This document shows positions 1-64,000 of a stretch of 64,000 bases of DNA, one piece after another. The notes beneath the pieces are model-generated. The model searched no databases. It was not told where the DNA came from and was given only the letters and a program-made list of their open reading frames with translations. Origin of the DNA: Paramoeba atlantica (Eukaryota; Protista; Discosea); contig CDRNVI010000029.1 in NCBI GenBank assembly GCA_977017575.1, forward strand, positions 434,001-498,000. Reading direction: 5' to 3'. Each line of letters begins with the position of its first letter. The stretch's first letter is position 1. The position numbers and the translations under genes are program-made.

Positions 1-738
1 GGGCCTTACAACCTGCAAGTTGTTGGTTCGATTCCCGCTATAGACAAAACTCGCAACCTGGCGGCCTCACTACAAAGGGAAAGCGATCAGGAGTGCCTTC
101 AAGGCCCACACCCAACCCCGCTCCCCTGGAGGACCCAGAACCGCCGAGCTGAACCAGGCTGCAGCGCAGCCGCTAAATTGCGAGCTGCTTACGTAAAGGA
201 TGCTTGAGGCACAGCCTACACGCCACTGTGTCAGACCAGTCACCACATGAGAAGGGGCTGGAGCGAACGCTCATGTGCGGAGCGCATACCTTCTTTTTTG
301 GAAGAAGCATATCTGTAACCTCGTATCATACCGGGGGGTATGGCATCGTGACCCAGGGTCGATAGCATACCCTCCCACCCCCGGTTTTTCAGGCAGAGAG
401 GGCGTGATGTCGACTTCTTGTTCGAGGCTCAAAAGAGGTTTCAGATGGTAAAAGAGATTTAATAGAAAAGTAATGACAAGCGGCACCAAATAAGGTAAAG
501 AGTGTTTTAACTAATTCAGTCTACTTTGCCTACATGCAATCATCCTAGCGGCCGAGCCTTTGAGCCCTCTCAAATAATGCCAAAAAAATTCTACACGAAT
601 GTACACGGATTACCACACAGCTCAAGTTTGAAAAAAAACTTTTATGAATTATAAAATATTTACAACCAAGAAAATTATAAGAGTCGAAAAATCACCCGTT
701 TGTAAAAATGTATAAGCGGGGGTGTAAAATAAGTTTTA

Positions 739-2047
739 GTCGCTTCGTTAAGCGCGGTGGTTGTTGACAACATACAAGTCACTCATGCTGTGCGTTGATA
801 ACGGCCTCCGTGTTTAACGATGGACTAAAAACGAAAAATTGGCTTCAAAAGCGGAACGAACAGGAAGGATTTGAAAAAAGAAGAAAATATTTAGAGCAGA
901 TGCAATTGATTGCAGGAAATGTAATTGATTGCTACAGTAAAATTGATTCCTAGCTTTGGGCTGGCCAAGTTTTATTACTGTGAACCCTTTTAATAGAGAC
1001 CCCCTTTTAATAGAAACAAAATTTTGGGGGAAGTTGTTGGGAATTGCTTTGGCGAAAGTAGAGAAGAAAAAGTGGAATGTTGCTTAAAATGTGAGGAAAA
1101 ATACTTAGAATTCACCTAACGTTCAATAGTCTCCACCATTCACCGCATCCGTGGAATCTCTTGTGAAATTAAAAGGAATTCAATATTGTACAAAATAAGA
1201 ACCGGGGAGCGAAACATTATGAAAACCTGATCAATCGTTCTATGGGCGGCAGTTGCAGATATCGCGGTTTTAACGCAAGAGGGGGGGATAATAATGACGC
1301 GGAGGCCATAACACATAGTAAAGCAGAAGCTATGGAACGCGTTTCCTTTCGTCTCCTCTTACAAAAACTATCGTTATGGATATGATTCGAGAGCACACTT
1401 GTCTCGCATCTTCGAACGCCCTCGAAGAGATACATTCGCGTTTTCGAAAAATGTATTACGGGTGTGGCGGCGTTGGGGAAGAACTCAGTTGCCCCTGTAG
1501 ACGTTGATATCGCATTACACGCTGGGCAGAAAAACTGTATCGTCAAAATACAGTTCGACGCTACAGATTTGCAATATTCGGTGATGAGACTGCTGTTTTC
1601 GTCAATGGAGAAGTACAGGGCCATACGCTTGCACCGATCCCATGCGCCCAACCCAAAAGTAAGGATACCAACCCTAAGGAAATTGTAACAGCTTTCTTGG
1701 CTGGTATTTATGATTTTGGGATGGACGAGGTGTACCCCTGCCTCCAACAGTAACTTTTGAGCATGGTGCCAAGTCTCGTGAAACATCAACGATTTACACA
1801 GATACAGTATGTTGCGTCTCGCCCCTACCATGAAAGGGATTTATATCGACGTTAGCCGATCTGGTTGGGTCAAAGACGACGTGTACCCTCGCATTTTAAA
1901 AAACCATCTTCCTCTTAAAGGGGGTTAAGTTTGTCAATTTTCCTTTTCTATTCACTTTGTTCAACACGGCGGTTGTTTTCAGCGCGAAGCTATGCTATTA
2001 AAAAAAAGCTTTAAATTGAATACTACCACCGCTTTTAACGAAGAGAT
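739..2047 (+). mobile_element. Decayed pogo-like DNA transposon with imperfect TIRs, flanked by TA
   Basis: Left end TA|GTCGCTTCGTTAAGCGCGGTGGTTGT (739-764) is inverted to right end ACTACCACCGCTTTTAACGAAGAGAT|TA (2022-2047). The interior (~1150-1900) is a frameshifted + strand homolog of the pogo transposase at 5513-6709 (FGDETAVFVNGEVQG, DTNPKE, SGWVKDD). A third left end of this type starts at 51036. Confidence 0.7.
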
Positions 2048-2172
2048 TAAAAAGAATTTGATAAAATGCCATCTTTTAAGTAAGAGGAATATAATGGGTA
2101 ATAATATTAGCGGATATATTGGATCTTTCAGAAAACAATAACTTTATCCTTTTCCATAATTCGTTCTTCTTA

Positions 2173-3852
2173 ATGCATGAATTTGAGATAACAGAGGGTG
2201 AGGCTACAATACGAATCCAACCGACTACCGAAGGAAACGAAAGCCAGGAGCATACCCAGCGCTTGGGAACCTTTTACAACAAAGTTCAATCTGTCAATCG
2301 CGACCTTTCAATTTTAGTAGTACAAAACTATATTGCTTCTCTTTTGCCGAAAACGAAATCCCGTCGAAAAGGATTAAAAGACGGTGCTCGAATACTTGAG
2401 GCTTTAAGTGCCACTGGCATCCGTGCGATTCGTTACGCCAAAGAAATAGAAGGAATAGAGTATGTAATAGCAAACGACATGGATAAAAACGCAGTAGACG
2501 AAATCCGACGAAATGTCTCTCGTAACGGATTATCTGAGCGTCTAGTTCAGCCGTTGCACGAAGAAGCTAATGCGCTTATGAGGAGACTTGGTACTGATAC
2601 GCAAAATCGCGAAGATTCTACAAAGATAGACATCGTTGACCTTGATCCCTATGGTTCTGCGAGCCCATTTATTGATGCCGCTTTAGGATGTGCTGAAGAC
2701 GGGGGACTTCTCTGCATCACCTGCACGGATGCAGCAGTGTTATGCGGTAAACATATTGGGACATGTTATGCTAAATATGGAGCAACGCCTTCGCAGGGTC
2801 CATTTTGTCATGAAATGGCGCTTCGAATACTGTTGCACGCTATTGAACAAAGCGCGAATCGTCAAGGAAGGTACATACACCCATTATTGTCGGTTAAAGT
2901 TGATTTTTATTTTAGAGTCTACGTACAGGTGTTCAGTGGTTTAGCAGAAGTTAAGCTTTCGGTTTGCAAACGATCGTACAACATGCTTTGCACCCGTTGT
3001 GGTTTCTTCATGTCGCATCCTTGTGCAAGAACTCGAGCGCGGACTCGACCAACAAAACGAAATACTGTGTCAGATGCACAAAAAGCAGATACGCTCGAGG
3101 ACACAGATTCAGCGGTAGAAAATTCGAACAGCGCCCAAGACTTTGGCATATGCTCGCCACATATTCATCCGAAAGAGCAAAATCCATCTCTCCACGTATT
3201 TAATTCGACGTACAATTTTTCTTCAACCTCTTCAGCGCATGGATGCCCTTGTTGTAGTGGTTCCATGTGGTGCGCAGGTCCGTTTTATAACCAGGCGATG
3301 CACGACATTAATTTTGTCAACGAACTTGTTCAACAAGCTGCACTGCGCTCTCAACGTTCCTCACAGACTTTGCCTTCGCTATCACGGGTATGCGCTCTGC
3401 TGAACGGCGTGCGGGATGAACTACATGACGTGCCGCTCTATTATTCTATCCCTCGCATGTGCTCCGTAATTAAAATTCCTGTGCCTCGCCTGTGTGAACT
3501 CACCTCGGCGTTGGGACGGGACGGCTATCGATGTTCTCAGACTCACTGCAACCCTGATGGGCTAAAAACGGATTGTCCAGGCACAACATTGTACCGCATT
3601 TTGCTTGCGTACATGACCCAACGTACTTCCCAGGGTGCAGAAAGAAGAACCATTCTCCATCTAGAGGCTCTCACAAACATTAGTTTTAAGACAGATGATC
3701 AATACGATATCAGAACACGCAGGAAAAATTGTTTACCAGAGTTGGGGTTCGACATAAATCTTCCCCTGCGTAAATTCTTGCCTAATCCAGAGCCTAAGTG
3801 GGGGCCGAAACCTCGCCATAAAGCTGTGAAAACTAAAGAGAGCGCCCAATAG
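2173..3852 (+). CDS. TRM1: tRNA (guanine26-N2)-dimethyltransferase
   Basis: FYNKVQSVNRDLS, LEALSATGIRAIRY, DIVDLDPYGSASPF, LCITCTD and GLKTD motifs. First in-frame ATG is at 2173. Confidence 0.93.
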   Translation: MHEFEITEGEATIRIQPTTEGNESQEHTQRLGTFYNKVQSVNRDLSILVVQNYIASLLPKTKSRRKGLKDGARILEALSATGIRAIRYAKEIEGIEYVIANDMDKNAVDEIRRNVSRNGLSERLVQPLHEEANALMRRLGTDTQNREDSTKIDIVDLDPYGSASPFIDAALGCAEDGGLLCITCTDAAVLCGKHIGTCYAKYGATPSQGPFCHEMALRILLHAIEQSANRQGRYIHPLLSVKVDFYFRVYVQVFSGLAEVKLSVCKRSYNMLCTRCGFFMSHPCARTRARTRPTKRNTVSDAQKADTLEDTDSAVENSNSAQDFGICSPHIHPKEQNPSLHVFNSTYNFSSTSSAHGCPCCSGSMWCAGPFYNQAMHDINFVNELVQQAALRSQRSSQTLPSLSRVCALLNGVRDELHDVPLYYSIPRMCSVIKIPVPRLCELTSALGRDGYRCSQTHCNPDGLKTDCPGTTLYRILLAYMTQRTSQGAERRTILHLEALTNISFKTDDQYDIRTRRKNCLPELGFDINLPLRKFLPNPEPKWGPKPRHKAVKTKESAQ

Positions 3853-4227
3853 ACAGGTTGGGAGGCGTGGTTTATAAGGATTATTATTTCTATACCTAAC
3901 TCGCGATTTCGAAAAAAATGTGTAATTTTCTACAATTTAGCAATTTTCTCCTCAATTGACCTACAAGGTTCGTCTACAAGAACAATCTGCGCGAATGGAA
4001 CAAAAAGAGTAAAAAAATGAAGAGCAATACAGTAATACAGTAATGTACGATAGAGTGAGAAAGTTCAGGACACCTCGATACTGATGAATGCGTACACTAT
4101 TGTCAAGCAGTTACGCGACAGCCTTCCGAAGGCCTCACGGTTTAGGATCGATGAATGTAAAATTTATAATACTCCTTATACGCCTTACCCACATTTTCTT
4201 ATCATTTGTATCAAACGTAAAACGTAA

Positions 4228-4336
4228 TATCACATGACAAGTAACTCTGTGAGAGCTCTCGAATGCGCTATTATTTTCCAAAATTGGCCTAGTCATAGGA
4301 ATTTTGACTCCCCCCATATTTTCGTGCACCCCCCTG
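4228..4336. mobile_element. Solo right end of the Tc1/IS630-type MITE family
   Basis: GAGAGCTCTCGAATGCGCTATTATTTTCC...GTGCACCCCCCTG|TA closely matches the right TIR at 52945-53059. No partner left end was seen. Confidence 0.75.
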
Positions 4337-5512
4337 TATGTTTTCGTCCGTAAAGATAACACGGGCAGTATCCATATTTTAGTTCGACGCAAACTGAACC
4401 CTTTTTATTTTTTGTCGTTCGGTAAGCCCTTGACATAGCGGCCGAGCGGTATAAGTGTAATCCAGGGATGATAAGTCTCTCTGCACTGCTCTTTTTGAAA
4501 CTTGAGTATTCTTTTTCCGCAATTGGGCTGTTTTTCCGCAATTATGCGCCTTGATGGCTTAAATCTCGGTACTCCAACGGGTTCGAGAGGGGTTATTATC
4601 GTCATAATTTTCTTTTTATTATTTTTTTTGCGCTCAGGACTCAAAGTGTGTACTGGGGTAGTTTTCTTCTCTTACAAATATTTTTTAACGATCCTTCTAG
4701 AAACGCGAAGGTCTAGATGAGTGTACTGCCCAAGGTACCATTGAGTGTGGTGGCCTGATAGTGCTGCATATCACTCAATGGTACGAGTAAGATTGTCCTG
4801 CTTCAAGGGACCACGAATACTGAACTGTTCGTTGATTTTTCATACGCTAATAATGAAGAATAATGCCACACAATGCCCTTAGCCGCTCAAAATGAGTGGA
4901 TTACATGGGGATCTGAATTCGCCGGAGATGAACGGGGGATGAGAGCTCGCGTCGCAAGTTGACGAAGATCTTCTCTGTTAATGAGATTTACACGATTTTA
5001 GAATGTACAGCCCATTAGGCGCACCTCGGAGCCCCAGAACACATACAGAGAACATCCAAAAAGAACGATTGCAAGTCGCGCAACTCGATTCACAGGTGTC
5101 CTGGAGCTCTAAAGTCAGGTCAAATAGGAATGAGCAAGCATACCACAAGGTTAAGCCATTCCTTGGTCGCCAGCATGCGTAGGCGCATATAGACATCAAT
5201 CAAGGCACAAGAAAGAGTTCCGCTAGTATTCATTTGAAGGTACATACTTCGTTTTTATGCATCAGTAAATTGTGTTTTTCGCCTAAAAAATCTTACCTCG
5301 AAATTGCAAAAAACCTGTTCACATGTTTTTCTTTACTTGCATACGATCACTCTTTTGTTACAAAGCCGATTGAGTCGGAATCTCTATGGCAACATACATG
5401 TATACCTAGTACCCACGCGTACACTACTCTGATATACTACTTCAATGCACACGACACCTGGCCACAGGGAAACACCAACAACAAAAAAGTGTCAAACATG
5501 TGAACAGTTTTT

Positions 5513-6709
5513 TTGCATACTGTATACGAGAAGCGCGAAATCTGCCGATCGACTCTCTCGGTAAAGAGAATCCGAGAAAAATACGGAATTTCGCGAAGCG
5601 GAGTATATGAAATCCGTAGCCACGGTGTGAGCTACTTTCAAAAACTCATTGATCGTTCCATGGGGAACAACCACAGGAATCGTGCCTTTAACGTTCGAGG
5701 AGACGACTACAATGATCCCGAAGCAGTCTGCTACAATAAGTCTGAGGCAATGGAATGGGTACACCGCTCCTGCGTTCAAGCCTCCTCGTTATGGTGTCCC
5801 CTCACCAGAAATATTGTCATCGACATGATCCGACAAAATACGGGATTGACTTCAATTAGTGCTTTGGAAGACACTTATGCGAAGTTCAGACGGTACTACG
5901 GTTGGGTGTAGCGGCGGTGGGGCAGAATACAGTGCTTAGCCCCCGCTGATGTGAGCCTCAGAATTTCTCGTTGGGCTGAAAAGCTCTACGTTCAAAACAC
6001 AGTCCGTTGCTACCGTTTCGCGCTTTTCGGGGATGAAACCGCCATGTTTGTCAATGGAGAGGTGCAAGGGTACACACTTGCTCCGGTAGGGTGCCCGCAA
6101 CCTAAGGTAGTGGACACAAATCCAAAGGAAACAGTAACCGCATTTCTTGCGGGCGTTTATGATTTAGGGGCCGACGAAGTTTACCCGCTCCACCCGACTG
6201 TAATTTTTGAGCACGGAGCGAAGCGCAGAGAAAGCTTAACAATTTATTCGGAAACGACGAGTTACGCGAATAAATTCAAAGGGATATTTATTGATGCGAG
6301 CTCTTCTGGTTGGGTGCGAGATGATATATCCCCGCATACTTATACGATATTTATATACGATATTTATACACGATATTTATATCCCCGCATGATGTACCGA
6401 TACTTGCCACTTACCCTGGAACAATCTTCAACGGCCATCGTTACTGACGACTTCACGGGGCATCGCACTGATGATATTCCCGTCAACTGTGACCCGCACA
6501 CAATTCCTGGCGGGTGCACGAAAGCGATCCAAATCTACGACCGTGTATTCAATCGCCTATTTAAGAGGGCGTACAATGAGTTGCTCAGTGCATGGCGAAT
6601 ACAGAACTCTTCGTGTAAGGTAACTCGTTATTTGGTGCTGGAGTGGATAAAAGAGGCCTATTCGAGAGTGTGGGTAAAGCATCACAACACTATTCTTAAC
6701 GCTAACTAA
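5513..6709 (+). pseudogene. pogo/DDE_1 (DD30D) transposase with one premature TAG
   Basis: ORFs 5513-5911 and 5951-6709 are in the same frame, separated by TAG at 5909-5911. There is an HTH-like N-terminus, then FGDETAMF, SSSGWVRDD, IVTDDFTGH and IPGGCTKAIQIYD, with 30 residues between the last two Asp. Confidence 0.8.
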
Positions 6710-7552
6710 TGCTTCATCCAGACAATGACCGCGGGGACATGGACGCAGAGGGGTGGGATCAGTCAGTAGCGCATGATGATACTTTTGAATTGTAAAAGGG
6801 CTGTTAATTTGTTAGGTTATGATAAGTTTACGTAGGTTTGTTTCCGTGAGCTCTTAACGTTAGTCTTGTTTTTTCCCGTCGTGAACGTAAGTTCTTTCTT
6901 TCCACCTTTAGTTCATTTGTGTGAAACTTTGTATGAGTAGGAAGTTTGGGCTCGATTTTTACGTTAGAACATCTACAATTTAACTGAATGGAACCTTTAT
7001 AGCTACACAGAATATAGAACTGAATGTGAGCATGCATGATTTTTTGCTTGTTGTTAATTTTTTATTCCCAATTATAGTGTACATCAATAATGTATATCCT
7101 CCATGTACCCTTCACCCTTATGAAGAAGTGCCGCTTCACCCCTCATTGACGCCCTCCTTCCCGCCCTCTTCCTCTGCTCTCCTCGCCCTCCCTCCCTTTA
7201 CAATTTTGATTTTTTGCCGTATTATGAGTAAAAAAGGCGCCGCGAAGCGGCGCCAAATTTTTTTTCACACCCCCTTCATCGCCCCCCACCCCCTTTATTA
7301 TGGACAAAAGCCGAAAAAGTGTCCATATTAAAGGGGGGGTCACAGTACTATAGCTACTCAAGAAAAAGAGACGAGTAAATAAATTATCTCTGTTAAAAAA
7401 TGGAGTCGACGACTCAGACCAGAGTGTTAACAATATAGCCATCAAATTAAATAGTCAAGAACATTGATCTTCAGAATTGCATCAAAAGTGAATTCATTAA
7501 TCGAAAAAACAACGCGAAGAACAACGTACGCGATATTCAGGACGTAAAAAGC

Positions 7553-7668
7553 TGGACCAACTCCCTGGTGAGAGCTGGAACTGTTGAGCCAGGGGTTTCC
7601 CGGCCGAAAGGCCGCAGTCCTAACTCCCTGATGGGAGTCGGAACTGTTGAGCCAGAACTCCCCGGCCA
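7553..7668. repeat. Imperfect tandem duplication (~62-bp unit)
   Basis: AACTCCCTG(G/A)TG(A/G)GAG..GGAACTGTTGAGCCAG....CCCGGCC occurs twice in tandem. Confidence 0.65.
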
Positions 7669-7976
7669 AAATATATGGAGATGTAAAAACGAAATTTTGA
7701 CGAAGTTTAAAAATCAAAGATTACTCACGCTGCATTGAGAGGCTTGGCGTCCGACCGTCTCTCCCACAGGAAGTGCGCGTGACTTTCCGAGCCGGGGCTA
7801 GCCAAGCTCTACTTCCTCTAGTGAGATGCAGTCTCCTATAACCCTGCTGGGGCAAAGCCGTAAGACGGTCGGACACCCCCCTTTTTATTTATTTCGCTTC
7901 GCGCTGCATTGACACAGAATACTCCTCCTCGAACGCACTTGGCAAAGCCGTCACAAAGAAACCGCGCGGCGGTGAC

Positions 7977-8900
7977 GTGCCAGGCTTACGACGATTCCGC
8001 ATATCACACGTGACCCGTAAGACTCAACCCATTGAACAACTCCAACGTTGCCCGGAGGTCACATACGACGCGCCATATAGAATCCGTGATGCTCCCGTCA
8101 AGGTGTCAAAACTACCGCCCACTAAACCAAGTGTCCCTTGTGCCCATAAATGCCAGGACAAATCAGCATGCCTTCACGTATGTTGCAAAGTGAAACCCGA
8201 AAGGTCTGTTCATCCTAGAGTCCCTCTTCCCTCTTCGGAAGCCGTGGCTATAGACAGTTCACTAGCTCCCGGTAGAAGGCCCTGTAAGCATACGTGCCGC
8301 GACAAGACAAATTGTTTGCACCAGTGCTGCAAAATAGGAGTCCTCATCACGGGTGCTACAGATAATCCTCGACCAGAACGGCACCTCGGGGAGTCACCAC
8401 TAACACGGCCACATAGCCCACCGACAGTAGCCACATCGATAGAAACCGATCCGCAAGTCTCAACAGATGCCATACCGAGCGAAGAGGCCCAGTATGAGGA
8501 ACTGTCAACCGGTAATCCGCCGTCGTCCGCCGTAATATCAGCAAACACGGCCAACTATCGCCCGTGTCGGCACATATGCAGCAATAAAACTCAGTGCAAA
8601 CACCAATGTTGCAAGACAGGGGTCATGATCGTCGAAGAAAACAGTCAGAATCGAGTATGGTCACTTAGGAATTTGTTTACGAGGACATTTCCTGCCGATG
8701 CTAGCATAATATCACCACAGAATCACCCTAGCTGGCCATCCGAGACAGGAAACTTGAGCGGTACTCAGGCTGTAAACCACGAACTCTCTCATACACGCAC
8801 TCCCCCGGAACCTCATGTTAGTAGAGATAGCAATATAGAACGGATTATCAATTCGGAAGGTATCGTCAGATCTACAATTGAGCGTAGGAAATGTAAGTAA
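7977..8900 (+). CDS. N-terminal retroelement ORF segment with three CxHxCxxKxxCxHxCCK zinc motifs; runs into Tc1 sequence
   Basis: Motifs at 8139-8189, 8283-8333 and 8565-8615. A fourth copy at 10120-10170 begins the RT ORF. The start is GTG, so uncertain. Confidence 0.6.
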   Translation: MPGLRRFRISHVTRKTQPIEQLQRCPEVTYDAPYRIRDAPVKVSKLPPTKPSVPCAHKCQDKSACLHVCCKVKPERSVHPRVPLPSSEAVAIDSSLAPGRRPCKHTCRDKTNCLHQCCKIGVLITGATDNPRPERHLGESPLTRPHSPPTVATSIETDPQVSTDAIPSEEAQYEELSTGNPPSSAVISANTANYRPCRHICSNKTQCKHQCCKTGVMIVEENSQNRVWSLRNLFTRTFPADASIISPQNHPSWPSETGNLSGTQAVNHELSHTRTPPEPHVSRDSNIERIINSEGIVRSTIERRKCK

Positions 8901-10090
8901 CATTAAGAAAAAGTACCTACCCAACTTAGTTAACAAACCGAAAACAGGTCGCCCTCGCAAGCTTACAGAGACATGCTCCAATCGCGTCCGCCGCCTCATC
9001 ACCAGCGGTGCAACTAAGGATGCAGTCGCGACCAGTAAAAGGTTGAGAGATGAGGGGGTTGCAGATGTTTCGCCCCAAACCATTCGGGTTTCCCTTCGGA
9101 AGCGTGGTTTGAAGGGGAAGAAGAAATTACGGAAACCCCACCTTACGAAGCGTCACAAAGCTCTACGTCTTGCCTTTGCGAAGAAGTATGAGCATTGGAC
9201 GAACGCCGACTGGAGCCGTGTGCTTTTCACTGATGAAAGTAAGATCTGCCGTTTCGAGTCGAATGGCAGCCGGTGGGCGTGGGTGAGCTTTGGGGAAGCA
9301 CTTTCAGAGCGAAATACACACAGCACCGTGAAGTACGGTGGGGGATCCATCATGGTATGGGGGTGTATGATGGCTCACGGCGTGGGCTCCATTGCTCTGG
9401 TTCATGGCAACATGAATGCTGAACAGTACGTTCAAATACTTCAACAGAATTTGTCTCCTTCCCTCCACAAGTTGGAAGTCATGAAGGACCGGATCATCTT
9501 CCAACAAGATAATGATCCAAAGCACACGAGTAAGAAGGCCCGGGAATTCCTTCGTTTACAAGAATTGTGTGTCCTAGACTGGCCCCCGCAGTCTCCCGAT
9601 TTAAATCCCATAGAGCACCTATGGGGCGAGCTCAAAAAGTCGACTGCGGATCATCCAGATCCTCCCGTAGGAATGTTGGAACTTTGGGAACGCGCCCAAA
9701 AAGCATGGGCAGACCTTCCTCCGAGTGCATGTCTTCCTCTTGTCCGTAGCATACCCCCTCGTTTGAGGGCAGTAATTAGGGCGAAGGGGGGACTTACGAA
9801 GTATTAAGTTTTGGTCATTTTGGTTTGGTAAGGGTGAAGTAAGGCAAAGTTTTGGTCAAAAAAAAATAATCTCAAAAAAGTGAAAAAAGTGTTCAAGTGT
9901 TGGGATCGCATTATATCTTTCATAGTTTTTTATTGTAAGATCGTTGATGAAGTCTAAGTACGTGGGAATGTAAGCACTACTCCAGCCTACACTACTGTAA
10001 TATACTACTGCATTATCCTCTGCATCTCTTTTGTAAAATATAAAAACATTAAAATTTGTGAAAACATTTGAACACTTTTGTTAGTTACTG
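8839..10090 (+). mobile_element. Tc1-family transposon lacking its left end
   Basis: The right TIR ...TTTGAACACTTTTGTTAGTTACTG|TA ends at 10090 (reverse complement CAGTAACTAACAAAAGTGTTCAAA). An internal inverted copy AAAAGTGTTCAA lies near 9885. No left TIR was found. Confidence 0.8.
8878..9807 (+). CDS. Tc1/mariner DD34E transposase, 5'-truncated with no ATG
   Basis: GRPRKL, FTDESK, IMVWG, FQQDNDPKH and WPPQSPDLNPIEHLW, with 34 residues between D and E. The frame extends upstream to NGLSIRKV (8839), after a TAG. Confidence 0.92.
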   Translation: MSVGNVSNIKKKYLPNLVNKPKTGRPRKLTETCSNRVRRLITSGATKDAVATSKRLRDEGVADVSPQTIRVSLRKRGLKGKKKLRKPHLTKRHKALRLAFAKKYEHWTNADWSRVLFTDESKICRFESNGSRWAWVSFGEALSERNTHSTVKYGGGSIMVWGCMMAHGVGSIALVHGNMNAEQYVQILQQNLSPSLHKLEVMKDRIIFQQDNDPKHTSKKAREFLRLQELCVLDWPPQSPDLNPIEHLWGELKKSTADHPDPPVGMLELWERAQKAWADLPPSACLPLVRSIPPRLRAVIRAKGGLTKY

Positions 10091-12382
10091 TACCCCCTGA
10101 ATCAGTCTCTCGCCGTAATTGCGCACATAAATGTAAAGACAAAACCAAATGTAAGCATTCATGTTGTCAAAAAGGAGTTCTCCTCAAAGCTGGCGAAATC
10201 GCATACTCTGCCATAAGCTGGACAGCGAAAAATATTCTATTCCTTGCGCTTGGTGATGCCGAACGCGCTGCAGCTTCTTCACAAGCTTCGGAACCGCCCG
10301 CCCCAGTCGTGGCACCCCGCCTACCAGTTCGCACCAACTCCCTGCCCCGCACGAGTCCACTGTCCAGCCCTCTACGACATTTCCCACCAGCCCACGAGAC
10401 GCAACCGGATTCCTCACCTTCTGTACCACGTATAGAATCCGTAGCAGAACCCGCGCTTTTGCCTTTACCTTTACCTTTACCTTCCCCACCAGAAGTAAAT
10501 CGCAGACGCACGATACTGCAGAGAATCCCTCGAGCCCAGCACGCCCCAGCCCCAACCATTCAGCCTATTCGTGACCTGCAGAATCTTCTCGAAACATTTG
10601 ACACAATAACGGGAGGACGAGTTCTGGTACGTTTTACAGAGGAACAGTGGGGCAATATTATTACGAAAATTGAGGAACGTTGCAATTTCTACGTGCACCC
10701 AGCGCGAAACGATGAGGATGCCCTGTCTCAAGCTAAAACATTATCCGCGATCCTCGCCGTAACCGTCTTTGAAGCCGCACGGGAGAGCGACCCGACACAC
10801 GGCTTTCTCCTGCGAACCAGAGCTGGCAGAGCCAGAAGGAACTCACGGCCCTTGGCCATCGAACGTACCACGAAGAGGCTACGCACACATGTTCGTCAAC
10901 TCAAACGTGCACTTACCTTCATGAAGGGGGCCGCGAGAAACAAGCAGCGGGGAGAAATTAAGGAAGTAGGGAAAGCGTTGAAGTTGTACGTGGAGGAAGC
11001 CAATCTACAGAAGAGGGAAATCGATCGACGATGGGCATTAACTCGGTTCCAGAGAAAACCGTGGACAGCTGCGGGCGAATGCCTAGATCGCACTGACCCA
11101 ATCCAGGAACCCGAGACGTCTTACCCTACAGTACCTCTTCAAGAGGTTGAGAACTTCTTCGCGGCATCATTGTCAAAACCTGAAGAGAATCACAGCATAC
11201 CCCCCGTCGAGTTCTTGGGACCACGGCCTGACATCGACATGCCATGGTCGGATATTGACACCGAAATGATAGCATCTGCTGTATCTTCCAAGCGCTCGGG
11301 CGCTGCTCCTGGATCAGACACCGTATCCAACGCTCTGCTCAAGCGTTGTAGCCCTATCTTTGTCCACATCGCTCAAGTATTCAATGATATCCTTAAATTC
11401 GGGGTTTGCCCCCCCACCTGGAAATCTGCCGTAACTCGCCTCATACACAAAGGAGGTCCTACATCAACTATGGAGAATTGGCGACCGATAAGCTTAACTA
11501 GTTGCATAGGGAAACTTTTCAATCCTGAGCCACCGAATCCTTCAACATTCCTTGGATTCTCATGCGCTCGATACATCAGTACAAAAAGGATTTCTACCAC
11601 ACATGAATGGGACCGTCGAGCATACACAAGTCTTATGCGAACTCCTTGAACACCAACGACGTCACAAACGGCAATACTTACTGGCACAGTTCGATATCAA
11701 GAACGCTTTCGGATCTATCCCCCACGCAGTACTGTTACAATCCCTAAAATGGGCCCGTATCTCCCCAATTCTAATTAACTATATCAGCGCGCTGTACAAA
11801 GGAGCACCTATTCAAATCAAATGTGCTGAAGGCCTTACGAAGTCGATCGAGATCGGCCGTGGAGTATTACAAGGAGATACACTGTCGCCGATCTTATTCA
11901 ACTTGGCAATGGAATTGGTTCTTCGCTTCATCCGTTCAAGTTGCCCACAGTACGGAATCACTTGGGATGGAAAGGAAACCTTTCTGAAGGCCTTTGCTGA
12001 CGACCTCAGTATATTCACGAACACACCAAAGGAAATGCAAATTGCCACGAACGTATTGGTCAAAGTTCTAGGCGACATCGGAATGAAATTGAACCCAAAA
12101 CAATGTCCGATTCAACACATGGCAATGACTCAAGACTCAGGCTACATGACAAGACGACCGCAGATAATGATTGAGGCAACACCTATTCCTCAAATATGCG
12201 ATAATGGTCGCACATTCCTGGGTGTGACTCTCGGACCTGGTGCCCAGCATGGTAAAATTCTGTTCCTAAAGCTACGCAATCGACTCCGTACCTGGTTACG
12301 CAACATAGCTTCCAGCGCCCACGACCTACCCGCCCGACTCTGGATATACAACAATACTCTTTTGTTGTCAATTTATGTCTGA
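10078..12382 (+). pseudogene. Reverse transcriptase of the non-LTR element, frameshifted near 11524
   Basis: APGSD, NWRPISLTSCIGKLF, then a frameshift, then QKGFLP, FDIKNAFGSIPH, GVLQGDTLSPILFN, FADDL and GMKLNPKQC. Confidence 0.92.
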
Positions 12383-12434
12383 CTTTTAACCACGTTCTGC
12401 GCCTCCAGCGATGCGCTACAAATGAAATCAGAAA

Positions 12435-13498
12435 ATGGTTAAATGTAGCAAAATCCGCGACAAGCGAACTGTTATACTCCGAGCATGGTTGGAACCTCGT
12501 GAGCTTATCCAAACTGGCTTCTTTCAACCGCGAGCGCCGTGGAACAAATGGAGAAATCACGTGATCCCGATGTCCAGCACGCCCTGCGAGAACGCATCCG
12601 GAGAGAAGAAAACAAGAGAAAAGCGGGGTACTTTGGTCCGCCGACTGACTTACTCGGTTCAACTCACAATAACGTACGACGACTTCTCGACAGTGAATAT
12701 GAGAGGCATCTTTCGGAAGCCGTGCAAAGGCGCACTTCAGTTGCGGGAAGATGGTTCCGCGTAGCGACGGAAGCAGACCTCGCGAGGGACTTCGCTGCCG
12801 CCCTATGAAATCTCAAAAGCGAATCGCTATCACGATTTACGGCTACCGTACTCACAGAAACGCCACTCCCCACTAGAGTGTCTCTCCGCAAATGGGGCGT
12901 ATCGACACACACAAACGACAAGTGTCCCATCTGCGATACTGAAACGCAAACCGCGCGACATATTCTCTCCGGGTGTAGAAAAGCACTCGAGCAAGGACGA
13001 TATACTCTGCGACATAACATGGTGCTACAAGCCCTCGCAAACTCTGTGCAGAAATTCCAAGGGACCAGTCTATATCACTTTGACCTCCCTCACTTTCGTT
13101 CTACCCCTCCGTGGCTCACGGAACTTGACACCGAGCTGCGACCGGATGGGTGGGTGAAACTGTCCAACGGGGAGGAGTATATTATAGAATTGACGTGCCC
13201 CTGGGAGGAAAATTTTGTCTAGGCACACGAACGAAAAACTGCCAAGTACACAAATTTCTACCATTCCCGCAAGCTCACAAACCCGAGCACTTTCCTACTC
13301 GTTTTCGAAGTCGGAGCGAGAGGAAAAATAAGCAGTGCTGGTCGAACTCTGAACACTCTATTTATGGGTAATGATGAGCTGGTGGCTGATTGCCGGCGCA
13401 ATATGACCGTGAAGGCTCTGAGAGGGAGCTTCATAGTGTATCAAAACCGCAATGACAAAAATTGGATGGAGGAGAACGTTCTTGGCGACGCTGAATAG
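12435..13498 (+). pseudogene. C-terminal CCHC and restriction-like endonuclease of the non-LTR element
   Basis: CPICDTETQTARHILSGC, RHNMV, RPDG, IELTCPWEEN, AHERK..KY, FEVGARG and ALRGSFIVYQNRND. In-frame stops at 12806 (TGA) and 13220 (TAG); the final TAG is at 13496-13498. Confidence 0.88.
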
Positions 13499-13580
13499 AA
13501 ACGGGTGACCAAAACGCGTTTTGTGCGCGTTTTCACCATATAAATCTCTGCAGGATTACCTGTATGATACAATATACCTT

Positions 13581-13671
13581 TCCTACCATCACCTTTCCAT
13601 ATACATTGAATATTTTGGAGCCACATGTATGTGGCTCCGGGATTTGGACCGGTAAAAGCAGGGTTATAGGA
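13581..13671 (-). ncRNA. Candidate type-P1 twister ribozyme with a P5 insertion and two core mismatches
   Basis: The minus strand reads TCCTA-TAA-CCCT-GC-TTTTA-CCG-GTCCAAATCC-CGG-A-[41 nt]-AGGT-GA-TGG-TAGGA. P1, P4 and T1 (CCA/TGG) pair; P2 is 3/4 and T2 is 1/2. Confidence 0.6.
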
Positions 13672-14407
13672 GACCGCACCTCACTAGAGGATTTTTTTTC
13701 TAAATATTTTGGACTCAGAGGGGTGATAGGCAAGGAAACGCTCTAGTTTTTGGAGATCTGTTGAATGCCGAAGGAATTGGGTCAAAAGCTCTTACGGTGT
13801 GCTCTATGGTTTGGGAGGCAACCAGTACCTGGACTGTATATCCTTCCTTAGCCACCCAAAATGAGCCTTCCGAAGAAGAGGGTCCATTAGGATGTTCTCA
13901 TGGGGTTCTGAGCAATCAGGAGGGCACCGGGTTAACGCAAAGTAGCTGGGGAAGGTTTTCAACGTCATTTTGTGGCGATTCGCCTGTGAAATGCGAAGTT
14001 GTCTTGGAGAGTCACCATGTGACTGTTAAGGAGCATAAATCGGGCGTGGTCTCTGGCCAGGTAGAAGACTTTCGGTTTCCGGTCATAGGAGTTGAAGTGA
14101 TTCTTCATAGCAAAAGGGAAAGGTTCACAAGCGAATACTGAACAGCAATAAGTTCCTTATACGCGGTGATTGTTTTCCACGTAGAAGTGCCCTGCTGTAA
14201 GTGTGGCTTTTTTTCTGTGAATAACACCTAAAATTAAGGAGGACGAAAATTAAGGAAACTATTTCGTGTCACAAAGGAATCGCCCTTATTTAAAATCTTT
14301 CTTAATTTCAGTTTCTGCTTTCCATACACTCGTTGAATTAGCTTAGTAAGCGAGTTAAATACTCACCGTGTCTCTTTCAATAACTTATTTTTCGATTAAC
14401 ACTTAAA

Positions 14408-15151
14408 ATGAATTACATGCGCTTGCACGGAGCGATTGCAAAAAAATGGACTTGCACGCATTTTCAACGCGAACTGCGTAAGACGGTGTCTTCATCCGCA
14501 TTCTCTGCCCACATGGTTGATAAAATAAGCAAAAGTCTGTCATGTACTGATCCAAACATTTGTCCTGTCTTGTCTCGCAGGCATTCAACAGAGTTATTGC
14601 TGTATCAATGTGTTTGCGGAGTTCGATGTAAAACAGCTAGCCTTCTGAAGCACCATCTTCTTTTACGCCATGCTGTGACCCCTGCACGCCGTGCTGGGCT
14701 GGAAAACACAAAAGAAAAAGGAGAAACGAAATATGTAAACGATGAGAAATTCAATTTAAGTGAAGTGCAAGACATGGAGAATATTCCGCGGGTAGGTAAT
14801 ATACGTCCCAGGGGGGCACAATTTTTGACGGGTATGCGTCTTGAACACATTGTTCTCATAGCTTGTCCGTACTGTAAAATGAAGTTCTCACATCGGAGTG
14901 TCTTGCAGCAGCATGTTATGGGGGTACACGTTCAAGAACTAGAGCTAAAACACCGACAATTGTTGATCTACTCTAGCTCAAAATTTACTTTTCCAAAAAC
15001 CGTTCATATCACCTATAACGAATCTGCTATAAATCATAGGGAAGGATGTCTGGCGTCTGATGCGCTATGTACTTATTCAAGACAAACCGCTGTCCGCCGA
15101 GTGCAGCCGTCGAATTCAAATGCAGATCAATTCGTTTTTACGGAAGTGTAG
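14408..15151 (+). CDS. C2H2 zinc-finger protein
   Basis: CVCGVRCKTASLLKHHLLLRH and CPYCKMKFSHRSVLQQHVMGVH. Confidence 0.7.
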   Translation: MNYMRLHGAIAKKWTCTHFQRELRKTVSSSAFSAHMVDKISKSLSCTDPNICPVLSRRHSTELLLYQCVCGVRCKTASLLKHHLLLRHAVTPARRAGLENTKEKGETKYVNDEKFNLSEVQDMENIPRVGNIRPRGAQFLTGMRLEHIVLIACPYCKMKFSHRSVLQQHVMGVHVQELELKHRQLLIYSSSKFTFPKTVHITYNESAINHREGCLASDALCTYSRQTAVRRVQPSNSNADQFVFTEV

Positions 15152-15348
15152 TTCCCGCGAATATTGAAAGAACTGTATCATCGTAGTCAGGCTTCATGAG
15201 ATATGTTGCGTTGCGCTAAGTTTGTTTCCATTTAACGAAGGTCTCTTTATTTCTACTACATTTTGTACTTTTGTACTGTGCTTTTCTACTATACTACTCG
15301 AGTGCGGTAAAAAAAGTAGCATTTTGTTTTCCATTCGATTCTACTGTT

Positions 15349-15672
15349 ATGAACCTAGAGTTTGGCAGTCGAGAATGGCGGCGTTCAGTTTTGGCCGTCT
15401 ATAAAGCCATATTAGCCACTCATCATTGCGTATTAACCAGTGAACAGAAGGCCTTGGGCGACAGAATGGTTCGTCGGGAATTCCGCTCTCATCGTGGAAT
15501 TAATGACGAAACGCAATCTCGAGTTTTTCTGAAAAGCTGGATAGAGTATTTGAAACATCTTCAGAGTGCGAAGTCGCTTCCTCGAATCGACACCTCTCAA
15601 TTCTCTGACACGCAATTGAGGCAAGTCCAAAAGTTGCGCAGACGAATAATAAAACCCATGGAGGAAAGCTGA
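15349..15672 (+). CDS. SDHAF3: Succinate dehydrogenase assembly factor 3 (ACN9/LYR family)
   Basis: YKAILATH...LGDRMVRREFRSH...FLKSWIEY fits the ACN9 pattern. ATG at 15349. Confidence 0.75.
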   Translation: MNLEFGSREWRRSVLAVYKAILATHHCVLTSEQKALGDRMVRREFRSHRGINDETQSRVFLKSWIEYLKHLQSAKSLPRIDTSQFSDTQLRQVQKLRRRIIKPMEES

Positions 15673-16039
15673 CAATGTTTTACGGTACGCATAGAAGACA
15701 CGTGAGAACAAAGAAATCTTAGTAAAGCGTGATCCTACAGAGTGGGAGTAGGACACTACACAGAGTGACACTACGCAGAGAGTGGAAGTATGGCACTACA
15801 CAGTGAGAGTACACTATCCCCATTCTTAAATCTGGGGTAAACAGTAAAACACTGCTTTTTGAAGATGTGTTCACTATGAAGATGTGTATAATTACTGTAA
15901 TGTAATGCCGAAGTGCATCGAAGAGTAAGTCGCCTTCCGGGGATCCTCTGGCAATGAAATTACTCCAGCGACAGATTACGCGTCTACTCATCATTTGACT
16001 TTGTGCCGCATGATGAGAACTCATTTTACATATGAGAAC

Positions 16040-16668
16040 CATAGCTGTAAAATTGTTAATAATTTTTTCGTTTAATAATTATTATTATTAAAAATTATTA
16101 ATAATTATTAATAAGGTCTTAGTAGGCAGATAGGACATAAAAATACCAACGTCAGAATATTTTATTCCCTCACATTTTTCTTTCTAATTCCGCTTCTTGC
16201 CAAGGAAGAATCCTGGGGGGGATCAACTCAGAAAACTTTGGTTCTTAAGAGAGCTTAGAAATCACGTTTTTTGACTATGTATGATGATGCTTTTTGGCTA
16301 ATGTATCCTAAAAAAATAGATAATAAACGTCTAGTTTTAAAAATGAGAATGCGGCTCTGAATGATCATATCAACATGCAACTCCATTTAAGCTTGGCAGT
16401 ATATACATGAAGACTTCATGGATGTCCATGAAGACCTACATACAGTAGTATGTAGGTCTAACCAAACTTCCAGAATCTTTTAATGTCTCTTACATGACGT
16501 ACGTGCAACGTGCTTCCACTTTATTTGATCTTGTCTGATCTCACCGATGGTATTAACGCGGACCAAAAACCTAAAATGCAAAATTATTAATATTTATTAA
16601 TAATTGACTCTTTCTTTTAGTAATAATTATTAATAATTATTATTAAAAAAATTATTAATACAGCAATG
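16040..16668. mobile_element. AT-rich foldback/MITE-like element
   Basis: CATAGCTGTA plus AATAATT arrays at the left are inverted to AATTATT arrays plus TACAGCAATG at the right. A 20-bp direct repeat ATGATGAGAACTCATTTTAC lies at 16010-16029 and 16666-16685. Confidence 0.55.
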
Positions 16669-16869
16669 ATGAGAACTCATTTTACCAGAAATCTAATTTT
16701 CGCTTCACCTGAAGATACAAGATGTAACTTACCAAAAGGTCAAGAAGCTTTTCCATCGCTACTTTTCCATCGTCATTTCCATCGCTACTTTTCCATCGTA
16801 CACCGTATTCTTTGTGATATCATAAGGCTTTCTTTTTGCATTTTTTTGATTAGCTTTGCTAATTTCGGT

Positions 16870-17814
16870 ATGGTTGGACGAGTTTTGCATTTGAGGCACC
16901 CTTTGTTGGACAAAGGAATACGCAGAATGAATCCTACGTACGGTTCACATGCACCTTGCTTTTTCAAATTTTCAGTGAGGCAAAAAGCGACGTCCACGCG
17001 AGATTATTACTCAACTTTAGGCATTCGAAGGGAAGCGAATCTTGAGGAGATCAAAAAAGCCTATCGAAAACTGGCTTTGAAGCACCACCCTGATGCGAAC
17101 CCAGAAAACAGAAAACAGTCTGAAGAAATTTTTAAGAGCGTGAGTCAAGCTTATCACGTACTTTCAGATCCTACGCAGAGAAAGCAATACGACCTGTCGC
17201 TTAACATAAATACAAGTAAGAGCACTGCCCGAAGCGCAAGTACACCACCTCGCGAACACTCGTCTTATTCATATGAAGCGGCCTCTCCAGAAGATGTTTT
17301 TCGCTCAGTTTTCGGAACTAGCGATTTCGCCCATGTGTTCGACGAAATGAATAAAACCATCTATGGACAAGAGCCATTTCTTTCGACAAAGCACCCTTTT
17401 CGACAACAGTCGCCGTTTCATGACATACCCCAAGAGGAAATAGATGAATTACGGGGTATGTGGCGCACGAAAACTGGGCACTACGTTGCCCCTGATGGAA
17501 CAAATGTGTATTATCGGAGAAGTGTTTTTCATGGCTACGATAATTATCCTTCTGCCCATCGCACCTCAACAAGTGATGCCACAAGAAAGAAAACCTCAAA
17601 TCGTTCATCATCGAACGATAGCGCCGCCTATGCCAACCAAAAGCCGGAACTGGATACATTTCCCTATAAACTCGATTACGCCAGATATTTTTTGCGTGCC
17701 CGACAATTCATAGGAATTACACTTGGAACAGTAATTTTACTAAAGCTTTTGGGGCCACTTTCTAAGGTTCTTCTGTTACTTGGCTTGCTGTTTATAGTTT
17801 CAAATTTATGGTAG
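16870..17814 (+). CDS. DnaJ (J-domain) protein with probable N-terminal targeting sequence and C-terminal hydrophobic segment
   Basis: DYYSTLG...[15 protein letters not shown]...AYHVLSDP. The ORF-track start at 16666 lies inside a repeat, so ATG 16870 is preferred. Confidence 0.85.
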
Positions 17815-18003
17815 GTATTTACATGTGTTGCAATAACGCACACTGCTTCGTGGGGATGGTAGTTATGCAACTGTTCCAGTAACACTACTTCTTACTCCTT
17901 GCAAGAAATACATCTTTAATTATTTTAGCTATTCGAATAGCATGGTGTTCTACACCGTTTTTACTTCGTCTTCTAGAATCCTTTTGTAAATTAATTTATT
18001 TAA

Positions 18004-19926
18004 ATGTCCCTTTGTAGCTCTGCGTCGTCATTGTTCGAATATTACACCAAGGAGCAGCCCATATTTGCTGACGACGTGGATTCTAATAATTTCTTGCGAT
18101 GCGTTCAACTGCCACTTCCCACTACCTTTTGGATTAACGAGATGGACGCGAAAGCCTCCCTTGTTAATGACTTAATAAAAGAATTTCACTCTTTCATCAA
18201 GCCATTGGAGTGGTACCCCAACCCGAAAAAAGCGTGGAGAGTAGCTGCTTCGCGCTCAGAGTTGAAGGAAGATCCTCTTCTTCGGGAATTACACAAAAGA
18301 CTCGTCTTATTTAGTACGTTAGGAGTGATATATCGGCAAGAGGAAGTCAGTATGATACCCGTAGTTCTGTTAAATGTAGAGGGAGGTGAGAAGTGTTTAG
18401 ACATGTGTGCTTCTCCGGGGTCGAAAACAGCTCAAATACTGCACATGATGTGGGAGAGGACACAAAATGCGCAGCAATCCAACTTATCAATGAATTACCA
18501 TTCTTCGGGACTCGTCATCGCTAATGATAATGATCCGCGCAGGGCGAACATGCTCATACACAGGTTGAAGAGACTCCATTGTATGTATCCCTATACTGTG
18601 TTTACGACCCATGACGCAAGACGTTTTCCTCATTTTGACTCTGAACTGAGATTCGATAAAGTTTTATGCGATGTCCCTTGTTCAGGTGATGGTACACTTC
18701 GAAAGAACACGATTATATTCAAGCAATGGTCCCAATCTCGAGCATACATATTGAATCCGACTCAATTTAAAATTGCTGTTCGCGGCGCACAGCTGATGAA
18801 AGTGGGGGGACGTCTCGTGTACAGTACTTGTTCCTTGAATCCAATAGAAAATGAGGCAGTAGTTTATCATTTGCTTCTACACGCCAAAGGAGCGTTGGAG
18901 CTTGTAGAAATGAGGCATCTGCTCTCCAATTTTCGTACAAGAACTGGATTAACCAGGTGGAGCCTACACGCTGAACAGCAGGAAGTAACAGCAGTACGTT
19001 TAAGTGATCTTCCGAACAAGGAAACTGGGACGGGTCAAGGTGGGAAAACAAGTCGTAAGCCGGTACAATATTCTGTTCCAAAAACTGCTTATCCTCCTAC
19101 CGATGATAATGATACCGCTCGCCAGCTACATAAGTGTATACGTGTAGCTCCACACGATCAAGACACTGGTGGCTTCTTTATTGCTGTGCTACACAAACTC
19201 TGTGAACTTCCGGAAACCCCTACTGGGGGTGCAAATGGCGATGTTGAAACCCCACTGCGATCTTATGAGTCGCCTTATTACACCGCGCCACCGTCAACAA
19301 CGACGGCTTTGAGAGAATTTTATGGGCTCAACCTCAATAAAGAGAACAACTGGACTTTCGAAAACTTGTTTTTCCGACATCGTGATGCAGAAAGCGCCTC
19401 GGATCGCAACTCTCAAGAAGGAAATACCATTTATCTTGCTAGCAAGCAAGTGAGTAAATTATTAGCGTGTTCCAACATCCCGTATAATATAGTTAACGCT
19501 GGCTTACGATTGTTTGTGAGGGACAGACAACAAGGTGTAGTTTGTGTGTGGCGACCTTGTAATGAAGGCGCAACGATCATCTATTCCGCGCTTTCGGAGA
19601 TAACGAACAATCGTGTGCTTTCACTGTCTTATCTAGAAGGGGACGAAATTCTGAAATTGACGAATAAAACGATTGCAACGAAGGATATTCGTAACCAAGA
19701 TCTGAGGCAGAAGGTATGGTCCCTTTCTCCAGGGGGGTTGATCCTGTTAATAGAATCAAAGTTCCGGAATAGGCATCCTATTATTGTTGCAGGGTTGCGT
19801 TTGGCAGGAAGTCTACAAATCTGTGCTGAAAGCGCTGAGATTCCGCTCTTGTTGCTTCAATTGGGCGAAACAACACAGAATGAGAAGATAATTCTTAGTG
19901 ATGGATTGAAACAGTTAAGTTTATGA
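18004..19926 (+). CDS. NSUN2: RNA cytosine-C5 methyltransferase (NSUN2/Trm4 family)
   Basis: RQEEVSMIP, LDMCASPGSKT, DVPCSGDGT, YSTCSLNPIENEAVV and PHDQDTGGFF. Confidence 0.93.
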   Translation: MSLCSSASSLFEYYTKEQPIFADDVDSNNFLRCVQLPLPTTFWINEMDAKASLVNDLIKEFHSFIKPLEWYPNPKKAWRVAASRSELKEDPLLRELHKRLVLFSTLGVIYRQEEVSMIPVVLLNVEGGEKCLDMCASPGSKTAQILHMMWERTQNAQQSNLSMNYHSSGLVIANDNDPRRANMLIHRLKRLHCMYPYTVFTTHDARRFPHFDSELRFDKVLCDVPCSGDGTLRKNTIIFKQWSQSRAYILNPTQFKIAVRGAQLMKVGGRLVYSTCSLNPIENEAVVYHLLLHAKGALELVEMRHLLSNFRTRTGLTRWSLHAEQQEVTAVRLSDLPNKETGTGQGGKTSRKPVQYSVPKTAYPPTDDNDTARQLHKCIRVAPHDQDTGGFFIAVLHKLCELPETPTGGANGDVETPLRSYESPYYTAPPSTTTALREFYGLNLNKENNWTFENLFFRHRDAESASDRNSQEGNTIYLASKQVSKLLACSNIPYNIVNAGLRLFVRDRQQGVVCVWRPCNEGATIIYSALSEITNNRVLSLSYLEGDEILKLTNKTIATKDIRNQDLRQKVWSLSPGGLILLIESKFRNRHPIIVAGLRLAGSLQICAESAEIPLLLLQLGETTQNEKIILSDGLKQLSL

Positions 19927-20143
19927 TTATTAGACTGCGAAAAAATGAGCCGCATCGCATTCACTCTATAGAAAATACAAAGCACGATATACATGTATGA
20001 TGTCTTTGACATTCGAGGAACTACTGTGCATCAAGATGGCGGAAAGAGTAAAAACTTAAGATATTTGTATATTGCAGAACTTATATATACTTATATATAC
20101 TGCTTTTTATTCTTTTGTTGTCTTTACCTTCTTTTCGGTTTCA

Positions 20144-20629
20144 ATGGTCAAGTGCACTAAAGTTCGCAAGTCGTTGCAACCAGGGACGGTATGTATTGTT
20201 CTCGCCGGTCCATACAGGGGGAGGCGCGTCGTAAATTTGGGTCCTGTGGGTACTCAAGGCCTGATTGCTGTTACCGGACCCTTTAAGCTTAACGGTGTAC
20301 CCTTGCGGCGTGTTGATCCGGCTTACGTAATTGCTACATCCACAAAAGTCGATATCTCAAACGTGGACTGTACCGAAGTGGAAAATAAACTTTTTGGGAA
20401 GGCGAAAAAGGCTATGCGAAAGCGGTCCGAGAAGCAGTTTCTGAAGATGAAGGAGTCAACAAAAGTGGCGGATGAAATGAAAGCCATGTTTGATGTGCGC
20501 AAGAAGCTTCAAATAAAGATTGATGAAAGTATTCTTAAGAATTTGTCGAAGACTCCGAGTATGGCCAAATATATTGCATCACGTTTCACTCTTCGGCGAA
20601 ATGAAGCTCCGCACAAGATGAAGTTTTAA
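20144..20629 (+). CDS. RPL6: 60S ribosomal protein L6 (eL6)
   Basis: RKSLQPGTVCIVLAGPYRGRRVV, VTGPFKLNGVPLRRV, VIATSTKVD and PHKMKF. ATG at 20144. Confidence 0.95.
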   Translation: MVKCTKVRKSLQPGTVCIVLAGPYRGRRVVNLGPVGTQGLIAVTGPFKLNGVPLRRVDPAYVIATSTKVDISNVDCTEVENKLFGKAKKAMRKRSEKQFLKMKESTKVADEMKAMFDVRKKLQIKIDESILKNLSKTPSMAKYIASRFTLRRNEAPHKMKF

Positions 20630-20852
20630 GAGAAAGTTGTAGGTTGGGCATGACAGTAAGCAATAAAGCCATTAATCAGTATAATTAGATTCCTTAAGAT
20701 TAGCTAAAAAATACATGCTTCTGACATAATTCTGAATTAACCGAAAACAAGCACAACTTTAATTCGCGAGAAAATCAACTCATGAGCGAAAATAATTTTG
20801 TTTCTACTACTGATAATCATATGTATATTCAATACTAATAATTTTACTCAGC

Positions 20853-22952
20853 ATGGGTACTCTTGTTTCGAACGTCGACCTCGGGAGAACAGATGCAGCT
20901 GGGCCGATGTGTTGCACTGCAAGTTGTGCTCCAGGGCGAATGCATTCCCTGAAAACTACGGATCGACACCATGTTGGTATGTCACACTCCTCACGTTCCC
21001 AGGGTCGTCTCACGGCTCACATAAGCTCCACAGGTTTTACCAGTGTTGAGACGTACTCTTCCAGCGCACAGGCCGAGAGACCCCTTATCGAAACAGAAGG
21101 CCTATCTTCACGAAGTTCTGTAGATCACACCTCCACGAGTGAGACAGAGGAAATCTCGAGTAGTTCTAAATCGCGAATTCGAGTGGTGATTCGTAAACGC
21201 CCAATCAACGCCATGGACCGGCGCTCTGCGGAGAACGTAGAGGACGTCGTGCGGTGCGACAACCAAAGAACAGTTCAGGTCGCGGAGCCCCGCCAGAAGG
21301 TGGATTTAACAAAGTACACGAGCCTGCACACCTTTCGGTTTGATGAAGCTTTGTCTGAGGAAACGTCCAACGCAGAGGTGTACCATCGTTGCGTGCGACA
21401 CCTCGTGGAGACGGTATTTGAGGGCGGAACGGCCACCTGTTTTGCTTATGGACAAACAGGTAGTGGAAAAACGCACACAATGATTGGGGCAGCCAACAGT
21501 CCAGGAATGTACTACTTAGCGTGTAGAGACCTCTTTGGCCGTCTTGTTGATAACATGTTTATTACGGCTTCCTTTTATGAAATCTACTCTGGAAAACTGT
21601 TTGATCTGTTGGGCGATCGAAAACCTCTTCGTTGCTTGGAGGATTCGAAGCAGAATGTGAATATTTGTGGACTTACGGAACATCGCATCCCTGATGCCGA
21701 AGAACTGATGCGTGTTATGGTGGTAGGAGAGGGAAACCGTTCGCAAGGTTCGACGGGAGCGAACGACACCAGTAGTCGCTCGCACGCTATCTTGGTCGTA
21801 AAGGTGCGCAGAGATGACCACTCTGTGTTAGGAAAGTTTTCCTTCATTGATCTCGCCGGCTCCGAGAGAGGAGCTGATACAATGCATTCAGAAAGAACCA
21901 CTCGATTGGAAGGAGCACAAATCAACAAATCGCTACTTGCATTAAAGGAATGCATAAGGTCGCTCGACCTGGGGCACCGTCATGTACCATTTCGCGGATC
22001 TAAGCTTACTGAGGTGCTTCGGGACAGTTTTATAGGAAATGCCCGCACGGTGATGATAGGCAACGTTTCTCCTGCCTCAACGAGTTGCGAACACACACTG
22101 AATACACTACGCTACGCGGACCGTGTGAAAGAACTTAGGCACGGGACGCGGGGATCTCCTGCTTGTGAAGCCATGCTGGGACCTACTCCGACAGAGAGTG
22201 TGGCAGTTCTGGAGCCGAAGCGTCCGCCACGAGCATTCTCCGCCTTTTCAGCTGTTAGTCAGAGTCGAACAGTGCAGCAAACCTCAACGAGCACCGTGAC
22301 GCAAGGAAGAAAGTCATATTTTGCTGGAAGAACGAAAGTCACACGTCCTGTGGGACTAACAGAACCGTATGTAGCACAAGACAAGGGGCGTCGGTCTAAA
22401 AGTGCCACCCTGTTAGGCCGGCTGACTAGTAGCGAGCGAAATAGGGATGCATCAATGCCAAGGGACCCACACAGCCATGAAACTAAATCGGACATGGGCT
22501 ATTTATCGGAGCACTCAAGTTACGCTTCGAGTGCGACTCCTTTGGAAGAGGCGCTGGATACTGAGGGTTTGTGTGATATGGATGTCGAGTCCTATTTAGA
22601 AAGTTCCGAGTCTCACAGAAGCGGAACCTTTGCGGGAGACTCTAAGGATTATACTGATGAACATGATAACATAGTGTCAAAAATTCTTACTTTAGAAGAA
22701 GATCTCACATTGTGTCATCGTATGGAAATGGAACAGACACTTGAATCAATGCGTAAGGAAGGTACCCAGCTACAAAACTTTGACAATGGATTGGATACCG
22801 ATGTATGCGGTTTGCTGGCACAGTTGGAAGAATCCGTTCTAGCAAGGCGAAAATTGTGTGACAGGCAGTTAGAAAGGTTATCAACATTGCGCGATCTAGT
22901 TCAGCAAGAGGAAAGAATTGCCCGCCATATGGCGCAACACTCAATAAAATAG
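20853..22952 (+). CDS. Kinesin-13 (MCAK-like)
   Basis: [15 protein letters not shown] (KVD motif), [23 protein letters not shown] and [10 protein letters not shown], with a C-terminal coiled coil. Confidence 0.95.
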
Positions 22953-23361
22953 AAGTCATTAATGTACGAGGAAATGTTGCATCAAAGTCAAGGTGGTAAA
23001 TAGAATGACGTATAAGACAATATCGCACACAAGATGTAGCTTCACCGACACAACGATTTGCAAACAATCTAAGAAAATTCACGCACAAAGTTTGTAGCAG
23101 TTCATCACGCCGAGGATTAGTAAAGTGCCAGAATTTTTATCCAGAGTGTATTCAAAGTGAGTGTTGCATTCCAAGTCAGCAAAAGAGTTGTGTTTTTCGG
23201 TGTTATGCTTTCATGTAATTACTAATTCTGAATATAAGGAATCGGAGAAAGGTACTAGTTGTACTATTTGGTACTTAATCTAAGAACCGATTGACTATTT
23301 CTGTACTTATGGAGTGGAACAGTTAAATGCACTTCTCTTCCTCACTTACCGACTCGACATA

Positions 23362-25143
23362 ATGAAACAATCTGAGCGTCTTGAACAGTTCCTTCAAAAG
23401 CGACGAGCATCGAAAACGCCCCGAAAACGGGATTTTTCTACGAGCAATACAGAAAGAAATTCAAGTACTCCGCACGGGAAGAAAGGATTTTCTCTCACCG
23501 CCTCACCAGTGGCGTCGGCTCGACCACAAAAACTTCATCTTGCATCACCAATCTCCCCTTCATGCGTCAAAGTCATTATTGAACGCGAAAATCAAAACCG
23601 TGATGCTTCTCCGGAGTATCGAAGAGTATTGTTCTCAGAGGCTCCACGGGAACTTCATAAAAGCATTGAACGAAGCACCAGAAGCGAATCTAAGGTACCA
23701 ACTACAGTAACTTCAGAGAACTCTATTTTACCTACGACCACTTTGTTCAACGACGAAGCTGAGAGTGCAAGAACGGATTCTATTTCTAGAAATTTGCTTT
23801 CTGATCTCGATAGCGTTTCTGCGGAAAAATCATTCGTCCCGATGGAAACTCACACACATACGCCATCTCATGTTTCATGGAATAGAGCGAGAAACCCGCC
23901 TCATACCTCTCCGGCAATCCGCACATTCCTACCGGACTCAAGACCACTGAGCTTAAATTTGTCTAATGAGAGCGTTGCACGGGTCGACACGCCTACAACT
24001 CAGAAAATCGAGACACCGGAGATCGTCAAAGCCGAGGTTGCTAGCGACAAACACGCTTCGCCCATTCGAGGAATGGAAAATCAGGGAAATCGATGTTACC
24101 TCAATTCGCTGTTGGTCGCTATACGTAGCGATCCTGCACTGTATGCATGGGTAATGGGAGAGCCAAACGATTCCACATTAAGTCCCACGATACGGGGAGA
24201 AATAAAGAAAATTTTCCAGGAGACGTTCGTACCCACCGGCGATCCAGTCAGTCTGCGTGCACTCATCATGTTGCTGGGTAAACAAATGCCCATTTTTCGC
24301 TCCCGGCGTCAGCAGGATGTGCACGAAGCCTTTACTGTACTCCTATCTCTACTCATTGAAGAAGAGGACAAGCTCATGAAAGAGTCCTCTTTACTCGATA
24401 AGGCAGACGTAGACGGCAGCCATGGTTCGCAGCCCGAAAAAGAGACACCCACGCTGTCACACCTTTTGCAAATGGAGATAGAAAACTCGATTAAATGTGA
24501 CGAATGCCACCATCAAGTTAGTGTCGTAGAAAAGTCGACCATGCTGTCTCTCCCTGTGGAACCCGGATATCAGTCGAATGGTAACACTACGGACACCTCC
24601 CTCCCTCCCTTGTGTCTTGTTTTAGAGCAGCTCGTCCGCAAGGTCTTGTGTGAGAAAGAATACATCCAGCACGCCTGCGAGTCATGCGGCGCAACCCGCG
24701 CCCTCTCCACCCTTTCCCCATTGACGCTGCCGCAAGTTCTGGTTCTTCATCTTAAGCGCTTCGACGCGAGTGGTCGAAAAATCGTTCGTGAAGTTTTCAC
24801 GACCCCTCGAATTCTGCTCTACACAAAAGCGGATGGCGCCATGTATGAATTTCGTTCCATGATTAGCCACGTGGGAGATCACGTCACCAGTGGGCATTAC
24901 ATTTGTGATTTCCAAGCGCATCACAGTGACACGGAGGTCTTTCCCACACGCGTGGGCCACGGAGACGACACCATCCTGCTGGACACAATGACACAAGACG
25001 ATGGAGAAATCACCTCGGGGTCCGAACGTGGGGTGCCGATGATGGAAACGTTGGGACTTCGTGAACGGAAATCCTATTTAATCTTTTACACAAAAATAGG
25101 AAATCTTCCTCCCCAGGAAGTGATTAGAGAAGTTACGGTTTGA
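23362..25143 (+). CDS. Ubiquitin-specific protease (C19)
   Basis: Cys box GMENQGNRCYLNS, QQDVHE, LHLKRF and His box HVGDHVTSGHY. ATG at 23362. Confidence 0.88.
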   Translation: MKQSERLEQFLQKRRASKTPRKRDFSTSNTERNSSTPHGKKGFSLTASPVASARPQKLHLASPISPSCVKVIIERENQNRDASPEYRRVLFSEAPRELHKSIERSTRSESKVPTTVTSENSILPTTTLFNDEAESARTDSISRNLLSDLDSVSAEKSFVPMETHTHTPSHVSWNRARNPPHTSPAIRTFLPDSRPLSLNLSNESVARVDTPTTQKIETPEIVKAEVASDKHASPIRGMENQGNRCYLNSLLVAIRSDPALYAWVMGEPNDSTLSPTIRGEIKKIFQETFVPTGDPVSLRALIMLLGKQMPIFRSRRQQDVHEAFTVLLSLLIEEEDKLMKESSLLDKADVDGSHGSQPEKETPTLSHLLQMEIENSIKCDECHHQVSVVEKSTMLSLPVEPGYQSNGNTTDTSLPPLCLVLEQLVRKVLCEKEYIQHACESCGATRALSTLSPLTLPQVLVLHLKRFDASGRKIVREVFTTPRILLYTKADGAMYEFRSMISHVGDHVTSGHYICDFQAHHSDTEVFPTRVGHGDDTILLDTMTQDDGEITSGSERGVPMMETLGLRERKSYLIFYTKIGNLPPQEVIREVTV

Positions 25144-25287
25144 TCATCTTCATATTGGTTCCGTGAAGTTCAAACTATACAGTGCTCTGAAATGCATTTC
25201 ACAATTCTGTAGACGGATGAATGGAACCTTATTTATTATTTAATACATTACTAGATTCCTTTTATTTTTTAGCCTAATTCTGACGAT

Positions 25288-25965
25288 ATGGTGAGCTTGA
25301 AATTACAAGCACGACTCGCCGCGGATATTCTAGGCTGTGGACGACGACGTGTATGGCTGGACCCGAACGAGGCGAGCAACATTGCGAGCGCAAACTCGCG
25401 TGCCACAGTTCGTCGGCTCATCAAGGACTTCTTCGTTATCCGTAAACCGAAGGAAATTCGTTCTCGCGCGCGCTGGGCCCGTCGAAAGGCAGCCAAGCGC
25501 TTGGGGCGACACATGGGCATCGGACTCCGCCACGGTACGAAGGAGGCCCGGACTCCCTCGAAGAAGCTTTGGATACAGCGCGTGCGTGTGTTGCGTCGTC
25601 TCTTGGCGAAATATCGTGAGATGAGGAAGATTGACAAACACCTGTACCGCAAGCTGTATATTTCCATCAAAGGGAACGTGTTTCGTAACAAGCGTAATTT
25701 GATGGAACATATCCACCGTGCCAAGAGTGAGCTTGTACGCGAGAAACAATTGGCCGATCAGTTGGAAGCGAAGAAACTGAAGAACATGCAGAAGCGAGAG
25801 AAGCTGCGGAAGCGAGAGCAACAGCGCCGGGAGAAGGAACGCGAAAAGGCACACGCTGCGAAACTTGAAGTAATTGCTCGACAAAAGGCCGCAAGCAAGC
25901 CCCAGACGGGGAAGTCAGGGAAGAAAGCAGTCGCGCCTGCCACTAAGAAGACGAAAACAAAGTAA
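25288..25965 (+). CDS. RPL19: 60S ribosomal protein L19 (eL19) with C-terminal extension
   Basis: [33 protein letters not shown] and [15 protein letters not shown]. Confidence 0.97.
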
Positions 25966-26151
25966 GGAAAGTTGTTTGTGATAAAGGATCGTAAAAGTAC
26001 GTAAAGTTCTTGTGTAACAAAGCGGATATTCGAAACAAATTATCATATCTTTTTATATTCATGCTGGGGTTGGATTGTTCTAGTTAAGGCAAGTTTTCTC
26101 TTATTTACCTAATCCTAGATTGGTATGCATTTATAGAAGTAACAATGTAAA

Positions 26152-27867
26152 ATGTTTTTCGAGAAGAAGAGCCCGGGGACATGGACCTACCTCTGGTTTC
26201 TTTTCACAGCTGCTGCGCGTTGTATGCTGAGCTGGAACCTTCCCATAGTAGATTGCGATGAGACGTATAACTATTGGGAACCGCTGCACTTTGTGTTGTA
26301 TGGCTCTGGGATGCAGACATGGGAGTACTCGCCTCGTTACGCGCTCCGCAGTTGGCTGTATATTTTACTTCATGCCGGGCTCGCTTATCCAACCTATGCA
26401 TTAGGGCTTCCGAAGCCCCTGGTGTTTAGAAGCGTCAGATGCCTGCTTGGAATTTTCGTTACCCTCTCCGAATACTATTTTTACAAGGGAGTGAGACATC
26501 GTTTTGGGTTCTCGATAGCAGCCCTTTCACTTTTGTTTATGTCTCTAAGCCCTGGAATAAATGCAGCTTCAGTTTCCTTCCTTCCCTCATCATTTGTAAT
26601 GCTGAGCAACTTGCTAGTCTTTGGGGCCTGGATGAGGTATGGCACATCAAACCCAAAAAATTGGCAAATTGCATGCGCCTTCTCGATTGTTGGTTGCTTT
26701 GTGGGATGGCCCTTTGGAGGACTTTGCTTGGTACCAATTGCCCTGCATACCCTGCACGTATACGGATGGAAACAACCTTTCGTATTCTGTTCAGTGTTAT
26801 CTTTGTTCACATTTACAATGCTTTTTGTTACTGACTGGATGTGGTACTGTGTACCAGTTAGTTCATTTCTACGAATTTTGAGTTATAACGTGTTCTCACA
26901 GGATGGAGGTGGGGCCACTCTGTATGGGACGGAACCTTGGACGTTCTTCGTGAAGAATTTCGCGATGAACTTTTCCGTTGTTTTTCCGTTGTCTCTTATT
27001 TTACCCCTACGCTGGCTGCTGCAAATGATGAGTTTCCTTTATAATAAGGCGCGGAACAAAAAAGTCAAGAAGCACGTTCCATCACTTTCAACACCACTGC
27101 TATTCTGCCTGCCATACTACATATTCTTCGGTTTCTGGTTATTTGTCCCACATAAAGAGGAACGGTTTATGTTTCCTGTGTACCCATTGATATGTCTTTC
27201 GGCAGCAATAGCGTTTCAAAATATTTATTCGGTCTGGCAGCGACGCGGTTTCCACTACCATGTTGCAGCGCACAGAATCCTTATTGTCTTTTATGCCGTA
27301 CTCTCTGTCGCTAGAATAGTTTTACTCTGCGTCGAGCACAGAGGTGCTGTGCAGCTGCATGAAAATCTTTTCCGCTCGATTCCTTCGGTCGAAAAGCATT
27401 ACAAGCGTTGCGGAACCTCATGTAGCGGACGTTCAGTGACAGTATGTTATGGTAAAGAGTGGTATCGTTACCCCAGCTCTTTTTTTCTTCCAAAGCCTGA
27501 CGTGAATCATACTTACTCAATAGCGTATGTTCCGTCTGAGTTCCACGGACAATTGCCTGCGCCGTTCATGAACAGTTGCACAGACGGTACAAAGTTCAAT
27601 CACTTGAATCAACGTATTGGGAACCTATACACATCTCCTGCGTCATGCGATTTTGTAATTGATTCATTAGAAACAGGCAGAGAATCTGATTTTTCGTCTG
27701 ACCAATGGGTGAAACTATATACGGCTTCAATTCTCGATCCTCCTCGCTCACCATTTTGGTCACGCTCCTTCTATATACCGTACTTGAGCCCTCAAGTAAA
27801 TAATTACATCAGTTTGGATCTACTAATACACAAAAAATATTGCTCTACCCATACCTTCCCCGTGTAA
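26152..27867 (+). CDS. ALG9: Alpha-1,2-mannosyltransferase (GT22)
   Basis: DCDETYNYWEPLH, QTWEYSPRYALRS, SFLPSSF, PHKEERFMFPVYP and KEWYRYPSSFFLP. Confidence 0.93.
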   Translation: MFFEKKSPGTWTYLWFLFTAAARCMLSWNLPIVDCDETYNYWEPLHFVLYGSGMQTWEYSPRYALRSWLYILLHAGLAYPTYALGLPKPLVFRSVRCLLGIFVTLSEYYFYKGVRHRFGFSIAALSLLFMSLSPGINAASVSFLPSSFVMLSNLLVFGAWMRYGTSNPKNWQIACAFSIVGCFVGWPFGGLCLVPIALHTLHVYGWKQPFVFCSVLSLFTFTMLFVTDWMWYCVPVSSFLRILSYNVFSQDGGGATLYGTEPWTFFVKNFAMNFSVVFPLSLILPLRWLLQMMSFLYNKARNKKVKKHVPSLSTPLLFCLPYYIFFGFWLFVPHKEERFMFPVYPLICLSAAIAFQNIYSVWQRRGFHYHVAAHRILIVFYAVLSVARIVLLCVEHRGAVQLHENLFRSIPSVEKHYKRCGTSCSGRSVTVCYGKEWYRYPSSFFLPKPDVNHTYSIAYVPSEFHGQLPAPFMNSCTDGTKFNHLNQRIGNLYTSPASCDFVIDSLETGRESDFSSDQWVKLYTASILDPPRSPFWSRSFYIPYLSPQVNNYISLDLLIHKKYCSTHTFPV

Positions 27868-28278
27868 GTGTGTACGTACACGTGTAAGTTAGCCACTTAC
27901 ACTTAGTGTACACACTTTTTTTGTAACACGTTTTGTAAAGGTTGCACAGCGAAAAAATGATAATGTTTACTTACTGAACGAAACTAGTCAAGTTTAGTGT
28001 AGTGTTTCATCTGATTACATCCTTTCGTGACTTTTTTAAACGGTTTTATCTACTTTCTCTTACCATACGTAGTGGTTCACTGAACCACCTTTTGGTTCAA
28101 TGGTTCATCGGGTTCATTGAACCCATTTTTGAACCCACTGAACCCATTTCTAAAGTAAACAAGATTTCGAAAGACTTGGTATTTTAGGCTGCTTTCTCAG
28201 CTAAAAACTCAGTATTTGCACATGAAGTGTTACAGAAACGGTATCTTTATCTTTAAAAGGATAATTATGCATGCCTTA

Positions 28279-29204
28279 GAGGGGTGACTCTGGGTGGGAG
28301 TGACTGGGAGCGCCTAGGATATCTTTCGTCAAAAATTTATTCCTTAGTTTCTTAATATTTTTTTCTTCAATCGGAAAATACAGAAATCATTTTACTGGAA
28401 TTCTGCAGGACTTAAACGAGGGTTTGGGCATGTAATACACGTTAATAATACATTTTGCTAGGATTTTTTCCGACTTTTTTCGTGAAAAAAATCCGAACTT
28501 GGCGGGCCCATCCTGCGGATACCAGGGGGGGTCACCCCCACGTGGGGTTGTAAAATTTGTTCACTTTTTTTAGTAATCGAGGGTACAGCGGTAGTTAAAC
28601 AACCACAGCAATACGCCTAACGTTAGACGCCTAACGTAAGACCGTCGAAGCGGTGGGCTTTTCTTGGTCGAATGAGCAGAGCGTTGTAGGATCGGACTGC
28701 GTCAGAGACTCTGCTAGCTCACCCGCTAAAACTCCACCATCCCAGATTGTTGGTACGGGACGGTCCTGGCTGGAGAAACGAATTTTTTTACGCTTTTGAC
28801 CACAGCTTGCGCGAGTGTAGTTCCACCTCCACCGAGGTTACAAGGTTGACACGCGGGAAAAGGTTGTTCTGATAACGTATTCCCGGCGATAGACTTGCCA
28901 CGCCGTCTTACAACCCAGGAACGCGGTTAACGACCCCACGAATAGGGGTTAAACAGGAATAGGAATGGACAAATCCCTGCAGCTAACAGGAAGTCCTTAC
29001 TTCGGAAAGCTGGGGCCACGCCCCATCAACGACGACAGCCCAACACCAGTCTCCCTTTCTAACTCTTTGTCATGTTAGCCCAGCACGTTCCATCCAAGGG
29101 ACATTGAGGATTCTGCACCTCTTTGCGAAAATCATTTCACCAAGTCGGATCTCCGTAGAAGTTTACTGGGAGCGCCTGGGAGCGCCCGGGCAGGAGTCAC
29201 CCCT
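28279..29204. mobile_element. MITE-like element with GAGGGG termini nested in the hAT element
   Basis: GAGGGGTGACTC at the left and GAGTCACCCCT at the right. CTGGGAGCGCC is repeated in the same orientation near both ends. Confidence 0.5.
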
Positions 29205-29473
29205 AAGTTTTCATCGCCCAAAATATTTTTTTTTATTTTTTTTTGGCCAGCCGAGTGCATCCTCGAGTCTTGGCAAACAAAGAAAAGAGTGAAGATAAAT
29301 CATAATAAAAAAATGTAAATGTATATCGATCACTACATATTACAGTACATAACATTGAGGCGACGCCTAGTTACGCCTCAAGATCAGAAAATTCAGAATT
29401 CAAATACCGAATGTTACAGTGCACAAAGGCTAACAATGCGATCTTATCTGGCGCCATGCTAGCTTGTCGGCAG

Positions 29474-30055
29474 TTAAATTTGTGTCCCATAGCAGAAAGG
29501 ACAGAATCGTCCCATTACAGCTTTGGGAGTCTGATCGTCACGACTGATTCCTGAACAATGGTGGTTAAGGTGTATGTTGTATGTAGATTCGCAATGTGAA
29601 TGAAACACCTCTTTGCAGTATCGACACCGAAGATGAAGAGAGTGTCCCGAGGCGTCCTTCAGTGCCTGTTCTTCATATTGGTTACGTACCTCGGCAGCTC
29701 TACATACTGAATCATTGCTACACATCTCGTCAAGAAAATGAGCCTGAATGCTGGCTTTCTTGAGAAGATTTATACCTCCCCGTATTCGTGTCCTTTTCTT
29801 GGCCCGGTTCGGAGTCGCTTCAGCATCAAGGGAAGACTGGGAGGGAGCTTCCGAAATTCTTTGTGACATTGTAGCAGCTGCTTCTCGGCAGTCTCTATCC
29901 GAAGCAAGTGTTCTAGGAGGTGTTGCATCATCCTCTCCAGGCAAAATGTTCCCCGCGTTTCTTACTAAATTTGTTGGAGCGGTATTCGATGGAGATGGCG
30001 CTGGGGAATCTGAATCCGGTACAGAGCGGCGTGCTCGTGGCTTCTCTTTGGGCAT
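29474..30055 (-). CDS. Truncated transposase N-terminus with BED-type zinc finger
   Basis: LRCRYCKEVFHSHCESTYNIHLNHHC. It lies inside the TIR element and no catalytic domain follows. Confidence 0.6.
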   Translation of the reverse strand: MPKEKPRARRSVPDSDSPAPSPSNTAPTNLVRNAGNILPGEDDATPPRTLASDRDCREAAATMSQRISEAPSQSSLDAEATPNRAKKRTRIRGGINLLKKASIQAHFLDEMCSNDSVCRAAEVRNQYEEQALKDASGHSLHLRCRYCKEVFHSHCESTYNIHLNHHCSGISRDDQTPKAVMGRFCPFCYGTQI

Positions 30056-30259
30056 ATACTTTGAGCATATTTCCGATGATGTGGAAGAAACTATAAAAGC
30101 GTAGTGATACAGGAATCAGAAGAAATACTATATTGGATTCAAACGTTTATAGGAGTAATAGACATATTACATGGAGAAGCAGTAGATAAATATTTGGGTT
30201 CAGTGGGTTCAATGAACCAAGAAATAGGGTTCACTGAACAACTAGGTATGTCTTACCTA

Positions 30260-31175
30260 TTTCCCGCTTCCCGCTTACTCCTTTTCCCCTTACGTGCTTT
30301 CGCCTTTCCTATTGACCCCCTTGAACCACGTACCCCTTACCCATTTTCCCCTGGCCCATTTCCACCTTTCTCACTTTCACCTTACCTCTTACCCTCTTCC
30401 CTTCTGATCAGCGACCTGCCTCGCCGGACCGCTGCTCACAATTTACAGCGCGTTACGGACCGGGTCTATCGACCCCTCCACGGCCTGACTTGAGAAACCT
30501 TCCTTTGTTATGCGGGAGGGCGCAGGAGCGGGCCTGTGTCGACAGCGACACGGTCTCGAAACCAGGTGTTGATCGGTTGGGTCGGTAGGCTCCGGATCCC
30601 TACCTACCTCACATTGGGTTACCCCACTCGTGAAAGTGAGGCGTGAGAATAGGCACTGTCGGCCCGACCAGCACCCGTAACGGCCACTTTTCATAGGAAG
30701 ACATCCTCGGCCGCGTTCCGCGTGTTGAATGAACAGCTTAGGTCGCTCTTCGGTGGATGCAAGAGAGGATAGAGCTACTTCCATGTCTACTTCCGTGTTC
30801 CATGTACACCACTTCCATGTCGCCATATCCTATCAGGGCTGGATCAGGTGTCGGTGGGGATCGTAACACCATCATACGTGCTTGCGACCGCATTAGAGTG
30901 ACGTTCAGGCCAGCTAGAAGTTGATGTAAGGCTTCTTTTTTCGATAGATTGCCGGAGTGCATCAAGTGTTCAATTGCTACGTCACGGATCACTGCCATGA
31001 GCCGTATGATTCTACGGCCATAGCCGCAAATCTTAGTTTGGCTGCGGCGGCTTCTCGTTGTTTCGGCTTGTGTTCCGTTGCGCATGTTTCCGCAAACGAT
31101 CCAGCTGAAACCACGCTAGCATCACGGACGAGATCCACATATTTTGTTCGCTGGACGTGGGTTACAGCGAAATCC
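30260..31175 (-). mobile_element. 5'-truncated CRE-like retrotransposon copy (RLE C-terminus plus 3' UTR)
   Basis: DFAVTH...SAGSFAE...AMAVESYGSW...ARMMV is homologous to the copy at 31620-32000. It is followed by a structured 3' UTR and a purine-rich tail. Confidence 0.75.
30449..30676 (-). ncRNA. Conserved structured RNA, copy A, in the CRE-like 3' UTR
   Basis: Shares helices with copy B, including compensatory changes (see findings). Strand is assigned from the host element orientation. Confidence 0.55.
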
Positions 31176-31312
31176 ATTTTTTTTCTCACCCTCTGACTTA
31201 CTTTTTTCCAACTTTCTCCCTACTTCCGTACTTTCTCCTACTCAACTTTTCATGTTTTCAGTAAGGTCCCCTCAGCTTCTCCTCCCCGTGCAGGTGACTC
31301 CCTAACCATTCC

Positions 31313-31520
31313 CGCGTTCCGGACAGGGTCTTTCCACCTCTCTTCGGCCTGACTTGTGAACCCTTCCCTTGTTATACGTGGGGACCTGTGTCGACAGCGA
31401 CACGGTCGCGAAACAGCATGCTGGCCGACGGGGAGGAACAAAGTTCCTGACCTCACTTGGAGTACCTAGCCCGTGAGGGCTAGGCGTGATCATAGACCCT
31501 GTCGGCATCGACCAGCATAC
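31313..31520 (-). ncRNA. Conserved structured RNA, copy B, in the CRE-like 3' UTR
   Basis: Shares helices with copy A. Strand is assigned from the host element orientation. Confidence 0.55.
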
Positions 31521-32909
31521 GGACCTGCAGTTTGTGTCCCCGTGACCATCCACACGTTCAGCGTCTTTTTGGATACCATAGCGTATTCGCCATGCAGGAC
31601 CGGGTACGTAGGTAGGGGCCTATGTCGCTACTTTTGGATCCGTTGGGTCTGGCACGCAGATATACGAAACCATCATTCTGGCTTGGAGTCACACTAACGC
31701 AACGTTCAGCTCCGTCCGGAGTTCATTTCGCGCTTGGCTGCGAGACATAAATTCTTATGACGCGTTCGCTCGTTGCGTTCCGATGTCCCATAGGAGCACT
31801 AAAACACTCTCGCTCCAGGAGCCAGATAATTCCACAACCACTGCTGTGAAAAGGAACCCGGCTTCGGTTGCTTCCTGTCGCTATCTCGCTTTGGTCTGTG
31901 TGTAGTGCTCGGCAAAAGACCCTGAGGCCACCCAGCTAGCATTACGGACTGAGTCCAAATACTTTATTTGCTGTGCGTGGGTGACCGCAAAATCTAGAAC
32001 TATGCCTTGCACAGTGCCCTTGGCTAAGAATGCAGTTGGTAGGAAGAGGTCCGCTGGCCTTGTGAGAGCTCCTCCTGGCCCTCGACTTCCCAAACTCTTC
32101 TCTCTCTCTGTGGTTGATGGAAGGCTTTGCTGCAAAAGGACGTTAATTGTTGCACTACAGCATAATGTCGTGAGAGTATACCGTGTCCATTCCTACAGAA
32201 CAAAGCGTGCTCTCCGTTTTTGAGTAAGGGAAGGGTGCAGCAATCAGTTGCGCATGGTTGATCCTCCGGCAAGATATTCATCCTGAGCAACCAGCGCGTC
32301 AGGCTCCGAAACTTTTTGTGGGTGAAGCCTCTGCTCTTGTTACAAAAGCCCAGTTTCCGGGCCCCTCCCTGATTGAGAAATCCATCGTGCCCTCGTCCTT
32401 GCATCTCCTTTCATGTACGCAGCCTGAAATTCACTTTCCAATATTGCTCGGCTGAGGTGCCTCTGTCGTGGTATAATGGTTTCCTGTTCGGTGGAGTCGG
32501 AGGGGAGAGTGTTGTTGAGAGATGGGGTGTATTTTCGTTTAGCAGGGCGGACCAGGCGCCTCGTCCCTCATTCTGTTCAGCTGGGGAACTGGGTCCAGTG
32601 ATCGTACCAACTGGATCTGCTCCGACTTCGTTATTTATACATGTATACCGGACGGAATCTGAAAATCCTTCTGCTTCGGTTGGTTCCCGGCTATCCATGT
32701 TAGCAGCAAAAGTGACAGAGGAAGCAAATGCAGCTGACTGGTGGAGCAATGATGAACGAAGTCCGAACCCCCCCGTGGCGTTTCGGTCGTTGGATTTGGT
32801 CGCGAGCGGAGAGGTCTAGGTGGGAAATTGTGTGTTCCACGGCGTTGAGCAAAAGTGAATCACGCTGTTGGCATAATGAGGGCTTGTGGGGTTGTGCGTA
32901 GCGCACATA

Positions 32910-33649
32910 AAGGGGTGTAAATTTGGATGTGGGGGGGGTCTAAAATTTGTAAAACTTGGCCAATTTTGGAAAATAATAGCGCATTCGAGAGCCCTCGAAC
33001 AGGGCTCATGAACGTGCATGTACGGCATCTGCGTTAATTAGATTTTCAAGTGCACATAAAAAAACTCATTTTTTTGGGAAACAAAATCTTGCATTTTTCA
33101 CAGGTTTTCTGATTTCTCCCCTGATTCGTGCAACAAAGACGGGGTTGTGGGCGATCGCCCGAATACAAAGACTACGAAAGGGCTTATTCTTCGCCTGGGC
33201 ACGTAAAAGCAAGCTGGTGCATGGTTTTTGTTGCCGATTACGAAACAACACAATCTTTTTCGCTCTAAAAATTTATTTTCCATAGTGGGCGACTTCAAAA
33301 ATGGTTGAGCCCCTCGGAATCGCGCAGATTTGATCATTGCGATCGAAGCAGCTTTTCAAGGCCCCTGAAAATGCCATGCAGAGCTTTCGAAAGCGATGCC
33401 GTATTGTAATTGAGATAAAACGACGATAATGGCAATTAATAATTTTTTTTTTGATATTTGCTATTGCTTTAGAAAGTTGCAAATAGCATTTGGGGGTTCT
33501 TTGTCTAGGGGGTAATACCCCCTTGTGCCTAGTTCGGTCATGTTACGTTCATGAGCCCTGTTCGAGAGCTCTCGAATGCGCTATTATTTTCCGAAATTGG
33601 CCAATTTTTATAAATTTTAGACCCCCCCACATCCAAATTTACACCCCTG
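32910..33649. mobile_element. Tc1/IS630-type MITE with ~110-bp TIRs and TA duplication
   Basis: TA|AAGGGGTGTAAATTTGGATGTGGGG ... CCCCACATCCAAATTTACACCCCTG|TA. It contains a transposase 3'-end remnant shared with 45416-46219. Confidence 0.9.
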
Positions 33650-34258
33650 TATCATTTGACAAAATCTTGCGCTTTGCCGTACTAGCGTGAGGCCACTTGC
33701 GGGTCTTCTAACACGACGGTAGCTTCCAATGTGTCCCGGGCTGGCCCAATCGCGTGCATCTCTAGGAATCCACAGTGCTCCGCAGAGCCAACGGGGCTTA
33801 CAAGGATATCAAAGTTCCCATCGTTACGGATTTTCTAGCTCGAGATATCGGGGAAGAAAACGGAGGTGTGGGCTGATGCTGGGGGGGGGGGTAATAACCT
33901 CACACTGGGTGAGGTTTAGAAAAAGTTCCCACTTCGCTTCTATCTCAGCGATGATGTCTAGGGCCTTCCGGACTTCGTTCAGTTCGCCTACAAGTACGCC
34001 GTCGTCAAGATACCAAAACTGTGTTCGTAATATTTCCTTCGTTACCTCTTCTAGAACCAAAGAGAAGAGAAGAGGGCCTAAGGAATCCCCTTGTTCTTAA
34101 TTACCTCTTGTTTTTAATTTCGAAGACATGTACGGAGTTTTTTTATTTTCGTTTCGCATGTGCATCCGAAATGTGCTGATACTCGCAGTACCTTGCAAAG
34201 AATATACACCACTGTTTTTATCGTTTTCTCAATCAATTTTAACGTTCTTAACAGGTTC

Positions 34259-35599
34259 ATGACACACTCTCTGCAAACGTCTGAGGTTTCTTCATGCAAA
34301 GATTTACACGAATTTATTCGAAAATGGAAAGAGGCGAAGAAGGAGCAAGGTGAACGCAAATATGAGCTAAATAAGCGGCGAAAGACACTTCGGAATGAAC
34401 ACAACCTTGTGGTCGGTTGGAGTAATGTGATCACTCTTAACGTCGGGGGTGTAACCCACACAACTCTACTCAGTACTCTACGAAACGGTAAATCCGCTTT
34501 TCTTACTCATTTGTTCTATCATGTCGCACCCGCTCATGTTTTCAGAGATGTAAAAGGAAACGTCTATTTTGACCGTGATGGTGAGCTCTTTGCTTTTATT
34601 CTTGACTACCTACGCGGATACGACCTACAGAAACTACGTCTGTCGCAACAACTCAATATACGCAGACTCGAAGAAGACATTGAATTTTACCAGGTACATG
34701 GCATGCGGGAAATGCTAGGACTGCAGAAAACTCCACCTACTTTCTTTTTACCTGGCCCAGGAGTCAGTGCCGATGGCGCACAGTACTGTTCCTCAGTCTC
34801 AGTAGTTCGACCAGACAGGGAATGGATGGATCTTTCCCATTGCGCTTGGCAGGAAACGGAGCAGAAGCCACATTCAACACTCCTGGAAATGTCGCAGTCC
34901 TTATTACACGGCGAGGCCGGTTCTTCAACAAAAGAAATAGAAACACGGGATCGAATCGTATCACACCACCCTCAATCCTGCACAAACGACCGTAGTGTTC
35001 ATATAAAACCAAAAGACGTGTTTCAGTTCCACGTTCGAGTTCTCCATTCCGAGGGCATTGGGGTCGGTGTGATTAGCCCCGAGCACAGCGGTGGAGGTAA
35101 AGATTTTTCCTCCACCCGTAACTGTGCGCTCTACTCCCACACGGGTTGTATCCACACCAACTTCCCCGAGCACAAACGAGAGCCCACGTTAGCCCCCCGC
35201 ATCCAGAATGGGGATGTCATCGGGGTCACGCTGCGGCGCCGAACACGTTGTATTGAGTGGACTCGAAATGGTGAGATTGTGAGGTGTCTGCCTTTAGGGT
35301 CGGATACGAATAAACTGCGATTTGCAATTCGAGCCACAGCTCGTACCTCCGTGGCGCTTTGTGACGAGCGTCAATCTCACGACGCAGCGGGGGACCATAC
35401 AACTCGCCCACGTAATAGCTTTCGGAGAGAAACGACCAGAGGGAATCGAAGGTTAAGTCACACCGGGGGCTCGTTTCTGGATGCTACCGTGCTTTCCATG
35501 ATGCCGAATGCGAGTGCAATCGGAGATGTATTTAGTCCGAACTTTGAGGATGAAGTGGAAAGGACACGAGCGCAGGATATTTTTATAGTGAACCAGTAG
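34259..35599 (+). CDS. BTB/POZ (KCTD-type) protein with SPRY-like C-terminal region
   Basis: ITLNVGG..HTTLLSTL, YFDRDGELFAFILDYLR and GDVIGVTL..IEWTRNG. ATG 34259 follows an AG. Confidence 0.8.
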   Translation: MTHSLQTSEVSSCKDLHEFIRKWKEAKKEQGERKYELNKRRKTLRNEHNLVVGWSNVITLNVGGVTHTTLLSTLRNGKSAFLTHLFYHVAPAHVFRDVKGNVYFDRDGELFAFILDYLRGYDLQKLRLSQQLNIRRLEEDIEFYQVHGMREMLGLQKTPPTFFLPGPGVSADGAQYCSSVSVVRPDREWMDLSHCAWQETEQKPHSTLLEMSQSLLHGEAGSSTKEIETRDRIVSHHPQSCTNDRSVHIKPKDVFQFHVRVLHSEGIGVGVISPEHSGGGKDFSSTRNCALYSHTGCIHTNFPEHKREPTLAPRIQNGDVIGVTLRRRTRCIEWTRNGEIVRCLPLGSDTNKLRFAIRATARTSVALCDERQSHDAAGDHTTRPRNSFRRETTRGNRRLSHTGGSFLDATVLSMMPNASAIGDVFSPNFEDEVERTRAQDIFIVNQ

Positions 35600-36263
35600 T
35601 GCATATAAAAGAAAAGGCAAAGAAAAAAATCAAATACAAAAAAATGATGGAGATTGATATACATGGTGGAGATTGATGTACGTAAGGATCCAACGCTTAG
35701 TGGCGCATGGCTCTAGAGTCTTTCTTCTACTCCCATCCTTTTGACGGTATTGTCACTATGGGGGGTATTCCCTAGACTGCACATTTTGCTATCTTTACAT
35801 GAATCTATCCGTGTATACCTGGACAAACCACCGTGATCTCACTATACTTCTTAACGAATTTCAATAGAGTCCGGGTTTTGTGTATGAAGTCTCCAACGCG
35901 TACTTAAGAACCCTTCCTTCACAAAATCATAATGAAAGACTGGGTGTCATAATACGCGAAGATTATGAGTGCCGTGCGTGTGCGTGGTAATGCATTATTT
36001 TCCCTCGTTACTGAAATGTAACCTCCATTGTCTGAAAACATTTCTATTGAATGATACTTTTCAATTCAGTTTGTTTCCAGCCATTTCGTATCAAAGCGCT
36101 CCATAGTGAATGTAGAAAGTGTTCTAATAGAAAAATTTTAATGTGATTTTCCACAATAATCCTACGGCAAACAGTATAGTCGTATAGTTAATTTTTCTGA
36201 AGTGAATGTTCAATGATTTCTCCCGGAACCAGATGTCTTCTGGATAGCCCCTAGATAGAGCGA

Positions 36264-37280
36264 ATGAGTGCGACATCTTCCATTGGAGCCAGTGTCTGTC
36301 ATTTTGAGAACCTGGTAGCAAAAGAGTGCCTTGAAAGCAAAGAAAACGGGAGAGAGGTATCTCCCGTTGTCAAGAACACCTCGAATCCTGTCCCCTGGAG
36401 ACGAGCCCTGTACTATCAGCAGCCCTTTTCAGATAACTACGTACCCCCTATCTTTTTACGCGACATGAAAATGAACGAGAATGTGCGGTACTATCATTAC
36501 TGGCAAATTGTTCGGAATACAGGTGTTATCGTGCAGCAACTTTCCCTTCTAGTGGTTTTTGCCACTGTTTTTCAGCACCTTATTGTTGGAACGATTTCCG
36601 CCGATCTATTAGTTATTATTAATGTGATCTTTATCTCATTGTGGATGCTATGGCTCCTTTTAACGTACGGAAAGGCTGCTGTTCACCTGTATGAGCAACT
36701 TCGCGTTCTCACTGTGTTCACTGTGGTTTTGCTGTATCTCAGTCCTGTGATACATACCCTTACGTTAACTTACAGTGGTGATACAATTTGGGCACTTTCT
36801 TTATTGTTTCTTGTGGTCCATATGATATGCTTTGATTACTCAGCAGTGGGTGTGGATACGGAGAATCGTCACCCCCGCACAACGATGATGGCAGTTTCCA
36901 CTAATTCTGCTGTATTCGCTGCGGTGGTAATGGCATCTCGCCTTCCTACTTTCGCCCACACCTTTTCATTTTTAGGTTTTTCAATGATTCTTTTTGCTAT
37001 GACGCCAACAATGCGACGTGTCCTTCACCAAACGAGTCGGGAGGGCTTTATTGGCGTTAGCTACTTACTGTGTGGCCTTTCCTTAGGATTCTTATTAGAT
37101 ATCAGACCAGCGCTAGCGGCCATTTATTTTGCAGTGGTGATGGGGATAACGTTTCTTTTGCCCCAATGTCTAATGCTAATGCAGGGTTTAAAGGCTCAAA
37201 TCAATGGGCCGTGGGATGAAGCAGTGCCGCGAAATAGCGCATCAGCCGAAGAATTTAGGAACGTCGGATTCTTCGATTAA
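36264..37280 (+). CDS. PIGC: GPI-GlcNAc transferase subunit PIG-C/GPI2
   Basis: WRRALYYQQPFSDNYV and KAQINGPWDEA, with multiple transmembrane segments. Confidence 0.92.
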   Translation: MSATSSIGASVCHFENLVAKECLESKENGREVSPVVKNTSNPVPWRRALYYQQPFSDNYVPPIFLRDMKMNENVRYYHYWQIVRNTGVIVQQLSLLVVFATVFQHLIVGTISADLLVIINVIFISLWMLWLLLTYGKAAVHLYEQLRVLTVFTVVLLYLSPVIHTLTLTYSGDTIWALSLLFLVVHMICFDYSAVGVDTENRHPRTTMMAVSTNSAVFAAVVMASRLPTFAHTFSFLGFSMILFAMTPTMRRVLHQTSREGFIGVSYLLCGLSLGFLLDIRPALAAIYFAVVMGITFLLPQCLMLMQGLKAQINGPWDEAVPRNSASAEEFRNVGFFD

Positions 37281-37512
37281 TAATTATAAAGTTCGAAACT
37301 ATTGCATAAAGTATTTCATGTCTGTCAAAGTATTTTATACAGTTGTATAAAGTATTAGGTGTCATATTACAAGCATGTATTTTCTTCAAGCAGAGTAACC
37401 TGCTGAAAAAAATCGAAATTATTGCTGTACAGATTTTCCCGTACAACTAGAATTCACTCAGAATTCCTCTGTACTTAGAATTCACATAGAACCTTTAAGG
37501 TAGAGTAAATAG

Positions 37513-38628
37513 ATGACTAAGATGAAGCGAAAGGTGAGCAGCACAAATTCTCGAAGCAAAAAAAGAAACAGCGATGCAGTTACAAAAAGCACAGAGCCCG
37601 AATCTACCAACCTTCTTGCCGAGTATCTTACACCCTCTTTTTCTTCTGAAGTGCACATAAAAAGGAGCGAATTTGTTTTACGTGTTACGTTACACCGTAT
37701 TCCACATCAGTACATTGAAGTAGAAGTAGACGCTAATCAAGGTATTCACGTTTCCACGGCGAAGTACACCAAGAAGTACGATCTAAAGGTTCCCTTTCCG
37801 AGTGACGTTAAAGTTGGAAGCGTAGATCAAAGCACCTCTGAACATGACCGATGCGGAGTCCTGACGATTCGTGTTCCTTTGTCTAACATAGGAGAATCGC
37901 ATTTGAAAAAGCATCAGGATATAAGAGATAAAATGCGACAAGCGCGTTTCCTCAGATTTCAAGAAACCGATGAAGGGGGGATGCATATGCGCACTAGACT
38001 TGTAAATCTGAAGAAACAGATGCGTAGTCGGAAACCGCTTCAGAACGATCTTGAAGGAAAGGATGTCGATTCATCTTCTGTCCATAATGATAAAAAGCAC
38101 ATTTTGAGTCATACTGTGCAGCTCTCGAATGATTTACCCCTTGCGGGGCCTGCCGAACAGGGTACGTGGGAATTTTCTACCGCGACTCCTTTCAATGCTG
38201 AATCATCCAATGCTGAAGTGAAGACAAACCATGCTGATAAAACTTCTGCACCTCTGGGCTCTCGTCGCAAGGAATTCGTCGTTGACAAAGAACAAACAAT
38301 TGCGTTAATGAACGAAGTAAATCAGAATACTGAACTGACCCGTGAAAAAAAGGTGCAAAAAATGGAAGAAATGAGACGTAAACGAAGAGAACTATTGGAA
38401 TTACGCTCCGATCGCAAACAGAAACAGTCAAACGCAGCACGTGATGCCTACCAAAAAGTTATTGAAGAAAAGAAGGCACACTTACAAAAAATGATGAACT
38501 ATGTAAAACCGAAGGCAAAAGTTCAGGAGAACAACCCTCCTCCTACCGCATCTCTGTCGACGGACACGAGCACTACGAAAAAGAAAAAACGAGTTTCCTT
38601 TCGCATTGACAACGAAGATACTCAATAA
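37513..38628 (+). CDS. Hypothetical basic protein with possible HSP20/alpha-crystallin-like domain
   Basis: 371-aa ATG ORF. The beta-rich segment ends in GVLTIRVP, and the termini are K/R-rich. Confidence 0.55.
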   Translation: MTKMKRKVSSTNSRSKKRNSDAVTKSTEPESTNLLAEYLTPSFSSEVHIKRSEFVLRVTLHRIPHQYIEVEVDANQGIHVSTAKYTKKYDLKVPFPSDVKVGSVDQSTSEHDRCGVLTIRVPLSNIGESHLKKHQDIRDKMRQARFLRFQETDEGGMHMRTRLVNLKKQMRSRKPLQNDLEGKDVDSSSVHNDKKHILSHTVQLSNDLPLAGPAEQGTWEFSTATPFNAESSNAEVKTNHADKTSAPLGSRRKEFVVDKEQTIALMNEVNQNTELTREKKVQKMEEMRRKRRELLELRSDRKQKQSNAARDAYQKVIEEKKAHLQKMMNYVKPKAKVQENNPPPTASLSTDTSTTKKKKRVSFRIDNEDTQ

Positions 38629-38971
38629 CGGGCATCACTTATCGGTACTACCTTCATAGTACGGTTCACTAAAATTTAAAAGAATAAATTCGAACAAAAC
38701 AATTTCACCACAGGAACTAACGCCTTAGAAACTCCTAAAATCTTTGATTTCTATTCAATTTTCCAGTTATCAACTCATACCCCTCTAGGTATCACTCTAA
38801 TTACCACTCTCCTCTCTCCTTCAATCGATAGTTCTCAAAATGAATTCAACCCCTTTTTTTTTCCCTTTTGTCAAAAATCCCTTGTTGTTTTCTGTAGATT
38901 CATCTCTTTATCTTGTTCATCTTATTTGACTATTTTCTACTCCTCCACATACAAATCGATCATCTTCTTTT

Positions 38972-39865
38972 ATGCGCGGCGGATTCCAAAGTCGAGGCGG
39001 TCCTCCACGGGGGGGAGGCCGTGGGGGTCGAGGCGGTGGAGGTCGAGGCGGGGGTCGGGGCTCGGGCTTCGGAGGTCGTGGAGGCCGTGGGGGTGGACGC
39101 GGGGGTGTAGGCTTCAAAGGGGGTGCCCAGACAGTCGTCGTCCCCCACCTTCGACACCCTGGCATCTTTATTGTCAAAGGCAAACAGGACGTGCTGGCGA
39201 CGCTGAACTACGTCCCCGGGGTGGCGGTGTATGGGGAGAAACGGGTTGATGTGTCCACCCAAGACCCGGATGGGGAGACAGTGAAGAAGGAGTACCGTAT
39301 GTGGAATCCGTACCGTAGTAAACTCGCCGCAGCGATTTACAATGGCGTGGAGCGGGCGTATATCGCGCCAGGCTCGTCGGTGCTATACTTGGGTGCCGCC
39401 AGCGGGACCACAGTCTCGCATGTAAGTGATATTGTAGGGACGGAGGGAATGGTCTACGCGGTGGAGTTCTCCCAACGGGTGGGGCGTGATCTAGTGGAGA
39501 TGTGTAAGAAGCGGCCGAATGTGGTACCTATTATTGAGGACGCGCGACACCCGTGGAAGTATCGTATGTTGGTGAATATGGTGGATTGTATCTTCATGGA
39601 TGTAGCTCAACCGGATCAGGCGCGGATTCTAGCGCTCAATGCGCAGTATTTTCTAAAGAACGAAGGTCATTACGTTATCTCTATTAAGGCGAATTGCATC
39701 GACTCAACACTCGCGGCACCGGTAGTATTTGCTAAGGAAGTTGAGTCTTTGAAGAAGGATGGACTGAAACCAAAGGAGCAAGTCACCCTAGAGCCCTTCG
39801 AGAGGGATCACGCTGTAGTTTGTGGTAAGTACCGGGTTCTTAAAAAGGATAAAAAGGCTGTGTAA
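38972..39865 (+). CDS. FBL: Fibrillarin (rRNA 2'-O-methyltransferase)
   Basis: GAR N-terminus, [31 protein letters not shown] and DVAQPDQ. Confidence 0.98.
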
Positions 39866-40197
39866 TGAATGTTTCGATTTTGCATAAACTTGTTTCTTCA
39901 CACTAAATGTTACAGGAGCGAGATGTGTTGAAATTATATTACATACAAGTGGTATATACAAGCGTTGTAACAACGCTTGGTGGTGTCACGTGCCACAACT
40001 TCTGGTTTCATTAAAAATGTAGAATAAATGCCACAGATGCTGTTAGTTTCTTTTTATACTTTTCGTGTACAGTAGATGTTGGAACCGTTATTTGGTGTCA
40101 ACAGCCACTCCTGAACCTACTCGTATGGTCATCAATGCGGCTAATTTATGGGGTTTCACATCTGGTATATCATTTTGTTAAAGAAATTTCTTCTTGA

Positions 40198-41595
40198 ATG
40201 TCTAGCAATACAATTGTACTTCCTTCAGCCAGCGATTGGAATCTCTACGCGGCGAAAGTGACGGGAGAGGTAGCCACAGATGCGGTTCCTGTAGATACTC
40301 AAACACTTCCCACTGACTCACATCAACCATTTCCTTCTCCTTCCTGGAATCCACACTATACACGCGATTCTTCCGATGATACAAAGTTTAACCTTTCAAG
40401 TGGATTTGCAACGGGGTTAGAGAACGCCATTCGTAGAAGTAATAACATCCATGATGTGTCCCCGTTCCTTTCTACGGTACCAACTGCTTCATTGCCTTCT
40501 TCGTTGTGCAAAGTGACTTACGATATACTTTGTGATGTTTGGGCATGCGATAAAGCGCGTTATTTTCATTCTGCTTTTCGTACCATACGTGCAACTCTCA
40601 TATTGGGAGTAAATTTTGGTGTAAGCTGTGGATCAAACCACATGGAAAAAAGTGATGAAAAGAACTCGCAAGCCATGGAGTTGAATCTTGCGTGGCTTGA
40701 AAATGCAATTATTTACGTCCTAGAGCAAGCACTGCTGACCAATTACTTATCTACAGACATCGCAACTAGCGCGCGTCAAATTTGGCAGAGCATGCCGGAG
40801 ATTTGGCACAAGCATGGCATAACTCCACAGCGTCCGTACTTAAGATACGGCAACTCTATCAGAGAGCTGGAAAAATTTCACAAGACTCTTAGCCCCCCCG
40901 TCGAGGAGGATAAATATTCACCTAAACACCTCTATCATGCTGTTAAAAGTTTCGATGTCGATCATGGCAATACCTTCGGCTCAGGAGTTGATGCCATTCC
41001 AGGGTATAGCAAAGTTGTTCCTTTTCCAATGGACCTGATTAGGATCGACGCTTCGGTTAAGGCGGGCACAGAATACGCTACAGTATACGACCTGTTCCAT
41101 GACGTACAACTGATGCTCACTAACGGCAAAATTTACAATGCACCAGATACCCCATACTACTCTCGATCTGCAAAACTGGAGACGTTTCTGAAGAGATACA
41201 TGGATGATCTCTTTGACGGCCATGTAACTGATGAATCGCTTTCTCTTTCTGAGGGGAGCTCGTTCCGTGCCCATTATCAAACCTACTTAAAACAGAGAGT
41301 ACTATGCGCCCGACTGCGGCTTGGAAATAAAGAGCCGCTCTCCGCACTACCAAAGAAAATCACAAAATACGTCGAGAAGGTAAAAAATATTCTAGAGCGT
41401 GAGTGGTATCATTCGGACTCGGATGCAGATAGCATCCACCTTGATTTCTCATGTATTGAATGCGTCATCCTTGATGAATTGTGTGACATAGAACTCGAAA
41501 GCGTTGAACACATGGTGCGTCAAGTACTACGTATTACACCACAGGGTCGCATGTACCTCAATACTCATCCCTTTTTCACGCAGTCTCAAAAATAG
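40198..41595 (+). CDS. Bromodomain-containing protein
   Basis: YSKVVPFPMDL...FHDVQLMLTNGKIYN..DTPYY bromodomain core. Confidence 0.75.
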   Translation: MSSNTIVLPSASDWNLYAAKVTGEVATDAVPVDTQTLPTDSHQPFPSPSWNPHYTRDSSDDTKFNLSSGFATGLENAIRRSNNIHDVSPFLSTVPTASLPSSLCKVTYDILCDVWACDKARYFHSAFRTIRATLILGVNFGVSCGSNHMEKSDEKNSQAMELNLAWLENAIIYVLEQALLTNYLSTDIATSARQIWQSMPEIWHKHGITPQRPYLRYGNSIRELEKFHKTLSPPVEEDKYSPKHLYHAVKSFDVDHGNTFGSGVDAIPGYSKVVPFPMDLIRIDASVKAGTEYATVYDLFHDVQLMLTNGKIYNAPDTPYYSRSAKLETFLKRYMDDLFDGHVTDESLSLSEGSSFRAHYQTYLKQRVLCARLRLGNKEPLSALPKKITKYVEKVKNILEREWYHSDSDADSIHLDFSCIECVILDELCDIELESVEHMVRQVLRITPQGRMYLNTHPFFTQSQK

Positions 41596-41876
41596 AAGGT
41601 AATCTGGGTGATGTAAAGGTTCTGTGATTCATCTTGGTGACAAAAACCTTAATCTTTGTCTTATTGCGCTTTGAAGCGCTACCATTGTAGTTCGTATTTT
41701 TGGTAGTTATCTAACAATGACATCACATTTTGATAGTGCCAAAAACAATATCGGATGTCTATTCTAACTCGAATTATTTTAACGGAACGTATTACCGTTA
41801 ACAAAATAGTGATGAGCATTAAGCTTTGTTGTTATACATGAAATAGTTAGTTTTAGTAGAAGCTGGAACACTTTTA

Positions 41877-42362
41877 ATGACTGTGCAATCCGCCGATCAA
41901 GAGCTAATTCAGGTGCAGGTTATCTTAGCTGCACAGCGGTTTGTCGAAAAGTACTACAAGACCATCGATACGGAAGATGCCGAAAAACGACTTCGTGATA
42001 TGATCGCGATGTATGCCAATCCAGGAAGTGTGATAATCTGGAATGGACACACAAGTTTGTCTGCCCCATCGCCCCATGACTTTGTAAAAATGATGTTAGA
42101 GGTAATGCCACCAACTAAGCACACAATTCAAAACGTGGATGCACTTCCCTTGCCAGGATGCGTTGGTGGAGATGTCTTTATTGCCCACGTGGTTGGGTCC
42201 GTTGTCTACGACAAGGATCATTTTCGCACCTTTTATCACAGTTTTATTATACGAACGTTTGAGGGTAGGACCTATGTCATGGAGGACGATTTCAGGTGGA
42301 CAGGTGAAAAAGCTGAAAAGAAGAAAGCCCATATGCATTATGGCTACCCTCCACGACGGTGA
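41877..42362 (+). CDS. NTF2-like export factor (NXT1/p15-like)
   Basis: AQRFVEKYY, IWNG, H.IQNVDA.P, V.GSV.Y and F.HSF. Confidence 0.72.
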   Translation: MTVQSADQELIQVQVILAAQRFVEKYYKTIDTEDAEKRLRDMIAMYANPGSVIIWNGHTSLSAPSPHDFVKMMLEVMPPTKHTIQNVDALPLPGCVGGDVFIAHVVGSVVYDKDHFRTFYHSFIIRTFEGRTYVMEDDFRWTGEKAEKKKAHMHYGYPPRR

Positions 42363-42648
42363 TGTACCAAATACGACTAGGAGAACACTATGAGAGTTTG
42401 AGGTTTACCGGGGGCAGTGTACTATCGTATGCTTACCAACTTCATGTCCTAATACTATCATACACACAAGAGTAATTGCACGATTTGGGTGTGCAAAAGT
42501 CAAAGCTATATTCACTATTTCTCGGTCGCCGCGTTACAATCAATGGGTAATAAAACAATGTACACAATGTTTCAAGTCCATGAATAACACTACCTTTCAC
42601 TCCAACACTTAAGGTCTTCTTTTCTACACCAAAACCATCCTTTTCTAC

Positions 42649-43950
42649 ATGTCACGAATCTCTGGCTTACACGCCCGCGAGGTGCTTGACTCCCGCGGAA
42701 ACCCCACCATCGAGGTAGAGCTCACCACCTCCATGGGCATCTTCCGCTCCAGCGTCCCCTCCGGGGCCTCCACCGGAATCTACGAAGCCTGTGAGCTCCG
42801 CGACCAGGACCCCACCCGGTTCGCCGGCAAAGGTGTCCGCCACGCCGTACAAAACGTCACCGAGCTCCTCGCCCCCGCCCTCATCGGCAAGGAGGTCACC
42901 CAACAGTCGCAGCTCGACGCCCTCATGCGCACCCTCGACGGCACCGCGAACAAATCCAAAATCGGCGCCAACGCGATCCTGGGGGTTTCCATGTCGATCT
43001 CCCGCGCCGCCGCGGCCCACCAAGGCCTCCCGCTCTACGAGTACCTCGCGAGACTCGCGGGGAACACCGACCTGCGTCTCCCGGTGCCGTGTTTCAACGT
43101 AATCAACGGCGGCCGCCACGCCGGCAACCCGCTCCCCTTCCAGGAGTTCATGGTGGCCCCCGCGAGGGCACTCTCCTACCGCGAGGGGCTCCGCATGGGC
43201 GCCGAGATCTACCAAACCCTGAAACGCCTTCTCCACGGCAGGTACGGCCCCGAGGCCGTGAATGTGGGCGACGAAGGGGGGTTCGCGCCCCCGCTCAACG
43301 ACACCGAGGCGCTGAAGGTGTTGGTGGAGGCCATCGAGGCCGCGGGGTACGCCGGGAAGTGCGTGATCTGTGTGGACTGCGCGGCCTCGGAGATGTACGA
43401 CCCCGCGACGGGGCGGTACGATTTGAACTTTAAAGGGTCCCCCGCGGAGGCGGTGGGGGCGGGGGTGCTGCAGGAGAAGTACCTGCGGTGGACGCGGGAG
43501 TACCCCGTGGGGTCGATTGAGGATCCGTTCGATCAGGATGACTGGGCGGGGTGGAGTGGGCTGACGAGGGCGATGAGTGGACGCGCGCAGGTGGTGACGG
43601 ATGACCTGACGGTGACGAATGTGGAGCGGATTGAGAGGGCGATTGAGGAGAAGGCGGGGAGTGCGCTGCTGCTGAAGATTAACCAAATCGGTTCCATCAC
43701 GGAGAGCATTCAGGCGTGGCGGCTATGTGTGTCAAAAGGGTGGAATGTGATGGTGTCCCATCGGAGTGGGGAGACGGAGGACACATTTATCGCTGACCTC
43801 GCCGTGGGACTTGGTACGGGGCAGATTAAAACGGGCGCTCCTTGCCGAGGTGAACGGACCGCGAAGCTCAACCAGTTGTTGCGCATTGAAGAGGAGTTGG
43901 GCGGCTCCGCGAAGTACGGGTGTCCTTCTTGGAAGGTGGCCAATAATTAA
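42649..43950 (+). CDS. ENO: Enolase
   Basis: [43 protein letters not shown] and [13 protein letters not shown]. Confidence 0.98.
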
Positions 43951-44398
43951 GCGCCTCTCTCAATGTGAGATTATAGATTTGGCGTAGAAAATATGTGGTG
44001 CTCGACCTCCATGAATGTTTTATAGATATTGGAGCAATCCGCGTAATGGTGTTTCGTTTTGACAGGACTAGAACTTCATGCTGGGCTTTTTTAAACGCTA
44101 TGCGCGTTCTTAACTAGAGATAATTCTTACGTCTGAAGATCTTTTTAAGTTCTCTTGACACTGGGCATCGCGTGTGGGCATATTTTGCTATTTTTTGGGA
44201 CTTCTGAGTTCGGAAGACTGAAACCTATGTGAATAAAAGAAAGTACACTAACCTTTGCTCTATTGATAACCCGAGAACGTTAGTGAATAGTAGGGGTATG
44301 TATTCCCGCTTTAGAAATGTACGTATCATGTTTTGCTACCTCATTCTAAAATTTTACAGCCTATTTTTCTCATAAATTTCCCACATTTCCCCATCCCC

Positions 44399-45382
44399 AT
44401 GACTACCTTATTCTCCCCCGGGGAGATCGCCTACGTACAGCAAAGCGTGGAACAAAACATGCGCAGCGACGGCCGAAGTCGTACCCAAATCCGCCACGCG
44501 GATATCTCCGTCGGGGTCATCTCCCGCGCCTACGGCAGTTCCCACGTCACCCTGGGCGAGGGCACGGAAGTCCTCGTCGGGGTCTACGGTGAGATTATCC
44601 CCAACCCCGAGGGCTCGCTCAGTATCCACGTCGATTGCACCCCCGCGGTCACCACCTGCTACGCCGCCGGCTCCTCCACCTCCTCCCTCTACCTCGCAAA
44701 AGAGGTTTTCACCCACCAACTCAGTTCCCATCTTAACGCGCTCTACGCCAGTGCCCCGCGAGAGCGCTCGGAGCTGATTCTCATCCCCGGGGGGATCTCT
44801 CCGGGTTCCCCAGCCGTCTCTCGGCCCTCTCCCTGGCCGATTCAGCCCGACCCCTCGAGACTTTCGCTCTTCCAAAGCTTAAGGCTCTCGGCGGACACCG
44901 CGTGGGGGCTAAAAATCGATCTCTCCGTCATGGCAAGCCTTGGGGGGAATGTCCCGCTCGGGGCGACGCTGGCCCTTAAGGCCGCGCTGTGTGACACGAG
45001 ACTGCCGAGGGTGGAGGGGGCGTTGGTGGGGGGAGAGGCCCGGTTGGTCCAGGAGGATCGACGGGCGCTGGGCGGGGCGTGGGAGGTCCCGCTGAGTACG
45101 CTGGTGCTGTGTACCCCGGCGCACTATGTCGTGGACCCGACGTTGCAGGAGGAGTCGGTGCCGGCGACGGGGGTTTTGGTGAGTACGGACCCCGGGGGGG
45201 AGATTTGGGGGGTGCAGACGACAGCGCTGGGGACACGGACGCAGAGTCCCGGGCCGTTGCCGGCGCAGGATTTGTTGTGCGTGGTGAGGGAGGCACCGGG
45301 GATGCTGCAAGCGGCACATGAGGAGCTGGAAGCGAGGCTGGGTCGTGGGAAAGGAGGGTCGGAGGGGAGTAGTGAGGCGTAG
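44399..45382 (+). CDS. Exosome RNase PH-like subunit (Rrp42/EXOSC7-like)
   Basis: MRSDGRSR.Q.R, SRAYGSS.V.LG..TEVLVGV, W.L.ID..V...GGN and L.DTRLP. ATG at 44399. Confidence 0.78.
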   Translation: MTTLFSPGEIAYVQQSVEQNMRSDGRSRTQIRHADISVGVISRAYGSSHVTLGEGTEVLVGVYGEIIPNPEGSLSIHVDCTPAVTTCYAAGSSTSSLYLAKEVFTHQLSSHLNALYASAPRERSELILIPGGISPGSPAVSRPSPWPIQPDPSRLSLFQSLRLSADTAWGLKIDLSVMASLGGNVPLGATLALKAALCDTRLPRVEGALVGGEARLVQEDRRALGGAWEVPLSTLVLCTPAHYVVDPTLQEESVPATGVLVSTDPGGEIWGVQTTALGTRTQSPGPLPAQDLLCVVREAPGMLQAAHEELEARLGRGKGGSEGSSEA

Positions 45383-45415
45383 AGCTGTAGTGTGAGGTTT
45401 TGCGCAGGATAAATA

Positions 45416-46219
45416 CAGGGGTGTAAATTTGGATGTGGGGAGGGTCTAAAATGGGGGGCACATCACGTACCTCTGCCGCAAAACTGACGCTCCCAAGGAG
45501 CAGCAAGGTGAATTGGATGCATGGCATGGGGGGAATGGTGTTATGGTTTGGATAGCAGCGAGTCTTAAGCATGGGTTTCACCTTCACGTTTCTCCTTCTG
45601 TTCGTTCTCAAGGAAACCGAGGTACAGTGACGGGGGCTATTTGATGAAGCCATGAAGAAGCGTGGAGGGTTAATTTCTTACCTTAAGCGGCACCGTTCTA
45701 GCGTTATTGCAATGGATAACTGTACGGTGCACAATCTGGCCAGGACAAGCTTTCAAGAAACAGGAATTACTGTTCTTCCTTTGCCGGCAAAATCACCTGA
45801 TCTCATGCCCGTTGAAAATTTATGGTCCATAATGGACAATTTCAAAAATGGTTTGGCCCCTAGAAATCGTACAGATTTGATCATTGCGATCGAAGCAGCG
45901 TTTTAAGATCTTCAAACGACACATTCTATAGCCTCTGAAAACGCTATGAAGAGCTTTCGTAAGCGATGCCGTATTGTGATTGAAAAGAACGGCGGAAACT
46001 GCAATTATTAATTTTTTTTTCTATTTTTTCCCGTGCTTTAGAAAGTTGCAAATCGCATTTGGGGGCCCTTTGTCGAGGGGGCAATACCCCCTTGTGCCTA
46101 TCGCGGCCATGTTGCGTTCATGAGCCCTGTTCGAGAGTTCTCGAATGCGCTATTATTTTCCACAATTGGCCAAGTTTTACGAATTTTAGACCCCCCCCAC
46201 ATCCAAATTTACACCCCTG
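45416..46219 (+). mobile_element. Internally deleted Tc1/IS630-type transposon; links the MITE family to a transposase
   Basis: TA|CAGGGGTGTAAATTTGGATGTG ... CACATCCAAATTTACACCCCTG|TA. Interior remnants read VMVWIAAS and MDNCTVH...LPAKSPDLMPVENLW (45652-45906). Confidence 0.9.
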
Positions 46220-46381
46220 TATATACAATAGTAGTGAAATTTGCTAAAGATTTCCTAGAGATTAAATAAACTTCATATCGTGTACTTCAAATGTTTTAAA
46301 TTTGCGTTAGTTGCTATTTTATAATTTGGTTTTTTGCTCCTCTTTTGACATGAGACGGATGACAAACCTTTTTCTCTTTGC

Positions 46382-47554
46382 ATGTGTTTAGCAGGCATAT
46401 TATTGAACATCAGCGAGGAGATACCATTACTGATTTTTCAGAACCGCGACGAATTTGTTGAACGGGCGCGGACTGAAACTGGATCTTATGAACTTGAGTT
46501 GGAAAGCGGTATAGTATGTGCACGTGACGTTAGCAGGAACGTACGCCAGCTTTGCTTGGAACCGTTTCACGACTCGCAAAATTCGAAGCTAGATGAACCC
46601 CTCATCCACATTTCCGAGTTATGCTCCAAGAAAAGGAACACTCAATTAGGGAAAAAACTTTCTTCGGATATCTCGCTTCATAGCAGGGTCGATTTAGTAA
46701 ACGCGAATCGCACTTGGTTTGGTATTAATCCAAGTCGCTCTGCTTTTGCCTTTCTTACTAATATTAGAGGGACTGCTAATGGGAACACCACACGAGGGGT
46801 CTTAGTCCCGGCGGTTCTTACCGGGAATTTGCCACTCTTGAATACCGAAGCTGCACGCTTAGTCACATTTTCTGGGTACAACCTGTTTTACGGAGGGCTC
46901 ACACATCATTCCTTACACGGGTGTAAAGCTTGTTTGTATTACAAAACTCACGGTGCAATCACCAATTCTTCCAATACGAACACAAAAGCAAACGATGAAC
47001 TGGTGGACCCGTTAGATCCGGGTATACATGTCATTGGTAACTCAACTCTTAATGACATGAGTTGGCCACGTGTTGGTTTGTTGCGAAAGAGGATCGAAGA
47101 GAGATTAGTTCCTTGTCTACAAAGTCTCAGTAAAACAACTTTTGAGGAAGAGTGCTTAGTCTCAGCAGATGCAACATGCCGAGATTCTTCCCCGATGGAA
47201 ATCAAGCACATCATGAATATGGCTGCAGATCTGTTATGTGAATCATCTGACATAGATTCGAAAGCGTACCTCCAGTATACACGGGATACGGATTCTCTAG
47301 AGCAATATCTAAGAAAGGAAATATTCCTTAAAGGAGTTTTTATCGAAGGAAAGAAATACCAAACTTGTGCTCAAAACGTACTTTGCATTCACCGAAGAAA
47401 ACTTACTTGTAGTAATGGAGTCACGTCGACAAACCCTTTGTATCAGTATGAATATTTTTTTGAATCTTGGTACCGAACTACACAAACTAATAGTAATCAC
47501 GGAACCTGGGTAAAGACTAGATATAAAATAAATGTGGATGAACATGTAGAATAG
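46382..47554 (+). CDS. TANGO2/NRDE-family protein
   Basis: MCL...LLIFQNRDEF..R, TWFGIN...AFLTN, TRG.LV, SGYNL and GIHVIGNSTLNDMSWPRV. Confidence 0.85.
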   Translation: MCLAGILLNISEEIPLLIFQNRDEFVERARTETGSYELELESGIVCARDVSRNVRQLCLEPFHDSQNSKLDEPLIHISELCSKKRNTQLGKKLSSDISLHSRVDLVNANRTWFGINPSRSAFAFLTNIRGTANGNTTRGVLVPAVLTGNLPLLNTEAARLVTFSGYNLFYGGLTHHSLHGCKACLYYKTHGAITNSSNTNTKANDELVDPLDPGIHVIGNSTLNDMSWPRVGLLRKRIEERLVPCLQSLSKTTFEEECLVSADATCRDSSPMEIKHIMNMAADLLCESSDIDSKAYLQYTRDTDSLEQYLRKEIFLKGVFIEGKKYQTCAQNVLCIHRRKLTCSNGVTSTNPLYQYEYFFESWYRTTQTNSNHGTWVKTRYKINVDEHVE

Positions 47555-47831
47555 GAGTCTCTGAAAGGAATCTAATTTTGTAAGCGTAGAGTCCACTCCG
47601 TAGGCCATTAAATTGGCCTTCATGTTGCTGTGTTAGAGACATCAATGGCGTTCCTTTATGAAATAATGTTATGGTTCACTATACTGCATAAAGGTGAGAT
47701 TCCTTTCTTTTTAACGTATCCCGTTTATCCTTTTATAGATACGTGTGGTCAAAAGGCGACGCAAGACAAGGTCACACCTGTTACCTCCTTCATACAGTGT
47801 AGCTCTCCACTGAGCAAGTGTCCATTGAGCA

Positions 47832-48647
47832 ATGTCAGCGGGAACGACTTTATCGTTCATCGTGGTATTCGGTCCTTCCATTCTGACTATTCCCTATTTT
47901 TATTGCAACCCGCCTTTGTTCATTCTTGCTTTACTTGGGGCTTTTGCGGAATTATGGAATTTACACGTTCTTGCTCTCCTGCAACTCATTTTCGCAAAGT
48001 TGTCGTACTGCAAATATATCGTTCTAGTGCTGTCTAACGCGTTCTGGCTTCTTCTTCATTGGACCCTTTACAGGGCTCTACAGCACGTTGAAGCCGAGTC
48101 AAATAAGCATGATCGAACCCTTATAAGTTCTCAGGATTATCCTCTTCCCCTTGGAGTAGCTTTCGGACTGGGCATTGGGTTAATGAAGGCGTTACTCTTG
48201 TATTGTGTTTCACCAGCGTCACTGTTCACGAAAGAGTTGTCTTGCCTTTACCGGGACTACCTCAGTGATCTTTACTCAGCCTCTCTACTCTGTAGCATCA
48301 AAATATTTTTGGAAGCGTGTTGGACATGTGCCCTCTTGGGATGCCTGTTTTTGATTGCCTCGGGAGAGAACACTACGCCCTCCATCGAACGAACAGAAAT
48401 AAGAAGACCGTTGAATTTCTCTCTCGAGTATTGGTACTCGTCGAACATATTTTTTGGGTTTATCCTTATCATGTTGATCGTTACTTTTCGCATTATTTTC
48501 GTCATCATGCAATCAAGTAAGGGGGTTCTGGGGAGTACATTTTTGGTGATTATAATGGGAGCAACCGTCTGTATTACTTTTAGTGTTTATTGGCGTTTAA
48601 GAAAAGTACGCCACGTTGCTCCATTAGGACAGGTAGCAAGTCCTTAA
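47832..48647 (+). CDS. Multi-pass membrane protein, APH-1-like (gamma-secretase subunit)
   Basis: FIVVFGP..., LFILALLGAF and GVAFGLGIG resemble APH-1. About 7 hydrophobic segments. Confidence 0.55.
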   Translation: MSAGTTLSFIVVFGPSILTIPYFYCNPPLFILALLGAFAELWNLHVLALLQLIFAKLSYCKYIVLVLSNAFWLLLHWTLYRALQHVEAESNKHDRTLISSQDYPLPLGVAFGLGIGLMKALLLYCVSPASLFTKELSCLYRDYLSDLYSASLLCSIKIFLEACWTCALLGCLFLIASGENTTPSIERTEIRRPLNFSLEYWYSSNIFFGFILIMLIVTFRIIFVIMQSSKGVLGSTFLVIIMGATVCITFSVYWRLRKVRHVAPLGQVASP

Positions 48648-48824
48648 GAAATAGTGTTAAGAAATAGTGCGGTGTATTTTAGGTCCCGAACTAGCTTTTC
48701 TTTAGGCCAATTATTATTGGTACGCGCTGAAAAAACTTCTAAACTTGATTATAACAACATCGAAAGGAATACCCTGCAGCGTCTATACACTGTACACATA
48801 GTACATCGTCACAATTAGAAACTC

Positions 48825-49604
48825 ATGGATTCGACTTATGATTTTCTTCTGCCAGCGGACCCCGACGCCCCTGAAGTGCCATGGGCGTGGTCAGAATGGA
48901 CTACATGCCGTGCGAATCTATACTCTACGCAAGTTGAGCGTCAGCTCGAGGGTATAGAAATGGTTACCCGTTGGGAGCTACGAGCAGGCGACGCCACTCG
49001 CCTGATTGATCTTACCGCAGCGTTAGTTCGCGTTGGAGTGTTGCATGAGGAGTTAGCGGAGTCTCTTCGAATGCGCGTAAGGTACAAAGATTCCTCGGTT
49101 CCAGATTCGCTTTCTCATGTTATTTGCGATGCACGTGGTCACGTCCATGTGCTCTGTTTGGCCTACTCAATGGCATTGGTTCGTCTCGTAAATGCAATTA
49201 CGGATCATTTTCCTGTAACGCTGAACAAGGAGGGACGTAGTAGTGTGCGACAAAGGGCACAAGCGCGTGGGTTGCCACCGGAGCTAGTTACTCTTCGTCA
49301 CTGTGCGACACATACCGAACTACCAGCTCTCCAAGAACTATTGTGCTGCAAAAAGGTGGCAATGGATTATTTGTGGAAGATATATTGGAAGCCGCAATAT
49401 GATTTGTTACAAAAAGCCCGCAGGAAATATGAGTCTAGCAAAAGTTCGAAAAAGCGAAATTTGCAAAAGGACGCAAAGGAATATACTGGCGAAGATAAAA
49501 GTGGACTGACGCACAGCAACGCGACAAAAGATCGGGAAAAAACTATAAGCAGGGTAAGAGAAGAGGAGTGCAGTGATCCGCCTTCCCCTCCTGATTTTGA
49601 ATAA
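48825..49604 (+). CDS. LAS1: Las1-like pre-rRNA endonuclease (HEPN)
   Basis: PWAWSEW, LAYSMALVRLVN, GLPPELVTLRHCATHTELP and YLWKIYWKPQ. Confidence 0.9.
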   Translation: MDSTYDFLLPADPDAPEVPWAWSEWTTCRANLYSTQVERQLEGIEMVTRWELRAGDATRLIDLTAALVRVGVLHEELAESLRMRVRYKDSSVPDSLSHVICDARGHVHVLCLAYSMALVRLVNAITDHFPVTLNKEGRSSVRQRAQARGLPPELVTLRHCATHTELPALQELLCCKKVAMDYLWKIYWKPQYDLLQKARRKYESSKSSKKRNLQKDAKEYTGEDKSGLTHSNATKDREKTISRVREEECSDPPSPPDFE

Positions 49605-50023
49605 GTTGCGCTTCTCAGACTACTGGCTCGCGGTACCTTGTTTTCTTGCAAGAATGATTTTTTCGGTCCCTCCATCTTACCTCAAGTGTAGGTTTGTTTC
49701 GAGAGACTTTTCCCGCATCCTACCGGGGATGTCCCCGACAATTTGCCGGGGAACTCCCATCTAATTAGCTTTGTTTTTTGGGGATGTTTTTAGCGATGTT
49801 TTTTGACTGGGTCACCAAGCGCTGATTTTACCAGAGCCGGACGACGCTGTGTTAGGAGAGTCAACGAAAATTAATTTCTACCGTTAAAAGAAACAAAAAT
49901 AGCTTTCCTTTCCTTATGCTAAGGTTCCTTAGAGTTTTTGCTCTTATTAGAATTATTCGTACTCAGAAAAATACATGATTTTCTTATACTGATTACCAAC
50001 GAGGTCATCGTTGCAAAAGCTCC

Positions 50024-50971
50024 ATGACCAGTACTTACTCTCTGGCCAAATTTCTTACATCTGCTAGAAAACATAAAACAGAGGTTGGCTGGCATAAAAT
50101 CATTGAATCACTCCGTGAGCTTGAAAGGACGGCTCATATGCGGGGCTGTTTTGATCTTGCATTACGCACCAAAGGGACAAGCTCCGATTCTCCAGTAGGT
50201 AAGGTACAACAATTAAAAGTATGGCTTAGTACCCTGCCGTGGGAGATTGAAAATGGACTGAATCGATATCCCGAAACCGGTATGGGTGGAAATAAGCTTC
50301 AGGAATCTACTCTATTTCTACCACATGCAGACTCTACCACTTCTTTTTGCGCACAACTTGATTATTGTTCCAATCAGCCTCACGGCATGCTTTTTTACCA
50401 CGACAAGCCGTCAACCTATCGAGCCCCACATATTTATTGGATATCCAAAGTTGAGTTTGATCTCGACCTAGCTATGTACAGCGCATCAGGAGAAATTCTA
50501 GGGTCTTTTCCTCAAGGATTGAGGCGTGGTGACACAGAACGAATACTTCAATGTCCACAGGGAACTCAGTACGTCCTGGAAACGCAGAAAGGGGTGCTCC
50601 CCGCTCAGCATAGTGCAATTCTTTGTTCCGCGGGGGATAAAAGTTTCAGCGGTCACAGGAGAGTTCGATACACCCCCCCTTTGTTAATCGAAAATGAAGT
50701 GGTTAAAAAAAGTAGTTCATTAATTGAGTACGATTTTGACAACCTAAGTTCGAACATGGCGTGCGAAATAGCTCTACGACGATCAATTGACGCAGAAGTC
50801 ATACGCCCTCTGAACGGTTTTCTTACAAATCGGGATGCTCTTGTCTCCTTTTCGCCACGATTAAGACCTCGATGGTTAATTTATCGAACAAACGACCCTT
50901 CGCGCACGCAATTTACAGTTTCTATTCAGCTTCTCCGAAAGTTAAATCTTACATGCCCTACATTCCTTTAG
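50024..50971 (+). CDS. Hypothetical protein
   Basis: 315-aa ATG ORF co-oriented with the cluster. No motif recognised. Confidence 0.55.
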   Translation: MTSTYSLAKFLTSARKHKTEVGWHKIIESLRELERTAHMRGCFDLALRTKGTSSDSPVGKVQQLKVWLSTLPWEIENGLNRYPETGMGGNKLQESTLFLPHADSTTSFCAQLDYCSNQPHGMLFYHDKPSTYRAPHIYWISKVEFDLDLAMYSASGEILGSFPQGLRRGDTERILQCPQGTQYVLETQKGVLPAQHSAILCSAGDKSFSGHRRVRYTPPLLIENEVVKKSSSLIEYDFDNLSSNMACEIALRRSIDAEVIRPLNGFLTNRDALVSFSPRLRPRWLIYRTNDPSRTQFTVSIQLLRKLNLTCPTFL

Positions 50972-51035
50972 CGCAACATTCTTTCAAAAAAGCAATGGAG
51001 AGTGCTTCTTTATCACTGCGCAGTTCATAGAAATA

Positions 51036-51229
51036 GTTGCTTCGTTAAACGCGGTAGTTGTTTTCAACATACAGGTTGCTTTCAACGTGTACAAGGCACT
51101 GCCGCTGCGCGCCTCATGTTGAAAACTAAGCGCATGTTTAACGAAGTGACTGATGATTTCATATTTTTAAAGCTGGAAGATAGAGCTGTATTACCGACTT
51201 GCGCATATGACGCAGTCATATAAACTTTA
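51036..51229. mobile_element. Left-end fragment of the pogo-associated TIR family
   Basis: TA|GTTGCTTCGTTAAACGCGGTAGTTGTTTTCAACATACAG matches 739-779. Confidence 0.6.
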
Positions 51230-51230
51230 T

Positions 51231-52334
51231 GAGGGGCAGCGGGTCGCGAGGTTTCACGAGGTTTCGCGAGGTTTCACCGAGGTTTCGCATCCACAATAAT
51301 TTTGTAGGGGTGATCACCGGAAAATATTGATTATTTGTTATTTTAGCAAAGTGCTCTTTTAATTTATGTACACACATACTTTACCCCCCTAGTTATCAGT
51401 AACTTTCTGGCACTTCGATTTTTTCGTCGACCCCCCCTAGTTATCTGTCACCTTTTAAAAATAGTAATTTTTAAACCCAGATTGAAAGGGGCGAGGGAGA
51501 TACAAGCGATCTTGAGCAAATAATTTTTTTTTCGATTTTTTTAGTAAAATGTCGATGTCGGGAATCGAACCGCGGACGTTCAGCGTCAAAATGGAACCAC
51601 TCTACCAACTGGACTACTCAAAGGACGCTCCTTAGTCAACCAGTTTGTCGTATCGCAGACCTTTGCACACGCACTTTTTTATACGAAAAGTGTTCTAAAA
51701 TTTGGGAAATACGGTTGTTTTAGATGATTTTTGGAGTATTGAAGAGTTCATCCAATGACCTATTGCTATGTTTTGGAATTTTGAAAAAAACTCGATCTTA
51801 TGCTTCTTTGACGATCTTTTTCAGTTTTTGGAATTAACCTTAGTAAGCGAGTTAGATACTCCGTATCTCCCTCAATTAATGTTAAATAGTATAGAGCAAA
51901 GCAATTGTAAGACAAACAACTCTTTTTTCACGTCTTCTGACCCTTTTGAAAAATAAAAGATGCGGTGCAGATTGAATTGGTTCTGATGTATGGATCATTG
52001 TGCGTGAATCCTCAGTATGAGTTTGCCACATACATTAACAGATCTCTTAAAATTTTCAATGAAGAGAACCAATGCCTGTGTAGTCGTGGTTGTGGCGTTG
52101 CTGAACCGATTTTTGAAAGACGTTAAAATGAATTTATCTAGCACTGAGTATTGCTGTATTTCTATTTTATTTTATTTGCTGAGTTGTTGGACGACAAACA
52201 CTTGAGCATGGCTTTGAGGGATTTTAGCTGAGTTTCGCGAGGTTTCACCGAGGTTTTAACCTCGTAAAACCTCATTTTCAGGAGGTTTCACTGAGGTTTT
52301 ACGAGGTTTCGCGAGGTTTCACCCGCAGCCCCTC
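51231..52334. mobile_element. MITE-like element with GAGGGG...CCCCTC termini and 10-bp subterminal arrays
   Basis: GAGGGGCAGCGGG is inverted to CCCGCAGCCCCTC (1 mismatch). GAGGTTTC(A/G)C arrays sit at both ends in the same orientation. Flanks are TTAT and ATAT. Confidence 0.75.
51550..51623 (-). pseudogene. tRNA-like sequence with intact A and B boxes but degenerate stems
   Basis: The minus strand has TAGTCCAGTTGG and GGTTCGATTCC at tRNA spacing over 74 nt. The acceptor, anticodon and T stems mostly fail to pair. Confidence 0.55.
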
Positions 52335-52345
52335 ATATTTATATA

Positions 52346-53059
52346 CAGGTGTGGGCACGAAAATGTGGGGGAGGTCAAAATTTATATAACTTGGCAAATT
52401 TTTGGAAAGTAGCACCGCATTCGAGAGCTCTCGCAGAGTTACGTGTCATGTGATAATGCGTTTCCCGCATTTTTAAATTTTTTAAAATAATACAAAAAAT
52501 CTTATACAAAAAAGTGCAAAATTCTGCAGTTAGGTCACTTTTTCGCTTTTTCCGTCCTCCTTTTTATTGGATAGGTCAGAAAAGAGCATTTTCAAATGAT
52601 AGAAAGGTACAGAAACGTGACATGGGCTGTTACAGTTATTGTGGACAAATAAAAGCCTCCCATAATATCTTCCAGGTAAAGAAATATGGTTCAAGCAGGT
52701 TGTCATGAGAAAATCGGAGGGAATTACATGTTGCACTAAATTCAGACATTGAATTATTAAAGGGAGAACAACATGGCGTGTTCTTAAGTGCTTTACAGAG
52801 CATGTCTAGGTGAATTATGATTGTACTTGAAAAAAAATGAGGATCCTTGCGGAGATTATTCACTTTTTTTTGAGTTTTTTGAAGTTGCAGTCGTCACTTT
52901 TACCCCCTTTGGCATAGAGACCTACCCCCCTGGATACGGGAAACGCATTATCACATGACACGGAACTCTGCAAGAGCTCTCGAATGCGGTGCTATTTTCC
53001 AAAATTGGCCAAGTCACACGAATTTTGACCCCCCCCCCACATTTTCGTGCCCACCCCTG
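52346..53059. mobile_element. Tc1/IS630-type MITE, second subfamily, with TA duplication
   Basis: TA|CAGGTGTGGGCACGAAAATGTGGGG ... CCCCACATTTTCGTGCCCACCCCTG|TA, with ~120-bp TIRs. Confidence 0.88.
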
Positions 53060-53409
53060 TATGCGTATGACGCAGTCAGTAATACAGATTATTCAAAACC
53101 AGTCTCGGAGTCTTCACTCCATTGTTTGCTGTCACACCTTTGCCATATATTACTATAAGTATATATTACTACTAAGTATAGTAGTCGATTGGTTAGCGGT
53201 ATTTGAGCGACATACTACGATTTTTTTTTACACCATTTGTTCATCATGGACCTCTCCAGATGTACTACATTTTTTTCTTTAAACTGCTAAACATTTAGCA
53301 GTTACTGTGTTTCGAAGTAGGTGAATTCAATAATTTCGCCAGAGATTTATATGCTACGACATAACAGTCAGAAGGAAGAACTCTCTCTTATAAAACTTGG
53401 GAATTTTCT

Positions 53410-53979
53410 ATGCTTTTCCCTACCACTGTGCTTCAGCGGAAAGCCATTGTCCGTAGCAAGACGCGACTCAATGGGGCACCGGGTCCTCTTCGCATAAAGT
53501 TATTTTCCGATCGTCGGGTACCAGCGGTGCAACGTTTTTCTGACATTATTGTGGCAAGGCGGCATACGCCATACAATCCTGGTCGACGCGTCATTCACTA
53601 CATGGGAAAACATGTTCCTCATCCTCAAAAATCTCTTTGGTCTCCCGATAGTCCGATTCCACAGGATCGTCATTTATTTAAAATGACAACTTTGGACATT
53701 GATGCCTTCAAGTATTACTATGGCGTAGCACGAGCTGATCTAGATCCCAAGGTTTGGGAGATTTTATCTCATGCTGGTCTGTTACCTCCTCCATATGAAA
53801 AAATTAATTACATGCTTCCTATGCCCATTTTTGATAAGTCATCACTGTATCGCTACTATTTAAGAAAAAGACCCAGCGTAGAAGAGCTTGAGAGGCGAGA
53901 CTATTTGGATTATAGCAACGGAATGGTTCGAACACCAGAGGAGCGAGCTGCTCGAATGCCGCAGGAGCCTTGGCTATAA
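53410..53979 (+). CDS. Mitochondrial ribosomal protein bS16m-like, extended
   Basis: LRIKL...DIIVA...MGKH.P...LDIDAFKYYYGVARA.LDPKVWEILSHAGLLP aligns by eye to the S16 pattern. Confidence 0.65.
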   Translation: MLFPTTVLQRKAIVRSKTRLNGAPGPLRIKLFSDRRVPAVQRFSDIIVARRHTPYNPGRRVIHYMGKHVPHPQKSLWSPDSPIPQDRHLFKMTTLDIDAFKYYYGVARADLDPKVWEILSHAGLLPPPYEKINYMLPMPIFDKSSLYRYYLRKRPSVEELERRDYLDYSNGMVRTPEERAARMPQEPWL

Positions 53980-54324
53980 GACAAGACGAAACACGTACCT
54001 TAAAATGGGGCATAGTGAATAATGGCCCGAACGATATTTTATTCACGTTTCCGTCATTAAGTTTTGGCACATTGTTCTTTACTTGGTGCGTAGAGAATGT
54101 AATGCAGAGCAGTCTGCATCCGGGACGTACTGTGCACTCTAAAGTTTCCAAACATATATTTATGTTGAGTATATTTTTTTATGGATTTCTTTTACGGATT
54201 TTACGTTCTTTTACTATGATGTTCACTTTTTTATAAATTGTGTATGCAATTTAAGTAGTGTGCGTCCATTTTTTTTAAATTTTGATCCTATCGATCGTAT
54301 TCCAGGGGGCGATCTTGATTTCTC

Positions 54325-55446
54325 ATGCATAGCACGAAAAAACGAAGTAGTGCAAAGAAAGATACAAATGAGTCCTCGAAATTAGCGAAAAAAGTTCGTG
54401 GCAAGGGCATCAAAGGTTCCGTAACGCAGAAAGTTGTTACGGACGAAGACACCCAGGTGAACCCACTTTGTGTCGGATGCGAAGCCGTAATAGGAGAGTC
54501 AGTGTCGTGTCGTTGTACATGTTGCGAACGGGTTTTTCATAGAGAGTGTGTTCTCTATTTGGGAAACAACAAGATGAAACCACGGATTCGAATAAAATGT
54601 CCTTATTGTCTTTTTCAAGAACGAGTCATTAGCAACCATGATTTGGATTCAACACTCTTGGAAGAAGCTAAAACATTCAACAAACAGGGGTATGTCGTTC
54701 CTACTTGCTTGGGCTTCTTATCCAGAGAGGCGAAGGATTTACAAGTTCTCATTATGAACGAGTTTGATCGTCTCTCTGAGGCATTTGCCTACCAAACTCG
54801 AGTACTTGATCCAACCGAAGGATTTTCGAACTTTAGGCAAAGGGGCTCGGGGCGCTTTGAGATTATTCCGCATTGGCTTCAGAATTATGTTGATGAAAAA
54901 CTTTCGCCACTTCCGTGGCTACCGCTTGTAAGAGCTATATTAGGTCCCGATTTCGTGTCACATGGGATGGGTGTTTTTATCAGTACGCCCGGTGCAGAAG
55001 CACAAAAGTATCACACGGACGGACCTTGCTTGGACTACACGCGGGATCTACCGTGCCATGCACTGAACGTGTTCGTAGCTTTGGACGACGTAGGCCCGAA
55101 AAACGGTACTGAAATTATTCCAGAATCTCACCGAAAGTATATGACGGAAAGCAGTGATCGACCTCTTTTTTCTAAGAAGCCTTTGAAAAAAAAGAAATCG
55201 TCTTCGACCCCAATACAGAATAGGGAAACCTTTCCTAGGAGACCAACTAAAGATTCAGTGGTACCTGTCGTCACCAGTGGTGACATTTACCTGTTTGATT
55301 ATCGAGTGCGACATCGCGGAGTCAGAAATGCGACAGGAATGTCACGACCATGTGTGTATTTCACGTACACCGTGCCTTGGTATCACGACGTATATAACTT
55401 TAGCAAGAGGAGGTACAGAAGTGCTTTAATTCCAGTAGCGGAATAG
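54325..55446 (+). CDS. PHD-finger plus PhyH-like 2OG-Fe(II) dioxygenase
   Basis: CVGC...CTCCERVFHREC...CPYC (C4HC3), followed by QKYHTD, LNVFVALDD, IIPESH and GDIYLFDYRVRHRG..N...RP. Confidence 0.78.
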   Translation: MHSTKKRSSAKKDTNESSKLAKKVRGKGIKGSVTQKVVTDEDTQVNPLCVGCEAVIGESVSCRCTCCERVFHRECVLYLGNNKMKPRIRIKCPYCLFQERVISNHDLDSTLLEEAKTFNKQGYVVPTCLGFLSREAKDLQVLIMNEFDRLSEAFAYQTRVLDPTEGFSNFRQRGSGRFEIIPHWLQNYVDEKLSPLPWLPLVRAILGPDFVSHGMGVFISTPGAEAQKYHTDGPCLDYTRDLPCHALNVFVALDDVGPKNGTEIIPESHRKYMTESSDRPLFSKKPLKKKKSSSTPIQNRETFPRRPTKDSVVPVVTSGDIYLFDYRVRHRGVRNATGMSRPCVYFTYTVPWYHDVYNFSKRRYRSALIPVAE

Positions 55447-55978
55447 CAATCGTTCAACCTGTATAAAATAAATCCTTATACAGTCTTCATGAAACATACC
55501 TGTGACTTACTGCTCGAATGTGTTTATGATCGTTGGCCTAACGGGGTTTGATCGGTTTTAGGGGTTGCATTGGGTTTGATTTTATGAATAAATTCATACA
55601 CGAAAGTTGCGTACCTTCCTACCAAATTTTTAAACTGAACCAGATGTACAGTTCGCCGAGTATAGAAAGATACGTACGGCATGATATTTTTAGTTGTGTT
55701 CTAAATTGAACTTTGAAGTGGTTAAAAGTTAGAGTACAAGTGATGGGTATATTCTTTAAATGACATAGTTTTAGTACTTCCATTCTATTTGATAGTTGCA
55801 TTTGATTTTGGCGATGTGATTTTTGGTCTACGAAGCCAATTTTCATACGAATTTATTTCACGGAAATATCTGACGTACAGAACTGAAACACCTGGTGTAC
55901 TGTCATGCTATGTAAATTTGAAGCGGTTGCATTAATTTCCAATTGTCTAGTATCACTTTACTATAGTCTACCTGTATC

Positions 55979-58378
55979 ATGCAAGTTATTAAGCACGATG
56001 GGACGTCTGCCCCACTTGATGCGACGAAGCTTAAGACACGGGTTACTCACGTTCTGGGTTCAGACATCGATAGGAATTATGTGGATCCCGATGTTGTCGT
56101 CGATGCTACAGTAAAAGGGGCGCACAACAATATGACTACCGCGAAGCTCGACGAATTACTTTGCCAAACGGCGGCGTACCTGTCCACAAAACATCCAGAT
56201 TACGGATTGCTTGCCGGTCGGCTGGCTGTCACAAGCTTAAGGAAGCGTACCCCATCTTCTTTTTCTCAGGCAGTTGAGTTGCTCAAAAATTATATCAATC
56301 CTAAAAACAACGCGGCAAATCCGTTAGTTTCTAATGAATTGTACGAAATTGTTAAGTCTAATGCTCAACGCCTGAATGACGCAATCAGGCAGGAAAGAGA
56401 CCTCACCTACGAATACTTCGGCTTCAAAACACTCGAACGGTCTTACCTAATACGGACAGAAAACAAGGATGGATCATCTCAGGTGGTGGAAAGGCCGCAA
56501 TACATGTTGATGAGAGTTGCAATCGGTATCCACGGACCCGATTTAAAGCGCGCACTACAAACCTATGAGTACCTCTCGCTCGGACTCTTCACGCATGCTA
56601 CCCCAACTCTGTACAACGCTGGAACGCCCCGTCCTCAAATGAGCTCCTGTTTCCTCATTGCTCTCAAAGAGGATTCCATCGAAGGAATTTATGACACGCT
56701 GAAGACTTGTGCCCTTATTAGCAAGAATTCCGGAGGCATCGGACTGCACGTTCATGCGTGTCGTAGCGCAGGGTCCTATATTCGTGGTACAAATGGAGAA
56801 TCGAATGGGCTTGTGCCAATGCTGCGCGTGTTCAACGATACAGCACGTTACGTTGACCAAGGTGGGGGAAAGCGCAAAGGATCATTTGCGATCTACTTGG
56901 AGCCGTGGCATGCAGATATAATTGAATTCCTTCAGCTTAAGAAAAACACTGGAAAAGAAGAAATTCGAGCCCGCGACCTATTTTATGGTCTGTGGATGCC
57001 AGACCTTTTTATGAAGCGCGTGCAGACAAAAGGCAAGTGGTCGTTGTTTGATCCGAAACGTGCTCCAGGCCTAAGTGATACTTGGGGAAAAGATTTTGAG
57101 AAGCTCTACGAGCGCTATGAATCCGAAGGGAAGGCACAGAAAGTGATCGAGGCGCAGGAACTATGGTTCGCAATTATTGAATCTCAGATAGAAACCGGAA
57201 CACCGTATATTATGTACAAGGATAGTTGCAATGCGAAAACGAACCAACAAAACTTGGGAACCATCAAATGCAGTAATTTATGTACCGAGATCGTTGAGTA
57301 CACAGCTCCCGATGAAGTAGCTGTTTGTAATCTGGCTTCCCTTGCTTTGCCAAAGTTTGTGAATCCTGATCGAAAAAGTTTTGACTTCGACAAGCTTCGA
57401 CAAATCGTGCGCACGGCAACAAGAAATCTAAATCTTGTAATTGACAAAAACTTTTATCCTGTTCCAGAAGCCGAGCGCAGCAACATGAGGCACCGACCCA
57501 TCGGACTCGGCGTGCAGGGACTTGCCGACGTATTCCTTATGATGCACCTTCCCTTCACATGTCCTGAAGCGCAAACCTTGAATGAGGACATATTCGAAAC
57601 TATATATTTCGCTGCTTTGGAGGAAAGCTGTACCGTCGCCGAGGAGTCTGGGCCTTATCAGACATATGAAGGATCGCCGGTTAGCAAAGGCATCCTGCAA
57701 TTTGATATGTGGGGAAGAAAACCCAAAAGTGGGCGATGGGATTGGGAAGGCTTGCGCAAGAGCATTGCGATCACAGGAATCCGGAACTCTCTACTTGTGG
57801 CTCCGATGCCAACGGCTTCTACTTCTCAAATTCTTGGCAACAATGAATGCTTTGAGCCATATACCAGTAACATGTACCTTCGCAGAGTGCTCAGCGGAGA
57901 GTTTCCTGTGATCAACAAACATCTTGTCCGAGACCTTGTTTCTGAAGGGCTTTGGAATGAGGAAACTCGGAATCAGCTTATGGCGGACAATGGTAGTGTA
58001 CAAAAGATCTCTGGACTCACCTCTGCCCTCAAAGACATTCATCGTACAGTGTGGGAAATAAAGCAAAAAGATATTATAGACATGGCTGCTGCACGAGCTG
58101 CATATATTGATCAGTCTCAAAGCCTCAATCTGTTTCTTGAGTCTCCAACAAGTGGAATGCTTACTTCAATGCACTTTTATGCCTGGAAAATGGGTCTGAA
58201 AACTGGAATATATTACCTGCGCTCTCGTCCTGCAGTCGACGCAATTAAATTTACAGTGGACTCCACGTCACTGAAGACCTCTGGGACGAAACGACCGATG
58301 CAAGATAATGCTGCAGATTCAACTAAGGCAGCGAAAAGCTCCCCAGTTGAGGAAGAATGCATCGCCTGCGGTTCATAG
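55979..58378 (+). CDS. RNR1: Ribonucleoside-diphosphate reductase large subunit (class Ia)
   Basis: N-terminal ATP cone, [60 protein letters not shown] and C-terminal CIACGS. Confidence 0.98.
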
Positions 58379-58857
58379 CATCAAAAAATCAAGCTACGCT
58401 ATCGCAATTCGTTGTTTCATATTTTGCGCTACTATAGTACAATAGAGAAAATATATGCAAATGATAAGACTAGTATTTCTTCTCCTCGTATCCCTCCACG
58501 TATACGTAGAATGATAGGTAAAGTTATATTTTTTTTTGCAGACAGGCAGACCGGCAATAATAGAGTTTAACGATATAAATACTAAAGAGGCGTTCTGATA
58601 GGTTTTATACTAGTCAATTTAAAGTGTAGAATAATGCACCTTACACAATGATTTCGTCGCAGATATGTTTTTAAACGATGTTTCTTCAATGCTTAAACAT
58701 TCCAAATAGTTTGTGCGAACAATTATGAAGTGAATGCTGTTCAGAACGGTGCCTATTTTTCAGAAAATTTCTTCAAAAATTCTGCATGTGAGCATGACAA
58801 CCGCTAAATGTTTGGAATTTGTAAAGTTCATTAAATTCTATTTGTTATTATTTCTGC

Positions 58858-59490
58858 ATGTCTTGCCACTTCTTTGCGTCTGATATTCAACGATTTTTCA
58901 TTCTCCCTAGGAGAAAAATCAAATGTACGTTTTTAACACATACGACTAGGGATACTTCATCCTCTGGTTTGCAGGAAGGGCCACCTGATGATTCTGAATC
59001 ATATTCTACAACGGACGAACGTGTCTCCCTCAAGCATGCGACTGATCACGACAACAACGATACGAAGGGATCGAGAATGAACAATTACGCGAATAGAATA
59101 CGATTTGCAAAGAATTATGAGAAATACAAACGTTTAGATGCGGAAACTCCTTTTGGGAAGTTGCGTCGTTCACTCCCAGCTGTGAGCAGAACTCTGCAGT
59201 TTTCTGGAAGTCCATTTTCTGACGAAGAATATGCGACACGTTGCTGGGGATGGTACAGAAACGATGTCGTCAGCCTACTGGGGCCTCAAGATAAGAGGGA
59301 TATTTGGACATGTGTAAGATATCTTCAAGAGAATCCGATTTGCACTACCTCTTGTGACTACTGTCATCTGGAGCGATCGATGAGATCGTTGTACACACAT
59401 TATTGGGAGTGTAAAATATGTGGAGCTTGTTTTAAGCATCTACTAACCCGGTGTTCCCGTTGCAATTCTTATGTTATATCGAAGTGTTAA
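58858..59490 (+). CDS. Hypothetical protein with C-terminal Cys pairs (zinc ribbon-like)
   Basis: CDYC and WECKICG...CSRC. Start codon uncertain. Confidence 0.55.
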   Translation: MSCHFFASDIQRFFILPRRKIKCTFLTHTTRDTSSSGLQEGPPDDSESYSTTDERVSLKHATDHDNNDTKGSRMNNYANRIRFAKNYEKYKRLDAETPFGKLRRSLPAVSRTLQFSGSPFSDEEYATRCWGWYRNDVVSLLGPQDKRDIWTCVRYLQENPICTTSCDYCHLERSMRSLYTHYWECKICGACFKHLLTRCSRCNSYVISKC

Positions 59491-60036
59491 ACTTGCTTAG
59501 AAAACGGTACGGCTATAAAGTTTTTATTTAGCCGGATTCTCGATATTAATACAGCGCATGTAGTACTGTTGCAAATTGTACATCAAGTTGTTGATAAATT
59601 CAATATGCATATTTATCATTTCATCTTTATTTCATTTTATAGTATTTTTGCCCTATGTTATTTTGCTTTATTTGTTTGCTTGCGCTTTATCTTTCTTTAT
59701 CTCGTTTGTATTTTTCTCAAAGTGCTATCGTGATGAGCTATCATGTACCTTGTTACTTGCTCTGTAAATGTCAACAATTCTGACCGTCATAATCGTCTAA
59801 TGACTCATTCGACTACTTCATAATTTCTAGAATGTGCTATTTGTGACTCTTTTATTTATGACTCGTTCAATGTAGACGTGTCTATGATACTTTAAAATTG
59901 GTGAAGAAAGAAAACATTTTATACGAAAAGTTCTGTGTTTAATAAATCTCCCCTATAGCTTAAACGGAGGACTACGTTGCATGAACTAATTTTTTAAGGA
60001 AACTACTTTCCATGAATGTATAGTTCTTGAGCGAAT

Positions 60037-60762
60037 GTGACACACAGTTGTACATCAATGCGCTCTATATTTTGGAGACGCCAGAAAAAAAGGAAAAGTT
60101 TCTTTCGTTCCAAAGCATTCCGAAAATCCTTTAAAAAGAATATAGTGGTGTTCCGCTGCTATCATTCACAATCTTTAAAAAACGTGATTCAGCATAAGAT
60201 TCGCCCTATTCGTAAAGCTAATGAACACGTTTCCATGCGGAAAAGCAGTCAAGTAACTAATGAAACAAGATTATCTGCGAATAGTATATCTTTAAAGGAA
60301 ACTCCTTTTCGACTTCTTGTTACTGATAGGCAAGTAGGCGCATCGAGGAAAAGTACCTCGTACAACGAAAAGGAGTCTGCTGGTACACATTTCTTCATTA
60401 AAGTCAAAAGTAAAGGACGTGTTGAAAATTACTCCCGCGTAGCGATGAGTTATTTAGAACTAGAAGCGCAGCAAGTCGTGTGTTGGATAGAGTCTTCGTA
60501 TTACCAGAAAACTAAGAATTCTCACGTAGTTCGCATAGAAGGTGAGTCACCTTCGGACGCTTGTATGACAATAGCAACAGCGCAGCGCATTAAACGCTTT
60601 CTAAATATATTATCCCCTGAGCAGCTGAAGAACGATATTGAGGAATCACCTAGGATATTGGCCGCAACAGCGCATCCATCGATTGTCACTGTTGGTCAAC
60701 ATAATGTATTCGATATATCGCTCCCTGGTCTTCTTAGAATAGAGCTGTACCGAATACCATGA
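60037..60762 (+). CDS. Hypothetical protein
   Basis: 241-codon ORF co-oriented with the cluster. Start uncertain and no motif recognised. Confidence 0.45.
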   Translation: MTHSCTSMRSIFWRRQKKRKSFFRSKAFRKSFKKNIVVFRCYHSQSLKNVIQHKIRPIRKANEHVSMRKSSQVTNETRLSANSISLKETPFRLLVTDRQVGASRKSTSYNEKESAGTHFFIKVKSKGRVENYSRVAMSYLELEAQQVVCWIESSYYQKTKNSHVVRIEGESPSDACMTIATAQRIKRFLNILSPEQLKNDIEESPRILAATAHPSIVTVGQHNVFDISLPGLLRIELYRIP

Positions 60763-61373
60763 GGAATTTCAGATGAAAGTCGAACGAGTCCTTTCCAAAC
60801 ACTAAATTATGACGTACTTTATTTCCCTTTACTGGTGAAGCTAAATGACTTTACGTATTAAAGGTCTCTTTGTCGGAGAAAGGCCTTCTTTGGTTATGTG
60901 TGGCACTACTTCAGGAACGGCCTTTTCGTGTAGAGAATCTGTCATACATACACAGCTCAGAGTGCGAACGAGAAGCTGGAGGCCTCATCGCTAAATCTAC
61001 TGACTGTAGAAGTGTCCGTTTGTCTTTTGTATTCTTTCAACTATACTTGAAACGCACATTGAGCAAACAAGAAATACGCACTGTTGAGATGCGCCCCTTA
61101 TTGTTCTTATGTACACGTTAATCTTCCGGGGAAGCCAACACTCGAAGATTTTATGTCGTGTTTTCAGACCACCTGCTTGACCGCGCCTTAACCAAAAAAT
61201 GAGAAAGGGATAGTGCTCACTATTATTTTTTATATTCACAATGTTCGACCCTAGCTGTAATATTCTGCGGTGGAGGTATTTAATTTTTCCCTATTTCAAC
61301 TACTTCTACCGGCTTAATTTTTCAACCCAATCACCATTGACACCCTCCTTTTTCTACGTCCATTTTCGACAAC

Positions 61374-62081
61374 ATGAATACCCCTCAACCTGGAATAAAG
61401 TCCGAGGGCGTTCACGTGCTGATGTCGCGCAAGGACGCCACCACCCCCTGGGGTCTTACCCTCTTCGAGGACTCCTGGACGGTCAACGCCATGCGGCCAG
61501 CGGGCATCGCCGAGCGCAGCGGCCTGCGGGAGGGGGACCAAATCCTGCAGGTCAACGGCATCTCCGTGTACTCCCCGGTCGCGCGCAGCATTATGGGTGC
61601 GCAGGCTGTGGTGCACCTGGACGTACAACGACCGGTCGTCACCCAGAGTGCGGTCGCACAACGCGAAGCCCCGAGTGCGGGGGACCGGGAAAAGGAGAAG
61701 GAAGAGACATGTCGGGGGGAAGGTGAAACCCACGCGAGCAAGCTACCCCCCGCCGGGGTCATGGTTCGCGAGCGTCAGCTTTTTCAGGAGAAGATTCTAG
61801 CGGAACGTACCGGGATATTGCGTGAGGAGATGGGGCGGAGAGGCAAAATTAACCACGAGTTTGCTGTGTGTCCTGAAGTGCACCATGAGATTCTTCTCCA
61901 TAGAGCAAGGAAACAGCATGAGCATTGCAAGGCACGAGAACTACAACAACAAGAGTGTGAACGTGAGAAGATGCGAAAAATTGTGCGTATTGCATTTGGT
62001 TCACTATCTCCTTATCCAACGTTTGCCCATTTTCTTGCCCAACAGAAATGTCCTGGTGTAGCTGGAACGTCAACCAAATAA
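61374..62081 (+). CDS. PDZ-domain protein with coiled-coil C-terminus
   Basis: PWGLTL...VNAMRPAGIAERSGLREGDQILQVNG. Confidence 0.78.
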   Translation: MNTPQPGIKSEGVHVLMSRKDATTPWGLTLFEDSWTVNAMRPAGIAERSGLREGDQILQVNGISVYSPVARSIMGAQAVVHLDVQRPVVTQSAVAQREAPSAGDREKEKEETCRGEGETHASKLPPAGVMVRERQLFQEKILAERTGILREEMGRRGKINHEFAVCPEVHHEILLHRARKQHEHCKARELQQQECEREKMRKIVRIAFGSLSPYPTFAHFLAQQKCPGVAGTSTK

Positions 62082-62359
62082 TAACTTTAAGAAATGCTTG
62101 TCTCGGTGTCCCTTTGTTCATAGAGACGTTCGTGGTACAAGTAGTATAAGGCTCCTGCTACAAGTAGTACAAGGTTCGTAGTACAAGTTCGTAGTGCTGA
62201 TATGAATGTATTACGTGGATGTGGCGGTACAGTATTTCTGTGACGTAGAGTATTGCCTAAGTAGTGGAGTTTTCAAGAGCCTTTTTTGTTTGGGGTAGAG
62301 AAAGAGAATACATAGAAAAATAGGCAAATAAACAATTAGACTCTTTTATTCATGCGTAG

Positions 62360-64000
62360 ATGAAGGTCATTTATCCAGGTGCGCATCATTCGGATTCAAA
62401 TTTGTCCTTGTGGACTGAATCTCAAGTTCTTCTGTCGCAAAGCGTGCTGAATTGGTTGACGCCGACGTTGGGCATCACTGCTTTAGATTGTTGTAAGCCA
62501 GAATTTTCTGAGTTTAGTAGAGATACGAATGATGATACACGTATTGATGTGTCGCAAGCAGAGACATCATCTTCCTCTTTTTTGGGTAGTAGTAGGTCAA
62601 CAAGCTTCTTGCTGTCACGCAAAAAATATCACCTGGACGCAGTATTATCCAAAAGTTGTGGAATAATTCACTCACGAACTCCTTTTTGTCTTGTGAACTG
62701 GTGTGTTAGTCCGTGCTGTCTTTTCGATAAAGGCTTTCCGATAGTTCTCATTAATATGCTAAAACCAAATGGTATGGCATTGTGTGCACTTGAATTCGAT
62801 AAGGAATTTCAATTAACCACTCTTTGGAACCTTAACTCGAACGATGACGTCAATTTCGGAGCAACGCGTCATTCATTCCGTACAACTTTTGCTCGCCAGA
62901 CCTGTTTCACGGGGTCCTGGGAAATGCAACATGGAAGTTCACAAAGGAAATGTTGGAGTATTTATTTGCTTACAACAACTTGGAATCAAATACAGACTTA
63001 CTTAGTTAATCAACATCCTGAAGTTGGTGTATTGTCTTTTACCTTGCAGTATCATCGATGCTTTGAACTCTGGTTAACGTCTCCGCCCACGACTCTTTTC
63101 GAAACCATAGAAAATACAACCGAGCTTTCAAAAATCTGTCTGATAGGATGCACTGATGGTTCGTTATGGCAATATGTTCTTCCTATTAAGCGTAAAGATA
63201 GGCCTCGAATTAAAAGAATTTTGTTACCCGATCCATCATTTCACCTCCCATTAAACAAAGATGAAATTTGTTATTCAAAATATGTTACTGCTGAGCTTGA
63301 TATACAGGAAATATGGATGAGTGATTTCAATCCTCCTCGAAGCCTTCCGTTGTTTACTTATTGTGTCCGTCACTATGACCAGCAACGCCTGAAAGTTGTG
63401 AGTTGGACAGTAGTTGTATATTCCAGTGTTCTCGTCTGGACAAAAGATACAAAGAAACGTTTAACGCCCCGACGAAGTGTATCGAATGACTACAAACAAG
63501 CAAGAAAGTGTGTGGCACAACCACTTTGCAAAACTTTCGCTGCCGAATGCGTCCGTGCAGCTGGTCTCACAGACTTCGGCCATTCTGTGACTATTATGAC
63601 GGCCACCCGTATATTACGGTTTGAGCCGCCTCGCAAGCAGTGTTGTGCAACTCAAAGTACGTTGCGATCTACAGAATACGTTCTAGTGAATCCAACTCTT
63701 CTCCACGAAGGAAATATGTATCCTAAGAAAGGACTTCCAACACTGTCGGGTCTGGAGGAAAACAAAAATATTTATGAATTCTACGAAAATTCTCATTCAC
63801 TATCCGGAGAATTGGGTACGGCAAATATCACAGAGCCCCCTGCTACGAATGATCATGATGGGTCAATTAATTTGAAATCGACGTGGATTTCATCCTCATT
63901 TCCGCATTCCATTTCGGTTTCCCCGACATTCAGCCGCGTCGCGCTTTACTTTTATGCATCAAAAACAAATGCAGACAAGGTATTTAGTTCTGATCATTTA
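62360..64000 (+). CDS. Large hypothetical protein, truncated by the window edge and absent from the ORF track
   Basis: Manual translation from ATG 62360 (MKVIYPGAHHSDSN...) stays open to the last base, 547 codons. Confidence 0.7.
   Translation, partial: MKVIYPGAHHSDSNLSLWTESQVLLSQSVLNWLTPTLGITALDCCKPEFSEFSRDTNDDTRIDVSQAETSSSSFLGSSRSTSFLLSRKKYHLDAVLSKSCGIIHSRTPFCLVNWCVSPCCLFDKGFPIVLINMLKPNGMALCALEFDKEFQLTTLWNLNSNDDVNFGATRHSFRTTFARQTCFTGSWEMQHGSSQRKCWSIYLLTTTWNQIQTYLVNQHPEVGVLSFTLQYHRCFELWLTSPPTTLFETIENTTELSKICLIGCTDGSLWQYVLPIKRKDRPRIKRILLPDPSFHLPLNKDEICYSKYVTAELDIQEIWMSDFNPPRSLPLFTYCVRHYDQQRLKVVSWTVVVYSSVLVWTKDTKKRLTPRRSVSNDYKQARKCVAQPLCKTFAAECVRAAGLTDFGHSVTIMTATRILRFEPPRKQCCATQSTLRSTEYVLVNPTLLHEGNMYPKKGLPTLSGLEENKNIYEFYENSHSLSGELGTANITEPPATNDHDGSINLKSTWISSSFPHSISVSPTFSRVALYFYASKTNADKVFSSDHL

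Follow-up and report, generated by a model that had tools for sequence, protein, structure and literature searches.

Does the minus strand next to an R2-like retrotransposon of Paramoeba atlantica carry a genuine twister ribozyme, and if so, to which mobile element does it belong and what might it do there? The question arises from a 64,000-nucleotide stretch of DNA (contig CDRNVI010000029.1, forward-strand positions 434,001 to 498,000), which we refer to as the window. An earlier note on these letters had proposed a twister fold at 13581-13671, had placed it at the 3′ end of an RLE retrotransposon, and had suggested that a competing hairpin could switch the fold on and off. Our analysis supports the fold and points to a different host element, in which the ribozyme would have stood at the 5′ end.

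A twister family with P5 and without P3

The motif spans 13581 to 13671 of the minus strand and has the layout of a type-P1 twister in which P5 is present and P3 is absent. Read from 13671 down to 13581, the strand is letter for letter as written in the earlier note, including the pairing of P1 and P4. P1 (UCCUA/UAGGA, 13671-13667 with 13585-13581) forms five of five pairs and is followed by L1 (UAA), with the predicted cut between U13666 and A13665 and the two adenines at 13665-13664. P2 (CCCU/AGGU, 13663-13660 with 13594-13591) forms three of its four pairs and has one C·U mismatch; L2 is GC (13659-13658), and a 5-nt linker leads to P4 (CCG/CGG, 13652-13650 with 13639-13637), in which all three pairs are formed. 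The loop L4, GUCCAAAUCC (13649-13640), contains the T1 strand CCA (13647-13645) and the T2 strand UC (13642-13641). The P5 region covers 42 nt (13636-13595), and P2′ is followed by GA (13590-13589) and T1′ UGG (13588-13586), all on the minus strand. The T1 pseudoknot is formed, CCA with UGG; T2 is incomplete, as L4 has UC rather than GC, which produces a C·U mismatch and leaves a single pair. The core bases are kept, namely the U-A of the cut site, both L4 adenines, and the G of GA after P2′ and before T1′, so that the claim of an intact cleavage site and following G holds for this copy.

No match at the Rfam gathering level was found in the whole 64-kb window. With relaxed thresholds over 460 nt, the Rfam twister-P1 model (RF03160) aligns end to end with the motif at 17.4 bits (E 0.62), below the gathering cut-off of 67.2 bits, and the alignment deletes P3 and inserts 37 nt at the place of P5. 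When applied to the 45.7-Mb assembly, RF03160 gave 56 full-length matches, the best at 39.1 bits (E 8.6e-6), and all of them lie below the cut-off. This model expects P3 and has no P5, and according to a review 78% of annotated twisters have P3 whereas 1% have P5; we attribute the low scores to a lineage that is without P3 and has the rare P5. A covariance model made from the genome's own copies (R1, built from 37 copies with the window copy and its sister on contig 16 left out) scores the window copy at 66.5 bits across model positions 1-74 (E 2e-17 for the window, 1.5e-14 for the genome), and this is the only R1 match in the 64-kb window. Genome-wide, the window copy ranks 35th among 146 R1 matches; the genome searches give minimum counts, and duplicate haplotype contigs account for some of the copies. 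With the canonical order of its helices and this score, the type-P1 assignment stands.

The twister sequences of the genome fall into three subfamilies, one of which has the T1 (CCA/UGG) and the P2 of the window copy. A search of the genome with the 5′ core pattern of this subfamily produced 41 matches, compared with none for the reversed control, and a metagenome scan for the subfamily core gave no match. We parsed 39 distinct cores and aligned 37 of them (alignment A2), with the window copy and the contig 16 sister excluded. Pairing in P1, P2, P4, T1 and T2 reaches 92.4% of the cells across the 37 copies and drops to 42-59% if the 3′ strands are shifted by 1-3 columns. Changes on both sides are seen in eleven of the 17 pairs, and the covariation score was reached by none of 500 shuffles. 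P1, P2, P4 and T1 all covary among these relatives, as the earlier note had proposed to examine; P4 occurs as CCG/CGG, CCA/UGG and CCU/AGG, and the third pair of T1 is always formed, as C-G in 19 and as A-U in 18 of the 37 copies, which bears out CCA/UGG as a compensatory change.

Conservation in the loops follows the published twister core. The domain order of the genome's copies equals the published natural layout, P1-L1(UAA)-P2-L2(GC)-P4-L4(GUCCCAAGC)-P2′-GAGGG-P1′. Within A2, the G of L2, both L4 adenines, the AA of the cut site and the A of GA are invariant, and conservation reaches at least 90% for the U of UAA, the C of L2, the G of GA, and the GU and the GC of L4. All copies are without P3 and have a hairpin at the place of P5, which is formed by unrelated sequences and has 5 bp or more in 26 of 29 distinct segments.

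These data leave very little room for the motif to be twister-like by coincidence, or to be some other repeat of similar appearance, since the weak Rfam alignment and the failure of any genome match to reach the gathering score, which would speak for such a reading, are accounted for by the missing P3 and the P5, whereas 66.5 bits against an independent genome model, covariation in P1, P2, P4 and T1 and the published core letters in L1, L2 and L4 all speak against it. Judged from its sequence, the motif is confirmed as a member of a genuine twister family, far beyond chance.

Two positions had been described as defects of the window copy, at the end of P2 and in T2. The first is not a defect of this copy, as most members of the subfamily have AGGU there. 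The second is genuine, given that the T2 pair in question is C-G in 33 of the 37 relatives. The same G-to-U change (AAGC to AAUC) is seen in three lineages, represented by C20:299548 (L069), C98/C101 (L087/L089) and the window copy (13642), whose P5 stems are unrelated and whose L2 shows no change that would restore the pair. Recurrent mutation, gene conversion or tolerance of the variant could each account for this; downstream of the twister at C20:299548 the recombinase frame is still open, so that the substitution may be a tolerated one. The other two subfamilies, A and B (L001-L030), have T1 CCC/GGG and P2 of CUCC/GGAG and ACAC/GUGU, respectively. An ORF of 233 aa with no Pfam match starts 66 nt after the subfamily-B twisters L004 and L010.

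Elements at the locus and their relatives

On the plus strand, an R2-like, probably RLE-type, non-LTR retrotransposon extends from 7909 to 13576, with boundaries taken from its other copies in the genome, and ends 4 nt from the twister. Pfam places its RVT_1 domain at 11552-12382, and the nearest solved reverse transcriptase is that of R2Bm (8gh6, E 2.7e-18), followed by LINE-1 ORF2 (1e-11). Pfam searches of the element found no AP-endonuclease domain, and the C-terminal ORF (12878-13222), in which we looked for an RLE domain by comparison with solved structures, had no significant match. The R2-like reverse transcriptase together with the absence of an AP-endonuclease match makes an R2/RLE-type identity plausible. 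Four genome copies start at the 5′ boundary, 7909. Ten other copies of the 3′ end, which represent about seven distinct loci as some lie on near-identical duplicate contigs, share the terminus, and eight of the ten start within 1-2 bases of window position 13576 (minus strand TATATTGTATCATACAGG). The pair on C54 and C99 has a short tandem repeat at the terminus. None of the ten has a twister beside it, and their flanks are unrelated to the flank in the window. That other copies terminate at this base beside unrelated flanks shows 7909-13576 to be an insertion.

The earlier note's assignment of the twister to the RLE retrotransposon's 3′ end is thus not supported in any functional sense. R2-type elements carry HDV-like self-cleaving ribozymes, and a twister just 4 nt from the terminus at 13576 might be taken for an antisense 3′-end ribozyme of the R2-like element that processes its RNA or its antisense transcript. 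We regard this as highly improbable, considering that the ten other 3′ ends lack a twister, that the twister lies on the strand opposite to the reverse transcriptase, that the far side of the insertion (7908 to 7700) continues the module of the twister element, and that all 40 other copies of the subfamily lie at the 5′ end of a different repeat.

The R2-like element itself contains, on the plus strand, a nested Tc1/mariner-like DNA transposon of about 1.26 kb (8838-10092; the end was read directly and the start inferred from the length difference), with an open transposase ORF of 309 aa that matches HTH_Tnp_Tc3_2 and DDE_3 in Pfam. Neither the copy of the R2-like element on contig 60 nor the sister locus on contig 16 has this insertion. 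Elsewhere in the genome the transposon recurs at least 25 times with 93-98% identity, often in closely spaced inverted pairs. For kinetoplastids, reports of DNA transposons are rare. Pfam searches of ten ORFs downstream of twisters gave no match except a Tc3-type HTH at locus L020, which prompted us to consider the twister as part of the terminal repeats of a Tc1-like DNA transposon. We rejected this candidate because homology between copies runs well past the supposed right repeat. The Tc1-like transposon was likewise rejected as the twister's host, being in the window a separate nested insertion that is absent from the contig 60 copy and the contig 16 locus.

The element to which the twister belongs can be followed on both sides of the R2-like insertion. 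Directly upstream of P1 on the minus strand is a 20-nt leader (13672-13691), whose outer end is the 5′ end of the element and lies directly against a MITE-like repeat. The leader and the 91-nt twister together form what we call the head (13691-13581), and the leader, the first strand of P1 and the U of L1 make up the 26 nt upstream of the predicted cut. The rest of the 5′ non-coding module is found at 7348-7908 of the minus strand and includes a G-run, TCCGAC, GGCTTTG, a spare of the head in inverted orientation (see below), GCGCACTTCCTGT and GGTCGGACGCC. In relatives, this module comes directly after the twister; its presence in the sequence from 7908 to 7700 shows that the R2-like insertion split the minus-strand twister element. 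Homology of the module to the relatives is recognisable to about 7620-7730, and the remnant ends at 7347 against another abundant repeat, beyond which the ORFs of the element are absent. A 34-nt direct repeat occurs twice within the remnant (7559-7592 and 7622-7655, 63 nt apart).

Both outer neighbours are common in the genome. The abundant repeat at window positions 6900-7347 has at least 15 copies with 93-94% identity over 450 nt. One terminal repeat of the MITE-like element, at 13694-13841, borders the twister element on its 5′ side; it recurs at about 40 further places with 78-85% identity, many of them as inverted pairs about 600 nt apart, and only one arm of it is present in the window. 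A sister of the whole locus lies at C16:403406-407943 (L032, L090), with 96-98% identity and the same combination of twister head and R2-like insertion; the 5′ portion of its R2-like element has suffered a deletion, and the Tc1-like insertion is absent. Its similarity identifies it as a second haplotype or a segmental duplicate.

Intact relatives provide a view of what the window copy has lost. Homology within the subfamily begins sharply 26-28 nt upstream of AACCC and runs for 1-1.5 kb downstream within each lineage, and from this sharp start we conclude that several related repeats carry the twister immediately within their 5′ end. Tyrosine recombinase domains (PF00589, Phage_integrase) were found 2.7-4.2 kb downstream and on the same strand of 12 twisters, located on contigs 53, 12, 84, 3 (twice), 6, 51, 56, 83, 20, 29 and 16, with fewer than one such pair expected by chance (92 × 146 sites in 45.7 Mb). 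The closest relatives of the window copy, C12:40262 and C84:60968 (P1 UCCUA/UAGGA), are among these 12. The window itself has no recombinase match, and its element ends at 7347. A genome search for RVT_1, in which 150 of 1851 candidates were scored and LINE-type matches dominated, placed such a domain about 5.7 kb downstream of two further twisters, on contigs 7 and 65. It is likely, in our assessment, that the window twister represents the first 115 bases of a broken minus-strand element that is distinct from the R2-like element and whose intact relatives encode a tyrosine recombinase.

The genomic background of these elements is of a particular kind. A kinetoplastid-type spliced-leader 3′ segment, CAGTTTCTGTACCTTGTTG, has 793 matches in the genome and 2 in the control, and 24 of the 25 window ORFs of at least 250 aa are on the plus strand, the lone minus-strand one overlapping a longer plus-strand ORF. 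Both the spliced-leader count and the one-strand arrangement of ORFs fit a kinetoplastid-type genome. The spliced-leader matches are dispersed over many contigs and both strands, rather than forming one tandem array.

An inverted copy of the head and the state of the window copy

Between the R2-like insertion and the broken end of the twister element, at 7814-7848 on the minus strand, lies an inverted copy of the leader, the 5′ strand of P1, UAA, the 5′ strand of P2, GC and a U, complementary to 13657-13691 at 33 of 35 positions. This spare covers all 26 nt upstream of the predicted cut and 9 nt beyond, and differs from the head by two substitutions. It is now 5.8 kb away from the head as a consequence of the R2-like insertion; in relatives, the spare is 58-326 nt downstream of the twister. 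Fifteen of 21 distinct copies of the subfamily have an inverted copy of their own head that matches at 24-26 of 26 positions, compared with 11-15 of 26 in the controls (reversed sequence and upstream sequence). No such spare was found within 450 nt downstream of the twisters of subfamilies A and B. Leaders differ between lineages, and each spare follows the head of its own lineage, a match that would be expected if one were copied from the other in each round.

The cycle that we consider likely for working copies builds on features read directly from the DNA, namely the fold, its covariation, the copy number, the fixed place at the 5′ end, the recombinase downstream in relatives and the spare matched to each lineage. 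The element would be read through from host polycistronic transcription, and its twister would cut at U^AA, 26-28 nt inside the element, and thereby free the element RNA from the upstream host RNA. The head removed in this way may later be restored from the inverted spare downstream. First-strand cDNA made on the cleaved RNA would have a 3′ end complementary to its own spare copy, and because of this complementarity fold-back priming could rebuild the head. We estimate a probability somewhat short of one half, roughly 45%, for the full reading, in which kinetoplastid VIPER/TATE-like retrotransposons use a P5-type twister to excise themselves from polycistronic transcripts and rebuild the lost 26-28 nt from the inverted leader spare, for example by fold-back priming, and in which the window copy is a fossil.

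As to the window copy itself, its hairpin had been interpreted as a possible switch. A 10-bp palindrome is present at 13638-13617, as described, at the place of the relatives' P5. Its competition with P4′ is limited to the two outermost pairs, which alone take the GG of P4, and the site is a P5 site in all relatives; an 8-bp form of the hairpin is compatible with P4 at the P5 place in a constrained fold. The minimum-energy fold of the window copy is not a twister, and the twister-compatible fold lies 17.6 kcal/mol above it, against 6.2-10 kcal/mol in most relatives, a penalty that is nearly the worst among 34 copies. An on/off switch is unnecessary for explaining the hairpin, which can be understood as the rearranged P5 of a copy with several signs of decay.

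The R2-like insertion has broken up the host element and parted the twister from its spare, and the remainder of the element is missing; the twister is antisense to the local direction of genes; and in the contig 16 sister, P4 has changed from CCGG to GCAA and the R1 score is 48.0 bits, which suggests that the fold is not under constraint. A copy that is still active, or switchable between the hairpin and the twister fold so as to regulate cleavage of an antisense transcript, would be consistent with its intact P1, P4 and T1, with a P2 of three out of four pairs as in most relatives, with the preserved U-A site, L4 adenines and G of GA, with the 8-bp hairpin that fits beside P4, and with the recurrence of the T2 change in a lineage that has an open recombinase frame. 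We nevertheless consider present activity unlikely. The T2 pair that 33 of 37 relatives retain as C-G is lost, and reviews report that pseudoknot mutations strongly reduce twister activity; the large energy gap to the minimum-energy fold, the broken host element, the sister without P4 and the antisense orientation weigh in the same direction. From its sequence, the window copy is probably a dead fossil, most likely with no present function.

Relation to known ribozymes and retroelements

The copies in this genome share with known type-P1 twisters (RF03160; rice Osa-1-4, Schistosoma Sma-1) the order P1-UAA-P2-GC-P4-L4-P2′-GA-T1′-P1′, the L4 pattern GUCCCAAGC, the pseudoknots from L4 to L1 and L2, and the predicted U-A cut. 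The P2 of Schistosoma twisters, CUCC/GGAG, is also that of subfamily A. The copies differ from known members in being without P3, in always having P5 and in scoring below the Rfam cut-off throughout; the subfamily of the window has T1 CCA/UGG in place of CCC/GGG, and the window copy adds the T2 G-to-U change and a rearranged P5.

The closest precedent in arrangement is Perere-3 of Schistosoma mansoni, a retroelement with a twister at its 5′ end and the only setting with a confirmed biological role for a twister (PMC8501958). There too the twister is co-transcribed with the retroelement, and cleavage has been proposed to free the element RNA. Perere-3, however, is an RTE-type non-LTR element, whereas the host described here carries a tyrosine recombinase; the 5′ strand of P1 in Perere-3 derives from the target-site duplication, while here the whole of P1 and a 20-nt leader belong to the element, and the elements of this genome keep an internal inverted spare of the piece that would be cut off. 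Among trypanosomatids, the known 5′ ribozyme is Pr77, an HDV-like ribozyme at the 5′ end of L1Tc/ingi, and it is likewise a self-cleaving RNA at a retroelement 5′ end in a polycistronic kinetoplastid, with presumed excision from a longer transcript. Pr77 and the HDV-like ribozymes of R2 are of a different class from twister and cut at their own first base, so that nothing is lost, in contrast to the twister here, which is predicted to cut 26-28 nt inside the element.

Recombinase-encoding retroelements are known from kinetoplastids, including Bodo saltans, in the form of VIPER and TATE. As in DIRS, VIPER and TATE, a tyrosine recombinase lies downstream in the twister-headed elements, and the internal segment complementary to the head recalls the internal complementary region of DIRS1. 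VIPER and TATE have split direct repeats; neither long inverted terminal repeats nor split direct repeats were seen in the part of the elements that we compared, which stops short of their 3′ ends. The word 'ribozyme' is absent from the main VIPER/TATE study (PMC6681497), and our search of open-access papers and preprints returned no paper joining twister with kinetoplastids and none joining a self-cleaving ribozyme with recombinase retroelements. The expectation that a twister tied to a retroelement would come as a surprise in a kinetoplastid-type genome is in keeping with this literature.

Taken alone, the locus is a modest result, a dead copy. For annotation, its family indicates that the Rfam twister cut-off misses a lineage of at least 146 copies without P3 and with P5, and that adjacency to a retroelement can mislead when elements nest. 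A second independent pairing of twister and retroelement would show that different ribozyme classes have been recruited repeatedly to free 5′ ends, in this case in another class of retroelement and in a protist with all genes in long polycistrons. The matched head and spare offer a directly testable idea of how an element affords cutting inside itself and, if the proposed cycle is true, would amount to a ribozyme-plus-template system of 5′-end maintenance that has not been described for any class of retroelement.
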